From positions 1 through 53,538 of the forward strand of contig SVJN01000001.1 of NCBI GenBank assembly GCA_015068965.1: 53,538 nucleotides of DNA. The letters run 5' to 3'. Shown here piece after piece: positions 1 through 53,538 of this stretch. The notes under the pieces are model-generated. The model did not search any database, was not told where the DNA came from, and was given only the letters and a program-made list of their open reading frames with translations. A program made the translations under genes and the position numbers. This DNA is from Oscillospiraceae bacterium (GTDB lineage: Bacteria; Bacillota; Clostridia; UBA1381). How positions within the stretch are numbered: position 1 is the first letter of the stretch; every line of letters begins with the position of its first letter.

Positions 1-58
1 ATGTGCATTCAACACAATAGCCTCTTTTTATATTACTTTCTTTGGTACGTTATCACAA

Positions 59-913
59 TTAGCAGGGCTTACAACCGCAGTCTGGCTGTTTTCCCGTCTG
101 GATATCATCGGGGAATTCGCACCGTTCGGGCGGGAAAAATTCATCCACCGGGAAACAGATGCGTTCAAACAAATCGCAGGGGTTATCGTCGGTTGCACCG
201 ACGCATTCCTTCTGCGGAACACAGAAATCGTATGCCGGAATCAGAAGCTGAACCTTACGTTCCAGCTTGATGATAGAGAAGAGTCCCAAGGATACATAAA
301 CCCGTTTCTGACCGCCCGATAAAATCAGGCTATCGTCAAAGACACGGCAAACCGATTCCGGAACACTTGACAAATCAAAATCATCGTCACAACAGCAGTT
401 ATCCTTGACATCCACAACCTTTGCGCCCAACGCAATCGGGTCAACTACCTCAACGATAGCGGACGGCATATTGGTTTTGCGCCACAACTGCGGATCAAAG
501 GCATCCTCTTTATATTTGGATGCAAAAATTTTAGCATTTCCCTCTGAACCGAACAGAATGACCTTTTTATCAAAGGTAACAAGACCTTCTACCTCGGTCG
601 GTCTGCCAAGTCCGGTAAAGACCGCTAAGGTAATCCGGAAGAAATACTTCAAATCAATCGAGTAGAAGCCACGGTTAAAGGGAACCGGCTCAATATCAGA
701 AAATACCCAGATAATTTCTGCCTTGGTACATTTTACGCTGATTGCACGGTCAACAATCTCCTGACCGCAGGCGGTCAGATAAACACGCACGTTCTCAATG
801 CAATCTTTATCCCGGCAGGAGTCATAGATTTTATCGGTATGTATACAAACAGCTTCCTTGAATCCTTGCTCGTTACAGTTTGTGTTGAATTTTTCACCCA
901 TAATACGAAACAT
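59..913 (-). CDS. Cysteine-rich conserved hypothetical protein (possibly sporulation or spore-coat associated)
   Basis: 284-aa ORF with a GAAAGG RBS-like sequence just upstream. It has 18 Cys, including CCCDDD and a C-terminal CGCKPC. I cannot name a family with certainty. A sigmaK-like promoter lies upstream (next feature). Confidence 0.6.
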   Translation of the reverse strand: MFRIMGEKFNTNCNEQGFKEAVCIHTDKIYDSCRDKDCIENVRVYLTACGQEIVDRAISVKCTKAEIIWVFSDIEPVPFNRGFYSIDLKYFFRITLAVFTGLGRPTEVEGLVTFDKKVILFGSEGNAKIFASKYKEDAFDPQLWRKTNMPSAIVEVVDPIALGAKVVDVKDNCCCDDDFDLSSVPESVCRVFDDSLILSGGQKRVYVSLGLFSIIKLERKVQLLIPAYDFCVPQKECVGATDDNPCDLFERICFPVDEFFPPERCEFPDDIQTGKQPDCGCKPC

Positions 914-946
914 CCTTTCATAAAATATCAGGGAATACCCTTGCTA

Positions 947-974
947 TATCATATGAAAGGATGATTTTTTTTGT
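947..974 (-). promoter_or_regulatory. SigmaK-like (late mother-cell) promoter candidate
   Basis: The minus strand reads AC, then 17 nt, then CATATGATA. This fits the Bacillus/Clostridium sigmaK consensus AC-16/17-CATAnnnTA, and it lies about 35 nt upstream of the ATG at 913. Confidence 0.25.
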
Positions 975-985
975 GAGTTCTTTTT

Positions 986-1930
986 TTAGAAATTTTTTGC
1001 AAAATCCACTTCACGCACCGAAAAGCTCTTTCCGTCTAAATAGGAAAGGATGCCGGCATCTGTGGTAAAGGAAAAGGTCAGACGGTAGGAGTAGAGTGCC
1101 TGATACCGCCGTTTTGCATCTTTTGGGAGCTTCCCGTATTTGCCGTCCCCGACCAGCGGATGCCCGATTGAGGCAAAATGTGCACGAATCTGATGCGTTC
1201 TTCCGGTCAGTAAATCCACCTCCAGAAGACTTTGGTTGTCGTGTGCCTTTAACACCCGATACCGTGTCCGGATAGATTTGGAGCCGGGCGTGGATTTTTG
1301 TGAGACAAATACCCGCTTTTTCTTTTCGTCCTTGAATAAATAGCCAAAGAGGGTGTCCTCTTGCCTGGGGAGATACCCCTCAACCAGACAAAGATATTGC
1401 TTGGTAAGCTCACGGTCCTTGATTTTCTGATTCAGAATCCGTAAAGACTCTGCATTCTTTGCGGCAATTACAATGCCGCCGGTGTTTCGGTCAATGCGGT
1501 TACAAAGTGCAGGTGCAAAGCTATGCTCTGCATCCGGCTGATATTCCCCTTTTTTGTAGAGATAGTTTAAAATGCGTGCAATCAGAGTGTCGGTTGCACC
1601 TTCATCATCCTCATGTACCACAATCCCGGGCTTTTTATCAACCAATAGGATATTTTCATCCTCATACACAATTTCCGGCATTTCACCGGAGTGCAAAAAT
1701 GCCTGCTCTTTTTTCGGAGCTTCCAAAAATTCATCCTTAAAATAAAGAGACAGAACATCGCCTTCTGCAAGCTTAACCGATGCATCCTTTAAATGCTTGC
1801 CGTTCCGGCGGACGCAGTTTTTCCGGATTCCCTTATAAAGCATGGAGGCAGGAAGCTGTGGAAATGCTTTTTGCATGAATTTATCGAACCGTTGACCGGC
1901 ATCATTTTTCTCAATTTGTACTTCTTTCAT
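986..1930 (-). CDS. RluA-family 23S rRNA/tRNA pseudouridine synthase with an N-terminal S4-like domain
   Basis: 314 aa. Catalytic-loop-like NRIDRNTGGIV, HQIRAHFASIGHPLVGDGKYG, and an S4-like N-terminus (RFDKFM...LYKGIRKNCVRRNG). Confidence 0.9.
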   Translation of the reverse strand: MKEVQIEKNDAGQRFDKFMQKAFPQLPASMLYKGIRKNCVRRNGKHLKDASVKLAEGDVLSLYFKDEFLEAPKKEQAFLHSGEMPEIVYEDENILLVDKKPGIVVHEDDEGATDTLIARILNYLYKKGEYQPDAEHSFAPALCNRIDRNTGGIVIAAKNAESLRILNQKIKDRELTKQYLCLVEGYLPRQEDTLFGYLFKDEKKKRVFVSQKSTPGSKSIRTRYRVLKAHDNQSLLEVDLLTGRTHQIRAHFASIGHPLVGDGKYGKLPKDAKRRYQALYSYRLTFSFTTDAGILSYLDGKSFSVREVDFAKNF

Positions 1931-2062
1931 AGACTTTTTATCCGCAAAGCGGATTTTTTTCCTCCAAATTGTAAATTTTTTTCTAAAATGATTGTATCAC
2001 AAATCAATCTGTGATACAATTGTTTTATATGAATTTTTTGAAAATTTGAAAGGATTGTTTTT

Positions 2063-2947
2063 ATGGGACTGTTTTTTAACTATTCAAAGCCGGGACCGGG
2101 CATCGACAAGAATGCACCGAAGAAGAAGGGTATCTTTTTATATTTTGAACTGTATTTCCGCAAATTCTGGAAAATGATTCAGGCGAATCTGTTGTATTTT
2201 ATTTGCAGTATTCCGATGCTTCTGATTTATATGGCATTTTTCATGTTCTTTGTGGTTCCGTATATGACCGACGTGATTGGTGTGCTTTCGGGCGGAGATG
2301 CCGAGGCGCAGGCAATTTATATGCTGATGTTTACGGTGCTGTTCTCGATTATCACATTGATTTTGTGGGGCTCGGGACCTGCATCTGCCGGGTATGCGTA
2401 TCTGATGCGTTGCTTTGCAAGGGAGGAGCACGCCTGGATTATGAGCGACTTCAAGGATAAATTCAAGGAGAATTTCAAGCAGGCAATCGTGGTTTCCATC
2501 GTAGATATTGTGATTTTATTCGTTTCCACCACGGCAATCCGGTTTTATGTCGGCTCTTATCAGAATACGCACAGTACCTTATATCTGATGCTGGCAAGCT
2601 TGGTTGTGATTGTGTTTGTTCTCTATACCTTCATGCACTATTATATCTATCAGCTGATGGTTACCTTTGAAAACAGTCTTTCACAGCTTTACCGGAATTC
2701 GGCGATTTTAGCAATCGGATTTTTGCCTATGAACATCATTCTGACCTTGATTAGTGTCGGTGCAACCATGGTTGCATATACAACCCTGCATCCGCTGTTC
2801 GGACTTGTTGTGGCGGCGGTTATCTGGGTCAGTGCATTCCGATTCCCGTTCGACTTCTATTCCGCAAGAACCATTCGTCGCAGATTGATTCCGGAGGAAC
2901 CGGAAACCGATACGATTGAGTCCATTGTTGAGGATGACGCAGAATAA
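2063..2947 (+). CDS. YesL/DUF624-family integral membrane protein
   Basis: 294 aa. The N-terminus ([46 protein letters not shown]) is typical of DUF624/YesL, and several TM segments follow. The RBS is GAAAGGA. Confidence 0.75.
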
Positions 2948-2967
2948 TAGAAAAAGGACAGGGGAAC

Positions 2968-4836
2968 ATGGGAAATTATCTTGACACATATGACGTAGCG
3001 GTTGTCGGTGCAGGTCATGCAGGAATTGAGGCGGCATTGGCGGCGGCACGTTTAGGAATGAAAACGGTGATGTTTTCAATCAGCTTGGATGCCATCGGGA
3101 ATCTGCCATGCAATCCGAGCATCGGCGGAACCGCAAAGGGACATCTGGTGCGTGAGATTGACGCATTGGGCGGAGAAATGGGAAAGGCGGCGGATGCAAC
3201 CTTTATCCAATCGAAAATGTTGAACCGCGGCAAAGGCCCGGCGGTGCATTCTCTGCGCTGTCAGATTGACCGGAAGCGCTATCACATTCAAATGAAAAAG
3301 ACGGTGGAAAACCAGGAAAATCTTCTGATTAAGCAGGCAGAGATTGTTGCGGTGCTTACCGAGGATGGAAAGGTTTCTGGTGTCAGAACGCATTTGGGAA
3401 CAGAATTTGGCGCAAGGGCTGTGATTATTGCCACCGGAACCTATCTGCGGGGAAAAATCTTAATCGGTGATTTTGAGCAGGAAAGCGGTCCGGACGGAAC
3501 CTTTCCGGCAAACAAGCTTTCTGCCAATCTCAAGGAGCTGGGCATTGAAATCCTGCGGTTTAAAACCGGAACTCCGGCAAGAATCCATGCCGACAGTCTG
3601 GATTTTGACAAAATGGAGCGGGAAGAGGGCGACGAGCGGATTGTGCCGTTCTCCTTTGAAACCGAGGATGCAGGCGAGAATATTGCTCCCTGCTGGCTGA
3701 CCTATACCAATGAAAACACGCATCAGATTATTTTAGACAATCTGGAAAAAGCACCGCTCTATAGCGGCAGAGTGGAGGGTGTCGGCGCACGATATTGTCC
3801 GTCCATTGAGGATAAGGTGGTACGTTTTAAGGACAAGCCCCGGCATCAGCTTTTTATGGAGCCGATGGGACTGGACACCAAGGAAATGTATGCACAGGGC
3901 ATCAGCACCGGCTTGCCGGAGGATATTCAGTTAAAAATGCTCCGTACCATCAAGGGCTTGGAGCGGGTGGAAATCATGCGTCCGGCATATGCCATTGAAT
4001 ATGACTGCATCGACCCGACACAGCTTTATCCGACCTTGGAGTTTAAACAGCTTCCGGGCCTCTACGGTGCCGGACAGTTCAACGGTACCAGCGGTTATGA
4101 AGAAGCCGCGGCGCAAGGTCTGGTTGCCGGCATCAATGCGGCGTTGAAGCTAAAGGGTGAGGAGCCGATGATTTTAGACCGTTCCCAGGGTTATATCGGA
4201 ACATTAGTGGATGATTTGGTTACCAAAGGAACCAACGAGCCTTACCGGATGATGACCTCACGTTCAGAATACCGACTGCTCCTGCGGCAGGATAATGCAG
4301 ATGAACGTCTGACACCGATTGGGTATCGGGTGGGCTTGATTTCGGAACAACGATATCAGAAATTGCAGGAAAAGCTCCGTATGGTGCAGGAGGAGGTTGA
4401 CCGCTTGTGTGCAATCCACCTTTCGCCGGCGGTAGCCAACCCCGTTTTGGAAAAGTACGGAACCACGCCGGTTACCACCGGAATCGGACTTTCCGATATG
4501 CTAAAACGTCCCGAGCTGGATTATGAAAAGCTTGCCGAGGTGGACGAAAACCGTCCCGACCTGCCGATAGAAATCTGGGAGCAGGCAGAAATCCGGTTAA
4601 AATATGAGGGCTATATCAACCGTCAGATGCAGCAGGTGGAGCAGTTCCGCAAAATGGAGGAACGTCCCTTGCCGCAAAACTGCGATTATTCCAATATTCA
4701 TGGCTTGCGTTTAGAGGCACGGCAGAAGCTCAATAAAATCCAACCGACATCGTTGGGGCAGGCATCCAGAATTTCGGGTGTTTCGCCGTCCGATATTTCG
4801 GTGCTGATTGTCTGGCTGGAATCTCAAAAATTATAA
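2968..4836 (+). CDS. mnmG: tRNA uridine 5-carboxymethylaminomethyl modification enzyme MnmG (GidA)
   Basis: 622 aa. FAD-binding [19 protein letters not shown], with full-length resemblance to GidA ([37 protein letters not shown]). Confidence 0.97.
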
Positions 4837-4957
4837 AAAAGCTTCTGATCGAAGCCCCGCCTGCGGGCGTGGGATTTAGGTAGCAATTTTGTTATTCCGG
4901 AAATTACAACATAAATGTTGTAATTTCCTATATAATAAAAAAAATTTGGCTTTTGTC

Positions 4958-4986
4958 TTGACAAGATAAGCAATGTAGCATATAAT
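4958..4986 (+). promoter_or_regulatory. Consensus sigmaA promoter for the CE7 esterase gene
   Basis: TTGACA (4958-4963), a 17-nt spacer, then TATAAT (4981-4986). It lies about 40 nt upstream of the ATG at 5026, which has a GAGGAGG RBS. Confidence 0.6.
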
Positions 4987-5025
4987 CATGGAAGAAATAA
5001 AGGCAATAATGAGGAGGAAACGACT

Positions 5026-5985
5026 ATGCCAATGCTTGATATGCCATTAGAGCAATTAAAAACTTATCAGGGAATTAACCCAAAGCCGGCAGATTTTGAG
5101 GAATACTGGGCACGTGCGATTGCAGAAATGAAAGCAACCGACCCGCAAGTTTCGATTACCCCGGCAGAATTTCAATCACCGATTGCAGATTGCTATGATT
5201 TGTACTTTACCGGTGTGCACGGTGCAAGAGTGTATGCAAAGCTTTTAAAGCCGAAACATATAACCGGAAAATGTCCTGCAGTGATTAATTTCCATGGCTA
5301 TAACGGAAAAAGCGGTTCCTGGATGGAATATCTTTCCTATGTAGCTTCCGGTTTCGTGGTTGCGGCAATGGATTGCCGCGGTCAGGCAGGAAAATCGGTT
5401 GACGTTGGCGGAAATACCGGAAAAACAACCATCGGACACATTATCCGTGGCTTGAATGATGATCCGGATACCTTGATGTTCCGGGATATTTTCTTAGATA
5501 CTGCAGAATTGGCAGGCATTATCATGGATATGGATGATGTGGATGAGAATCGTGTTGGTGCACAGGGCGGAAGCCAGGGCGGTGCATTGACCATTGCCTG
5601 CGCAGCATTAGAGCCGAGAATCAAACGTGCTGCACCGCATTTCCCGTTTTTGTGTGACTATAAGCGTGTATGGGAAATGGATATGGCAGAGCGTGCTTAC
5701 GGAGAATTAAAGACCTATTTCCGTGAAAATGATCCCAGACATGAGCGTGAGGATGAAATCTTTACAAAACTCGGATACATAGACCTGCAGTTCTTAGCAC
5801 CCAGAATCAAGGCAAAGCTGAAGATGTTTACCGGTCTGATGGACAATATCTGTCCGCCGTCGACTCAGTTTGCGGCATACAATAAGATGACCTGCGAAAA
5901 AGAGGTTGTGATTTATCCGGATTTCGGACATGAAGGCTTGCCGGATAGCGGAGAAATTGCATATCAGTTTATGTTGGAATTATAA
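5026..5985 (+). CDS. CE7 acetylxylan esterase / cephalosporin-C deacetylase family protein
   Basis: 319 aa. All three CE7 signatures are present: RGQ (DCRGQAG), GxSQG (GGSQGG) and HE (FGHEGLP). Confidence 0.9.
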   Translation: MPMLDMPLEQLKTYQGINPKPADFEEYWARAIAEMKATDPQVSITPAEFQSPIADCYDLYFTGVHGARVYAKLLKPKHITGKCPAVINFHGYNGKSGSWMEYLSYVASGFVVAAMDCRGQAGKSVDVGGNTGKTTIGHIIRGLNDDPDTLMFRDIFLDTAELAGIIMDMDDVDENRVGAQGGSQGGALTIACAALEPRIKRAAPHFPFLCDYKRVWEMDMAERAYGELKTYFRENDPRHEREDEIFTKLGYIDLQFLAPRIKAKLKMFTGLMDNICPPSTQFAAYNKMTCEKEVVIYPDFGHEGLPDSGEIAYQFMLEL

Positions 5986-5988
5986 ATA

Positions 5989-6780
5989 TTAATAAGAAGA
6001 TGTTTCGGACGGTTTGGTTCGGAACATCTTTTTATATGCCCGGTAAAAGGAGGAATAGTCGCTCCAGCCGCATTGCAGATACGCCTCTGAGGGCGGCATT
6101 CCCCGGGAAATAAGATGGTGTGCGGCAATCAGCCTTTTCTCGGTGATATAGCGGTAAACCGAAATCCCCAGCTCCTCCCGGAACGCATGGGAAAGCGAGG
6201 AGGGAGAAACCCGAAGGCTTTTTGCAATTTCTGAAAGGGTGACCGGGGTTTGATAATTCCGGTCAATCCATCGGAGTGCTTCTGCAATCAAGGGATTTTC
6301 GTGATGTGTGCTGAGTGTGGTGCGTGTTCCGGACTGTAGCTTCAATTCTAACAGAAGCTGTGAAAATATGCCGTAGAGCAGGATTTTTTGCTCCTCCTCA
6401 GAAATCGGCTCGGAAAAGCTTTGTATCAGGCGATGAAATAACTGACGGATTATAGCATTTGGATTGGATAGGATTTGGATTTCGGTCATGATGGAGGCAA
6501 TCAGGTCGGAAAGCTCTGCTAAATCCGGGAAATTTAACACACATCGCTCGTATAAATCCTGATTCGGAATCGCAAACTGGTGATAGCTTTCCTTTGGAAT
6601 CAGCAAAAGAACTCCCGGCTTTAGCGGGAGCTTTTCTTTTTTTGTTAAAAAGGTCGCAGTATCGCCCATAAAATAGAGAATTTCGTGGTATGGATGAATT
6701 TCGGGCGCATCCGTCAGGGACTGTCCCTTTGCATAGCGGAACAAAAGTGCGTCCTTTGTCGTTCTGTTTTCTTGTCGCAT
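5989..6780 (-). CDS. AraC-family transcriptional regulator (cupin-like sensor plus HTH)
   Basis: The C-terminus carries an AraC HTH (LSEIAKSLRVSPSSLSHAFREELGISVYRYITEKRLIAAHHLI). The ORF track starts at 6819. I prefer the ATG at 6780 (MRQENR...) because it follows an AGAGGTG RBS and lies downstream of a good promoter. Confidence 0.85.
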   Translation of the reverse strand: MRQENRTTKDALLFRYAKGQSLTDAPEIHPYHEILYFMGDTATFLTKKEKLPLKPGVLLLIPKESYHQFAIPNQDLYERCVLNFPDLAELSDLIASIMTEIQILSNPNAIIRQLFHRLIQSFSEPISEEEQKILLYGIFSQLLLELKLQSGTRTTLSTHHENPLIAEALRWIDRNYQTPVTLSEIAKSLRVSPSSLSHAFREELGISVYRYITEKRLIAAHHLISRGMPPSEAYLQCGWSDYSSFYRAYKKMFRTKPSETSSY

Positions 6781-6799
6781 GGAATCACCTCTTTTTTTC

Positions 6800-6828
6800 A
6801 TTATAGCATAGCTTTGCAAGAATTACAA
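6800..6828 (-). promoter_or_regulatory. SigmaA promoter candidate for the AraC regulator
   Basis: The minus strand reads TTGTAA, then 17 nt, then TGcTATAAT (an extended -10). Confidence 0.5.
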
Positions 6829-6901
6829 TATATTAGCTTATTTTTGCAATTTACATTGTAAAAATAATAAGATAAAATGAAAAAAAGAAAGGGGCGATAC
6901 C

Positions 6902-7534
6902 ATGAATCCTATGGAATGGATTGAACAGAACAAAATCATTGTTATCATGCGCGGCCTGGAAAAGCAGGAGGCTCTGAATGCGGCAGAAGCAATGTACAAG
7001 GGTGGAATCCGTCTGATAGAGGTTACATTTCCAAAGGGAGAAAGCGTAGAGGGTACCAAAGAAACCATTTCTGCACTTTGCGAGCAGTTCAAGGGCAGAA
7101 TCTGCATCGGAGCCGGAACGGTTCTTTCTGAGGAGCAACTGCTTGCGGCTCGGGATGCAGGCGCAGAATATATTATCTCACCCAACACCGATGTTGCAAT
7201 CATCAAAAAGACAAAGGAGCTTGGATTGGTTTCGATTCCGGGCGCTTTAACGCCGTCCGAGGTTGTGGTTGCAGATGCTGCCGGAGCGGATTTTGTAAAA
7301 ATCTTCCCGGTTACTGCCTTCGGAAAGAATTATATCAAGCAGCTTGCCGCACCGCTTGCAGGTGTAAAATTGCTTGCGGTTGGTGGTGTGAGTGCCGAAA
7401 ACATGACCGATTATCTGGAACAGGGTGCGGTCGGTATCGGAATTGGCGGCAATGTAGTCAATAAAAAAATGATTCAAAGCGGCGATTGGGAGGGGATTAC
7501 TCGAGCCGCTTGGGAATATACAGAGCAATTATAA
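6902..7534 (+). CDS. KDPG/KDPGal-type (Eda/DgoA family) 2-dehydro-3-deoxy-phosphogluconate / KHG aldolase
   Basis: 210 aa. Typical Eda family layout (IRLIEVTF, GAGTVL, ISPN, IPG, and FVKIFP with the Schiff-base Lys). Confidence 0.85.
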   Translation: MNPMEWIEQNKIIVIMRGLEKQEALNAAEAMYKGGIRLIEVTFPKGESVEGTKETISALCEQFKGRICIGAGTVLSEEQLLAARDAGAEYIISPNTDVAIIKKTKELGLVSIPGALTPSEVVVADAAGADFVKIFPVTAFGKNYIKQLAAPLAGVKLLAVGGVSAENMTDYLEQGAVGIGIGGNVVNKKMIQSGDWEGITRAAWEYTEQL

Positions 7535-7550
7535 AAGGAGGAAATAATCT

Positions 7551-9146
7551 GTGGAAAAGTTATATAATAACATTGTATTGCCCCAGGAGTGGCCACCAAA
7601 ATATACGGTTGAGCAATATCTGGACAAGCAACCGGTCCCCTATCTGGAGCATCCGCCCCAGGTCATTGATATATCGGTCGGCAGACAGTTGTTTGTGGAT
7701 GATTTTCTGATTGAGGAAACCGACCTGGTGCCGGAATATCACAAAGCAAAGAAATTTGAGCAAAATCCGGTGCTAAAACCGGAAATGCCGTGGGAGACCG
7801 AGAACCGTCAGCCGTGTGCAACGCCCAAGAGCGGCGGTGTCTGGTACGACAAAAAGGAACAGAAATTCAAAATGTGGTATGAGGCAAGCTGGCTTCGGAA
7901 TATGGCTTATGCAGAAAGTGAGGACGGTATCCATTGGACACGCCCGGATTTGGATATTGAGCCTGGAACCAATAAAATTCTGACCTATGACCACAGCATT
8001 TGCGACGGTATCATGGATACAAACCAAACCAAACCGGAGGAAAAGCATTTAGGGGTACTGCGTCCCGATTCCACTACCGTCTGGATTGACGATGAAACCG
8101 AGGACGAAACGCAACGCTACAAAATGTATCTGAGAAATCCGGGCGCTGGCTGGCCGGGAATCCTCATGACCTCTGCAGACGGAATCCATTGGGAAAATGC
8201 AGAGTTTACGTTTACGGTCTATGACCGCTCGACCATGTTCTATAATGCGTTCCGTAAAAAGTGGGTGTATAGTGTTCGTGATATCGCACTCAGCGAGGGG
8301 GATTGGTATCGTAACCGTGCCTATGCAGAGAGCGACCGATTCTTAGGCGGTTTTTCGGATGAAACCAAGAAGGTGCATTGGCTGTCTGCCGACCGGGATA
8401 ACAAGGAAAATCCCTATATCGGCTTCAAGCCTCAGCTTTATAATGTGGATGCAATTGCATATGAGAGCATTATGGTGGGAATGTTTCAGGTGATGCGAGG
8501 ACCGGAAAATCATGTCTGTGAAGAATACGGAACGCCGAAGATTACAGAGCTTTTAGCAATGTACAGCCGTGACGGATTCCATTTTTCCCGTCCGACCGAT
8601 ACCCCGATTATCAATGCTTCTATCGCAGACGGTACGTGGGATAAGGGCTATGTGCAATCGGTTGGCGGTACCTGCATGGTAGTCGGGGATGAAATCTGGA
8701 TTTACTACATCGGCTTTGCAGGTGCTCCCGACCAGACAAAACTTGAATGGACAAAGGGAAACGGAATGTACGCAAACGGTGCAACCGGACTTGCAAAGCT
8801 TCGTCGGGACGGATTTGTTTCGATGAATGCCCAAAAGCCGGGAAGTCTTTTAACCAGACCGCTATGCTTTACCGATAAAAAGTATCTGTTTGCAAACTTT
8901 TCGGGAAAGCTGAGAATCGCATTATTAGACGAAGCAAAGAATGAACTGATAAAAAGTGATTGGATTGAGGCAGACAGCACTTGTTGTCGGATTGATTTGG
9001 GTGATTTTGATGTTTCTGCCTTGTCGGAAAAACCGTTCCGTATCCGATTTGAATTAGAAGCCGGAAAGCTCTATTCCTTCTGGTTCTCCGCTTCAGAGAA
9101 TGGTGAGAGCGGCGGCTATACCGGAGCAGGCTATAAAGAGGTATGA
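7551..9146 (+). CDS. Glycoside-hydrolase-like protein, probably beta-propeller fold (family unassigned)
   Basis: 531 aa with a GTG start 9 nt after an AAGGAGG RBS. I associate the N-terminal motif GRQLFVDDFLIEE...NPVLKPEMPWE, and repeated W/Y-rich strands such as GIHW, with propeller-type GH-like proteins. No signal peptide. The exact family is not determinable here. Confidence 0.55.
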   Translation: MEKLYNNIVLPQEWPPKYTVEQYLDKQPVPYLEHPPQVIDISVGRQLFVDDFLIEETDLVPEYHKAKKFEQNPVLKPEMPWETENRQPCATPKSGGVWYDKKEQKFKMWYEASWLRNMAYAESEDGIHWTRPDLDIEPGTNKILTYDHSICDGIMDTNQTKPEEKHLGVLRPDSTTVWIDDETEDETQRYKMYLRNPGAGWPGILMTSADGIHWENAEFTFTVYDRSTMFYNAFRKKWVYSVRDIALSEGDWYRNRAYAESDRFLGGFSDETKKVHWLSADRDNKENPYIGFKPQLYNVDAIAYESIMVGMFQVMRGPENHVCEEYGTPKITELLAMYSRDGFHFSRPTDTPIINASIADGTWDKGYVQSVGGTCMVVGDEIWIYYIGFAGAPDQTKLEWTKGNGMYANGATGLAKLRRDGFVSMNAQKPGSLLTRPLCFTDKKYLFANFSGKLRIALLDEAKNELIKSDWIEADSTCCRIDLGDFDVSALSEKPFRIRFELEAGKLYSFWFSASENGESGGYTGAGYKEV

Positions 9147-9147
9147 G

Positions 9148-10083
9148 ATGAATCTATTTACGATTGACGGAGGTACCACCAACACCCGGATTGCCTGGGT
9201 GTGTGACGGTGTGGTAAAAAAGCAGATAAAAATTCCCTGCGGTGCTGGCAGAACGGCAGAAACCGGAAACAATCAGGCGCTTTGTCGGGCGGTCGGAGAA
9301 GGCATCCGGGCAATGTCAGAGCTTTGTGAGGTTTCTGAAATTGTTGTGTCCGGAATGTGTAATTCCGAGCTGGGACTTTGTGAGGTGGCACATATCATGG
9401 CGCCGGCAGATGTCAGAACACTTGCCAATCATGTAAAAACCGTACATCTGCCCGAGGTCAGCCCACATTTGTTCCGACTGATTCCGGGTATGAAATGCGG
9501 TATGGATTCCTTAGAAACTGCAGATATGATGCGTGGGGAGGAAACCGAATTTTTCGGACTTTGCAAGGCAGAACATATCTGCGGAGCCGTTATGGCAGTT
9601 TCGCCGGGAACGCATACCAAACTGATACAATCGGATGCAGAAGGACGGATTGTGTCCTGCATTACCACCATGAGCGGAGAAATGATGGCGGCACTTTCGC
9701 AAAATACGATTTTAAAGCAATCGCTTTTGTTGCCCTTTCCAAAGGAATATGATTCTGATGCACTCATAAAAGGGTATCGGTTTGCAAAGCAATATGGACT
9801 CAATCAGGCTCTTTTTAAGGTGCGGATTCTGCGTACCCAGCTTGGAGCAGAGGGGATTGAGGCAAACAGCTTCTTTACCGGAGCAGTTCTTTCTGCCGAT
9901 ATCGGTCTGATTGCCAAGGCTTGCGGGAATTGCCGGATTCTTGTCGGTGGCTCAGAACCGCTGAATCGGATGTTTGCAGAATTGATTGCCTTTGAAACGA
10001 AAAAAGAGGTGCTGATTGTACCAAAAGAACACGCCGAAATTGCCTCGGCGTTGGGGGCATATGAAATCTACCAAAAAATGTAG
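9148..10083 (+). CDS. 2-dehydro-3-deoxygalactonokinase (DgoK)-family sugar-acid kinase
   Basis: The N-terminus FTIDGGTTNTRIAW is a DgoK-like ATPase motif. The ATG at 9148 lies 1 nt after the upstream TGA stop (9144-9146). The 9100 start in the ORF track would overlap the upstream gene. Confidence 0.75.
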   Translation: MNLFTIDGGTTNTRIAWVCDGVVKKQIKIPCGAGRTAETGNNQALCRAVGEGIRAMSELCEVSEIVVSGMCNSELGLCEVAHIMAPADVRTLANHVKTVHLPEVSPHLFRLIPGMKCGMDSLETADMMRGEETEFFGLCKAEHICGAVMAVSPGTHTKLIQSDAEGRIVSCITTMSGEMMAALSQNTILKQSLLLPFPKEYDSDALIKGYRFAKQYGLNQALFKVRILRTQLGAEGIEANSFFTGAVLSADIGLIAKACGNCRILVGGSEPLNRMFAELIAFETKKEVLIVPKEHAEIASALGAYEIYQKM

Positions 10084-10092
10084 GAATCAAGG

Positions 10093-10126
10093 AAAAGTCA
10101 CTGTTGTTGGACGGTGACTTTTTTTT
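10093..10126 (+). terminator. Rho-independent terminator of the aldolase / GH-like / kinase operon
   Basis: AAAAGTCACTG-TTGTTGGA-CGGTGAC followed by a T8 run. Confidence 0.8.
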
Positions 10127-10135
10127 CATTAGGTA

Positions 10136-10164
10136 TTGTCGGTTTTTAAAACTTATGATATAAT
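10136..10164 (+). promoter_or_regulatory. SigmaA promoter (extended -10) preceding a structured leader
   Basis: TTGTCG (10136-10141), a 17-nt spacer, then TGaTATAAT (10156-10164). Confidence 0.55.
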
Positions 10165-10400
10165 TGGCATATGCAGAATTTTATTTTATAAAATTCTTAA
10201 AAGCCTGACGGCTTTCTGCAGTCTTTCAGCCTGCGTATGCCAATTGACGGCGTCGTAAAAATGCCCTTGCAAGCAAGCATTTTTACTCCTGGTAGAATGA
10301 TTTGCATCTTTTCTATCACCTAATTATATAATGATTTAACAGTATTTTATGATTCGTTACGAAGTAAATGGAAATCATTTTAGAACAAAGGAGAACAAAC

Positions 10401-11102
10401 ATGATAAATTATGCACACAGAGGCGCAAGTGAATATGCTCCGGAAAATACATTATCGTCCTTCTATCTTGGTTTATTGCAGGGGGCGAACGGAATTGAAA
10501 CCGACGTGCAAAGAACCAGGGACGGTGTTTTGGTTCTGTTTCATGATGATACGGTAGACCGGGTATCGGATGGTGTGGGACGTGTTTGCGATTATACCCT
10601 GGAGGAGTTGAAAAAGCTGAAAATTTACGGAAATAGTACCACCGGCTTTTATGACCGGGTTGTTACGTTTCGGGAGTTTTTGGAAAAGTTCTCGCCCTAC
10701 GATATCAGCTTTGCCATTGAGTTAAAGGGCGCCGGCGTAGAGGAGGATTCACTCCGGATGATAGAAGAATTCGGTCTTTTGGAACGTACCACCTTTACCA
10801 GCTTTTACTTTGATTACATCAAAAAAATCAAGGAGTTGAATCCGAAGGCAAGAGTCGGATGGTTGATTGGCGAGGTTGGTGAGGATAAAATGAACGACCT
10901 TATGGAAATCGGAGGCGAGGAGCTTGCCCCCAAGGCTGAGGATATCACAGAAGAGCTGATGACAGCATGGAGAGCAAACGGACTCGGGGTAAGAGCCTGG
11001 GGCGTTTTAAATATTGCCCTGATGAAGAAAATGTGCCGGCTGGGAGTGGACGGCATGACGGTGAATTTCCCGGACAGACTATCTGCATATTTACACGCAT
11101 AA
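10401..11102 (+). CDS. Glycerophosphodiester phosphodiesterase (GDPD family)
   Basis: HRGASEYAPENTLSSF...GIETDVQRTRDGVLVLFHDDTVDR is the canonical GDPD N-terminal signature. The ATG at 10401 follows an AAGGAG RBS, whereas the ORF track begins at 10368. Confidence 0.9.
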   Translation: MINYAHRGASEYAPENTLSSFYLGLLQGANGIETDVQRTRDGVLVLFHDDTVDRVSDGVGRVCDYTLEELKKLKIYGNSTTGFYDRVVTFREFLEKFSPYDISFAIELKGAGVEEDSLRMIEEFGLLERTTFTSFYFDYIKKIKELNPKARVGWLIGEVGEDKMNDLMEIGGEELAPKAEDITEELMTAWRANGLGVRAWGVLNIALMKKMCRLGVDGMTVNFPDRLSAYLHA

Positions 11103-11132
11103 ACGCAAAAATAAACAGGTGGAGGAAGCAGA

Positions 11133-12323
11133 ATGAAAACACTAATTGAATTATTTGATTCCGAGCAATTGGAAAATCTGATTGCAGGACTTCATTTTTT
11201 ACCCCAAAAAATTGTATTTGTCGGGTTCAAGAATCTGATGAGACCGAAAAAACAGGAGCTGATGGAACAGATTTTTTCGGAGCATGGCGCTATTTCGGTG
11301 GAATATGAGTATGTGTCCCGGAATGATTTTGCACAGATTGTAGGAAGATTCAACGAAATCATCGACCGGAATGAGGACTGTTGCTTTGATTTAACCGGCG
11401 GAAAGGATGTTGTCATTGCCGCAATGGGAGCAGTTGCGGCGCAACGGAATATCCCGATTATTCGCTATGATGTCAAAAAAGGAAGTCTGATTCGGGTAAA
11501 GGATTGTGAGTGTTTGGAAGAGGACGAAATCCCATATCTGACCCTTGAGGAAACCTTCCACCTGAACGGTGGCAGTATTGTATCGGGAGGTCCCGGCTTT
11601 TCATGGAATCTGAATGCTGATTTTTCAAAGGATATTGACACCATCTGGAGCATTTGCAGTCGGAATTGTACTGCTTGGAACCGCCATGCAATTGCGATGG
11701 CGGGAATCAGCGGAAGGTTTGATATGGATGAGAGCTTTTCTGTTTGTGCGGATTTGCGCGACCGTCCGATTCTGCCAGATTGGGATATTATGCGGGAATT
11801 GGTGAATGCCGGATTGTTGCTGAATTATCAGAAAAGAGGCGGTTCCGTAAGCTTTTGCTATAAGAATGAGCAGGTATTTCATGCCTTGACCAAATCCGGG
11901 AATGCGTTGGAGGTATATACCTATCTGATTGCAAAGGAGCTTTGGGAGGAAGGTCATTTCCATGATGTCAAAAATGGCGTAATGGCAGATTGGGACGGTG
12001 TAATTCAAACCAGATATTCCACCAAAAAGGAAACACGCAACGAGATTGATTTGATGATGATGCGTGGTATTATCCCGATTTTTGCCTCCTGCAAAAACGG
12101 AGAAGTACATAAAGAGGCACTATATGAATTGCAGACGGTTGCCCGTCGTTTTGGTGGGAAATATGCAAGGAAGATGCTTTTAGCAACGAATCTCGGACCG
12201 AATGAGCTGGCGTGTGAGTTTATCCGCCAACGTGCAGTTGATATGAAAATCTGTGTCATTGAAGGGATAAATAAAATGAGCCGGGATGCGTTCAAGTCTG
12301 CATTAAAAGAAGCTACAAAATAG
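11133..12323 (+). CDS. CARF-domain plus PD-(D/E)xK nuclease-fold protein (Card1/Can2-like, DUF1887 family)
   Basis: 396 aa. The N-terminal Rossmann-like region carries DLTGGKD (aa 86-92), matching the CARF DxTGGxK motif. The C-terminus carries GNALEVY (E260), NEID (D306) and ASCK (S319-C-K321), which resembles the Card1/Can2 nuclease core but has Ser where the ExK Glu is expected. Confidence 0.7.
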   Translation: MKTLIELFDSEQLENLIAGLHFLPQKIVFVGFKNLMRPKKQELMEQIFSEHGAISVEYEYVSRNDFAQIVGRFNEIIDRNEDCCFDLTGGKDVVIAAMGAVAAQRNIPIIRYDVKKGSLIRVKDCECLEEDEIPYLTLEETFHLNGGSIVSGGPGFSWNLNADFSKDIDTIWSICSRNCTAWNRHAIAMAGISGRFDMDESFSVCADLRDRPILPDWDIMRELVNAGLLLNYQKRGGSVSFCYKNEQVFHALTKSGNALEVYTYLIAKELWEEGHFHDVKNGVMADWDGVIQTRYSTKKETRNEIDLMMMRGIIPIFASCKNGEVHKEALYELQTVARRFGGKYARKMLLATNLGPNELACEFIRQRAVDMKICVIEGINKMSRDAFKSALKEATK

Positions 12324-12339
12324 AAAAAGGAGTAAAAAA

Positions 12340-12999
12340 ATGCAATATATTCTGACGTTTTTAGAAGGAATGATTTCCTTTATTTCTCCCTGTATGCTGC
12401 CAATGCTGCCGGTGTATCTTTCCTATTTTGCCGGAGGAGCAGAGCAGAAGAAAAAGGTTTTACCCCGTTCGGTCGGATTTGTAGTCGGATTTACGGTTGT
12501 GTTCTGTCTGCTTGGACTGTTTGCAGGAACGCTGGGCGGACTGCTCCGACGTTATCAGACGATAATCAATATCATATGTGGCCTGGTTGTGATTTTGCTC
12601 GGACTTGGATTTTTGGAAGTGATTCATCTGCCCTTTTTTCGGGGGACGAAAACAGAAAAGAAGATTCAAGGGGTTTTTTCTGCCTTCTTGTTCGGAATGG
12701 TGTTCTCGGTTAGTCTCACACCGTGCGTAGGTGCATTCTTGGGCTCTGCCCTGATGCTTGCATCCTCGTCCGGAACGGCAGGACAAGGGTTTTTGCTGCT
12801 TTTCACCTATTCGCTCGGCTTGGGAATCCCGTTTTTGATTTCTGCCGTGTTGATTGAAAAGCTGAGTGCATTGTTCGGAGCAATCAAACGGCATTACCGC
12901 ATCATCAATCTGATTTGCGGCGGATTTCTGATTCTGGTCGGTGTTGCGATGATGTCCGGATTGTTATGGCGGCTTTTAAATGTATTTGGAGGAATGTAA
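12340..12999 (+). CDS. ccdA: Cytochrome c-type biogenesis / thiol-disulfide electron transporter CcdA (DsbD family)
   Basis: 219 aa and polytopic. It has the two conserved Cys/Pro motifs (SPCMLPMLP and TPCVGAFLG). Confidence 0.9.
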   Translation: MQYILTFLEGMISFISPCMLPMLPVYLSYFAGGAEQKKKVLPRSVGFVVGFTVVFCLLGLFAGTLGGLLRRYQTIINIICGLVVILLGLGFLEVIHLPFFRGTKTEKKIQGVFSAFLFGMVFSVSLTPCVGAFLGSALMLASSSGTAGQGFLLLFTYSLGLGIPFLISAVLIEKLSALFGAIKRHYRIINLICGGFLILVGVAMMSGLLWRLLNVFGGM

Positions 13000-13000
13000 G

Positions 13001-13573
13001 ATGAAAAAAAGCTTAATTCTTTGGGCGGTCTTGTTTATTCTGCTTCTGGTGGGAGCTACGGTTGGATATCGGTATCTTTCGGCACAATATCAGCAGGAGC
13101 AGGAGCAATCGATTACCACGCAGGAAACACAGAGCACAGAACAACCAAAACAGAAAGCACCTGATTTTGTTGTGATAGACGGCGACCGGAATGCCCAACG
13201 CTTATCCAAATTACAAGGAAAACCGGTTGTGGTAAATTTCTGGGCAACCTGGTGCGGACCTTGTAAAATGGAGTTGCCGGCGTTTGATGCGATGTACAAA
13301 AAATATCGGGAGCAGGTGGTTTTTTTAATGGTGAACCTGACCGACGGACAACGGGAAACCTTTGAAGGTGCAAAGGCATTTGTTGCAGAAAACGGCTACA
13401 CCTTCCCGACCTACTATGATACAAAATCCAATGCGGCAAATGCCTATGGAATCCGGAGTGTTCCGCTGACGGTGTTCATTACACCCGATGGAACTTTGTT
13501 GGGCGGCTTTAACGGGGCAATCGACGAAGCAACTTTAGAGGCAGGAATTTTGAAACTGCTGGAGGAGTCGTAA
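13001..13573 (+). CDS. Membrane-anchored TlpA/ResA-like thioredoxin-fold thiol-disulfide oxidoreductase
   Basis: WATWCGPC active site with an N-terminal TM anchor. The ATG at 13001 lies 1 nt after the ccdA stop. Confidence 0.9.
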   Translation: MKKSLILWAVLFILLLVGATVGYRYLSAQYQQEQEQSITTQETQSTEQPKQKAPDFVVIDGDRNAQRLSKLQGKPVVVNFWATWCGPCKMELPAFDAMYKKYREQVVFLMVNLTDGQRETFEGAKAFVAENGYTFPTYYDTKSNAANAYGIRSVPLTVFITPDGTLLGGFNGAIDEATLEAGILKLLEES

Positions 13574-13592
13574 AGCATCAAGGAGCAAAGGT

Positions 13593-13916
13593 ATGGAAAT
13601 TTATGAGTGTTTTGAAATTATTGTTCAGGTGTTGATATGGTTTTTGGCAGGATGCTGGCTGGTTGCTGTTATCAGGACAATTAAAAACAGATATGCGCCT
13701 TTAAAAAAGGAAAGGGCTGTTGTTGTGGATGTCTACAAAGAACAAAGACCTTCACGTTTTCCGCAAGTATGGAAGCAAGAACTGTTTATGGTTGTTTTCG
13801 AGGTGGAAAAAAAACGGCTTGCATTCCCGGTTTCCGACTTTTCAGCCAGAAGCTATAAAAAAGGACAAAAAGGAACTCTTTGCTACAAAGGAAACAAACT
13901 GATCGAATTCCGGTGA
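13593..13916 (+). CDS. DUF2500-like small membrane-anchored protein
   Basis: 107 aa. An N-terminal TM segment is followed by a small beta-rich domain. The family call is from memory of the YhhM/DUF2500 architecture. Confidence 0.5.
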   Translation: MEIYECFEIIVQVLIWFLAGCWLVAVIRTIKNRYAPLKKERAVVVDVYKEQRPSRFPQVWKQELFMVVFEVEKKRLAFPVSDFSARSYKKGQKGTLCYKGNKLIEFR

Positions 13917-13929
13917 TGAGGAGAAATGA

Positions 13930-14298
13930 ATGAAAACATTTTCAGAAAAAGAAGTGATTTTAAAGCTGAAATATCTGCAAAGTAAAAGTGATGCTTCAAA
14001 GGGACATTTTATTGGTGGCTTGGAAGAACCGAAATATCTGGATGAACTATGCATTGATATTTATGATGACATGGACTTTGATATGGAACATGAGGAATTT
14101 CATAAAAACGGGAAGCTGGTTCTGGATTTGTCGGGGAGTGACCGGAGCTTGTACGAGCTTGGAAAATATCTGATAAACCTTGCGTTATACGAAACGGATG
14201 ACCCGGATTTTCATGAGCATTTTGACGGATTGCAGGATGCAGAGCAGAAGCAGAGGATAAATGTGATTGTCCGGAAGCAGAGCACGAAACAATCTTGA
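13930..14298 (+). CDS. Acidic hypothetical protein, possibly Imm32-like immunity-type protein
   Basis: 122 aa and highly acidic. The segment LSGSDRSLYELGKYLINLALYETDDPDFHEHFDGL resembles the Imm32 pattern as I recall it. This is a weak call. Confidence 0.35.
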   Translation: MKTFSEKEVILKLKYLQSKSDASKGHFIGGLEEPKYLDELCIDIYDDMDFDMEHEEFHKNGKLVLDLSGSDRSLYELGKYLINLALYETDDPDFHEHFDGLQDAEQKQRINVIVRKQSTKQS

Positions 14299-14384
14299 CT
14301 TATCGGACAAAATATGGTATGATAAATAAAATCAAAGAAACAATAAAGACGATATATTTTAGAAGAAAGGCTACGGAAAAATAG

Positions 14385-16193
14385 ATGGCATTTGCACAGG
14401 ATAAAATCAGGAATTTTTGTATCATTGCCCATATTGACCATGGAAAATCCACACTGGCAGACCGCTTGCTGGAGCTGACCGGTGAGGTTTCTCAGCGTGA
14501 CATGGAGGATCAGCTCTTAGACAATATGGATTTGGAGCGTGAGCGCGGGATTACCATCAAAGCGCACGCAGTCCGTCTGCGCTATCAGGCGAAGGATGGG
14601 GACGAATATATTTTAAACTTAATCGACACACCGGGACACGTGGACTTTAACTATGAGGTTTCCAGAAGTCTTGCCGCTTGTGAGGGCGCGATTCTGATTG
14701 TGGATGCATCCCAGGGCATTGAAGCACAGACCCTGGCAAACACCTATCTTGCGATTGAGCATAACTTAGAGGTGGTTCCGGTTATCAATAAGATTGACCT
14801 GCCCTCGGCACAGCCGGAGCACGCAATCCGTGAAATTGAAGATATCATCGGCATTCCGGCAGAGGATGCGCCCAGAGTTTCGGCAAAAACCGGCTTGAAT
14901 GTAGAGGATGTGCTGGAGGAGATTGTACACAAAATCCCATCCCCCGAGGGCGATGTCACCGCACCTTTGCAGGCATTGATTTTCGATTCTTACTATGACA
15001 GCTACCGTGGTGTCATTGTCTACATCCGGGTAAAAGAGGGAAGTGTCAAGGTCGGAGACCGGATTCGTATGATGCAGACCGGAGCAGAGTTTGACGTTGT
15101 TGAGGTTGGTATTATGCACGCAAACGGCTTAGTTCCGACCGGAAAGCTGTCTGCAGGTGAGGTTGGCTATATTGCGGCAAGCATTAAAAATATTCAGGAT
15201 ACCCGTGTGGGTGATACGGTAACGGTTGCAACCCGTCCGGCACCCGAACCCTTGCCCGGCTATAAAAAGGTCAATCCGATGGTATACTGCGGTATTTACC
15301 CGGCAGACGGTGCGCAGTATGACGATTTGAGAGAAGCACTTTTGAAATTGCAGTTAAACGATGCCTCCCTCATGTTTGAGGCAGAAACCTCGGTTGCACT
15401 TGGCTTTGGATTCCGTTGCGGCTTTTTAGGACTGTTGCATATGGAAATCATCCAGGAACGGCTGGAGCGGGAATACAATCTGGATTTGATTACGACGGCA
15501 CCCAGCGTTATTTATAAGGTTCACAAAACCAATCACGAAACAATTACGGTGGATAACCCGACCAATCTTCCGCCGATGAGTGAAATTGAGTATATGGAAG
15601 AGCCGATGGTCAATGCGGATATTATGGTTCCGGTTGACTATGTCGGCAATGTCATGGAGCTTTGTCAGGAACGGCGCGGTATCTATAAAAATATGAAATA
15701 TATGGAAGAAACCCGTGCGCAGATTTTTTATGAATTGCCATTGAATGAGATTATTTACGATTTCTTCGATGCGTTAAAATCCCGTACAAAGGGCTATGCC
15801 TCCTTTGATTATGAGCTGACCGATTACCGTCGCTCCGACTTGGTAAAGCTGGATATGCTCTTAAATGGGGAAATGGTGGATGCACTCTCCTTTATCGTGC
15901 ATAAGGATAGTGCGTATAACCGGGGCAGACGAATGGCGGAAAAGCTCAAGGAAGCAATTCCGCGTCAGCTTTTTGAGGTGCCGATTCAGGCGGCAATCGG
16001 TAGTAAAATTATCGCTCGTGAAACGGTGCGTGCACTCCGTAAGGATGTGCTTGCAAAGTGCTATGGCGGTGATATTACCCGAAAGAAAAAGCTGTTGGAA
16101 AAACAGAAAGAGGGTAAAAAGAGAATGCGCCAGGTCGGCAGTGTAGAAGTGCCGCAGGAAGCATTTATGTCGGTTCTGAAATTAGATACATGA
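14385..16193 (+). CDS. lepA: Translation elongation factor 4 (LepA)
   Basis: 602 aa. [30 protein letters not shown] and NKIDL GTPase motifs, plus the LepA-specific C-terminal domain. Confidence 0.98.
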
Positions 16194-16234
16194 AAAAAGA
16201 GTGGCCCAAGCGGATGCTTGAGCCACTCTTTTTG
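16194..16234 (+). terminator. Rho-independent terminator of lepA
   Basis: AAAAAGAGTGGC-C-CAAGC-GGAT-GCTTG-A-GCCACTC followed by TTTTT. Confidence 0.85.
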
Positions 16235-16367
16235 TGCAATCATCAGACGCAAATATAATTCGTTTTCACACCAACTCGGTTTGTCTGTCTGCACCAAATT
16301 TACCCGGACGTTACCGACAGCCCTTGTATGCCGGATACCGCCCATTCAAACGTCACAATGCTACAGC

Positions 16368-18035
16368 TTATTTCAATCTGTTTTCGTAATCTTCGATCAT
16401 CTTCTTACTCATGTGACCGGTACGACCTCTGATTTTAGAAAGGTACTTTTCACACGTTTTCCCTGTAAATATCTTGATTTCAAGCCTTAAGCAATCACCC
16501 TCGGGCGTAACAAAAATTCTGTCAATATACTTTGTGATAAACTCCTTTGATATCAAGCCCTGTGCGGCATCCTGCTTTGCCTGGGTTAAAACGGTGCGGA
16601 TTTCTTCGATATGCTTTTTGAAATCCTCCTTGGAGTTCTGTTGCTCCAAAAGCCCGGCAAGCTCCTTTTCCAGGGATTCAATTCTTTCCTTGCATTCTCT
16701 GTTCATCTGGAGATATTCCTCGTCTGAGAGGTCTCCGTTTAAATTATAATCAAGAATTTTACGTTTCTTTTTTTGTTCATGCTCCAGTTCTTTCTGCAGG
16801 CGTTCAATTTCACGAGCCAAATCACCGCTTGCCTCGATGGTGCGATACATTTCAATGTAGGATTCAATCAAATCCTCCGCAATGGGAGAGGTTTCGTTGA
16901 ATACATCGAACAGAATCGGTTTGATTTCTTCTTCATAGATGGCAAAGGATGGGCAGGAATCCGCTCCATTGTTGATTTTTCCACTACATACCCATTTGCT
17001 GTTTTTGTTACCTTGCCGATCTACACTATCACGACGGTAATAGGCCTTACCGCAGTGCGTACAGAATAGCTTGCCTGTTAAAAGATTGGCGTGATTACAG
17101 ATGTTCTGTCTTTTTTTCACATCCTTGCTTCTCCGCTCCAAAACGGCGTTTGCCGCATCCCAAAGCTCCTCGCTGACAATAGCGGGTACAATCTCTCCCG
17201 TTTCATCCTTGAACATCACCCATTCTTCGGGCGGGAGAAAATGCTGTTTTTTGGTAAACATATCAATTACTTTTACCTTGTTGCCTACATAGTAGCCCTT
17301 GTATTTGGGATTGGAAATTGTATTTGCCATGGTTGAATGGGCAATTTTGTTGCCGTTTCGGTTTCGGTAGCCCTTGCTCCAGAATAAGTCCTCAATCTGC
17401 TTCATACTGTATTGGTCAGTTGCATAAAGTTCAAAAAGCTCCCGAACCATCTTTGCTTCTTCTTCGTTAATCACTAACCTTTTATCTTTTTTGTCATAAC
17501 CGAAAATTCTGCTGTTACCAAGCACAACATGATTTTTGATTGCCTGCTGATGCCCGAATTTAATACGGGAGGAAAGCTTTCTTAATTCGTCCTGTGCAAT
17601 AGAGGACATAATGGAGAGACGAAGCTCAGAATCCTCGTCAAGGGTATTGATATTGTCATTCTGGAAGAATACTCCTACACCGTTTTGTAACAGTTCTCGT
17701 GTGAACCGGATACTGTCTAATGTGTTTCTTGCAAAACGGGAGATTTCTTTTGTAATCACAAAATCAAATTTATCAGTTTGGCTATCTGCAATCATCTGAT
17801 TAAAATTTTCACGCTTTTGCGTGGAAATCCCGGAAATACCTTCGTCAATGTACCCCGGAATATATTCCCAGTTCGGATTTTTCTTGATAAGGTCGGTATA
17901 GTATGCAATCTGGTTATCCAACGAATTTAACTGTTCGTCCTTTTCGGAGGAAACACGGGCATAGAAGGTAACTCGCATTGATATTTCATAGATTGATTTG
18001 AATTTCATTTGTTGACGTATTTCGTGTATGTTCAT
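16368..18035 (-). CDS. Large serine recombinase (resolvase catalytic domain, recombinase domain, zinc ribbon and coiled coil)
   Basis: 555 aa. YARVSSEKDEQLNSLDNQ (catalytic Ser region), ISRFARN, the Cys cluster CTHCGKAYYRR...WVCSGKINNGADSC, and a long Glu/Lys-rich coiled coil. The start at 18035 has an AAAGGA RBS. An alternative start at 17978 (MRVTFYARVSS) is possible. Confidence 0.9.
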   Translation of the reverse strand: MNIHEIRQQMKFKSIYEISMRVTFYARVSSEKDEQLNSLDNQIAYYTDLIKKNPNWEYIPGYIDEGISGISTQKRENFNQMIADSQTDKFDFVITKEISRFARNTLDSIRFTRELLQNGVGVFFQNDNINTLDEDSELRLSIMSSIAQDELRKLSSRIKFGHQQAIKNHVVLGNSRIFGYDKKDKRLVINEEEAKMVRELFELYATDQYSMKQIEDLFWSKGYRNRNGNKIAHSTMANTISNPKYKGYYVGNKVKVIDMFTKKQHFLPPEEWVMFKDETGEIVPAIVSEELWDAANAVLERRSKDVKKRQNICNHANLLTGKLFCTHCGKAYYRRDSVDRQGNKNSKWVCSGKINNGADSCPSFAIYEEEIKPILFDVFNETSPIAEDLIESYIEMYRTIEASGDLAREIERLQKELEHEQKKKRKILDYNLNGDLSDEEYLQMNRECKERIESLEKELAGLLEQQNSKEDFKKHIEEIRTVLTQAKQDAAQGLISKEFITKYIDRIFVTPEGDCLRLEIKIFTGKTCEKYLSKIRGRTGHMSKKMIEDYENRLK

Positions 18036-18160
18036 AACAATCAGTCCTTTAAAAAGTTCGTTGTATCATTATTACATTTTTCATTATAACACGAACGATG
18101 TAAAAATGCAACTGTAAATGAAAGAAAAAAGAGCATACATGGGGAAAGGACATCAAGAGC

Positions 18161-18345
18161 TTTTTTGCTTTATAGGAAACTGCGTTCCTATAAAGCAAAA
18201 AGAATTGAATGCCCGTGCGAAATTTTCCGCTAATAGCGGAAACGCACATGGGCGTAACAAAGCATTATGCTTCTTCTTACCGCTCTGCATTAGTTCAAAG
18301 TACACGATAATTTTATGGAGCGGTTGCGGCGAAGCCGCTTTGTTC
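18161..18345 (+). repeat. Structured intergenic repeat of about 185 nt, copy A
   Basis: It opens with a perfect 40-bp dyad, TTTTTGCTTTATAGGAA-ACTGCG-TTCCTATAAAGCAAAAA (18162-18201). Hairpins follow at 18211-18253 (with a nested hairpin at 18224-18242), 18260-18272, 18279-18324 and 18326-18338, then TTTGTTC. By hand alignment there are 12 mismatches in about 185 nt against copy C. Confidence 0.85.
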
Positions 18346-18555
18346 AAGTAAACCATGCTTATAGGTGTAAAAATTCAATCAATTTACTTTATGGATGACA
18401 GTGCAAAGTTTGATGGAACAAAGGGGAAGACGGTTGGTATTGGTTTTATAACCAATTCTGCAATATAGCTTCAGGCTTTGATTGGACTTAATGACACTTT
18501 ATATGATTTTTTGATAAAATAAAAGAAATTGAACATTATTCATAGATTTTGGAAA

Positions 18556-18585
18556 TTGACTTACCTGAAAAGCCGGTGCTATAAT
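18556..18585 (+). promoter_or_regulatory. SigmaA promoter (extended -10) for the first ABC transporter / surface-protein cluster
   Basis: TTGACT (18556-18561), an 18-nt spacer, then TGcTATAAT (18577-18585). It lies about 30 nt upstream of the ATG at 18617, which has an AGGAGG RBS. Confidence 0.6.
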
Positions 18586-18616
18586 TAAAATATAAAAAAG
18601 TAATAGGAGGAGCAAT

Positions 18617-20161
18617 ATGAAAAAAGGATTCAAAAAAGCTATCATTGGTGCAGTTGCACTTTGTGTAACGGTTAGTATCGCCGGCTGCGGCAATGAAGAG
18701 AAAAAAGATTCATCCAACAAGCTTACCTATTGGATGGAGCTTGAATCAAATGCGGCAATGTCGGTAAGTGATTACGGTGAAACACCGTTTGCAAAGGAGC
18801 TTGAGAAGAGGCTGGGAATTGATATTGAATATCAGCATCCACCTCAAGGTCAGGGCGGAGAGAAATTCAATGTAATGGTGGCAATGGATGATTTGCCTGA
18901 CATTATTGAGTACCGCTGGGCAAATTATCCGGGCGGACCCGGACGGGCAATTTCTGAGGGGATTATCCGTGATATCGGAAAAGAACTTGACAAGGCCCCG
19001 AATTTTAAAAAATACCTTGAAGAGCATCCGGAAATCAGTAAGTGGGTAAAAACAGATAACGGTGAAATTTTTGCATTCCCATTTATACGGGGAGATAAAT
19101 CGCTTCAGGTATCGGCAGGAATATGTGTGCGTAAGGACTGGCTGGATGAGTTGGGTCTTGCGGTACCGGAAACAATTGATGAATGGGAAAATGTCCTTGT
19201 GGCATTTAAGGAAAAGAAAGGAGCTGCCGCACCGCTGACAATTCAACCGTATCAGTTTGCGTGGGGCACTTTCTGTGGTGCGTATGGAGTCATGCAGGGT
19301 ACATATATTGATGAAGGCAAGGTTGTATTCGGTTCTGCACAGCCGGGCTTTAAGGATTTCCTTGCAACGATGAATAAGTGGTATAATATGGGAATACTTG
19401 ACAGCAATATTGCGGCGGTTAATTCCAAGACAGTAGATGCTAATATCATAAATGGTGTTTCGGGCGCAACTGCAGGAAGCATAGGAAGTGGTATTGGCAG
19501 ATGGATGCAAGCGGCGACAGAACCGGGCTTTGAATTGGTTGCGGCACCCTATCCGACACTTAACAAGGGTGATTATCCGGAGTATGGTCAGGCACAGTCG
19601 GCAGTTCCATGGGGATTTGCGGCAATCACTACAAGTTGCGAGAATGTTGATTTGGCTTACAAGCTTCTCGATTACGGATATTCTGAGGAAGGACATATGT
19701 TATTTAACTTCGGAATTGAAGGTGAGAGCTATACTATGGTAGACGGTGAACCGATTTATACCGAGAAGATAACAAACAATCCTGATGGACTTTCTATGTC
19801 AGCAGCAATGGCTATGTATATGCAGTCCTATAACACAGGAGCATTTGTTCAGGATAAACGGTATATGGAGCAGTATGCATCGCTTCCGCAACAGAAACAG
19901 GCATGGGAAATCTGGAGCAATACAAATGCACATGAACACGTAATGCCGTATCTGTACATGGATGAGGAAGAAGCAGGTGAAATTGCAAAACTTACGAACT
20001 CTATTTCCACATACGAGTCGGAAATGATTATAAAATTTATTATGGGAATTGAGCCGATTGAAAATTATGATAAATATCTTGCAGAGCTTGAAACTCGTGG
20101 CTTGTCAAAAGTACTTGCAGCTCAGCAAAAAGCTTATGAAAGATATCTGGTAAGAGAATAA
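18617..20161 (+). CDS. Sugar ABC transporter substrate-binding lipoprotein (LplA-like, large family-1 SBP)
   Basis: 514 aa. Signal peptide with lipobox SIAGC and the typical extracellular solute-binding architecture. Confidence 0.9.
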   Translation: MKKGFKKAIIGAVALCVTVSIAGCGNEEKKDSSNKLTYWMELESNAAMSVSDYGETPFAKELEKRLGIDIEYQHPPQGQGGEKFNVMVAMDDLPDIIEYRWANYPGGPGRAISEGIIRDIGKELDKAPNFKKYLEEHPEISKWVKTDNGEIFAFPFIRGDKSLQVSAGICVRKDWLDELGLAVPETIDEWENVLVAFKEKKGAAAPLTIQPYQFAWGTFCGAYGVMQGTYIDEGKVVFGSAQPGFKDFLATMNKWYNMGILDSNIAAVNSKTVDANIINGVSGATAGSIGSGIGRWMQAATEPGFELVAAPYPTLNKGDYPEYGQAQSAVPWGFAAITTSCENVDLAYKLLDYGYSEEGHMLFNFGIEGESYTMVDGEPIYTEKITNNPDGLSMSAAMAMYMQSYNTGAFVQDKRYMEQYASLPQQKQAWEIWSNTNAHEHVMPYLYMDEEEAGEIAKLTNSISTYESEMIIKFIMGIEPIENYDKYLAELETRGLSKVLAAQQKAYERYLVRE

Positions 20162-20180
20162 AGTCAGCACGGAGGGTGCA

Positions 20181-21113
20181 ATGAATATCAAATTACAAAC
20201 AACATATAAAAGGAATTGGATAAAAACACATTTCAGGCAAAACTGGGAACTTTATCTGATGATAATTCCGATTATTGCATATTACGTTATATTCTGCTAT
20301 GTGCCGATGTACGGAACAGTTATAGCGTTTCAGAACTATAGCCCGGGTAAAGGTATTCTCGGAAGTAAGTGGGTAGGACTTAAGCATTTCATTGATTTTT
20401 TGTCCTCTCCTGATATTGGCAGACTTCTTAGAAATACGGTGACAATCAGTATTAACACCCTTATTTTTGGATTTACCACGCCGATCATATTAGCGCTTAT
20501 GATGAACGAACTCAGACAGGCGAAGTTCAAAAGAGTTGTACAAACGGTATCATATATGCCGCATTTCATATCAGTTGTGGTAATTTGCGGTATGATAAAG
20601 GATTTTGTATCATCAGATGGCTTTATCTCGACTTTTTTAGCACCACTAATCGGTGAGAATGTGGATATGCTGACGCGTGAAAAGATGTTTGTTCCGATAT
20701 ATGTAACATCTGGAATATGGCAAACCCTGGGTTGGGATTCTATTATATATATGGCGGCACTTTCCGGTATCGATATGCAGTTGTATGAGGCGGCAAAGAT
20801 AGATGGTGCAGGAAAATGGAATCAGATGCGTTATGTTACGATACCGGGTATTATGCCAACGATTATTATTATGCTGATATTAAAAATCGGTTCGATGTTA
20901 TCGGTCGGATATGAGAAGATAATCCTTCTTTACAATCCGCTTATTTACAATACGAGTGATGTCATATCAACCTATGTTTACCGTCTCGGATTTGAGAGTC
21001 AGGAATGGAGTTATACCTCTGCAGTAGGGCTATTTAACTCAATTATAAACTTTATTCTGCTTGTCAGCGCAAATACAATCAGCAGAAAATTTAATGATAC
21101 GAGCTTATGGTAA
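20181..21113 (+). CDS. Sugar ABC transporter permease (LplB-like)
   Basis: 310 aa and polytopic. EAA loop EAAKIDGAGKWNQMRYVTIPG. Confidence 0.92.
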   Translation: MNIKLQTTYKRNWIKTHFRQNWELYLMIIPIIAYYVIFCYVPMYGTVIAFQNYSPGKGILGSKWVGLKHFIDFLSSPDIGRLLRNTVTISINTLIFGFTTPIILALMMNELRQAKFKRVVQTVSYMPHFISVVVICGMIKDFVSSDGFISTFLAPLIGENVDMLTREKMFVPIYVTSGIWQTLGWDSIIYMAALSGIDMQLYEAAKIDGAGKWNQMRYVTIPGIMPTIIIMLILKIGSMLSVGYEKIILLYNPLIYNTSDVISTYVYRLGFESQEWSYTSAVGLFNSIINFILLVSANTISRKFNDTSLW

Positions 21114-21143
21114 TACATAAATGTGCGAAAGGATATTCAGGCA

Positions 21144-22028
21144 ATGAACAAAATTAAAAAAAGTATCGGAGAACGCATTTTCGAGGTGTTTAATATCGTG
21201 TTCATGTGTTGTTTGTGTATTGCGATGCTCTACCCTATGATACATGTGCTGTGTGCATCATTCAGTTCTCCGCAGTTTATGAGCGGACATAAGGGAATAC
21301 TTTTATGGCCGAAGGATTTTACCGTCAATGCGTATAAACTTATGGCAAGAAATCCGATGATATTAAAGGGTTACATCAATACTTTAATCATATTGGTGTT
21401 TGGTGTTACACTTAATATTATATTAACCTCATTCGGAGCTTATGTTTTATCAAGAAAGAGCTTCATAATGAGAAGTAAAATCATGATGATGATAGTCTTT
21501 ACCATGTACTTTTCCGGCGGAATCATTCCGTTTTATTTTACGGTAAGAACATTGGGTATGGAAAACAGCCTGCTTGCGCTGATATTGCCATCAGCAATCA
21601 GTACATACAATCTGATAATTATGCGTACATCATTTCTGTCGATTCCGGATAGTCTTGAAGAATCGGCAAGGCTTGACGGTGCAGGGCATTTTGTGATTCT
21701 GTTCAGGATTGTAATTCCATTATCAAAGGCTGTGATTGCGGTTATGATTTTATACTATGCTGTAGGACATTGGAATTCCTGGTTTAACGCAATGCTCTTT
21801 TTGTCCGACAGAAAAAAATTCCCGTTACAATTGATTCTGCGTGAGATACTCATACAAAATGACACAAGTATGATGGTTCAGAATGTTGGAATCGGGGAGC
21901 AGGGACTGATTGGTGAAACAATAAAATATGCGGTCATTATCGTTTCTACGGTTCCGATTTTGTGCATTTACCCCTTTATTCAGAAATATTTTGAAAAGGG
22001 TGTTATGATAGGTGCAGTAAAAGGTTAA
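21144..22028 (+). CDS. Sugar ABC transporter permease (LplC-like)
   Basis: EAA loop ESARLDGAGHFVILFRIVIP. The ATG at 21144 (MNKIKKS) is preferred over the GTG at 21123. Confidence 0.92.
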   Translation: MNKIKKSIGERIFEVFNIVFMCCLCIAMLYPMIHVLCASFSSPQFMSGHKGILLWPKDFTVNAYKLMARNPMILKGYINTLIILVFGVTLNIILTSFGAYVLSRKSFIMRSKIMMMIVFTMYFSGGIIPFYFTVRTLGMENSLLALILPSAISTYNLIIMRTSFLSIPDSLEESARLDGAGHFVILFRIVIPLSKAVIAVMILYYAVGHWNSWFNAMLFLSDRKKFPLQLILREILIQNDTSMMVQNVGIGEQGLIGETIKYAVIIVSTVPILCIYPFIQKYFEKGVMIGAVKG

Positions 22029-22053
22029 GAAGAAAAGAAAGGAAAGATTTGAA

Positions 22054-23805
22054 ATGAAAAAAATAATTACAGTTATGTTAACTGCTTCCATGCTGTTGAG
22101 CAGTATGACTACATTTGCGGCAGTAAAAGACGCTCCCGCTTTGACAGAAGGTTTTGAAATTTCTTTGGATGCGTATAATCTCAGAAATGACGGAACAACC
22201 TCAGCAAATGTTATTATCACAAAGGACGGCGTACCCTATGAAGGTGAAGTAACTGTTTCGGTAGATGGTAATGCAGTATCCGGAAAAAATGTTTCCTCCA
22301 CAACAGAAGGTATCCATATGGTAACCGCAGAAGTGGAAGGAGAAACACTTACAACCTATTTTTCCTATACACATAAATATGGTGCTTGTGCGGTAAAGGA
22401 TACCGTTCCGGTATTCTTTGAGGATTTTCAGGATGATACCTATGAGAGCGAAGGTGCAGCAGCTTTGCTTCAGGGTGTTGGCGGATTCACAGGTTCTGCA
22501 AATACACAAAGTTTTAAGGCAACCGATGGTGCACAAGGAAACCGTCCGAATAACACAGCGCTTCAGTTCCACACAAAAGCCGGCGAATCGTTCCAGACAG
22601 AAGCATTCGGACCTGAACTTGCAGATTATCAGGTAGAATACTTCTTCAGAGGTCAGAGCTATAGCGGAAGCGCACAAACTGCAATCGGTATCAATCTCGG
22701 TTTGAGATATAACCCGACCGATACCTTGCCGTATAACGCATACAGAATTATTTATGCACCGTTTGGTAAGAGAAACGGAAACTCTTCTATTGCAACCTCT
22801 GGTGCATCCCGAATCTATGATGTACTTGCAATCGGAAGAACCGGTAAAAACGGACTCAAAAATGGTGTTCCGGGCTATATGCTCTCCGGTATCCAGACAT
22901 CAACTTCCAATGCAGGTCAGTCGTACACATCTGATGCAAGCGGAAGAACAATCACACTTAACTCAAATCAATCATTTACAGAGAATAAATTTTATAAAAT
23001 GACCGCATATGCATTCAGCAATACCGTTGCTGCCAACACCTACGATCCGACAACCGGCAAGACTTTGAGAAAAGTAAGTGTGGATACTTCGAATGATTAT
23101 AACATTCAAGTGGGAGACGGAGCAAACAAAACCACAATTTCCAAGGGAAAAACCATTTTGGCAGCACAGGAATATATATTCCGTGTTGATGATCTGGCAA
23201 TCTATAAGCTTTACAACTGTAAAAATATGTACGAAGAAGTTGCAGATACTGCAAAAGTAGGCGAACCGCTTGCAATTCTTTCCAATATGAATGGTGTTGA
23301 TAACAATGCCGTTCCGCAGGCAGTTGTAAACTACAAGGTTTCTGCCAAAAATATGAATATTTACACAGAAGGACTTGATTTTACCGTTGACAAAGAAAAT
23401 TCCACAGTTACCTTCACAGACGGCGGAACAAAGATTATTCCAATGGAATATGTTGGTGCAAATGGATTGAAAAAAGGTGTTGTAGCAGTTGTATCTGTTG
23501 AGGACGAGTTGAAATATGATGTAGAAGAGCCGGTTATCAAGATTGAAAACGGTGTAGCAAAGGCTGAGGTCAAAATTGCAAACACAACCTATATCGACCG
23601 CAGTGCAGTCTTGTATTTAGCATCCTATTCGGTTGAAACCAATACCCTTACCGGAATCAGCGTGTCAGATACTGTGAATTTCGCACCCGGAACCGGAGAT
23701 ACCTTGAAGGCGGAATTTACTTTGCCTGCTGAATACGGTGAAGGCTGTATGTTAAAGGCATTTGTATGGGAGGATATGGAGCCGCTTTCACAAAGTTCTT
23801 TGTGA
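22054..23805 (+). CDS. Secreted multidomain protein (Ig-like domains plus a LamG/DUF1080-like jelly-roll); may be the N-terminal part of a split or readthrough gene
   Basis: 583 aa. Signal peptide MKKIITVMLTASMLLSSMTTFAAV. The jelly-roll domain is bracketed by VFFEDFQDD ... VDDLAIYKL. It ends at TGA 23803-23805, in the same frame as the next ORF. Confidence 0.7.
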   Translation: MKKIITVMLTASMLLSSMTTFAAVKDAPALTEGFEISLDAYNLRNDGTTSANVIITKDGVPYEGEVTVSVDGNAVSGKNVSSTTEGIHMVTAEVEGETLTTYFSYTHKYGACAVKDTVPVFFEDFQDDTYESEGAAALLQGVGGFTGSANTQSFKATDGAQGNRPNNTALQFHTKAGESFQTEAFGPELADYQVEYFFRGQSYSGSAQTAIGINLGLRYNPTDTLPYNAYRIIYAPFGKRNGNSSIATSGASRIYDVLAIGRTGKNGLKNGVPGYMLSGIQTSTSNAGQSYTSDASGRTITLNSNQSFTENKFYKMTAYAFSNTVAANTYDPTTGKTLRKVSVDTSNDYNIQVGDGANKTTISKGKTILAAQEYIFRVDDLAIYKLYNCKNMYEEVADTAKVGEPLAILSNMNGVDNNAVPQAVVNYKVSAKNMNIYTEGLDFTVDKENSTVTFTDGGTKIIPMEYVGANGLKKGVVAVVSVEDELKYDVEEPVIKIENGVAKAEVKIANTTYIDRSAVLYLASYSVETNTLTGISVSDTVNFAPGTGDTLKAEFTLPAEYGEGCMLKAFVWEDMEPLSQSSL

Positions 23806-23964
23806 AAGGAACCGGTAAAAGAATATATCATTTCTGAACGAACCATTATAGACGAGGAATTTGAGGACGGCGTACCTGCTGTCCTCAAATCTGATGCTGT
23901 TTCTGCCGGAGATTCTACGATAGAGCTTGCAGGCAATGCCAATATTGTTTCGACAGGAAAAATA
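23806..23964 (+). other. 53 stop-free sense codons bridging the TGA at 23803 and the TTG start called at 23965
   Basis: The translation is KEPVKEYIISERTIIDEEFEDGVPAVLKSDAVSAGDSTIELAGNANIVSTGKI. It contains the EEFEDG motif that opens the LamG-like domains of the neighbouring paralogs, and it aligns with the N-terminal strands of the first domain of the 27635 paralog. No in-frame ATG, GTG or TTG occurs before 23965. Confidence 0.6.
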
Positions 23965-26900
23965 TTGGCAGATGCTGATAACTATTCTGCTGAAATACGA
24001 CTTCGGCAAAATAACTGCTCAGCGGCAAACAACGGTGTGGTGGCAGTTTCGGTCGGGATTGATGAGGAAGACAGTATTTATGAGCGGTTTATCTATGCCG
24101 ATGTTTCCAATGGTGTTCGTGACCGGTTGATGATTGGCTATTCAGACCGGAATGATAATTCGGCATACTGGAAGATTCAGAATATATCCGAAGAAATCGG
24201 ATTACTGGATAAAGCTTCGCGCTCTACGGAGTATTTTACCCTAAAGGCTGAAAAGATAGAGGATAAATTGATGCTTTCAGCAGGGGATACAAGTATATCT
24301 GCTGTATCGGAAGTGGGATACATTGATTCGGGAAAAGGGATGAATCAGTTGAAAGTGACCGCCCATTCCTCTGATATCAGTATCGACCGTATGACAGTAA
24401 AGGCATTACAGAGAGTGACCGGAATTTCTTTGGAAACAGATACGACTCCCGAGGTTGGAGAAGTGTGCAACATTTCCCTGTTTGGACATCAATATGGAAG
24501 AAAAACTAAAATTTACCCTACTGAGTATCAATTGACATATGACAATTCGGATGTTAGAATAGAAGGTGACTGTATCACGTTTTTAAAAAGCGGAAGGACA
24601 GTGATTGAAGCGACCGTAACAAGCAGGTCGGGAGAGATTCTGACAGACGAAATCGTGCTTGATATCAAAGAGAGTTCTTTTGTAGAGATAGAAGCGCCGG
24701 AAGCGGTACTGTTAAAAAGTACAAACAGCTACCGGGTAGTAAATGCTGATGGAAATCCCATAAAATGTGATATATCCTGTGATACATTGGAATTTTTTAA
24801 TGACACATTCTATGCAGAAAAAGCTGGGAATCACACGGTACATATTTCTTATTGCGGAAAAATATTCAGTCAAAGTATTTATGTGAGTGATTACGAAGAA
24901 ATCAGATTTTCCTTGCCTGAAAAGGTAAAAAGGAATGAGAAGGCGCAGTTTACCTTAGAAGGAAGAAAGGGAAGCTTGTGGGAGGAAATATCCTATACTG
25001 ATATGCTCTTTGATAAAAACCGTGCGACGGTATCAGGGAACAGTTTTGAACTGAAATGGTATGGTGATACTGAATTTACCGCAATTTGTGATGGTATCCG
25101 GACGACGGGCAATGTGTATGCTGAAGAAGAGTCTGTCGGGGAAATCTTTTTTGAGGATTTTGAAAAGGAACCGGTATATGACGGCTTTGTGTACGATTTA
25201 TCTGCAAAGAGAAATTATGGTGGCAGTACCATGTTGATGCTTGATTGCAACAGAACCGAACCGGTATATACGAATGCTCTTTTTAGAATCAGCGGGAAAT
25301 TTTGTGTTGATGAGACCGAAAAAGACAGCAATATGTCCTTTTTCGGAATCAAACTGTATCATCAGAAACATCCGGTTGTTTGCAGTGTCGGTGACTATAT
25401 GAGAATCGGCGGTGTTTCAGGGGAAGAGAAACCCGATATCTTCGACGGAAAAATACACAACTTTTCAGTGGTTGTTTTAGACCGAGGAATTGAGTTTTCA
25501 GTTGACGGAATCACACGCACAAGCTACGCGGATTTCGGAGTTTGTGATGGTTTTTCTATTTCTGCCAGTGGTCTGCGTGCATACATTGATGATATCAGAT
25601 ATGAAAAGCTGACGATGCCCGGTGGAACACCTGATAAAATAGAAGCGGTCAATGCAAAAATTGTATTGAACCGTTATGAAAGCTATTCTTTGGAGGAAAT
25701 CAACGGAATACGGGCTGTGTACGGTGATTCTTACCGTTTTCTTTCTGAATATAACACCCTTTCAAGAAGTGTGATAAGAGGTGTGCAATATGCAAAGATT
25801 CAGAACGGAATCATCAGTTTTGATAAAAATACGCCCGAAAATACATTGGTAAGGATTCAGGCACAGTACAAAAATTTTAGTTGTACTTATGATATTATCC
25901 TGACGTCGGGCGGAATGACAAATAGCGAATATTTAAAAAGCACCGTGCAAAAAAGACGCAAAGATTTTGTAATGCGTTTGCTGGGAGATGCCCAAAAAGG
26001 TGTTTCGTTAAAAGTGGATTCCGGTGAACTTTTGCCGATATACATTGGAATGATTTCAGAGCCTTATGCACGAGATTATACGGATGATATCCGGTGGCAC
26101 TTAAGAATGACGGACTATAGCGAAAAAATATTGGGAAGTGCTGAGGGTGCAGGCGATTTCGGGTTGCTTCAGGCAATTCGTTGTTATCATCAGTTAAAGG
26201 GAAAGATTAAGGCAGCCCCGGATGTGTTTGATGAAATTCTCCGATATCTTGACGGATTCACCTATCCGGAGGAAAGTGCGGCTCTTAGTGAAAACCACCG
26301 TCTTACCTATTATATATGTGAGCAATTGGGAAGCGAATTGACCGGAAGAGTACCGGCAAAAGAAAAGCTTAAGCAGTTCTTCCGGGAAAAGCTTGATAAC
26401 GGTTTTATGGAAGAAGCATCGCCGCATTATACTGTTGTTGATTTGTATGCATTGGAAACGCTGTATCTGTTTACAACGGATGCAGAACTGAAAAAGCTTT
26501 CCTACGATATGGTAACCCTGCTTTATGCAAAGCAGTTAATCAACAGTATTGATTCATCGGTTGCAGGTGCGGTCATGCGGGAATATCCGGCATTCGGGAA
26601 GACCATGACCTATCTGCCGGGTACATTGATGTTTGGAGAAGGATACAGAATTGACGAGAGCTATCCCATCCGGAATATACAATTATCGGGAATTTTATTC
26701 TCTGATTATATAGCTCCCGATATTTTGTTTGAGATTGCCTCGCAAAGAGAATATCCGTATGCATACAAAACAGCAAGCCGGATCTATAGCTTTCCGTTTG
26801 ATGCATCCATCACTCAGAAAGTGACAAGGTACAGCTATTTAACAGAGCGGTATGCTATGGGCTCGGTGCTGCATACCGACAATATCGACACCTATAAAAA

Positions 26901-27633
26901 GGAGAGCGGTTCTTATGCTCCGATTATAGCTGGGCATCAGGAGATTCCGTGGTCTCTGGGAATAAAAGGAAATCCGGAGTGTCTGATTCTGGATTCACAC
27001 CCCGGAAATACCGAACAGCACAGATTTTTTTCAGGGGATATTGATTGCTTGTGTTATGAATATATGCAGGATGAGAATGTGTCAATCGGAATGCACAAAA
27101 TTGAAAAAAGTGATAAGCTTTCCTATATTCATATGCTGATACCAAAAAAACAATATCGTATGTGTCTGGAGGAAAATGGCTGGATATTCCTGGAAAAAAA
27201 CGGTGTTTATATCGCGATAAAAATGCTTGCGGATGGAAATGTTGCAGATTCTGCGGCATACACCTGGGGAAGCGGTAGTTATGACGGACAAAATCTCGGA
27301 GAGATTGAGGCTATAATCAATTCAAGGGATACAGCTTTTGTATGTGAGGTCAGCGATGACAGTCAATATGAATCGCTTGAAGAATTCAAACAGAACATTC
27401 TGCAAAATACAAAAATTGACTATACAATCAGTTCGGGTAACTATGAACTCAGCTATCAGACAACTGATGGAAGAAAATTAAAAATAGATCAAATCACCGG
27501 GAAAAAGTACATAAACGATATGGAACAGAGCTATGAGAACCATCCGGTGATTGAAAGTCCGTATCTTGAATGCAGGAATGGTACGGCAAAAATTATCTAC
27601 GGAACAGATTTTTATGAAATGAAGGTGGAGTGA
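23965..27633 (+). CDS. Large multidomain putative polysaccharide lyase (LamG-like and Ig-like domains plus a heparinase-II/III-like C-terminal module); the N-terminus as called is truncated
   Basis: 1222 aa from a TTG start with no signal peptide. The C-terminal ~570 aa are paralogous to the same region of the 27635 gene (SPHYTVVDLYALETLY, QEIPWSLG, HPGN..FFSGDIDCLCYEYMQDENVSIGMHKI, GWIFLEKNGVYIAIK). The lyase assignment comes from resemblance to the heparinase II/III / alginate-lyase architecture and from GH105 co-localisation. Confidence 0.55.
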   Translation: MADADNYSAEIRLRQNNCSAANNGVVAVSVGIDEEDSIYERFIYADVSNGVRDRLMIGYSDRNDNSAYWKIQNISEEIGLLDKASRSTEYFTLKAEKIEDKLMLSAGDTSISAVSEVGYIDSGKGMNQLKVTAHSSDISIDRMTVKALQRVTGISLETDTTPEVGEVCNISLFGHQYGRKTKIYPTEYQLTYDNSDVRIEGDCITFLKSGRTVIEATVTSRSGEILTDEIVLDIKESSFVEIEAPEAVLLKSTNSYRVVNADGNPIKCDISCDTLEFFNDTFYAEKAGNHTVHISYCGKIFSQSIYVSDYEEIRFSLPEKVKRNEKAQFTLEGRKGSLWEEISYTDMLFDKNRATVSGNSFELKWYGDTEFTAICDGIRTTGNVYAEEESVGEIFFEDFEKEPVYDGFVYDLSAKRNYGGSTMLMLDCNRTEPVYTNALFRISGKFCVDETEKDSNMSFFGIKLYHQKHPVVCSVGDYMRIGGVSGEEKPDIFDGKIHNFSVVVLDRGIEFSVDGITRTSYADFGVCDGFSISASGLRAYIDDIRYEKLTMPGGTPDKIEAVNAKIVLNRYESYSLEEINGIRAVYGDSYRFLSEYNTLSRSVIRGVQYAKIQNGIISFDKNTPENTLVRIQAQYKNFSCTYDIILTSGGMTNSEYLKSTVQKRRKDFVMRLLGDAQKGVSLKVDSGELLPIYIGMISEPYARDYTDDIRWHLRMTDYSEKILGSAEGAGDFGLLQAIRCYHQLKGKIKAAPDVFDEILRYLDGFTYPEESAALSENHRLTYYICEQLGSELTGRVPAKEKLKQFFREKLDNGFMEEASPHYTVVDLYALETLYLFTTDAELKKLSYDMVTLLYAKQLINSIDSSVAGAVMREYPAFGKTMTYLPGTLMFGEGYRIDESYPIRNIQLSGILFSDYIAPDILFEIASQREYPYAYKTASRIYSFPFDASITQKVTRYSYLTERYAMGSVLHTDNIDTYKKESGSYAPIIAGHQEIPWSLGIKGNPECLILDSHPGNTEQHRFFSGDIDCLCYEYMQDENVSIGMHKIEKSDKLSYIHMLIPKKQYRMCLEENGWIFLEKNGVYIAIKMLADGNVADSAAYTWGSGSYDGQNLGEIEAIINSRDTAFVCEVSDDSQYESLEEFKQNILQNTKIDYTISSGNYELSYQTTDGRKLKIDQITGKKYINDMEQSYENHPVIESPYLECRNGTAKIIYGTDFYEMKVE

Positions 27634-27634
27634 C

Positions 27635-30600
27635 ATGAAGAGAATACTCTCGACAATACTATGCACAGTAATGCTTGCAGCAGGAATTGTACCGGTAGTC
27701 GGAAACGCAGAGGAAAAAAAGATGATGTTAAAGTCCGGGGAAACGATACATGTTGATGAGCAGTACAGAGAGTTGCTGACCGGTACAAACTACTTTGATA
27801 CAAAGGAAATCGATGGTGAAGCATTGATTCAGGTGGCTGGGGAAAGTCGTATTATTGGCTCTTCTGCTGTCGGTGAAGGCTTTTCGGATTTCATCATTGA
27901 AGCAGATATACAGCAGACGGGTTGTACCGGAGTATCGTCCGGAGTATTCTCAATCGGGCTCCGCTCAGGCGGAAGCAGTGCAACACAGTACAGACTTGTA
28001 TATGTGAGTTCACTCAATTATAATTCATCAACCAAAAAGCATGGTAACGGTGAAATTGTAAGAGACAGACTTGCCATTGTCCGGACATCCGGTTCGGACA
28101 ACTGCAGTACCTGGTACTATGCAGCGGTTTCTGAAAAACCGCTCGGTATCTTAAAAAATAGTGCCACGCCGTGGATACATCTTCGCGGTATTATGACAGA
28201 TGACGGAATTGCGTTTTCGGCATACGACGAGAAAGGAATACTTCTTTCTTCCATTTCGGCATCTATGCATGAGTTGAATATGAATATTGTAGGAATGCCG
28301 ATTGTAGAAGAGGGGGGGATTATGCTCAGTAGCCACTCTTCAAATGTGTATGTGAAAAATATGATGGTTACGCCGATTGATGCGTATCAGGAAATTAAGA
28401 TAGAGCCTGCATACAGTAAAATGTATCAGGGGCAGAATGCACCGGTAAAAGTTGTTGACGAAAATGGAAACGAGCTGTTTTCGGGTGCATATACTTCAGA
28501 GATGATAAAAAATAATACGGTGACCTTTCAGGATGCGGGGACAAAGAAAATTCAGGTTACCGCAAAGGATGCAATTACAGAGGAAGAATATACTGCCTCA
28601 TGTGAAATAGAGGTAGTTGATAAAATAGAATTTACAGCTTTGGAGGCAGAACTTTCCAATAGCGGTATTGTCCGTGGCGGAACGGTTGGATATCAGGTGT
28701 GGGGTGTTTCTGCCGATGGGATTCGTTATAATGTTGATGCAGTTGTGTCGGGTGAGGGAATTACGATAGAAGGAAATTCGATTACGAGTGATATACCGGG
28801 AGAAAAAACTGTTACATTCCGGTATGACAAGCTTGAAACCTCAGAAAAACTCAATGTAAGCAAGTTTTACGATATCAAGCTTTTACCGTGTCGGGAACAG
28901 GTGCTTATGTGGGATAAACTGCATTTTTACGCAGAAGCCGACACCGGAAACGGCATTGTTACAATTGAGCCGGAGAAGCTGTTATTTGATAAAAAAGTAT
29001 TCGCAGAGGAAAACAAAAGGCTAAAGGCAAACCGTACCGGAACGCATACCGTTGGGGGTGTTGTGGATTCGGTAATGCTGACAACCGAGGTTGTTGTAAT
29101 CCCGAAGGAAGAAGGGGTTGTTCTTTCGGAGGATTTTGAAACCGGAGAGGCAATATCGGAATATATGCAGTATGATTCCGGAAAGCTTATCGTAGACGGA
29201 GAAAATACGGCTTATGTAATCGACAATGAAACAACCGGATTTTTCGGTGATTACGAGTGGAGAGATTACCGGATTGATTTTAAATTAAAAATTGCAAATC
29301 CCGTGATTGAACAGGAGCAGTATGCAGGACTGTTTGAAATTATTCCGAGACGGAGAATTCCGGCAGAGAATGTTTTTGGTGGAGATAAGGGGATTCCGTT
29401 TGTCTACCGTGCAAGTCATAATATAGATGCACCGCATATGCGTATCAGCGTTGACCCGGGCCCGGAGATTAATATAGAGGACGGCGGTTGGCACAATGTG
29501 TCCGTAGAGGTAAACGGTTGTCAGATGATTTTCGGGATTGATGATAAAAAGATGTACTATTCGGGAAGCTTCCCGAAGCAAGGGTATTTTTCCTTGCGTG
29601 CATCAAATCTTACAGCCTATATTGATGATGTGGTAGTCACACTTGAAAAGGAGGTAAATCCTTCTGAAAATGCGGTGATAGAACGAGTGGAAGCAGAAGC
29701 AGACGGTGCGAAAATCCCGGTTCATGATGCGTTTTCATTGCTTGCGATGACACCTGTCAAGGCATATTACTCCGATGGTACATCGAGATATCTGGATATT
29801 GTAAATGAAGTGAAATGGAGCATCCAATCGGGAGCGGACAAGGTCAACTTAAGCCGTAACCGTGGGATTAAGGCAACCAAAGCAGGAGAGGTGCATTTAA
29901 TCGGCGAAGTCGGAGGAAAAACCTTCCCGTTTCAGATAACCGTTTATGATGATGGAATGTCTGACCGTGAATATGCCGAGAAAACCTTGAAAAAACGTCG
30001 TGAAACGTATTTGTATTCGATGCAGAAATCGTATAATGAGGGTACGGTTAAGGGTGTTGGCGGTCTTGGAAATCTTGCTTCATATTACGGTGAAATGCTG
30101 ATGTATCCGAGAGACAGAGACTATTCGGAGCTTTTAGAGTGGCATGGAATACAGGCAGAATATGAAGATACCATTGTCGGCAGAGGAAATGACGGTGGAG
30201 ATTTTATCATTCTGCAGATGATTAATATTTATAATAAATTAAAGGGCAGAATCCATGCAAGCGAAGAAAGCTTTGAAGATATGAAGGAATATCTTTGCTC
30301 GGTAAGGTATCCGGCACCGGAGGACTGGATGAGCGAAAACCATAAGGGTGTTTTCTATGCAACAGCAATTCTGGTCGGAGAAACCTTTCCTGATGCAATT
30401 ATGATGGAGGGTATGACCGGAAGAGAGTTGAATCAGCGTTATACCGGTTATATGAAAACATGGGTGAATCAACGTCTGAAAAGAGGTTTCATGGAATATG
30501 ATTCCGCACATTATTATAATGTAGACATCTATACCTTTGAGAATCTTTATGCGGTGACAAAAAATCCGGAGCTTAAGAAAATGGCATATGATATGTTGAC

Positions 30601-32053
30601 GTATCTTTATGCTGATATATTAAGTGACTCTCTGGAGGACGTGATGACGGGGGCTCATAGTCGTGTGTATGCAGGTATGTCTTATACTACAAAGTTTAAG
30701 ATGCTTGAGATTATGTTTGATTTAAGTACGGTCGCTTTTGATGAACTGGGACCGGAAAAAGCGGTACAGGATTCGCATATTTTGTTCGGAGAATATATTC
30801 CGGATGCGGTGATTTACGATATGGCATTTGAAGAGAACAGAAGGTTTGAAAATAAAGAACGTCGTTCCATTTATGCAATTCCTGATGATTTGCTGATTAC
30901 CGACACCATGGAAAAGTATACCTATACAACACCCACCTACAGTCTTGGATGTGTGGTACATGTGGATGATCTTACAAAGTACTGGTCACCCGCCGGAAAT
31001 TATCAGCCTGTCACATCGACCTATCCGAAGAGCTTGAGAAGAAATATTATTCAGGCGCAGCAGGAGATTCCGTGGTCATTGCACCTTGCAGGTGGCAGTG
31101 ATACCATGATATATGAAGGACATCCCGGACCCTATGGTACGGCAGCGGCAAGTCATGCACACGGTTATTTTGCGGGGGATTTGCATTGTAACTGTTATCA
31201 GTATTTCCAACATGAAAATGTAAGCATTGGTATGCATAAAATCACCCGTTCCGGTGAAGTAAAGTTCACGCATTTCTGGTTGCCAAGAGATAATTTTGAG
31301 GAGATTTACGAAGAGAGTGGATGGATATTTGTAAATCACAAGGGGACATATGTGGCAATCAAGCCATTGAAGGACGGAAAAAGCGATGGAATCTTATATT
31401 CATGGGGAATAGTCGGACAGAAATATAACAATGCTTATCCGCTTGATCGGGTGGAAGTCCGGACAGATTCAAAGGATACTGCATTTGTGTGCGAGGTACA
31501 TGAAGCAGAAGTATATGGCAAAGGCTTTGATGAGTTCTGCCAAGATATTATAAAAAATACAAGTATCAGCTATCGTGTATCATCGGATTATTATGTTGAG
31601 TATACTGCACTCAGCGGAAAAACGTTAAAGATTGATTATAATAAAAATCAAAGATTTTTAAATGGCGAACTGCATGATACCCATGAATACAAAATGCATG
31701 ACAGCAAGTATGTTACTGCAGAGTGGGATGCCGGTGAGATTCTGATTACGTCCGCAGATAACAGTTATAAAATATCAGCATATCTGACACCGATAGATTC
31801 AGAAATGGCAATCAAATTGCTTACCACCATAAAAAGCTTTGAAGAGGAGCTTGCAGGTTGTTCCAAATCAAGACTTAGAGCATTGCTTGATTCCAGAGAA
31901 CAGGAAATCATAGATGCGGTGCAATTTCTGGATTTGTACAGTGAGAGTGCGATTAAGGATATGTGTTGTGAACGTTTTCTTGCACTCGCAGAGAAACTGT
32001 CGAAAATCGGGCAGGATAAGTTGGCACAAAGGATTAAGATGGCAATTCAATAA
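27635..32053 (+). CDS. Secreted large multidomain putative polysaccharide lyase (paralog of 23965-27633)
   Basis: 1472 aa. Signal peptide MKRILSTILCTVMLAAGIVPVVGNA. Two LamG-like domains (the second runs from VLSEDFETGE to YIDDVVVTLE), Ig-like repeats, a heparinase-II/III-like module (SAHYYNVDIYTFENLY, SHAHGYFAGDLHCNCYQYFQHENVSIGMHKI) and an extra helical tail of about 100 aa. The ATG lies 1 nt after the upstream TGA. Confidence 0.6.
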   Translation: MKRILSTILCTVMLAAGIVPVVGNAEEKKMMLKSGETIHVDEQYRELLTGTNYFDTKEIDGEALIQVAGESRIIGSSAVGEGFSDFIIEADIQQTGCTGVSSGVFSIGLRSGGSSATQYRLVYVSSLNYNSSTKKHGNGEIVRDRLAIVRTSGSDNCSTWYYAAVSEKPLGILKNSATPWIHLRGIMTDDGIAFSAYDEKGILLSSISASMHELNMNIVGMPIVEEGGIMLSSHSSNVYVKNMMVTPIDAYQEIKIEPAYSKMYQGQNAPVKVVDENGNELFSGAYTSEMIKNNTVTFQDAGTKKIQVTAKDAITEEEYTASCEIEVVDKIEFTALEAELSNSGIVRGGTVGYQVWGVSADGIRYNVDAVVSGEGITIEGNSITSDIPGEKTVTFRYDKLETSEKLNVSKFYDIKLLPCREQVLMWDKLHFYAEADTGNGIVTIEPEKLLFDKKVFAEENKRLKANRTGTHTVGGVVDSVMLTTEVVVIPKEEGVVLSEDFETGEAISEYMQYDSGKLIVDGENTAYVIDNETTGFFGDYEWRDYRIDFKLKIANPVIEQEQYAGLFEIIPRRRIPAENVFGGDKGIPFVYRASHNIDAPHMRISVDPGPEINIEDGGWHNVSVEVNGCQMIFGIDDKKMYYSGSFPKQGYFSLRASNLTAYIDDVVVTLEKEVNPSENAVIERVEAEADGAKIPVHDAFSLLAMTPVKAYYSDGTSRYLDIVNEVKWSIQSGADKVNLSRNRGIKATKAGEVHLIGEVGGKTFPFQITVYDDGMSDREYAEKTLKKRRETYLYSMQKSYNEGTVKGVGGLGNLASYYGEMLMYPRDRDYSELLEWHGIQAEYEDTIVGRGNDGGDFIILQMINIYNKLKGRIHASEESFEDMKEYLCSVRYPAPEDWMSENHKGVFYATAILVGETFPDAIMMEGMTGRELNQRYTGYMKTWVNQRLKRGFMEYDSAHYYNVDIYTFENLYAVTKNPELKKMAYDMLTYLYADILSDSLEDVMTGAHSRVYAGMSYTTKFKMLEIMFDLSTVAFDELGPEKAVQDSHILFGEYIPDAVIYDMAFEENRRFENKERRSIYAIPDDLLITDTMEKYTYTTPTYSLGCVVHVDDLTKYWSPAGNYQPVTSTYPKSLRRNIIQAQQEIPWSLHLAGGSDTMIYEGHPGPYGTAAASHAHGYFAGDLHCNCYQYFQHENVSIGMHKITRSGEVKFTHFWLPRDNFEEIYEESGWIFVNHKGTYVAIKPLKDGKSDGILYSWGIVGQKYNNAYPLDRVEVRTDSKDTAFVCEVHEAEVYGKGFDEFCQDIIKNTSISYRVSSDYYVEYTALSGKTLKIDYNKNQRFLNGELHDTHEYKMHDSKYVTAEWDAGEILITSADNSYKISAYLTPIDSEMAIKLLTTIKSFEEELAGCSKSRLRALLDSREQEIIDAVQFLDLYSESAIKDMCCERFLALAEKLSKIGQDKLAQRIKMAIQ

Positions 32054-32097
32054 TTCTTTGACATTTGGTTTTTTAGGTAAAAAAGGAAAGGTGACAT

Positions 32098-34629
32098 ATG
32101 AATAAGTGTACGCAAAAACTGCTTTCGGCTTTTTTGTCCTCTTTGATATTTTTCTCATCACTAACGGCGTTTGCAAGCCCTGAGGTGCCGATTGATGTTG
32201 AGGACAGTAAAAATATAGAGAAGATAAGCATACTGATGCAGCTTGGAATCATCAAAAAAACAGAGGATGGATTTTTTGATGCAGATGCGGCTGTGAGTCG
32301 TGGTGAATTTAATGAAATGCTTGCGGCGATTACAAAAAAAGAAACCTCGGTTACGACACAAGCAGAAATAAAATCCGAAGAAGCGGTAGAAAAGGTGATA
32401 GACCTTCTGGGGTACGGTCTGGTTGCAAAACAGCAGGGTTATATGAATGTTGCAAGACAGTTAAAGCTTGCCCCGAACGGTAATATCCTGACCCGGGAAG
32501 CGGCAGCGGTTCTTATCTATGATGCACTTGGAACCAATGTGTTTGAAATGGTAGGCGGTCGCGTGGGTACTTTGCAATATTCCAATCGTACCTCTGATAC
32601 GCTTTTGAAAAAATATCTTGGTATGAAGCGGATTGAAGGAAGAATTGATGCAAATGCAAAATCTGCAATCAGTCCGTATACTCCGACATCGGAGGGAAGT
32701 GTTTTAATCGACGGGGAACGATATCTTACTGCAAACACCGGGATAGAGCGTGATATCGGCAGGACGGTTGTTGCATTCGTAAGTGACACAGGTCGTTTTT
32801 CAGAAACAGTATATGCTTATTGCTACAAATATAATGCAAATAAGGATGTAATCATTCGTGGTGCAGATATTGTAAGCGACCAGACGGGTATAGGTGAGAT
32901 TTCCTATGAGGACATTTCGGGAAGGATTAAGAAAAAGACATTCTCAGATGATGCAATTGTAATCTATAACGGTGAGGTGTTAGATCGCTATTATGACAGC
33001 ACATTCCGTATTGCAAACGGTACAATCATATTGCCGGCGGCGAAAGAAAAAAAATCAGATGTGATTTATATCAATGAATATACGACCAAAATTGCAGAGG
33101 GTGCAAATAGCTATCATTATAAAGTATTTTTCAAATATGGAGAAAAACCGCTTGAAATTGACGAGGATAACTGCCGTCTTGACATATATGTTGACGGTAT
33201 GAAGGGTACCCTTGCAGATATTTCTGAATTTGATGCGGTAGATATTTTTCAATCCAAAAGCGGTGATTCTGTTATCCTTGAAGTTACCAAGCAGAGAATC
33301 ACCGGAATTTACACATCCTCCGGGGAGGATAGAATTTATATTGATGGCAGAGAGTTTATCAAAACAAGCGAGATGCCCGGAATCAAGGATTGTGTGCGTG
33401 GAGAAAAATATTCCTTTATTGTAAACAGTGAAAATGTTGTGTGCGGTGTTGACACTTCGGAACAGAATTTTGGTGAATACGGATATCTTTTCAAGGTAAT
33501 GGGTTCTCCTGAACTGTATGATGAAGGGATTTCGCTTAAGATTTTTACAACTGCAAACGAGTTTAAGAATTTCCGTATTGCAAAGAAGTTTAAGATAAAC
33601 AATGACAGATTTGATGCAGAAGAATTTTATTCTGACAAAAATCCGTTGATTCAAAATGATATTGCAATACGCCAGATGGTTCTGTATGAGAAGAATCAGG
33701 ATGGTGAGCTTGAGGCGGTGTATACGGCAACGGATAACAGAATGCAGGATAATGCCGGTGCACCTTTAAGGCTTGATGTAAAAGAAACAAATGCAAACAC
33801 AAGAATGTACAGAAATACCTTCGGAATCAATTATCGTTTTTCCGGAAATACAAAGGTGTTTATACTTCCGATTGCAGGAAATGAAGCAGATGAAACCTGC
33901 TATAAATGCACTACCATAGGCGAATGGGGCGAGGATCACAGATTCAGCAATTATGAAATTTATAACACAAAACGTAGTCGTGAAATCAGTGCTTTTGTAA
34001 CCTATGAAGATATTATGGCAGAAGGATATGGGGCAAATAAGCAAAAAGCAAATATTGTACTTGTAGAACAAAATCAACAAGTGATTGACGATGACGGCAT
34101 ACCATGCTACAAGCTCACCTATTATGAGGGTGGAGAACAGAAAACAGCTTATTTTGACAGTGATGAGGTTTGCAATGCATTCCCTGATGCATGGGATAAA
34201 TATCCCAAAACAATGACTGCGGCAGAGGTTCAAAAAGGCGATATTATGCAGCTTGTACTTGATGCAAGAGGGAAAATTACAGAATTCCATATGCTACACC
34301 GTGTATCGGATGAGGAGAAAACATATTCGGAAATTTTGCCGAACGGTTATTCCTATACAGCCAATAGTGTTCCGTTATCCTATCTTTATACAGCCTACGG
34401 CGAAATTGTTGACCTTTATGGGGGAACGGTTACTGTGGATGTAAACAACACCAATGATGCTGATAATCCGGAATATCATCGTAATTTTAAGCTTGAAGGC
34501 TCTACAAGCTATCTCTTATATTGCGATGACAAGGTGAAAAAAATATCTTCAGCCGAGATTATGCTTGGTGATATTGTATTTGTAAGAGCGTATAATTATA
34601 TACCTTACAATGTTATTGTGATACGTTAA
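32098..34629 (+). CDS. Secreted protein with N-terminal SLH-like segments and a large uncharacterised beta-rich region
   Basis: 843 aa. Signal peptide ...SSLTAFASPEV. SLH-like segments are GIIKKTEDGFFDADAAVSRGEFNEMLAAI and LAPNGNILTREAAAVLIYDAL. I do not recognise the remainder. Confidence 0.55.
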   Translation: MNKCTQKLLSAFLSSLIFFSSLTAFASPEVPIDVEDSKNIEKISILMQLGIIKKTEDGFFDADAAVSRGEFNEMLAAITKKETSVTTQAEIKSEEAVEKVIDLLGYGLVAKQQGYMNVARQLKLAPNGNILTREAAAVLIYDALGTNVFEMVGGRVGTLQYSNRTSDTLLKKYLGMKRIEGRIDANAKSAISPYTPTSEGSVLIDGERYLTANTGIERDIGRTVVAFVSDTGRFSETVYAYCYKYNANKDVIIRGADIVSDQTGIGEISYEDISGRIKKKTFSDDAIVIYNGEVLDRYYDSTFRIANGTIILPAAKEKKSDVIYINEYTTKIAEGANSYHYKVFFKYGEKPLEIDEDNCRLDIYVDGMKGTLADISEFDAVDIFQSKSGDSVILEVTKQRITGIYTSSGEDRIYIDGREFIKTSEMPGIKDCVRGEKYSFIVNSENVVCGVDTSEQNFGEYGYLFKVMGSPELYDEGISLKIFTTANEFKNFRIAKKFKINNDRFDAEEFYSDKNPLIQNDIAIRQMVLYEKNQDGELEAVYTATDNRMQDNAGAPLRLDVKETNANTRMYRNTFGINYRFSGNTKVFILPIAGNEADETCYKCTTIGEWGEDHRFSNYEIYNTKRSREISAFVTYEDIMAEGYGANKQKANIVLVEQNQQVIDDDGIPCYKLTYYEGGEQKTAYFDSDEVCNAFPDAWDKYPKTMTAAEVQKGDIMQLVLDARGKITEFHMLHRVSDEEKTYSEILPNGYSYTANSVPLSYLYTAYGEIVDLYGGTVTVDVNNTNDADNPEYHRNFKLEGSTSYLLYCDDKVKKISSAEIMLGDIVFVRAYNYIPYNVIVIR

Positions 34630-34668
34630 GACTTATGGATTTCAACTCTTAAGAAGGGAGTAAATGCA

Positions 34669-37600
34669 ATGAAGAAAATAATATCTGTTCTGCTTAGCGT
34701 AATACTTTGTATGGGGCATATTGTGCTGGCTGAGGATAACAGAATTGTCGTGTTGGATGTGCATCGGTATAATGCTTCGGTTGGAGAGGAAATCTCTTAT
34801 GATTTGAAAGCGTATTCACAAAACGGTGCAGAGGATATCGAAGAATATGAGATTTTTTGTGATTCTGAGCATATTCAGGTAGATGAAAATGCCCGGACAA
34901 TTATGGCTGATGCTCCGGGATTATATGAAATTACTTTTCGCAGCGGTTCGGACTTTGAAAAGACTGTAATGCTTGCAGTGAATCATATAGAATCAGAAGC
35001 GGTAAAGGGGAAAGCTGTCTTTGCAGAGGACTTTGAAGGAGAGTTGCCGGAATGCCTGGCGGCTGTTTCCGGTGCAGTCATCAAAGAGGATGCTGACGGA
35101 AATGGATATATGTATGTCGATGCAAGAGGCAAAGTTTTAAATTCTCCTTTATTTGGCGGAAACCTTACTGACTTTGTGTTTGAGGCAGATGTACAGATGC
35201 TTGGCTGTGATGCATCTTCAACATCACAGATTTCTGTTGGATTGCGTGCGCAGGAAAATCTGTCTGCTTATCGGTTTGCAAATCATGAGGTTGTGAAGTA
35301 TCCCGGCTCCGGACATACGGCGGGGACGGGAAATGTATTGAAAAATGCGTTCTCAATGTCGCGTAGCGGAAGTAATGTTCTGCTCGGGACATGGTATTAT
35401 GATTTTGTTCGTGACGGTTTTTTGGATATGTATGATAGCACAACAAGAGGACATAAAAAACCATATCATTGGGAAATTGGGATTGTCGGTGAGGAGATTA
35501 CTGCCAAAGTCAGTGATATTCAAACCGGACAAGCTGTTGCAGAATTTGTGTCTGCGACTGCCGATATGGATAATTCGGCTGCTCCGCTTACGTCAGGAGC
35601 TGTAAGCTTGTCTTTTCACTCCATGGCAGTGCGATATGATAATATTTCTATCAGACCGGTTGTTTCTGTGGATGCAATCGAGCTTGCTGTGGATAAGGAA
35701 CGTATCACGGGAAAGGACGGTGATAACACCGTCACATACAGCGTCAGTATTTCAGAGGATGGCATCAATCAGCCGTCAGATGAAATGGTTACGGTTACCT
35801 GCGAAGGTGGTCAGGTTGATGCGGAGGAAGGAATAGTCACCTTCACAATGCCCGGTGAATATTATATTGTTGCAGAATGCGGTTCTAAGACTGCAGTTTC
35901 CAAAGTTACGGTGTCTCCGGAGTATGAGCTGATAGAAAATGTGGATATCACAATTCCGGAAATGGTATATGCAGATTTTGTATTGCCCACACCGGAAGGC
36001 TTTGAGGTTATCTATGCAAGCAGTCATCCCGATGTTGTCAGAATCGATGGAAATACAGCAGTTGTTACAAGACCAACCGGAGAAAATCCGGACGTAGAAG
36101 TAGTCTTGACGGCACTTCTTTTTAAAGGGGATGCCGTGGCGGTGAAACAGTACAATGTGACTGTAAAGAAACAGATGTCGGAACAGGAGGCAATCGAACA
36201 TGCAATTGCAAGCATTCAGATTCCGGCAGAAACAACAGAAAATATCACACTCCCGAGTGAATTTCCAGACGGTGTTACTTGTGAGTGGGAAACAAGTGAC
36301 AGTACACTGGTATCAATTGCCGGTCATGTTGTAAGAGGTGAAATAGATAAAAGAGTAAAGCTGACGGCAAAATTCTCATCGGAAAACAGTGAGAAAACGG
36401 TGATATATTATGTCATGGTGAAGGGCACGACGGGAAGAACAAGTGTCACGGTGATTGCACAGACAGAAAAGCTTTGTTATGAAGTGGGCGAAGTTGTACC
36501 CGTTCGTATACGGATATTTGATAACTTAGGGGAAGTGACAGCGGTTGGCGCTGTTTCTATGGAATCTGATTCCCCACAGCTTATCATCGACGAAGATAAC
36601 AGAGCGGTCTCCTCAGAGGTAGAGGGTGCATATACATTCTTAGTCAACGTGCCGGCATACGGTTTTGAAAAGGAGCTTAGTATTGCTTTTCAGAATAAAA
36701 ATATTCCGGCGGCAACAGATATTCAGGAGGTATATTCGCAGAACTTTGATTCGGATGATTATGATGAAGCATTCAAAAATGATGCGAGAATCACCGTTGC
36801 AGACGGAAAACTAAAAATGACCGGAAGAAGCAACAATTATCAGACGCCGCCTTTCGGACCGCGGGATAGTGACGGAAATCTGATTCCGCTTTATGAGTAT
36901 ATTTTTGAAGCGGATATGAAGATGCTGACCTGTGATGCCGGCAGTACCGGTCAGATGTCTGTGGGTGTGAGATATAGTGAAGAAGAGGATGCATCTTATC
37001 GTGTGGCACATCATGAACGAATGAATTATGATGCCGGTGAGGGTGGGGTAAACACCCAGAATGCAGAGGCGAAAGCACAGATGCTCTCGCATGCTTACGG
37101 AAAATCAAGTGCCGCTGCATCGTGGTACATTCCGCACATCAGTAAGAGCCCGTCTACGATGTTCTCAGGCAGAGGCTACAATCAAGAGTATCGCTGGCGT
37201 GTAACAGTAACGAAAAATGCGTTGGTTACAGAAATCAGCGATATTGCCACAGGGGAAATCCTTCAGAAAATGGCAACACCGTTAGCCGATTTATATATCA
37301 AGAAAAACGGTGTCAAGCTTGGCGCACTTGGTGCAGGTACAACGGTTCTTGGTGCCTGGTCAACTGATTTAACGGTGGATAATATTAAAATCAGCACGAT
37401 ATCTGCATTTGACGCTCTGGAGATAGTGCCGGATAAAGAAGTAACTGATGCTGTAAATGAGGAAATCGGAATCCGGGTTTACAGCGTGGTAGGTGAAGAA
37501 AAAACACTTCTTGATATGGATGAGGTCAGTTTATCCTGCAGTAACCCTGCTTTGACCGTTACGGAAACGGGTGTGATTCCAACTGCGGAAGGGGAATATA

Positions 37601-38817
37601 TCATCAAGGCAGAAAAAGAAGGAAAGACAGCACTTGTAAAGCTTGTGGTATCAGAGGATGAAGCAGAACTCTTGTCTGAATTGGAAAAACTGGTACCGGA
37701 TGTGAATCAGGATGCAGTTTTAGCGGATTTTGCACTTCCTGACTCGGAAAAGGTTGAGGTTTTATGGATAAGCTCGGATGAAGCTGTTTTAAAAATTGAT
37801 TCTGCTACCGGTGTTGTAAGCAGACCGGGTATTGGGGAACCGGATAAAAAGGTTATATTGACTGCCGTTGCAACACTCGGAGAAAAAACAGCATTGAAAA
37901 ACTTTACCTTGAATATAGCTGCAAAAATCAGCGACCGTTCGGCATTGGAAGCGGTGAAAAAAATACTCACTATACCGACAGTTGTGACAGAAAATATTAC
38001 ACTTTTATCAGAAGCTGGTGATGGTGTAAAAATTTCATGGTCAAGCTCTGATACTAAGGTGATTACGACAGAAGGAAAAGTGACATTGCCGAAAAAAGAT
38101 ACCAGAGTTACATTGACAGCTTTGATTTCAAGAAACGGAGTAAAAGAAACATTGAAATTTAATGTTACAGTCAAGGGAAAAGGCTCGCAAGGGGGAGACT
38201 CCCAAGGCGGAGGCGGCGGAGGAGGCTCCTCTTATCCGGATTCGGGAAGAAAAACCCCGGTGATTGAGGCTGAATTTCCTGCTAATATGCCGGCAAACAG
38301 TTTGATTTTTTCTGATTTGTCAGGCTATGAGTGGGCAGAAAAAGCGATTTTAAAGCTTTATGAAAAGGGGATTGTATCGGGTTATGGTGACGGTCGCTTT
38401 ATGCCGGGCAATACAGTAACCCGTGAGGAATTTGTCAGCATGATGATAAGAACGATGGGGATAGAGGCAAAAGCAGAGGCGTGCTTTGTTGATGTTGACA
38501 AGGACAGTTGGTTTGCAGGCTATGTTGCGGCGGCATCTCATGCAGGATTGGTAGCAGGAATGCCGGACGGACGTTTTGGAGTCGGTGAAAATATTTCAAG
38601 GCAGGATATGGCAGTTATGATAGCAAAGGCTGTCGGGTGCAGTGAACAGGAAACAGAATGCTTCTATGATCATGATGCTATTTCAGAGTATGCACGCACT
38701 TTTGTGTATGCATTAAAATCAGCATCAGTCATTGTCGGAAATGACGGATATTTTTATCCGCGTGAAAACCTGACACGGGCTGAGGCGGCAGTTGTAATTT
38801 CAAGAATTGCAGAATAG
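34669..38817 (+). CDS. Cell-wall-anchored (3x SLH) giant surface protein with a tandemly duplicated Ig-like / LamG-like / Ig-like / 2x small-Ig module
   Basis: 1382 aa. It has a signal peptide and two homologous modules of about 575 aa each (AEDFEGE...MLGCDASSTSQISVGLR versus QNFDSDD...MLTCDAGSTGQMSVGVR). A Gly-rich linker (GSQGGDSQGGGGGGGSS) precedes three C-terminal SLH repeats (GIVSGYGDGRFMPGNTVTREEF; GLVAGMPDGRFGVGENISRQDM; VIVGNDGYFYPRENLTRAEA). Confidence 0.75.
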   Translation: MKKIISVLLSVILCMGHIVLAEDNRIVVLDVHRYNASVGEEISYDLKAYSQNGAEDIEEYEIFCDSEHIQVDENARTIMADAPGLYEITFRSGSDFEKTVMLAVNHIESEAVKGKAVFAEDFEGELPECLAAVSGAVIKEDADGNGYMYVDARGKVLNSPLFGGNLTDFVFEADVQMLGCDASSTSQISVGLRAQENLSAYRFANHEVVKYPGSGHTAGTGNVLKNAFSMSRSGSNVLLGTWYYDFVRDGFLDMYDSTTRGHKKPYHWEIGIVGEEITAKVSDIQTGQAVAEFVSATADMDNSAAPLTSGAVSLSFHSMAVRYDNISIRPVVSVDAIELAVDKERITGKDGDNTVTYSVSISEDGINQPSDEMVTVTCEGGQVDAEEGIVTFTMPGEYYIVAECGSKTAVSKVTVSPEYELIENVDITIPEMVYADFVLPTPEGFEVIYASSHPDVVRIDGNTAVVTRPTGENPDVEVVLTALLFKGDAVAVKQYNVTVKKQMSEQEAIEHAIASIQIPAETTENITLPSEFPDGVTCEWETSDSTLVSIAGHVVRGEIDKRVKLTAKFSSENSEKTVIYYVMVKGTTGRTSVTVIAQTEKLCYEVGEVVPVRIRIFDNLGEVTAVGAVSMESDSPQLIIDEDNRAVSSEVEGAYTFLVNVPAYGFEKELSIAFQNKNIPAATDIQEVYSQNFDSDDYDEAFKNDARITVADGKLKMTGRSNNYQTPPFGPRDSDGNLIPLYEYIFEADMKMLTCDAGSTGQMSVGVRYSEEEDASYRVAHHERMNYDAGEGGVNTQNAEAKAQMLSHAYGKSSAAASWYIPHISKSPSTMFSGRGYNQEYRWRVTVTKNALVTEISDIATGEILQKMATPLADLYIKKNGVKLGALGAGTTVLGAWSTDLTVDNIKISTISAFDALEIVPDKEVTDAVNEEIGIRVYSVVGEEKTLLDMDEVSLSCSNPALTVTETGVIPTAEGEYIIKAEKEGKTALVKLVVSEDEAELLSELEKLVPDVNQDAVLADFALPDSEKVEVLWISSDEAVLKIDSATGVVSRPGIGEPDKKVILTAVATLGEKTALKNFTLNIAAKISDRSALEAVKKILTIPTVVTENITLLSEAGDGVKISWSSSDTKVITTEGKVTLPKKDTRVTLTALISRNGVKETLKFNVTVKGKGSQGGDSQGGGGGGGSSYPDSGRKTPVIEAEFPANMPANSLIFSDLSGYEWAEKAILKLYEKGIVSGYGDGRFMPGNTVTREEFVSMMIRTMGIEAKAEACFVDVDKDSWFAGYVAAASHAGLVAGMPDGRFGVGENISRQDMAVMIAKAVGCSEQETECFYDHDAISEYARTFVYALKSASVIVGNDGYFYPRENLTRAEAAVVISRIAE

Positions 38818-38841
38818 CTGTAAATTTCAGGAGAAAGAGAT

Positions 38842-41109
38842 ATGAGAATCAGAAAAACAACAACACTATGGATTATTTCATACATATTAGTATTGGTTCT
38901 GCCGATTGTGATTAGCTTTGTCACCTATATATCGGTAGAACGTATGATGCTGTCTCAGGTAACACGTAATAACCGTTATATCGTTGAAGGAAAGATGCAG
39001 AGTATCGACTCTCTGATATCAGATATCAATGAAGTCTCTTCCTCCTGTGTAAATGATGACGAGCTGAGTGAGTTTACAGGGTATCGATTGCCGTTATCTC
39101 CCTTGCAGAGGTATGACGTTTTTAAATTTACAAATAAATGGCAAACAATCAGCAGAGCCTCCAGAATTGATTCGGTCTATGCCTATTTTCCGGAGTCGGG
39201 ATTGATCATCAGCACAATGGGGGTAAATACCTGTGAACTGTTTTATTTATCCCACTTCGGAACAAAGGAAGGGTTCCGGGAATGGTATGATTATATAACG
39301 GACAGCAGTAATGTGGGTTTTAAAACGCTTTCGCAAGGCAATCAAAAAAATCTTTTCTATGTCTGCCGTACCATTGGAGGTTTTGACATTTCCGATAATA
39401 ATCCCATATTGATTGCCGAGGTGGAAATTCGTAAATTATTAGAGGCACTTACCGATGATGATGGAAGCTTCTTTGTGTTTGATGATAATAATAACCTTGT
39501 TGTAAGCACAGGGACGGCTGAGGCGTTGGAGGCAATTGCCAATATTGACTGGTCAAACTGTGCGGAATATTTCAATATCAGGGCGGGGGATGAAAATCTT
39601 GTGGTATCCTCTGTGAAATCTGCTCAGAGCCAATGGAGATATGTTTATGCTGTGAACAGAAGCAGGTATATGAGGAGTATCATCGGGGCAAGAACAATCA
39701 ACTATATTGGTATTGGTTTGTCGGTGCTTTTGGGAATCATTCTGATTAAAATATCTGTTAAAAGGAATCACAAACCACTGGAGCAGTTGGTAGAACGGCT
39801 CAGAAAGGGAAGTGGAAGAGTCCATGATGAACCGGATGACTATAGATATCTTGACCGACTTATCAATAATGTGATTACGCAAAGAGATGAAATTCAGGAT
39901 ATTGTTTCTTTGCAACAAAAAGCCCTAAGAGACAGTGTTCTCTCGAAGCTGTTGAAGGGCTACGATAGAGAAAAGGATATTCAGATTTTGTTAGATTCGT
40001 TCTCTATTTCTCTTCCATATGAGAAGTTTGTCGCAGGTGTCATTTATGTGGAAGATTTTTCGGAAATATTCTTTGAAAAGGGCGGAGATGAGGAAGAAAA
40101 CCTGAAGAAGGCACAATTTATCATTAGTAATGTGCTGGAAGAACTTCTCAATCAATATTTTATAGCTTATGTTTTCAAATGTGATGATTTGTTATGTTTT
40201 ATCATGAATTGTGACAGCTTTCATGCAATTGTTGAGGAACAGTTGGCAGGATGTATCAGGGAAACACATGCTTTTGCAAAAAACAATTTTAATTTCAGCT
40301 TTATCAGTGCGGTATCAGACTGTGTGTGCGGTATGGAAAATATTAGTGTGGCATACACGCAAGCACTTGAGGTACTTGAGTATAAGTTTGTATTGGATGA
40401 CGAAGTGCTGTTGACACCACATGAAGTGGAGAAGAACAGTACCGGTAGTTATTATTATCCGATTCAAAAGGAGCAGAGTATTTTAAATGCGGTAAAAAGC
40501 GGTGACTACGAAGCGGCACTCAAGGTACTGGATGAGGTGATTGACCGTAATTTCCGTGACAACCATATGTCAGGTCAGTTGGCAAGATGCTTTATTTTTG
40601 ATATCTTGTGCACCATTATTAAATCCGTTGATGAAATCAGCTCAGAAACGGATGCGATTTATCTTGAAAATCTCAACTTGTACTCACGGATTACAGAATG
40701 TACATCAGTTGCCGCAATGAGAGAAGAACTGATTGCGGTCGTCAAAGAAATCTGTAACACAATCAGTAAAAATGGCAAAAAACGCCATTCACTAATAGAA
40801 AGAGTGATGGCTTATGTTCAGGATAATTTTAATGATAAAAGTCTGAGTGTGGCAAGCATTGCCGAGCAATGCGGCACAACACCGAACTATTTATCTCTGA
40901 TTTTTAAGCAGAATACCGGAAAAGGATTACTTGATTACATTTCCGGCTATCGGGTTGAAAAAGCGAAGGAGCTTTTCATGGCAGAGCGAAATATGAGCAT
41001 TGAAGAGGTGGCGGAGGCAGTTGGATATTCGAATGTTCGGACATTTATCAGAGTGTTTAGTAAATATGAGAATGTTACGCCTGCAAAATACCGTCAGAAT
41101 ATTATATAA
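38842..41109 (+). CDS. Membrane-anchored one-component AraC-family regulator (2 TM segments flanking an extracytoplasmic sensor region, C-terminal HTH)
   Basis: 755 aa. TM1 is LWIISYILVLVLPIVISFVTYI and TM2 is INYIGIGLSVLLGIILIKI. The C-terminus carries an AraC HTH (SIAEQCGTTPNYLSLIFKQNTG...VGYSNVRTFIRVFSKYENVTPAKYR). Confidence 0.85.
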   Translation: MRIRKTTTLWIISYILVLVLPIVISFVTYISVERMMLSQVTRNNRYIVEGKMQSIDSLISDINEVSSSCVNDDELSEFTGYRLPLSPLQRYDVFKFTNKWQTISRASRIDSVYAYFPESGLIISTMGVNTCELFYLSHFGTKEGFREWYDYITDSSNVGFKTLSQGNQKNLFYVCRTIGGFDISDNNPILIAEVEIRKLLEALTDDDGSFFVFDDNNNLVVSTGTAEALEAIANIDWSNCAEYFNIRAGDENLVVSSVKSAQSQWRYVYAVNRSRYMRSIIGARTINYIGIGLSVLLGIILIKISVKRNHKPLEQLVERLRKGSGRVHDEPDDYRYLDRLINNVITQRDEIQDIVSLQQKALRDSVLSKLLKGYDREKDIQILLDSFSISLPYEKFVAGVIYVEDFSEIFFEKGGDEEENLKKAQFIISNVLEELLNQYFIAYVFKCDDLLCFIMNCDSFHAIVEEQLAGCIRETHAFAKNNFNFSFISAVSDCVCGMENISVAYTQALEVLEYKFVLDDEVLLTPHEVEKNSTGSYYYPIQKEQSILNAVKSGDYEAALKVLDEVIDRNFRDNHMSGQLARCFIFDILCTIIKSVDEISSETDAIYLENLNLYSRITECTSVAAMREELIAVVKEICNTISKNGKKRHSLIERVMAYVQDNFNDKSLSVASIAEQCGTTPNYLSLIFKQNTGKGLLDYISGYRVEKAKELFMAERNMSIEEVAEAVGYSNVRTFIRVFSKYENVTPAKYRQNII

Positions 41110-41124
41110 AGAAGAGGAAAGACA

Positions 41125-43035
41125 TTGAAAAAACTGATATATAAGATTACCGGGAATATGATAAAAACACGTCCGCAAAAGGATGTGGTGCTAAGACCGT
41201 ATTTGAAAAACAATGCGGTGTCAAGACGTGTTCTTGCGAGTGTGGATGTAGACCTTACCAAGATGTATCCGCAAGCTGAGACGGGAGATGTTGTACATCT
41301 GAAAACCGTCCTCATTGTTCCGTTTGAAAATGATGCGATGCTTGGTTTTTGGGGAAATGCAGAGGCGTTTCTTGACGGAAAAAAGCTCGAAAGAGACTGT
41401 GATGGTTATACGCAAATCAGACTAAAGGGCGGGGAAGAACTGATTTTTCGATGCAGAAAGGAACAAAATGGTTTTGGTGTGCGGTTTACATTGTCCACCG
41501 TACATTACAGAGGAATGTGGGCAAGTGACTATTTGTATTGGATACGATACACTTTGTCGGGAGAATATGCAGGAGAAGAGGGTGTCGCAATCACAGATAT
41601 CAACAGTGAGGAATATATTTTCCCACCCAAAACACTTCCTGATATTCATGAACTTAACCTAAAAAACATATTGCATGATGAATCCGGGGATTATGTATTT
41701 GCACTTACTTATGCGGTTGCGGATACCTGCTACACGGGAGAGGGAGAGGCATTTGTCAATCAAGAGCCTTATACCGGTGGAATCATAAAAGCCGGAAGCA
41801 GTCTGATGGTGCGGGTAAAAAGAGAAAACGGTGAAAAAATTAGTACAGGAAATGATGAGCATTTTGCAGTTCCTTTTCTGGAATCTGAACGCAGATATGG
41901 CCTGCGGTGGCTTCTTTTAGGACCTTGTTCCTCTGATAGATTGCCGGAAATTCAGTTTCAAAAGCCATACGAAAATAGGTTCTGGCGTCTTGCTGACGGC
42001 TCATATATTCGTCCGTATCTGGATACTTCTTTTTACGGTAAGTGGTTCTATGCTTTGATGGTAGGACAATATGGGATTTTAAAATCATCTGTAATCATCC
42101 CTGAACTCAAACAGTATTATATCGACGGGATGCGTATTCTTGCTGATTATTTTGAGCTGATGCAGTATGAATATCAACTGTTCGGTGCACCGTCCTTTTT
42201 GGAAAGAAGTACACATCTTTACGAACTTGATCCAATCGGTACGGTAGGGATGAATCTCTGTGATCTTTATGCGATTGCGCCCTCTGAGAATATCATGAAG
42301 GTGATAAGAACACTTGAAAATGCTATGGACAGAAATATTGAGCGATTTGAGGATGGCACGTTTCACCGAGCAGATACGATGTGGTCAGACGATACGTTTA
42401 TGAGCCTGCCGTTTATGGCAAGACTTGGGAAACTTACGTCAATTGATAAATACTTCGATGAATGTGTCGTTCAGGTAAGGGGATTTTATGACAGACTGTA
42501 TATGCCCGATAAAAAGTTGTTTTCACATATATACTTTTTGAAGGATGAAAAACCGAATCGTGTGCCGTGGGGGAGAGGAAACGGTTGGGTGTTTCTGGCA
42601 TTGAGTGAGGTGCTGGAAAGAATCCCGGAAGACCATACCGGGCGGTGTGAATTGATAAAAATATTCAGAGAGTTTGCAGAGGGCATCCGTGAAGTGCAGG
42701 ATAAAACCGGAATGTGGCATCAGGTGCTTGATATGCCGGAAACATATCAGGAAACTTCATGTACCGGAATGTTTGCACTGGGTATGATTCGGGGCGTGAA
42801 ACATGGTTGGATTAATCAAAGTTATATCGAGAATATACATCTTGCTGTCAATGCAATTATAAAATATGCACTTGACAGTGAAGGGAATGTTTTGGGGGTA
42901 TGCAAAGGATCAGGCTGTAGCTATGAACCGAAATATTATGCACAACTCCAAACGGTCGCCAACGATGATCATGGTACCGGAATTATTTTGGCTTTGTTGT
43001 CAGAGTATGAAGAATTGGGCAATCATTTGTCCTGA
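41125..43035 (+). CDS. GH105/GH88-type unsaturated (rhamno)galacturonyl/glucuronyl hydrolase with an N-terminal extension of about 270 aa
   Basis: 636 aa with a TTG start 4 nt after an AGAGGAAAG RBS. The C-terminal (alpha/alpha)6-type module carries ADTMWSDDTFMSLPFMARLG, VPWGRGNGWVFLAL, MWHQVLD, ETSCTGMF and DDHGTG. Confidence 0.8.
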   Translation: MKKLIYKITGNMIKTRPQKDVVLRPYLKNNAVSRRVLASVDVDLTKMYPQAETGDVVHLKTVLIVPFENDAMLGFWGNAEAFLDGKKLERDCDGYTQIRLKGGEELIFRCRKEQNGFGVRFTLSTVHYRGMWASDYLYWIRYTLSGEYAGEEGVAITDINSEEYIFPPKTLPDIHELNLKNILHDESGDYVFALTYAVADTCYTGEGEAFVNQEPYTGGIIKAGSSLMVRVKRENGEKISTGNDEHFAVPFLESERRYGLRWLLLGPCSSDRLPEIQFQKPYENRFWRLADGSYIRPYLDTSFYGKWFYALMVGQYGILKSSVIIPELKQYYIDGMRILADYFELMQYEYQLFGAPSFLERSTHLYELDPIGTVGMNLCDLYAIAPSENIMKVIRTLENAMDRNIERFEDGTFHRADTMWSDDTFMSLPFMARLGKLTSIDKYFDECVVQVRGFYDRLYMPDKKLFSHIYFLKDEKPNRVPWGRGNGWVFLALSEVLERIPEDHTGRCELIKIFREFAEGIREVQDKTGMWHQVLDMPETYQETSCTGMFALGMIRGVKHGWINQSYIENIHLAVNAIIKYALDSEGNVLGVCKGSGCSYEPKYYAQLQTVANDDHGTGIILALLSEYEELGNHLS

Positions 43036-43073
43036 CGAGGATTTTCTATAATGAAGGAAAGGTGGTAATTTTT

Positions 43074-44186
43074 ATGAAAAAGAAATATGATGTTGCAGCA
43101 TATGTGTGGCCGGCATATACGGGTGATGAACCGAGAACCAGAATATTCTGGCCGGAGGGATATGGTGAATGGGAAACTGTAAAAGAGGCAACTGCTCGCT
43201 ACGACGGTCATTTGTGGCCAAGGAAACCGTTGTGGGGATATGTGAATGAGGCTGATCCGTATGTGATGGAAATGCAGATTGAAGCGGCAGTAGAACATGG
43301 CGTTAATGTGTTTATCTATGACTGGTATTGGTATGATAACCGTCCGTTTTTGGAACAATGTTTGAATAATGGATTCTTAAAAGCGAAGAACCATTCCAAA
43401 ATGAAGTTCTATATCATGTGGGCAAATCATGATGTCTCTTATGGATGGGACAGAAGAATTTCCGAAATTGATGAAGAAACCCATATCTGGAAAGGGGCAG
43501 TTTCAAAAGAACAGTTCCATATCATTGCAAAACGGTGGTTTCAACAGTATTTCTGCCTGCCGGAATACTATCTGATTGATAATAAGCCGGTTTTGAGTAT
43601 CTATGATTTGCAGAATCTGATTGACGGTCTTGGTGGAATTGACGATGCGGCGGAGGAAATGCGTTGGTTGGATGAAGAAGCAAAAAGACATGGATTTGCA
43701 GGGATTCATTATCAGCTTGTCAAATACGGAACTGTTTCGGTCAATCGTTCAGGCTTTGACCGGGATGGGCAGACCTATAAGCCGGAGGAACTGATGGATA
43801 TGCTTCCATTTTCATCCTTAACCCATTACCAGTATGTCCATTTTACTGATATGAACAGAAAATACAGCGAGATTATGCAGGACGTAGAAAAAGAGTGGCA
43901 AGAAATTGAAAAGAATTTTTCCATTCCATTCTGTCCGCACGTTTCTATCGGTTGGGATAATACACCGAGATACCGTTCGCATATTGATAATGTGGTCAAA
44001 GAAAATCCGCCGGAGGAATTTAAAAAAGCACTCATTAAGGCGAAGGAATTAGCTGACAAAAACGGACAGAAGCTGATTACAATCAATAGCTGGAATGAAT
44101 GGACAGAAACGAGTTACCTTCAGCCTGATGACCTTTATGGTTATGGATATCTGGAGGCAGTAAAGCAAGTGTTTTGTGAGGAATAA
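43074..44186 (+). CDS. WbsX / GH99-like domain protein
   Basis: The N-terminus (YDVAAYVWPAYTGDEPRTRIFWPEGYGEWETVKEA) and NSWNEWTETSYLQPD resemble the WbsX/GH99-like family. The ATG at 43074 follows an AAGGTGG RBS. Confidence 0.6.
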   Translation: MKKKYDVAAYVWPAYTGDEPRTRIFWPEGYGEWETVKEATARYDGHLWPRKPLWGYVNEADPYVMEMQIEAAVEHGVNVFIYDWYWYDNRPFLEQCLNNGFLKAKNHSKMKFYIMWANHDVSYGWDRRISEIDEETHIWKGAVSKEQFHIIAKRWFQQYFCLPEYYLIDNKPVLSIYDLQNLIDGLGGIDDAAEEMRWLDEEAKRHGFAGIHYQLVKYGTVSVNRSGFDRDGQTYKPEELMDMLPFSSLTHYQYVHFTDMNRKYSEIMQDVEKEWQEIEKNFSIPFCPHVSIGWDNTPRYRSHIDNVVKENPPEEFKKALIKAKELADKNGQKLITINSWNEWTETSYLQPDDLYGYGYLEAVKQVFCEE

Positions 44187-44286
44187 CAAGCAAGAGAAAA
44201 ATGCTTTTATGTCATTTTGATTGTGTGCAGGATATTGTTATATCATTGATTGAGATTCGATAGAGGGTAAGAAAAGGAGTTTTCAG

Positions 44287-46191
44287 ATGAAGGAATTGTT
44301 TGATAACAATTTTGATAAAAAAATAAAATATGAGGGTTTTGTTGATGATGCGTTCAAATTTGCTGAAAATTCGCAACTGCTTTCTAAAGAACTGTGGCGT
44401 AGATTTGTTGAGCAGTTTCGCGAGGATGCAGACTACGATGCAGGCTGGAGAGGCGAATACTGGGGAAAAATGATGAGAGGCGCAAGTCTCGTTTATCAAT
44501 ATACCAAGAATCCGGAATTGTACTCAGTGCTGAAAGAGACTATCATAGATATGATGGAAAGCAAAGATGAAGAAGGCAGAATCAGTTCATACGGAAAAAA
44601 TCACGAGTTTGACGGCTGGGATATGTGGTGTAGAAAATATGTTATCTTAGGGATGGAGTATTTTCTTGAAATATGCCAAGAAGATGATTTCAAAGCGGAA
44701 GTGATGAAATCAATGTGTGAACAGGCTGATTATATTATCAGTAAAATTGGATGCGAAGAGGATAAAATAGATATTACCTCAGCAACAAGACATTGGAGAG
44801 GGCTTAATTCATCCTCGATTCTTGAACCGATGATTCGTCTTTACAATCTTACAGGGGAACAGAAGTATTTTGAATTTGCAAAATATATTGTTGACTGTGG
44901 CGGTACTGACGTCGTAAATATATTCGAACTTGCATATGAAAACAAACTATATCCATATCAGTATCCGGTAACCAAAGCATATGAAATGACTTCGTGCTTT
45001 GAGGGGTTGTTGGAATATTATAAAATAACCGGTGAAGAGCGGTATAAAACGGCTATTATAAATTTTGCAGACAAAATTCTGGAAAGTGACTTCACAGTAA
45101 TAGGATGTTGCGGATGCACACATGAGCTGTTTGACCATTCCACAGTACGTCAGGCAAACACGACCAATGGCGAAACAATGCAGGAGACTTGTGTGACGGT
45201 AACATTGATGAAGTTTTTGTATCGTGTACATTTGCTTACCGGTGATTCCAAATATGTAGATGCATTTGAAATTTCTTTCTATAATGCTTATTTGGGTTCT
45301 TTGAATACAGAACAGATTATTGAACCGATGATAAAGAAAATGCATCCTGATTGGATTGCGGAGCCGTTGCCATTTGACAGTTACAGCCCACTTACCGCAG
45401 GTACAAGAGGTAACGGAATCGGTGGTTTAAAAGTAATGTCGGATAATCATTATTATGGATGCTGTGCATGTATCGGATCAGCAGGTATAGGAAATATTCC
45501 TCAAATACAAATCCTGAAACAAGAAAATGCATTTGTGTTAAATATGTTCATAAACGGAACAGCCTCTGTAATTTCTCCGATGGGAAAACATATTTGCTTT
45601 AAAATTGAAACAAAGTATCCGGAAAGTGGAATGGTAAAAGTTCTCCTTGATATGGAGGAAGAAGAGAATTTTGTGCTTTTGATCAGAAACCCGTATTGGA
45701 GCAAAACCACTAAGGTGGCAGTAAACGGAACAGAAGTGCAGACTTGCGATGGCTACATAAAAATTTCTAAGGTGTGGCAAAATAGCGATTGTATTATGAT
45801 AGAATTTGATATGAGAACTGAGGTTATTTATCCTATTCCCTATGGTAATCAGGTGCTTATGAATAAGGTTATATGGGGACATAATTATATGATTCCGACA
45901 TATGATGAGGAAGATCCGATTGCAAAAAATCATATTGCATTAAGACGTGGACCTACCATGCTTGCGCAGGAAAACAGACTTGGATATAGTGTAGACGATG
46001 CGGTTGAGATAAAAGTCAATCATGGATATGTTGATGCAGCAATTACAGAAAAGGATATCCCTTATCCGTGTATTGTGAAAGCAGAAGTTCCATTGGCTGA
46101 CGGAAGCTATATGAAAGTAACCGATTATGCTTCTGCAGGAAAACTGTGGAACGAAAAGAGTAAAATGGCAGTCTGGATGTTGGTAAAATAA
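44287..46191 (+). CDS. GH127-like (DUF1680, beta-L-arabinofuranosidase family) protein
   Basis: 634 aa. MQETCVTV (an ETC motif) and Cys clusters IGCCGCTHE and YYGCCACIGSAG are reminiscent of the Cys/Zn site of GH127/GH146. Confidence 0.7.
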   Translation: MKELFDNNFDKKIKYEGFVDDAFKFAENSQLLSKELWRRFVEQFREDADYDAGWRGEYWGKMMRGASLVYQYTKNPELYSVLKETIIDMMESKDEEGRISSYGKNHEFDGWDMWCRKYVILGMEYFLEICQEDDFKAEVMKSMCEQADYIISKIGCEEDKIDITSATRHWRGLNSSSILEPMIRLYNLTGEQKYFEFAKYIVDCGGTDVVNIFELAYENKLYPYQYPVTKAYEMTSCFEGLLEYYKITGEERYKTAIINFADKILESDFTVIGCCGCTHELFDHSTVRQANTTNGETMQETCVTVTLMKFLYRVHLLTGDSKYVDAFEISFYNAYLGSLNTEQIIEPMIKKMHPDWIAEPLPFDSYSPLTAGTRGNGIGGLKVMSDNHYYGCCACIGSAGIGNIPQIQILKQENAFVLNMFINGTASVISPMGKHICFKIETKYPESGMVKVLLDMEEEENFVLLIRNPYWSKTTKVAVNGTEVQTCDGYIKISKVWQNSDCIMIEFDMRTEVIYPIPYGNQVLMNKVIWGHNYMIPTYDEEDPIAKNHIALRRGPTMLAQENRLGYSVDDAVEIKVNHGYVDAAITEKDIPYPCIVKAEVPLADGSYMKVTDYASAGKLWNEKSKMAVWMLVK

Positions 46192-46312
46192 AGGACTTGT
46201 AGTTGTTTGTAGAGTTTTTTTGAACATGTGTACATATTCCCGGATGAACCGGTTCGTAGAAAAAAAGCGAAAGGAGCAATGATATAAATTTTGAAAATCA
46301 AAGGTTTCAGAC

Positions 46313-46357
46313 ACGAGGAGTGGGTGAAGAAGTACACCCGCTCCTCGTTCTGTTTTT
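46313..46357 (+). terminator. Rho-independent terminator closing the first carbohydrate cluster
   Basis: ACGAGGAGTGGGTG-AAGAAGTA-CACCCGCTCCTCGT is a 14-bp stem with one G-T pair, followed by TCTGTTTTT. The T-run runs into the repeat B dyad. Confidence 0.7.
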
Positions 46358-46500
46358 ACTTTATAGGAAACTTCGTTCCTATAAAGTAAAAAGAATTGAA
46401 TGCCCGTGCGAAATTTTCCGCTAATAGCTGAAACGCACATGGACAGCCCGAAAGCGTTATGCTACACCGTCGCGAAGAGTACGGCGTAGCCGCTTTCTGT
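46353..46500 (+). repeat. Structured intergenic repeat, copy B (5' ~95 nt conserved, 3' part shortened and diverged)
   Basis: The dyad is TTTTTACTTTATAGGAA-ACTTCG-TTCCTATAAAGTAAAAA (46353-46392). It is then near-identical to copies A and C up to about 46445. The 3' part keeps a short AAGCG-TTA-TGCT hairpin and a CCGT/ACGG stem in place of the longer stem seen in A and C. Confidence 0.8.
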
Positions 46501-46663
46501 ATAAAAAGATTGGAAATAATATTGGATTTATGTGTCAAAAAAAATATTTATTGACAGAATATCATAGCTTTGGTGGGTTTTAAAGCATCCTTTTTTATGT
46601 TATGATAAAAATGTAAATCTTATAGAGAATTTAAGATTGTGACAAGAAGAAAGAAGGGGTTTT

Positions 46664-48049
46664 ATGAACATGTATGCGAAAAAAGTTTTATCAATTGTTT
46701 GCGCAATCGCATGTTGCACATCGGTACTCGGCGGTTGTGGGAAAAAGGAGAGCGCTGATAACAAAAATGTAACATTACGATTGTGGATTAAGCCATCGCA
46801 GGATGCGACCGAAGCTGATTTGATTACGCATGAAAGATTAATGGAGGATTTGACAGAAAAATTCCCGGAAATCAATTTTGATATTGCACTACCGCCGCAG
46901 GGGGCTGATTACCGTCAGGAGTACGATAAGGCTTTGATGGCAGGAACAGCTCCGGCGTTTGTCAACATTTTCTCCTATACAGATATTCCGCAAAGAATCA
47001 AGAATGAAACGGTTGCAGATATCACAAAGTATGTTGAAAATTGGGAACTGAAAAAGGAAGGAAAAATCCTCGATATTTTTGATGATGCAATTTCCGATGA
47101 TGGAAAATGGTATGCACTTCCGCATAAAGCATATGTTCAGGCAACACTTTGTAATGTAAAGACATTGGAAGCTGCAGGAATCACAAAAGAAAATTATCCG
47201 ACAACCTGGGAAGAGTTTGCAGAGCTGGGTGAAAAAATTACTGATATGAGCATTCCGCGTATCGGTTATTCCTTAATTGGAATGGACTGGTGTGCTTGGC
47301 CGTTTACTGCATGGGTATGGTCAGCCGGCGGTGAAATGGTGAGAGAAAATGAAGATGGTACCTATCAGCTTGCATTTAATGAAGAACCGGCAGTAGATGC
47401 TGCAATGTTTATGAATGAAATGATCTGGAAGCGGAAGATGACGCAAAAGGATGTTTTGCTTGACTACAATGATATTAAGACAAACGTTTTCAACGGTTCC
47501 TCTTGCTTCGCTTTTCTGGGCTTCAGTGAATTGAAGCAGGAAGAATTAGAGCAATATGGTCTGAATGTATCTGATTATATTGATATGCCGATGCCTGTAA
47601 AGGATGCATCCATTCCGAGACCGGCATTAGCAGGCGGTGAGGTTATTACCTTTAATCCGACATTGAGTCAGGAAGAGATGGATGCTGCGTTTGCAGTTGC
47701 GGAATATATGTATTTCAGCGATGAACGGATGCAGGTAGAGTGTGATGAGAGAGTTGAATTTAATGCTTCCATCAATGTTATGATTCCTGGTCGTGTTGAT
47801 TGGTTTGAAAAACGTCTTGCATCGAATCAAGGCGTTACTCAAGAACAAATTGCTGCATTAAATCAACTCAGAGAAAATGCAAAGGCTGAACCGTACTGTG
47901 AGCATTGGAGTGATTTGAAGACCGCATTGGTTGCTCCGTTGCAAACAATTTATCTGACGGAAAATATTACAAGAGAGGAAGCAAAGAAATTGCTGGATGA
48001 GTGTGCAGAAAAGTTATACTCATTATATCCTGATACATTTAAAAAATAA
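46664..48049 (+). CDS. Sugar ABC transporter substrate-binding lipoprotein
   Basis: 461 aa. Lipobox SVLGGC and family-1 SBP features. Confidence 0.9.
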   Translation: MNMYAKKVLSIVCAIACCTSVLGGCGKKESADNKNVTLRLWIKPSQDATEADLITHERLMEDLTEKFPEINFDIALPPQGADYRQEYDKALMAGTAPAFVNIFSYTDIPQRIKNETVADITKYVENWELKKEGKILDIFDDAISDDGKWYALPHKAYVQATLCNVKTLEAAGITKENYPTTWEEFAELGEKITDMSIPRIGYSLIGMDWCAWPFTAWVWSAGGEMVRENEDGTYQLAFNEEPAVDAAMFMNEMIWKRKMTQKDVLLDYNDIKTNVFNGSSCFAFLGFSELKQEELEQYGLNVSDYIDMPMPVKDASIPRPALAGGEVITFNPTLSQEEMDAAFAVAEYMYFSDERMQVECDERVEFNASINVMIPGRVDWFEKRLASNQGVTQEQIAALNQLRENAKAEPYCEHWSDLKTALVAPLQTIYLTENITREEAKKLLDECAEKLYSLYPDTFKK

Positions 48050-48063
48050 AATATGAGATGTAT

Positions 48064-48099
48064 AAAAGGGTTTGTGAGCATTTGAACAAACCCTTTTTT
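48064..48099 (+). terminator. Intra-operon hairpin / partial terminator between the SBP and permease genes
   Basis: AAAGGGTTTGT-GAGCATTTGA-ACAAACCCTTT with a T6 run. Confidence 0.7.
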
Positions 48100-48118
48100 A
48101 CAACGTTAAGGAGGCAAA

Positions 48119-49030
48119 ATGAAACATTCTATCGAAAGAAACAACAAAATCAAAGCAACGGGAAGTCATGCATTCAGAAAAGAAATGATTGCAGTTTTAT
48201 TATTGTTGCCGGCGTTGGTGTCCATACTGTTATTTAAATATTTTCCGATGCTGCTCGGGTTCTTTGAAACCTTTTTTCAGATGAACATCATCAGGCTGCC
48301 GGGTAAATTTATTGGATTTGATAATTACATCCGTGCTTTGACTGACAGTCAGTTTCTGGGAGCATTTTTTCATAATGTCAAAGCTTTCTGCTATTCGCTG
48401 ATTATGAATTTTTGGGTACCAATTTTATTGGCGATGCTGATTGATGAGGTCAGAGGCGGAAAAACCGCATTTCGTCTTGCATATTTCATTCCTGCCTGTG
48501 CACCGATGATTGCAATGACAGTATTATGGAAGTATTTCTGGCAGCCGGATTACGGTCTTGCCAATTATTTGATGACCACCATAGGTATTTCGGAACAGAT
48601 GTGGCTTAATGATCCCAGGCTGGTTTATTTTTGTATTCATTTTCCGGGACTTGTCATTGGTGGCGGTATGAATATGGTCATCTACCTTGCGGCATTGCAG
48701 GATGTTCCGAGGGAGTTGTATGAGGCGGCTTTTGTTGACGGAGTCGGAGTTTTCAATAGAATCAGATATATTACGTTACCGTGTATTAAAAGTACCATTG
48801 TACTGTTATTGTCGTTGAGTTTGATTAATGCTTTTAATTTAATGGAAAATATTATGGTTTTAACCGGAGGCGGACCTGCAAATTCAACACAGACGATGCT
48901 TCTGTATGCATATCAGCAGGCAACAAACAGTATGGATTACAGCTATGCAATGACGATGGCGACGATTATTTTTGCCATAACAATGACATTGACCGTGGTA
49001 TTTAATCGGATTACCCGGGAGAAGGAATAG
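48119..49030 (+). CDS. Sugar ABC transporter permease (MalF/UgpA-like)
   Basis: 303 aa. EAA loop EAAFVDGVGVFNRIRYITLP. Confidence 0.92.
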   Translation: MKHSIERNNKIKATGSHAFRKEMIAVLLLLPALVSILLFKYFPMLLGFFETFFQMNIIRLPGKFIGFDNYIRALTDSQFLGAFFHNVKAFCYSLIMNFWVPILLAMLIDEVRGGKTAFRLAYFIPACAPMIAMTVLWKYFWQPDYGLANYLMTTIGISEQMWLNDPRLVYFCIHFPGLVIGGGMNMVIYLAALQDVPRELYEAAFVDGVGVFNRIRYITLPCIKSTIVLLLSLSLINAFNLMENIMVLTGGGPANSTQTMLLYAYQQATNSMDYSYAMTMATIIFAITMTLTVVFNRITREKE

Positions 49031-49042
49031 AGGAGAAAAAAG

Positions 49043-49897
49043 ATGGCAGTCATTCAAAATGTAGAACTAAAAAACCCGAAAGGGAAATTATTTCTGACGT
49101 TGATTTATATTATTTTATTGATTGGGGCGGTTGTTCAGTTTCTTCCATTGGTCTGGTTGTTTGTCGGAACATTTAAAACCAATAACGAATTGGTGAGTGC
49201 AATACCGAAATTTTTACCGGAAAAGTGGAGTCTGGATGCTTACATAGAAGCATTTGCGAAGTACGATATCTGGGAAAATATCTACAACACGGTGTTTATG
49301 TGCGTCTCTATTATTGTTGTTCAGACCGTAACGAGTACGTTGGCGGCATTCTCTTTTTCAAAGCTGAAGCCACGGTGCGGTGGATTTGTCTATATGCTGA
49401 TGCTGGGAACACAGATGTTCAGTACAACGGCATTGCTGTTCCCGACCTATATTATGATGACGAAAATGGGCTTAATCGGAAGTAAAGCTTCCTGGATTCT
49501 TACATCAAGTGCCTGGGCATATGCGATTGTACTGTACAAAAACTTTTTTGATAATATTCCCAAGGATTTGATGGAGGCTGCACAAATTGACGGTGCAGGA
49601 ACCTTCCGGCAGATTTTGCACATTATTATTCCTTTGTCAAAGCCGATTTATGCAGTATGTATCTTGAACACATTTATGGCGGTATACAACGACTTTTTGT
49701 TCCCGCTGATGCTTCTTCCGAATGAGAAGGATTGGACGCTGATGATTCGGATTTTCGCCTTGGATAATGCAGGCGGCGTAAAGCAGAACGTTATGTATGT
49801 GTTGCTGTTTGTGACTTGTATTCCGTCAATCGTTTTCTATCTGATGGCACAGCGCAACATTCAGGAAGGTGTGTCAACATCGGGAATTAAGGGTTAA
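49043..49897 (+). CDS. Sugar ABC transporter permease (MalG/UgpE-like)
   Basis: 284 aa. EAA loop EAAQIDGAGTFRQILHIIIP. Confidence 0.92.
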   Translation: MAVIQNVELKNPKGKLFLTLIYIILLIGAVVQFLPLVWLFVGTFKTNNELVSAIPKFLPEKWSLDAYIEAFAKYDIWENIYNTVFMCVSIIVVQTVTSTLAAFSFSKLKPRCGGFVYMLMLGTQMFSTTALLFPTYIMMTKMGLIGSKASWILTSSAWAYAIVLYKNFFDNIPKDLMEAAQIDGAGTFRQILHIIIPLSKPIYAVCILNTFMAVYNDFLFPLMLLPNEKDWTLMIRIFALDNAGGVKQNVMYVLLFVTCIPSIVFYLMAQRNIQEGVSTSGIKG

Positions 49898-49908
49898 AAG
49901 AATATAAT

Positions 49909-49936
49909 AAAAAAAGTGCATATCGCACTTTTTTTA
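49909..49936. terminator. Short bidirectional-looking terminator hairpin
   Basis: AAAAAGTGC-ATATC-GCACTTTTTTT. An A-run and a T-run flank it on both sides, and the T-run is shared with the repeat C dyad. Confidence 0.55.
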
Positions 49937-50114
49937 CTTTATAGGAAACTTCGTTCCTATAAAGTAAAAAGAATTGAATGCCCGTGCGAGATTTTCCGCC
50001 AATAGCGGAAACGCACATGGGCGTAACAAAGCGACTCGCTTCTTCTTACCGCTCTGCATCAGTTCAAAGTACAGGATAATTTTATGGAGCGGTTGCGGCG
50101 AAGCCGCTTTGTTC
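49931..50114 (+). repeat. Structured intergenic repeat of about 185 nt, copy C
   Basis: The dyad is TTTTTACTTTATAGGAA-ACTTCG-TTCCTATAAAGTAAAAA (49931-49970). The stem series matches copy A: 50029-50041 (AAGCG-ACT-CGCTT), 50048-50093 and 50095-50107. Confidence 0.85.
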
Positions 50115-50147
50115 TTATGGAAAATTATTTTGTTGTGACGAATTGCC

Positions 50148-51875
50148 TTATTGTTGTTTTTTGATTCGGATTGTAACGGTGGTTCCTTGCATGGGAACGC
50201 TGGAGTAAGAAAGTCCATAGCCCTTTCCATATTCCAGCTCCAGACGGTTCTGAACATTTTTTACACCGTAACCTACTTTGAAATCGCTTTGTGTTGTAGT
50301 GGTGAGCGGATCGAATGCCATTCCGCTTCCGTTATCAGTAATCCGGAACACGATGTCATCCTCCTCCGGATAACCGCTGATTTCGATAATGCCCTTATGC
50401 GGAATCTGATTAAATGCGTGCTTGATGCAGTTTTCAACAATTGGCTGAATAATGATTTTCAAGGTCATAAAGTCCTCGATGCTCTCATCAATATCGAAAA
50501 AGACATCAAAGGCATTCGGAAAACGTATCTGTTCTACGGTGATGTAGCTTTTTACATGTCGGATTTCGTCTTTAATCATGATTTTATTGTCTCCGTTATG
50601 CAGTCCTAAACGGAAATAGGAGGCGAGGGCGGAGCAGATACGTTCAATTTGCTCCTGATGATTGATTTTTGCAATCCAGCTCATGGAATCCAATGCGTTA
50701 TATACAAAATGCGGGTTGATTTGTGCTTGTAGTGCTGCAAGCTCTGCAACCTTTTGTTTCTTTTTTTCCATATCGTTTTTCTGCATCAGGTCATCAATCT
50801 GATTTTCAAAATCAAGAAATCGTTTTTCTAATGAGAATAGTTCATTGTTTCCGGTTGGTTCAAGAACAATTTTTTCCGGATAGAGACTGATTTTTTTGTT
50901 CAAGGCCGAGATGGAATTTGTCAGATTTTTGGAAAGAAGATATGCTATAAGAAATGCAATAACAAGATTCAGTCCAAAAATGTATACGATAATGGTGTTA
51001 AAATTTTTTAGTGTTTCATAGTAATTATGACTGTCTACAATACTGATCATATCAAAATTACTTCCGGAGAAGGAGGTTGTGGAGTATTTACTGACAAACT
51101 TCCCGGAATTCAGTTCGTTGAGTGTGGCATCCTCGGAGAAGATATAACCGGGAATATACAATTCTTTTCCGAGTTGATTTTTATCCTTGTGTGAAATAAT
51201 ATTTCCGTTACAAGAAAGAAAGGTTTCCGAGTTTTGCAGGGTTGAGTTTTCAAACATGGAAAAAATAGTGTTTTCGTTAATGTAACACTCGATATAGCCG
51301 AGCTCCAGACCGGAATAATAGTTGGAAAGAATTTTTCCGAAAACGATGTAGCTTTGCCCGTTCACGGTAACTGGAGTGTCGTGAAGGAAAATGTTGTAGC
51401 CGTTTGTACCCTTAATAAAGTCGGGCGGGAGTGCCGAAAAGGAGGAGCCGTCGTGGGAAAAACAAAAGGCTTCGCCGGTGTGGGAAATAATGGCTGCTTT
51501 TTCAATAAAATCCATATCCAGCACATTGGATGTAATCAGTTGCCCGATACGTTCCATTTGTTCTGCTTTTGTTTTGGTTTTATCGTTCAGCGAAAGAACC
51601 AGACTTGAATCAAGACTCAAGGGTAGTGTGTACATATGGAGCTGACTGCTCAAATCGGTGATGCTTGTATCAAATTCATTATGAATGTAAGTCATATACT
51701 TTTCCAGATGCTGCGTCAACAGTCCGCTTGCTACATTCTTTGCAAGAAAGAATAATAGCAATGATATGATAAAGCTGGTCAGACCAATCAGCACAGAAAT
51801 TCCTGTACTCAAGCGATATTTCGCATAAATTCTGTTCCATAAGCTTTTCATGGATTTCCTCCTTTCGGAAATCAT
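50148..51875 (-). CDS. YesM-type sensor histidine kinase (2 TM segments, extracytoplasmic sensor, HAMP, His_kinase/HATPase)
   Basis: 575 aa. LQAQINPHFVYNALDS (LytS/YesM-type H box) and a C-terminal HATPase (DNGSGM, GYGVKNV). The start overlaps the upstream stop in an ATGA arrangement. Confidence 0.9.
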   Translation of the reverse strand: MISERRKSMKSLWNRIYAKYRLSTGISVLIGLTSFIISLLLFFLAKNVASGLLTQHLEKYMTYIHNEFDTSITDLSSQLHMYTLPLSLDSSLVLSLNDKTKTKAEQMERIGQLITSNVLDMDFIEKAAIISHTGEAFCFSHDGSSFSALPPDFIKGTNGYNIFLHDTPVTVNGQSYIVFGKILSNYYSGLELGYIECYINENTIFSMFENSTLQNSETFLSCNGNIISHKDKNQLGKELYIPGYIFSEDATLNELNSGKFVSKYSTTSFSGSNFDMISIVDSHNYYETLKNFNTIIVYIFGLNLVIAFLIAYLLSKNLTNSISALNKKISLYPEKIVLEPTGNNELFSLEKRFLDFENQIDDLMQKNDMEKKKQKVAELAALQAQINPHFVYNALDSMSWIAKINHQEQIERICSALASYFRLGLHNGDNKIMIKDEIRHVKSYITVEQIRFPNAFDVFFDIDESIEDFMTLKIIIQPIVENCIKHAFNQIPHKGIIEISGYPEEDDIVFRITDNGSGMAFDPLTTTTQSDFKVGYGVKNVQNRLELEYGKGYGLSYSSVPMQGTTVTIRIKKQQ

Positions 51876-53437
51876 AGATTTCTGAATTTTGTGGGTGTTT
51901 GTCCCATAATGGATTTAAAGATTTTTGCAAATTGCTCCGGATTTCCATAGCCAACCATGTTGGAAATTTCATAAATCTTGTAGTTTGGATTTTTCAGGAG
52001 CTGAGCGGCAATTTTCATGCGGTATTCAGTCAGATAGGCATGAAAAGTTTTCCCGGTTTCCTGCTTGAAAATCTGCATAAAGTAGGAGGCGGAAAGATGA
52101 TGCTCTCTTGCTACGTCCTCTACCGTGAGTGGTTGATTATAGTTATCTATGATGTAGGCGATGATTTGCTGTACCAGAGGATTGTAGCTACAATCCATAT
52201 ATAAATTCGGATTTTCAAAAACCTTTCCTAAAAAGTTGTTAAAGTAGGTCTGGATTTCGCTAATGGTACCGCAATCAGAAATTTCGGTAAACGGGTGGAA
52301 GTTTTCTGAAAATGCGGCTGTCATGCTTTGTTTATCCTTGTATATGGAACGAACAATCATAGAAATGATTTCTGCAAAAGAGTTTTGCAGGTTTGTAATT
52401 TCTACATGCTCATGCTGTTGTATTTTTGAAAAAATCGAATCAGAAATCTGCAATACCCAGCTGAAATCGATTTCTAAAATTGCTTGTATCAGTTCATTGA
52501 TGGTTGCATTATCAATAAAAATTGGTGTTGCCTTTTTTGAAAGAACGTCCTGATAGAATATAATGGCATTATTTCCATAAAGGCTTTTAAAGGAAAGTGC
52601 ATTGGAGGCTTCTAAATATGCGTCTCCGAGATTGGAAATAGAGTCATATTCCGTGCTGACGCCGATAGTCAGATATTTTTTTGTCCGTTCATAAAAGATT
52701 TTTTGCAATGGTTCTAACTGTGCCTTTGTCGGAAGATTTCCATTAGAGCGGATGATTGCAATGACATTAAGCTTTGAAAAAACCCAATAATCGGATAATT
52801 GCGGATAGCTTTTGGAAAACAGTTCAAAGGACTCCAGAATATCATCATGAATATTATTGGATAATTCTAAATCTGTGATTGCCATTTTAGAAAGCTCTGT
52901 GCTGATTACGACATAGGGCGTGAATAAATCAATATTATAGACTTCTGCCTTTTGTTCGATATCAGAGATTGTTTCATTATAAATCAGATGGTTATAAAAG
53001 CTTGCCTTGATACCGGGGAGCTCGCTGTCTAAGAGCGTTAATCGCTGGTCAAGATGGTGTTTTTTAGAGTGTTTTTCTGCAATGTCAAGCAATACAGAAA
53101 TCAGTTCGTTGTTGTCTATCGGCTTTAAAAGATAAGCGGCAGAACCGTTTTCGTATGCCCGTTTTGCATAATCAAACTGACTGTAGCCGGAAAGAATCAC
53201 AAATTCAGTATCAGGATTTTCTAAATGAATCCGTTCAATCAAATCCAAGCCATTGGTATGCTTCATGCGAATGTCGGTTATAACGATATCCGGGGTATGT
53301 TGTTGATACAGGTCATATGCCTTGTCTGCATCCTCTGCACAGCCCATCAGCTGAAATCCGAGTCCGTTCCAGTCAATGGTAGATTTTAAGCCTTCTAAAA
53401 CCCAGAAATCGTCGTCTGCAATCAGAACCTTAAGCAT
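51872..53437 (-). CDS. YesN-type response regulator (CheY receiver plus AraC HTH)
   Basis: VLIADDD...DIVITDIRM receiver domain and a C-terminal AraC HTH (VAREHHLSASYFMQIFKQETG...VGYGNPEQFAKIFK). The ATG at 53437 lies 9 nt after AAGGAGG, whereas the 53446 ATG abuts the RBS. Confidence 0.9.
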   Translation of the reverse strand: MLKVLIADDDFWVLEGLKSTIDWNGLGFQLMGCAEDADKAYDLYQQHTPDIVITDIRMKHTNGLDLIERIHLENPDTEFVILSGYSQFDYAKRAYENGSAAYLLKPIDNNELISVLLDIAEKHSKKHHLDQRLTLLDSELPGIKASFYNHLIYNETISDIEQKAEVYNIDLFTPYVVISTELSKMAITDLELSNNIHDDILESFELFSKSYPQLSDYWVFSKLNVIAIIRSNGNLPTKAQLEPLQKIFYERTKKYLTIGVSTEYDSISNLGDAYLEASNALSFKSLYGNNAIIFYQDVLSKKATPIFIDNATINELIQAILEIDFSWVLQISDSIFSKIQQHEHVEITNLQNSFAEIISMIVRSIYKDKQSMTAAFSENFHPFTEISDCGTISEIQTYFNNFLGKVFENPNLYMDCSYNPLVQQIIAYIIDNYNQPLTVEDVAREHHLSASYFMQIFKQETGKTFHAYLTEYRMKIAAQLLKNPNYKIYEISNMVGYGNPEQFAKIFKSIMGQTPTKFRNL

Positions 53438-53538
53438 GATAATCATCCTCCTTGCTTTGAATGAATTTGTCCATGTCGTTAACCAGTCGGTTTAATAATT
53501 TTTCTGTATGTGCGGTATAAATCCGGATCAGACGGAAT

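Follow-up and report, generated by a model that had tools for sequence, protein, structure and literature searches.

The 53,538-nt stretch of DNA analysed here (the window) carries three copies, A, B and C, of a structured repeat, and these are real members of a previously undescribed non-coding repeat family of rumen and human-gut Clostridia. The explanation that we favour as the probable one is a non-autonomous selfish interspersed repeat, of the SPRITE, BOX or REP kind, which is set 3' of a terminator T-run in the orientation of that terminator and is served in trans by a hairpin-recognising enzyme. An initial reading of the letters alone (the sequence-only reading) had described three direct copies of a structured repeat of about 185 nt, and all three were recovered: A at 18161-18345, B at 46353 to about 46497 and C at 49930-50114. 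The corresponding features of the window, all on the + strand, are the following:

18161-18345, +: copy A, a full-length 'type I' element of 185 nt, defined by sequence, fold and comparison
18162-18201, +: dyad of copy A, 17-bp arms TTTTTGCTTTATAGGAA (18162-18178) and TTCCTATAAAGCAAAAA (18185-18201) around the centre ACTGCG (18179-18184)
18211-18253, +: nested hairpin of copy A, GCCCGTGCG..TTTCCGC-TAATA-GCGGAAA..CGCAC-AT-GGGC
18256-18345, +: 3' domain of copy A
18256-18263, +: A-rich segment AACAAAGC of this domain
18260-18272, +: small hairpin of this domain
18279-18285 and 18318-18324, +: stem ACCGCTC/GAGCGGT of this domain
18326-18338 and 18339-18345, +: terminal hairpin GCGGC-GAA-GCCGC of copy A and its tail TTTGTTC
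46313-46352, +: host intrinsic terminator of a GH127 gene, stem ACGAGGAGTGGGTG..TACACCCGCTCCTCGT, dG -26.9 kcal/mol
46353-46497, +: copy B, delimited by sequence comparison with A and C and by the strain variant L015
49910-49935, +: host terminator of an ABC-transporter operon, AAAAAAAGTGC-ATATC-GCACTTTTTTT
49930-50114, +: copy C, a full-length type I element
50115-50130, +: degenerate half-dyad TTATGGAAAATTAT directly behind the tail of copy C

Copy A is 94% identical to C, 90% to L002 and 99% to L004 over the first 105 nt. The parts that had been proposed for it, namely the nested hairpin, the ACCGCTC/GAGCGGT stem and the GCGGC-GAA-GCCGC hairpin followed by TTTGTTC, are each found in place, and the terminal hairpin with its tail is flagged as terminator-like by a scan tool. 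The 17+6+17 dyad is equally genuine: a 28-bp core (CTTTATAGGAA-N6-TTCCTATAAAG), present three times in the window against 0.00 expected from 100 shuffles, gives the 40-bp structure together with its flanking T- and A-runs. In copy A the left 5-6 T of the dyad are part of a T-run, the T-run of the GH127 terminator continues into copy B, and that of the ABC-transporter operon terminator constitutes the left-arm extension of the copy C dyad. The T-run at the left edge is common to the element and the host terminator and is therefore, at least partly, not element sequence. Copy B is a direct copy only in its first ~110 nt: its dyad and nested hairpin follow A and C to ~46445, the similarity becomes weaker to ~46463, and beyond this point B has a 3' module of its own that ends in a small hairpin (GGC-GTA-GCC) and GCTTTC at ~46497. 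Its right edge is set by the strain variant L015, which diverges from the window left of 46494 and has foreign DNA attached precisely at the boundary of the copy. Copy C is flanked by convergent genes, a permease (49043-49897, +) and a histidine kinase (50148-51875, -), and the half-dyad behind its tail is read as the stump of a second, 3'-truncated copy. Half-dyads in the same position are plainer in L002 (CTGTATAGGAAATTGCG), L007, L008, L041:26556 and L039:1399.

The search for copies beyond the window, which the sequence-only reading had proposed, collected 32 related copies of 95-185 nt; they stem from rumen MAGs and metagenomes, from misfiled scaffolds of the human gut and from a plasmid of Clostridium. 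The sources of real copies are two rumen MAGs (L002 and L004), five metagenome contigs and the plasmid; in addition, a related query matched 28 of the misfiled human-gut records in 51 places. These records hold 21 dyads in 646 kb, approximately one per 30 kb in one organism. Phage origin was rejected: three IMG/VR scans gave only chance matches in coding DNA, and the 'phage' records with human-gut relatives are fragments of bacterial chromosomes bearing purA, rnc, ileS and ribosomal genes. Other repeated motifs ('M', 'X' and 'Y' units) are interspersed with the element in the human-gut scaffolds. The order of modules runs from the host terminator T-run through the 28-bp dyad (consensus CTTTAYAGGAA-N6-TTCCTRTAAAG), the A-run and inner hairpins to the terminal hairpin and tail. 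What all sub-families have in common is limited to the dyad and to the terminal hairpin plus tail; the inner hairpins are interchangeable, and the inner bodies are non-homologous across sub-families, within which copies are 90-99% identical. One and the same dyad accordingly precedes unrelated bodies in the window copies, L007/L009, L010, L008/L011, the human-gut group and the plasmid. At the right end, the conserved features are a terminal hairpin, whose loop is GAA/AAG, and the tail CTTTGTTC. Its stem varies by group (GCGGC/GCCGC, GCGCC/GGCGC, GAGTCAC/GTGACTC, GAATGTGC/GCACATTC) while the loop and CTTTGTTC remain constant. The two ends are of different kinds, the left dyad being AT-rich, 11-17 bp long and conserved in sequence, and the right hairpin GC-rich, variable in sequence and placed 7 nt from the end. 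As the sequence-only reading had supposed, the repeat corresponds to no RNA family in Rfam: a scan with Rfam 15 at the gathering threshold gave no match in the window and none overlapping any copy in 12 loci. A scan of copy A at the E-value threshold brought up sub-threshold matches to miRNA-type hairpins and to Clostridiales-1, the latter scoring 13.8 bits where 48 are required. Likewise, no relevant match to the dyad and hairpin sequences was found in the published literature.

The family is positioned behind terminators. A run of 5-8 T precedes nearly all 32 copies, always on the same side (the T-tracts of L043:10585 and L044 are interrupted), and a hairpin with a dG of -12 kcal/mol or lower ends at this run in 26 of the 32 copies, compared with 4.4% of random 45-mers (mean dG -16.5 versus -5.8 kcal/mol). 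The upstream gene is co-oriented for 22 of 25 copies. Among 27 downstream genes, 19 are co-oriented and 8 convergent, and the genes adjoining copies are functionally unrelated. One copy lies directly behind the terminator of a SAM riboswitch, ahead of metK. The terminator of lepA (16195-16235) is intact, and the idea of a split terminator at this gene was rejected. Neither a promoter scan nor reading of the sequence revealed a sigma-70-type promoter in or before the element; a promoter in the dyad was also rejected, with at best 3/6 positions at -35 and an 18-nt spacer, and none found by scan. The best promoter for the operon that follows copy A lies at 18556-18585, downstream of the element. 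A role as riboswitch or leader attenuator was discarded on the basis of this promoter position, of the 8 convergent genes out of 27 and of the functional diversity of the neighbours.

Such placement could reflect service to the host. In this unlikely alternative, the repeat would be a host-adopted terminator or insulator that backs up the upstream terminator; read-through transcripts would fold into an extended duplex, on which RNase III might act, and would stop at the element's own hairpin. The location of copies at gene 3' ends, the 17-19-bp duplex that takes in the U-run, the terminator-like 3' hairpin and the precedent of SPRITE, with its possible takeover as a terminator (PMC3049150), are consistent with it. 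However, several full copies, terminal hairpin included, lie only 20-60 nt upstream of the ribosome-binding site (RBS) of ileS, ammonium transporter, rluB-like and RNase R-like genes, where there is no room for a promoter and a strong added terminator would be harmful. Moreover, truncated copies lack the terminal hairpin, and there is no sign of a host benefit.

At the structural level, the repeat is a strongly folding and non-coding sequence, as had been claimed. The dyad module (T-run, ACTTTAYAGGAA-N6-TTCCTRTAAAGT, A-run) forms a perfect hairpin of 17-19 bp when the host T-run pairs with the element's own A-run. The two compensatory changes named in the sequence-only reading are real, G18167-C18196 of copy A becoming A-T in B and C, and A18264-T18268 becoming G-C in C and G.T in B, and stems are retained through compensatory changes both inside and across sub-families. 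The nested hairpin of L010, for instance, keeps its shape with changed letters (GCCGTGCA..TTTTGAAAAGC-ATA-GCTTTTCAAAA..TGCAC-AT-GGC). Some of the small local hairpins are passed over by RNAalifold for a pairing between the A-rich segment AACAAAGC (18256-18263) and the tail GCTTTGTT (18338-18345). This pairing covaries, being AACAAAAGC/GCTTTTGTT in L007/L009 and AAGAAAAGC/GCTTTTCTT in L010. The predicted peptides across the repeats are by-products, as supposed: the 33-codon ATG frame shows only non-synonymous changes between A and C and is missing from L010, which has no ATG, so a coding peptide was rejected.

These observations raise the question of whether the repeat is a genuine + strand structured RNA, that is, an sRNA gene family or cis element with its own terminator and paralogous copies. 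The very stable predicted fold, the several helices with compensatory changes, the terminator-like 3' end of the + strand and the participation of the terminal hairpin in possible alternative pairings all point in this direction. In addition, where only one side of a stem has changed, G.U on the + strand outnumbers A.C, by about 13 to 5 among the human-gut copies and, in a census of pairs comprising 31 copies, by 8 to 1 in the part of the dyad that excludes the T- and A-runs. Such an excess, which also weighs against the selfish-repeat explanation, is expected of a selected RNA or top-strand DNA structure and could also be due to mutation bias. Multi-copy structured RNAs do exist in this setting, since TwoAYGGAY RNAs are present in the same human-gut scaffolds. 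We nonetheless regard a structured RNA as decidedly unlikely. Folding of copy A is comparable on both strands (z = -6.3 on the + strand and -6.8 on the - strand, against shuffles), so that folding energy is no guide to the strand; there is no conserved promoter; the element begins at the T-run of the upstream terminator; and neither the function nor the orientation of the downstream gene is linked to it. The inner domains are non-homologous across sub-families, many copies are truncated, and hairpin loops switch between CAAG and CTTG from copy to copy, a DNA-level event that a selected RNA loop motif would resist. The discrete ~185-nt ncRNA gene or riboswitch-like class implied by the sequence-only reading is not supported, as the unit is modular, occurs truncated and in tandem, abuts terminators regardless of the downstream gene and has no sigma-70-type promoter.

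Copies also occur truncated and in tandem. Copies lacking their 3' part all retain the dyad end (L011, L035:156, L039:24165, L041:2182 and L035:35063), two independent ones share a breakpoint in the loop of a large GC-rich hairpin (GGCGTATAA|), and at L039:1399 a terminal hairpin and a half-dyad alone remain. In the tandems of L034 and the plasmid, the second copy begins directly behind the terminal hairpin of the first. It is very unlikely, though compatible with part of this pattern, that copies arise by terminator-primed synthesis of a copy-choice or SINE-like type. There, a 3' end at the T-run, from nascent DNA or a nick, would anneal to the A-run of a donor, be extended on a template consisting of the DNA bottom strand or a minus-sense RNA, and return via the T-rich tail. 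The junction at the 3' end of a 5-8 T run in nearly all copies, the matching A-run of the element, the retention of the T-run/dyad end in truncated copies that have lost the distal end, the breakpoint shared by two independent copies and the second T-rich tail that closes the element would all follow from it. A related idea, to which we give an equally low probability, is that the terminator itself serves as primer or guide, the A-run pairing with the T-run, or with the U-run of a terminated transcript, and thereby bringing the host 3' end to the foot of the dyad hairpin, where it is extended or ligated. If true, the repeat would be SINE-like or copy-choice in kind, a bacterial element that finds intrinsic terminators through base pairing and needs no dedicated transposase ends. 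Against primed synthesis, it has no bacterial precedent, no reverse transcriptase is linked to the copies, the truncations could also be explained by later deletions, their breakpoints are not T-rich, and L039:1399 holds just the terminal hairpin and half-dyad.

The weakest of the alternatives, a highly improbable one, sees the dyad as an att- or dif-like 11-6-11 site of a site-specific recombinase, such as a large serine recombinase, with A, B and C serving integration, excision or inversion. It draws on the 11+6+11 layout with an asymmetric spacer, similar to tyrosine recombinase core sites, on the large serine recombinase gene at 16368-18035, 125 nt from copy A, on the half-dyads ending at the spacer to the right of several copies, and on the precise junction of foreign DNA at the edge of copy B in L015. 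However, homologues of this recombinase (75-90% identical) reside at other loci (rplQ, an ABC transporter, radA), four loci whose recombinases are 78-90% identical have no dyad or half-dyad within 4 kb, and homology of the recombinase locus stops ~70 nt upstream of the gene. The absence of the dyad from the homologue loci led us to reject this enzyme as a partner. The other 31 copies have no recombinase nearby, and integration predicts a host-derived arm at the left site, where a perfect dyad is seen everywhere instead. The dyad arms appear to share TTCCTATAA with Firmicute dif, but in the wrong orientation relative to the spacer. A protelomerase site was rejected because the 6-nt centre is not palindromic.

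Direct evidence of mobility was sought at orthologous loci. The only polymorphic one, between an SH3 gene and an rluB-like gene, has a 128-nt element in L035 and 36 nt of another repeat in a lineage with ~97% identical flanks, which represents replacement by another repeat and not presence versus absence. All strain-level contigs of the window's species contain B, C (always at the same site) and the recombinase gene next to copy A, with no polymorphism seen among them except L015, and assemblies of this species break within copy A. Orthologous permeases (84% and 74% identical) lack the element and have another downstream gene, so they do not provide a clean empty site for C; nor did the other loci compared include a clean empty site showing a simple insertion footprint. 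No direct repeats flank the copies, apart from a T-rich tail resembling the T-run, and the left end (ACTTTAYAGGAA...) has no inverted repeat in common with the reverse-complemented right end (GAACAAAG and hairpin). Since the ends are not mutual inverted repeats, the repeat is not a classical MITE; no target-site duplication was seen among the copies either, the one orthologous comparison being a replacement. It is nevertheless small, non-coding, structured, multi-copy and dispersed as MITEs are. For the sequence-only reading, membership of a known IS or MITE family would have been a refutation; to the letter this does not apply, the family being undescribed, but the unit behaves as an interspersed, probably mobile repeat. 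As to a partner, Pfam and NCBIfam revealed no transposase among the neighbours, except for a weak PDDEXK_2 match upstream of L007, and no consistent neighbouring protein family in the window or the loci examined. No RAYT-like protein was found among the window and locus proteins scanned, and neither the window, the loci nor the 646 kb of human-gut DNA contained an insertion sequence with matching ends and tnpA (Y1) and/or tnpB that could be the parent. Self-BLAST of the latter yielded no autonomous or insertion-sequence-like element and no repeat longer than 500 bp.

Our preferred explanation, the selfish repeat placed behind terminators, would work as follows. The making and placing of copies would be the work of a DNA-hairpin-recognising enzyme, probably supplied in trans from a gene that is not nearby; an HUH-type single-strand transposase (as in IS200/IS605 or IS91) and an IS110-type recombinase are the candidates. 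The target would be the terminator hairpin with its T-run, and the element's own terminal hairpin and T-rich tail would rebuild such a target, which would account for the tandems and the half-dyad stumps. Stems would be retained because the enzyme or a single-stranded intermediate needs them, while the terminator-like end and the transcriptionally quiet spot would make insertion tolerable. Any effects at the RNA level, such as blocking or processing of read-through transcripts, would be a by-product. If this is true, an undescribed class of small repeats in gut and rumen Clostridia uses intrinsic terminators as landing sites and restores a terminator-like end behind itself, and a hairpin-recognising enzyme would act on it. 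The repeats also break metagenome assemblies, with contig ends in copy A, mark rearrangement junctions, create spurious ORFs and may change read-through into essential genes (ileS, purA, rnc, metK); their conserved dyad is an easy marker for annotation.

Among known systems, the pneumococcal SPRITE is described as a repeat with an 18-bp duplex that is concentrated close to coding-sequence 3' ends and may have been adopted as a terminator (2011, PMC3049150). Both repeats are shorter than 200 bp, AT-rich, non-coding, interspersed, of Firmicutes and dominated by a duplex of ~18 bp, and both combine enrichment at gene 3' ends with terminator-like features and no known transposase. They are set apart by the description of SPRITE, which has a long U-rich tract behind the duplex, whereas the present repeat has the T-run of a separate host terminator ahead and an A-run behind, as well as extra hairpin modules, a second terminal hairpin and other hosts. 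BOX elements and BIMEs/REPs are also tightly structured intergenic sequences with modules in variable number, often located behind genes and co-transcribed with them. However, terminal inverted repeats and target duplications are features of BOX elements, REPs are 20-40-nt imperfect palindromes that have a conserved 5' tetranucleotide and flank an associated RAYT gene, and neither is tied to a terminator T-run.

Sequences resembling terminators are over-represented directly ahead of insertion sequences, IS200/IS605 showing this most strongly (PMC13548323). IS200/IS605 elements and their non-autonomous derivatives (PATEs) resemble the present repeat in lacking terminal inverted repeats and visible target duplication, in carrying hairpins at or near both ends, and in inserting in a specific orientation beside a short left target, with terminator-like hairpins at or upstream of the left end (PMC13548323). 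As in PATEs, the present repeat has a fixed short 5' target and a single orientation, with no duplication seen. By contrast, the subterminal hairpins of IS200/IS605 and PATEs are similar to one another and set back from the cleavage sites, whereas the two hairpins of the present repeat are unrelated in sequence and the left one touches its target without the ~16-19-nt spacer, which counts against an IS200/IS605 end architecture. TnpA, TnpB and a parent insertion sequence were not found in the DNA searched, and Rfam scans, covering any curated IS605-associated RNA, matched no copy. The ssr9 module of ISPpu9, an IS110-family element of Pseudomonas putida, is comparable in being a small non-coding module that spreads selfishly; it occurs both beside and away from its transposase gene and is inserted in trans, in a fixed orientation, into palindromic extragenic repeats (PMC12288879). 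In the present case, the target is an intrinsic terminator instead of a REP, no IS110-type gene was seen, and the conserved ends are far longer than the short end boxes of ISPpu9. Class C group II introns insert in sense orientation, just behind the stem-loop of an intrinsic terminator, the same placement as that of the present repeat. The latter, with only 95-185 nt, has no ribozyme domains, reverse-transcriptase gene or open reading frame, Rfam scans including any curated group II intron models matched no copy, and its truncated copies retain the 5' end and not the 3' end. If our explanation is correct, these repeats would constitute a third terminator-seeking kind, beside class C group II introns and terminator-associated IS200/IS605 elements.

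The hairpin-rich repeat is found in the window at the three positions proposed by the sequence-only reading, all of them intergenic, and the 28-bp core CTTTATAGGAA-N6-TTCCTATAAAG of its left-end palindrome (the dyad) occurs three times there and in none of 100 shuffles. This core forms, together with the flanking T-run and A-run, the 17+6+17 dyad that had been described. The idea of three direct copies applies over the full length to two of them only:

Copy A: 18161-18345, plus strand, 94% identical to C over 185 nt
Copy C: 49930-50114, plus strand, 94% identical to A over 185 nt

Copy B has its first 98 nt in common with A and C (88-94% identity) and can be aligned to about 46463, beyond which its 3' part is different. 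Both compensatory exchanges reported between the copies were confirmed: G18167-C18196 of A becomes A-T in B and C, and A18264-T18268 of A becomes G-C in C and G.T in B. The predicted peptides are indeed by-products, the short ATGCCC-initiated frame being non-coding because the differences between A and C are non-synonymous only and the start codon is absent in L010, a related locus. The impression that the repeat matches no known ncRNA class agrees with an Rfam 15 scan of the window, which gave no match at gathering thresholds. Likewise, no Rfam match overlapped any copy in twelve related loci, and at permissive thresholds copy A was matched by miRNA-type hairpin models only, plus Clostridiales-1 at 13.8 bits (threshold 48).

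Relatives were collected from several sources. A 20-mer from the nested hairpin, searched among 185,579 species genomes, gave two real copies and two chance matches; a full copy is present in a Clostridiales MAG (L002), and an Oscillospiraceae MAG (L004) has the left 105 nt of the element at 99% identity to A. Five metagenome contigs matched the dyad pattern, and scans of IMG/VR produced chance matches only. In other-sample contigs of the window's own species B and C are at the same places and several contigs end inside copy A, which is the expected effect of a repeat on the assembler. BLAST against a 'phages' collection led to human-faecal scaffolds labelled 'Bacteriophage sp.' that carry relatives; a query taken from one of them matched 28 records in 51 places, and the human-gut records hold 21 dyads in 646 kb, about one per 30 kb. 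These scaffolds (L033-L047; GenBank MT835472-MT839494, 'UNVERIFIED: Bacteriophage sp.') contain purA, rnc, ileS, ligA, rpmB, ribosomal and flagellar genes, tRNAs and riboswitches, and resemble pieces of bacterial chromosomes rather than phage genomes. They also harbor several copies of the TwoAYGGAY RNA (84-93 bits), one of them directly downstream of a truncated dyad-element copy. A tandem pair showing a third variant of the dyad is present in a plasmid record of Clostridium perfringens; a small ORF lies about 330 nt downstream of the pair, ahead of a MobC/relaxase module, and an IS21 element is nearby.

L034:17057-17222: TwoAYGGAY RNA (Rfam RF01731)
L036:16837-17000 and 30769-30933: TwoAYGGAY RNA (Rfam RF01731)
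L037:16832-16997 and 18471-18634: TwoAYGGAY RNA (Rfam RF01731)
L065:2895-3096 (Clostridium perfringens plasmid p21-D-5b, NZ_CP119189, 52.6-52.85 kb): tandem short and long copy, dyad variant TTATCGTATAGGAAACTTCGTTTCCATACGATAA

Every copy of the family begins at a T-run, of 5-8 T in nearly all (interrupted in L043:10585 and L044), followed by (A/G)CTTTAYAGGAA, a 6-nt asymmetric centre of the form A(C/T)T(G/T/C)C(G/T) (inverted in 1 of 31 copies, L034:17484), TTCCTRTAAAG(T/C) and 5-6 A. The sequence 3' of the A-run is built of hairpins and differs between sub-families. The window-type body comprises three structures, a nested hairpin, a smaller one and a long-loop stem; the first of these recurs in L010 with changed letters (GCCGTGCA..TTTTGAAAAGC-ATA-GCTTTTCAAAA..TGCAC-AT-GGC), and bodies are unrelated in L007/L009, in L008/L011, in the plasmid type and in the human-gut type, which exists in short and long forms, without or with a 50-nt GC-rich hairpin. 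The terminal hairpin of full copies has a stem particular to each sub-family (GCGGC/GCCGC, GCGCC/GGCGC, GAGTCAC/GTGACTC, GAATGTGC/GCACATTC) and a loop (GAA or (C)AAG) and tail (CTTTGTTC) that are kept across them. An A-rich segment further upstream pairs with this tail in the rumen sub-families, with covariation between the two: the window type has AACAAAGC/GCTTTGTT, L007/L009 have AACAAAAGC/GCTTTTGTT and L010 has AAGAAAAGC/GCTTTTCTT. Within the dyad 97.4% of cells are paired, a percentage (unlike the covariation) inflated by search patterns requiring both arms; double changes occur at four pairs, at one position 19 copies have C-G and 10 have U-A, with no mixed pairs, and the observed level of covariation was reached by 0 of 500 shuffles. 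With the dyad covariation and the tail pairing, the proposal that stems are preserved by compensatory change stands beyond the three window copies. Between mnmG and the next gene, the window also contains a perfect palindrome with 14-bp arms (4891-4945; GGAAATTACAACAT-AA-ATGTTGTAATTTCC, then CTATATAATAAAAAAAA), whose minus strand reads as a T-run and TATATAGGAAAT, with a faint resemblance to the element's left end; it may be a distant relative or chance.

A hairpin of -12 kcal/mol or better lies in the 45 nt ending at the T-run in 26 of 32 copies, compared with 4.4% of random 45-mers from the same DNA, and the mean fold of this segment is -16.5 kcal/mol versus -5.8 for the random set. A terminator is present in copy C and L009 too, scoring weaker or exceeding the 45-nt window, and copy A stands apart in having no clear terminator on its upstream side. 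No two of these upstream hairpins are alike in sequence, which makes them terminators of the host rather than a component of the repeat. An ORF lies no more than 400 nt upstream of 25 copies, and 22 of these are 3' of a co-oriented gene; L011, an exception, sits directly after a SAM riboswitch terminator, between it and metK. On the downstream side the next gene has the same orientation for 19 copies and is convergent for 8, and neighbours share no function (GH92, kinases, regulators, purA, rnc, ileS, ammonium transporter, ABC transporters). The main reading is that of a small non-coding interspersed repeat lodged 3' of an intrinsic-terminator T-run and probably moved in trans. A role as a terminator or insulator co-opted by the host is compatible with it and is, on its own, unlikely. 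The GCGGC-GAA-GCCGC hairpin and TTTGTTC of copy A score terminator-like on the plus strand. In a number of human-gut loci only 20-60 nt separate a full copy from the ribosome-binding site of the gene that follows, so that these genes must be transcribed through the element.

Several features point to mobility of the interspersed repeat. Copies within one scaffold set are 91-97% identical and have unrelated flanks. Truncated copies are common, from arm plus spacer only (L035:35063) up to about 50, 75, 80 and 85 nt; those keeping a dyad or half-dyad all retain the T-run side, and two independent ones break at the identical point, right after GGCGTATAA. In tandems (L034 and the plasmid) the second copy starts right after a hairpin and T-run, the hairpin on the plasmid being the first copy's own terminal hairpin, and the half-dyads that follow TTTGTTC in C, L002, L007, L008, L041 and L039:1399 are most simply read as stumps of second tandem copies. 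At an SH3-gene to rluB-like locus, L035 has a 128-nt element between 'T-run + ACT' and CGCGGGCAGCGAGAAAA, and the orthologous locus of another lineage (protein 93% identical, flanks about 97%) has 36 nt of another repeated motif in its place. In a third lineage, L056 (rluB-like protein 83% identical), the element is joined to a different left flank, as a result either of a rearrangement in which copies recombined or of a chimaeric assembly across the 128-nt repeat. In L015, a strain variant of the window's species, foreign DNA is joined exactly at copy B's right edge; this DNA, with which the contig begins, may represent one end of a further mobile element that inserted at the terminal hairpin. 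No clean empty site was obtained.

L056:2300-2500, against L041:26555-26700 and L035:7700-7900: element joining rpmB-terminator left flank to rluB-leader right flank
L015:1-331, against window about 46494: left DNA replaced by a 54-aa ribbon-helix-helix-like gene and terminator ACCACCGG..TGGTGGT TATGATTT

The human-gut scaffolds contain a second mosaic-repeat set, with units AAAGCGTGTTTCYCGTAGTT and ACGCGRGYAGCGAGAAAA, sometimes with CGAG-NNN-CTCG, in which TTTCYCG is able to pair with CGAGAAA. The 646 kb yield 12 matches to it, which often lie behind terminators and are in some cases fused with the dyad element.

Second mosaic-repeat set: L048:2388-2500; L037:22598; L034:1589; L043:30064; L046:29333; L040:28000

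Regarding the mover, a recombinase gene lies 125 nt from copy A:

16368-18035, minus strand: large serine recombinase gene, 555 aa (Resolvase + Recombinase + Zn_ribbon_recom)

This candidate was rejected. Its family is very uniform (75-90% identical, almost always 555 aa) and occupies differing loci in related genomes (rplQ, ABC transporter, radA, lepA); none of four such loci examined has the dyad, and nucleotide homology does not extend beyond the gene and a promoter stretch of about 70 nt, which in the window ends near 18111, so the adjacency to copy A is coincidental. The recombinase is probably the end gene of an integrative-element family with variable cargo, which in the window may include the glycan-utilisation genes to its right. 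No transposase domain was seen among neighbouring genes, and no insertion-sequence-like repeat in the 646 kb of human-gut DNA.

Whether structure is selected in RNA or DNA was also considered. Folding energy has no strand preference (copy A, -73.7 kcal/mol, z = -6.3; reverse strand, z = -6.8). One-sided stem changes on the plus strand favor G.U over A.C, the counts being about 13 against 5 for 13 human-gut copies and 8 against 1 for the dyad without its T/A runs, an excess that hints at top-strand structure, RNA or single-stranded DNA, and that a leading-strand C-to-T bias would equally produce. The 4-nt loop of the human-gut terminal hairpin is CAAG or its reverse complement CTTG, and once TTTG (e.g., L035:7834 versus L037:29327); these loops and the inverted dyad centre represent a flip-flop of palindrome centres, and the CAAG/CTTG switch between near-identical copies is a DNA-level palindrome event. 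A dedicated RNA gene, which top-strand structure would suit, is less probable still than co-option, no conserved promoter being found among the copies.

One end of the element is a conserved hairpin, and the other has a subterminal hairpin and a short tail that is also conserved; the interior is heterogeneous, the orientation relative to a short target is constant, and there are neither terminal inverted repeats nor visible duplication. This anatomy is also that of elements which HUH enzymes move as single strands (IS200/IS605, IS91/Helitron-like) and, less closely, of palindrome-targeting IS110 elements. Insertion sequences, above all IS200/IS605, show an excess of terminator-like sequences just upstream of them (PMC13548323), and a transposase of the IS110 family propagates a small non-coding module, ssr9, in trans (PMC12288879). 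However, the element's two hairpins are unlike each other, at variance with the end architecture defining IS200/IS605, and no spacer separates target from left hairpin; because of these differences we infer, by analogy, an element that would work like the HUH type, and do not assign it to IS200/IS605. A literature search by sequence found no published description of the dyad or hairpin, and the family is therefore new, its kind, the small structured interspersed repeat, being already known. By description, the nearest are the pneumococcal SPRITE, a repeat with an 18-bp duplex that is enriched at the 3' ends of genes (PMC3049150), BOX elements, which are likewise modular, and BIMEs, which are likewise mosaic; strict apposition to a terminator T-run, completed into a perfect palindrome by the element's own A-run, is unusual.
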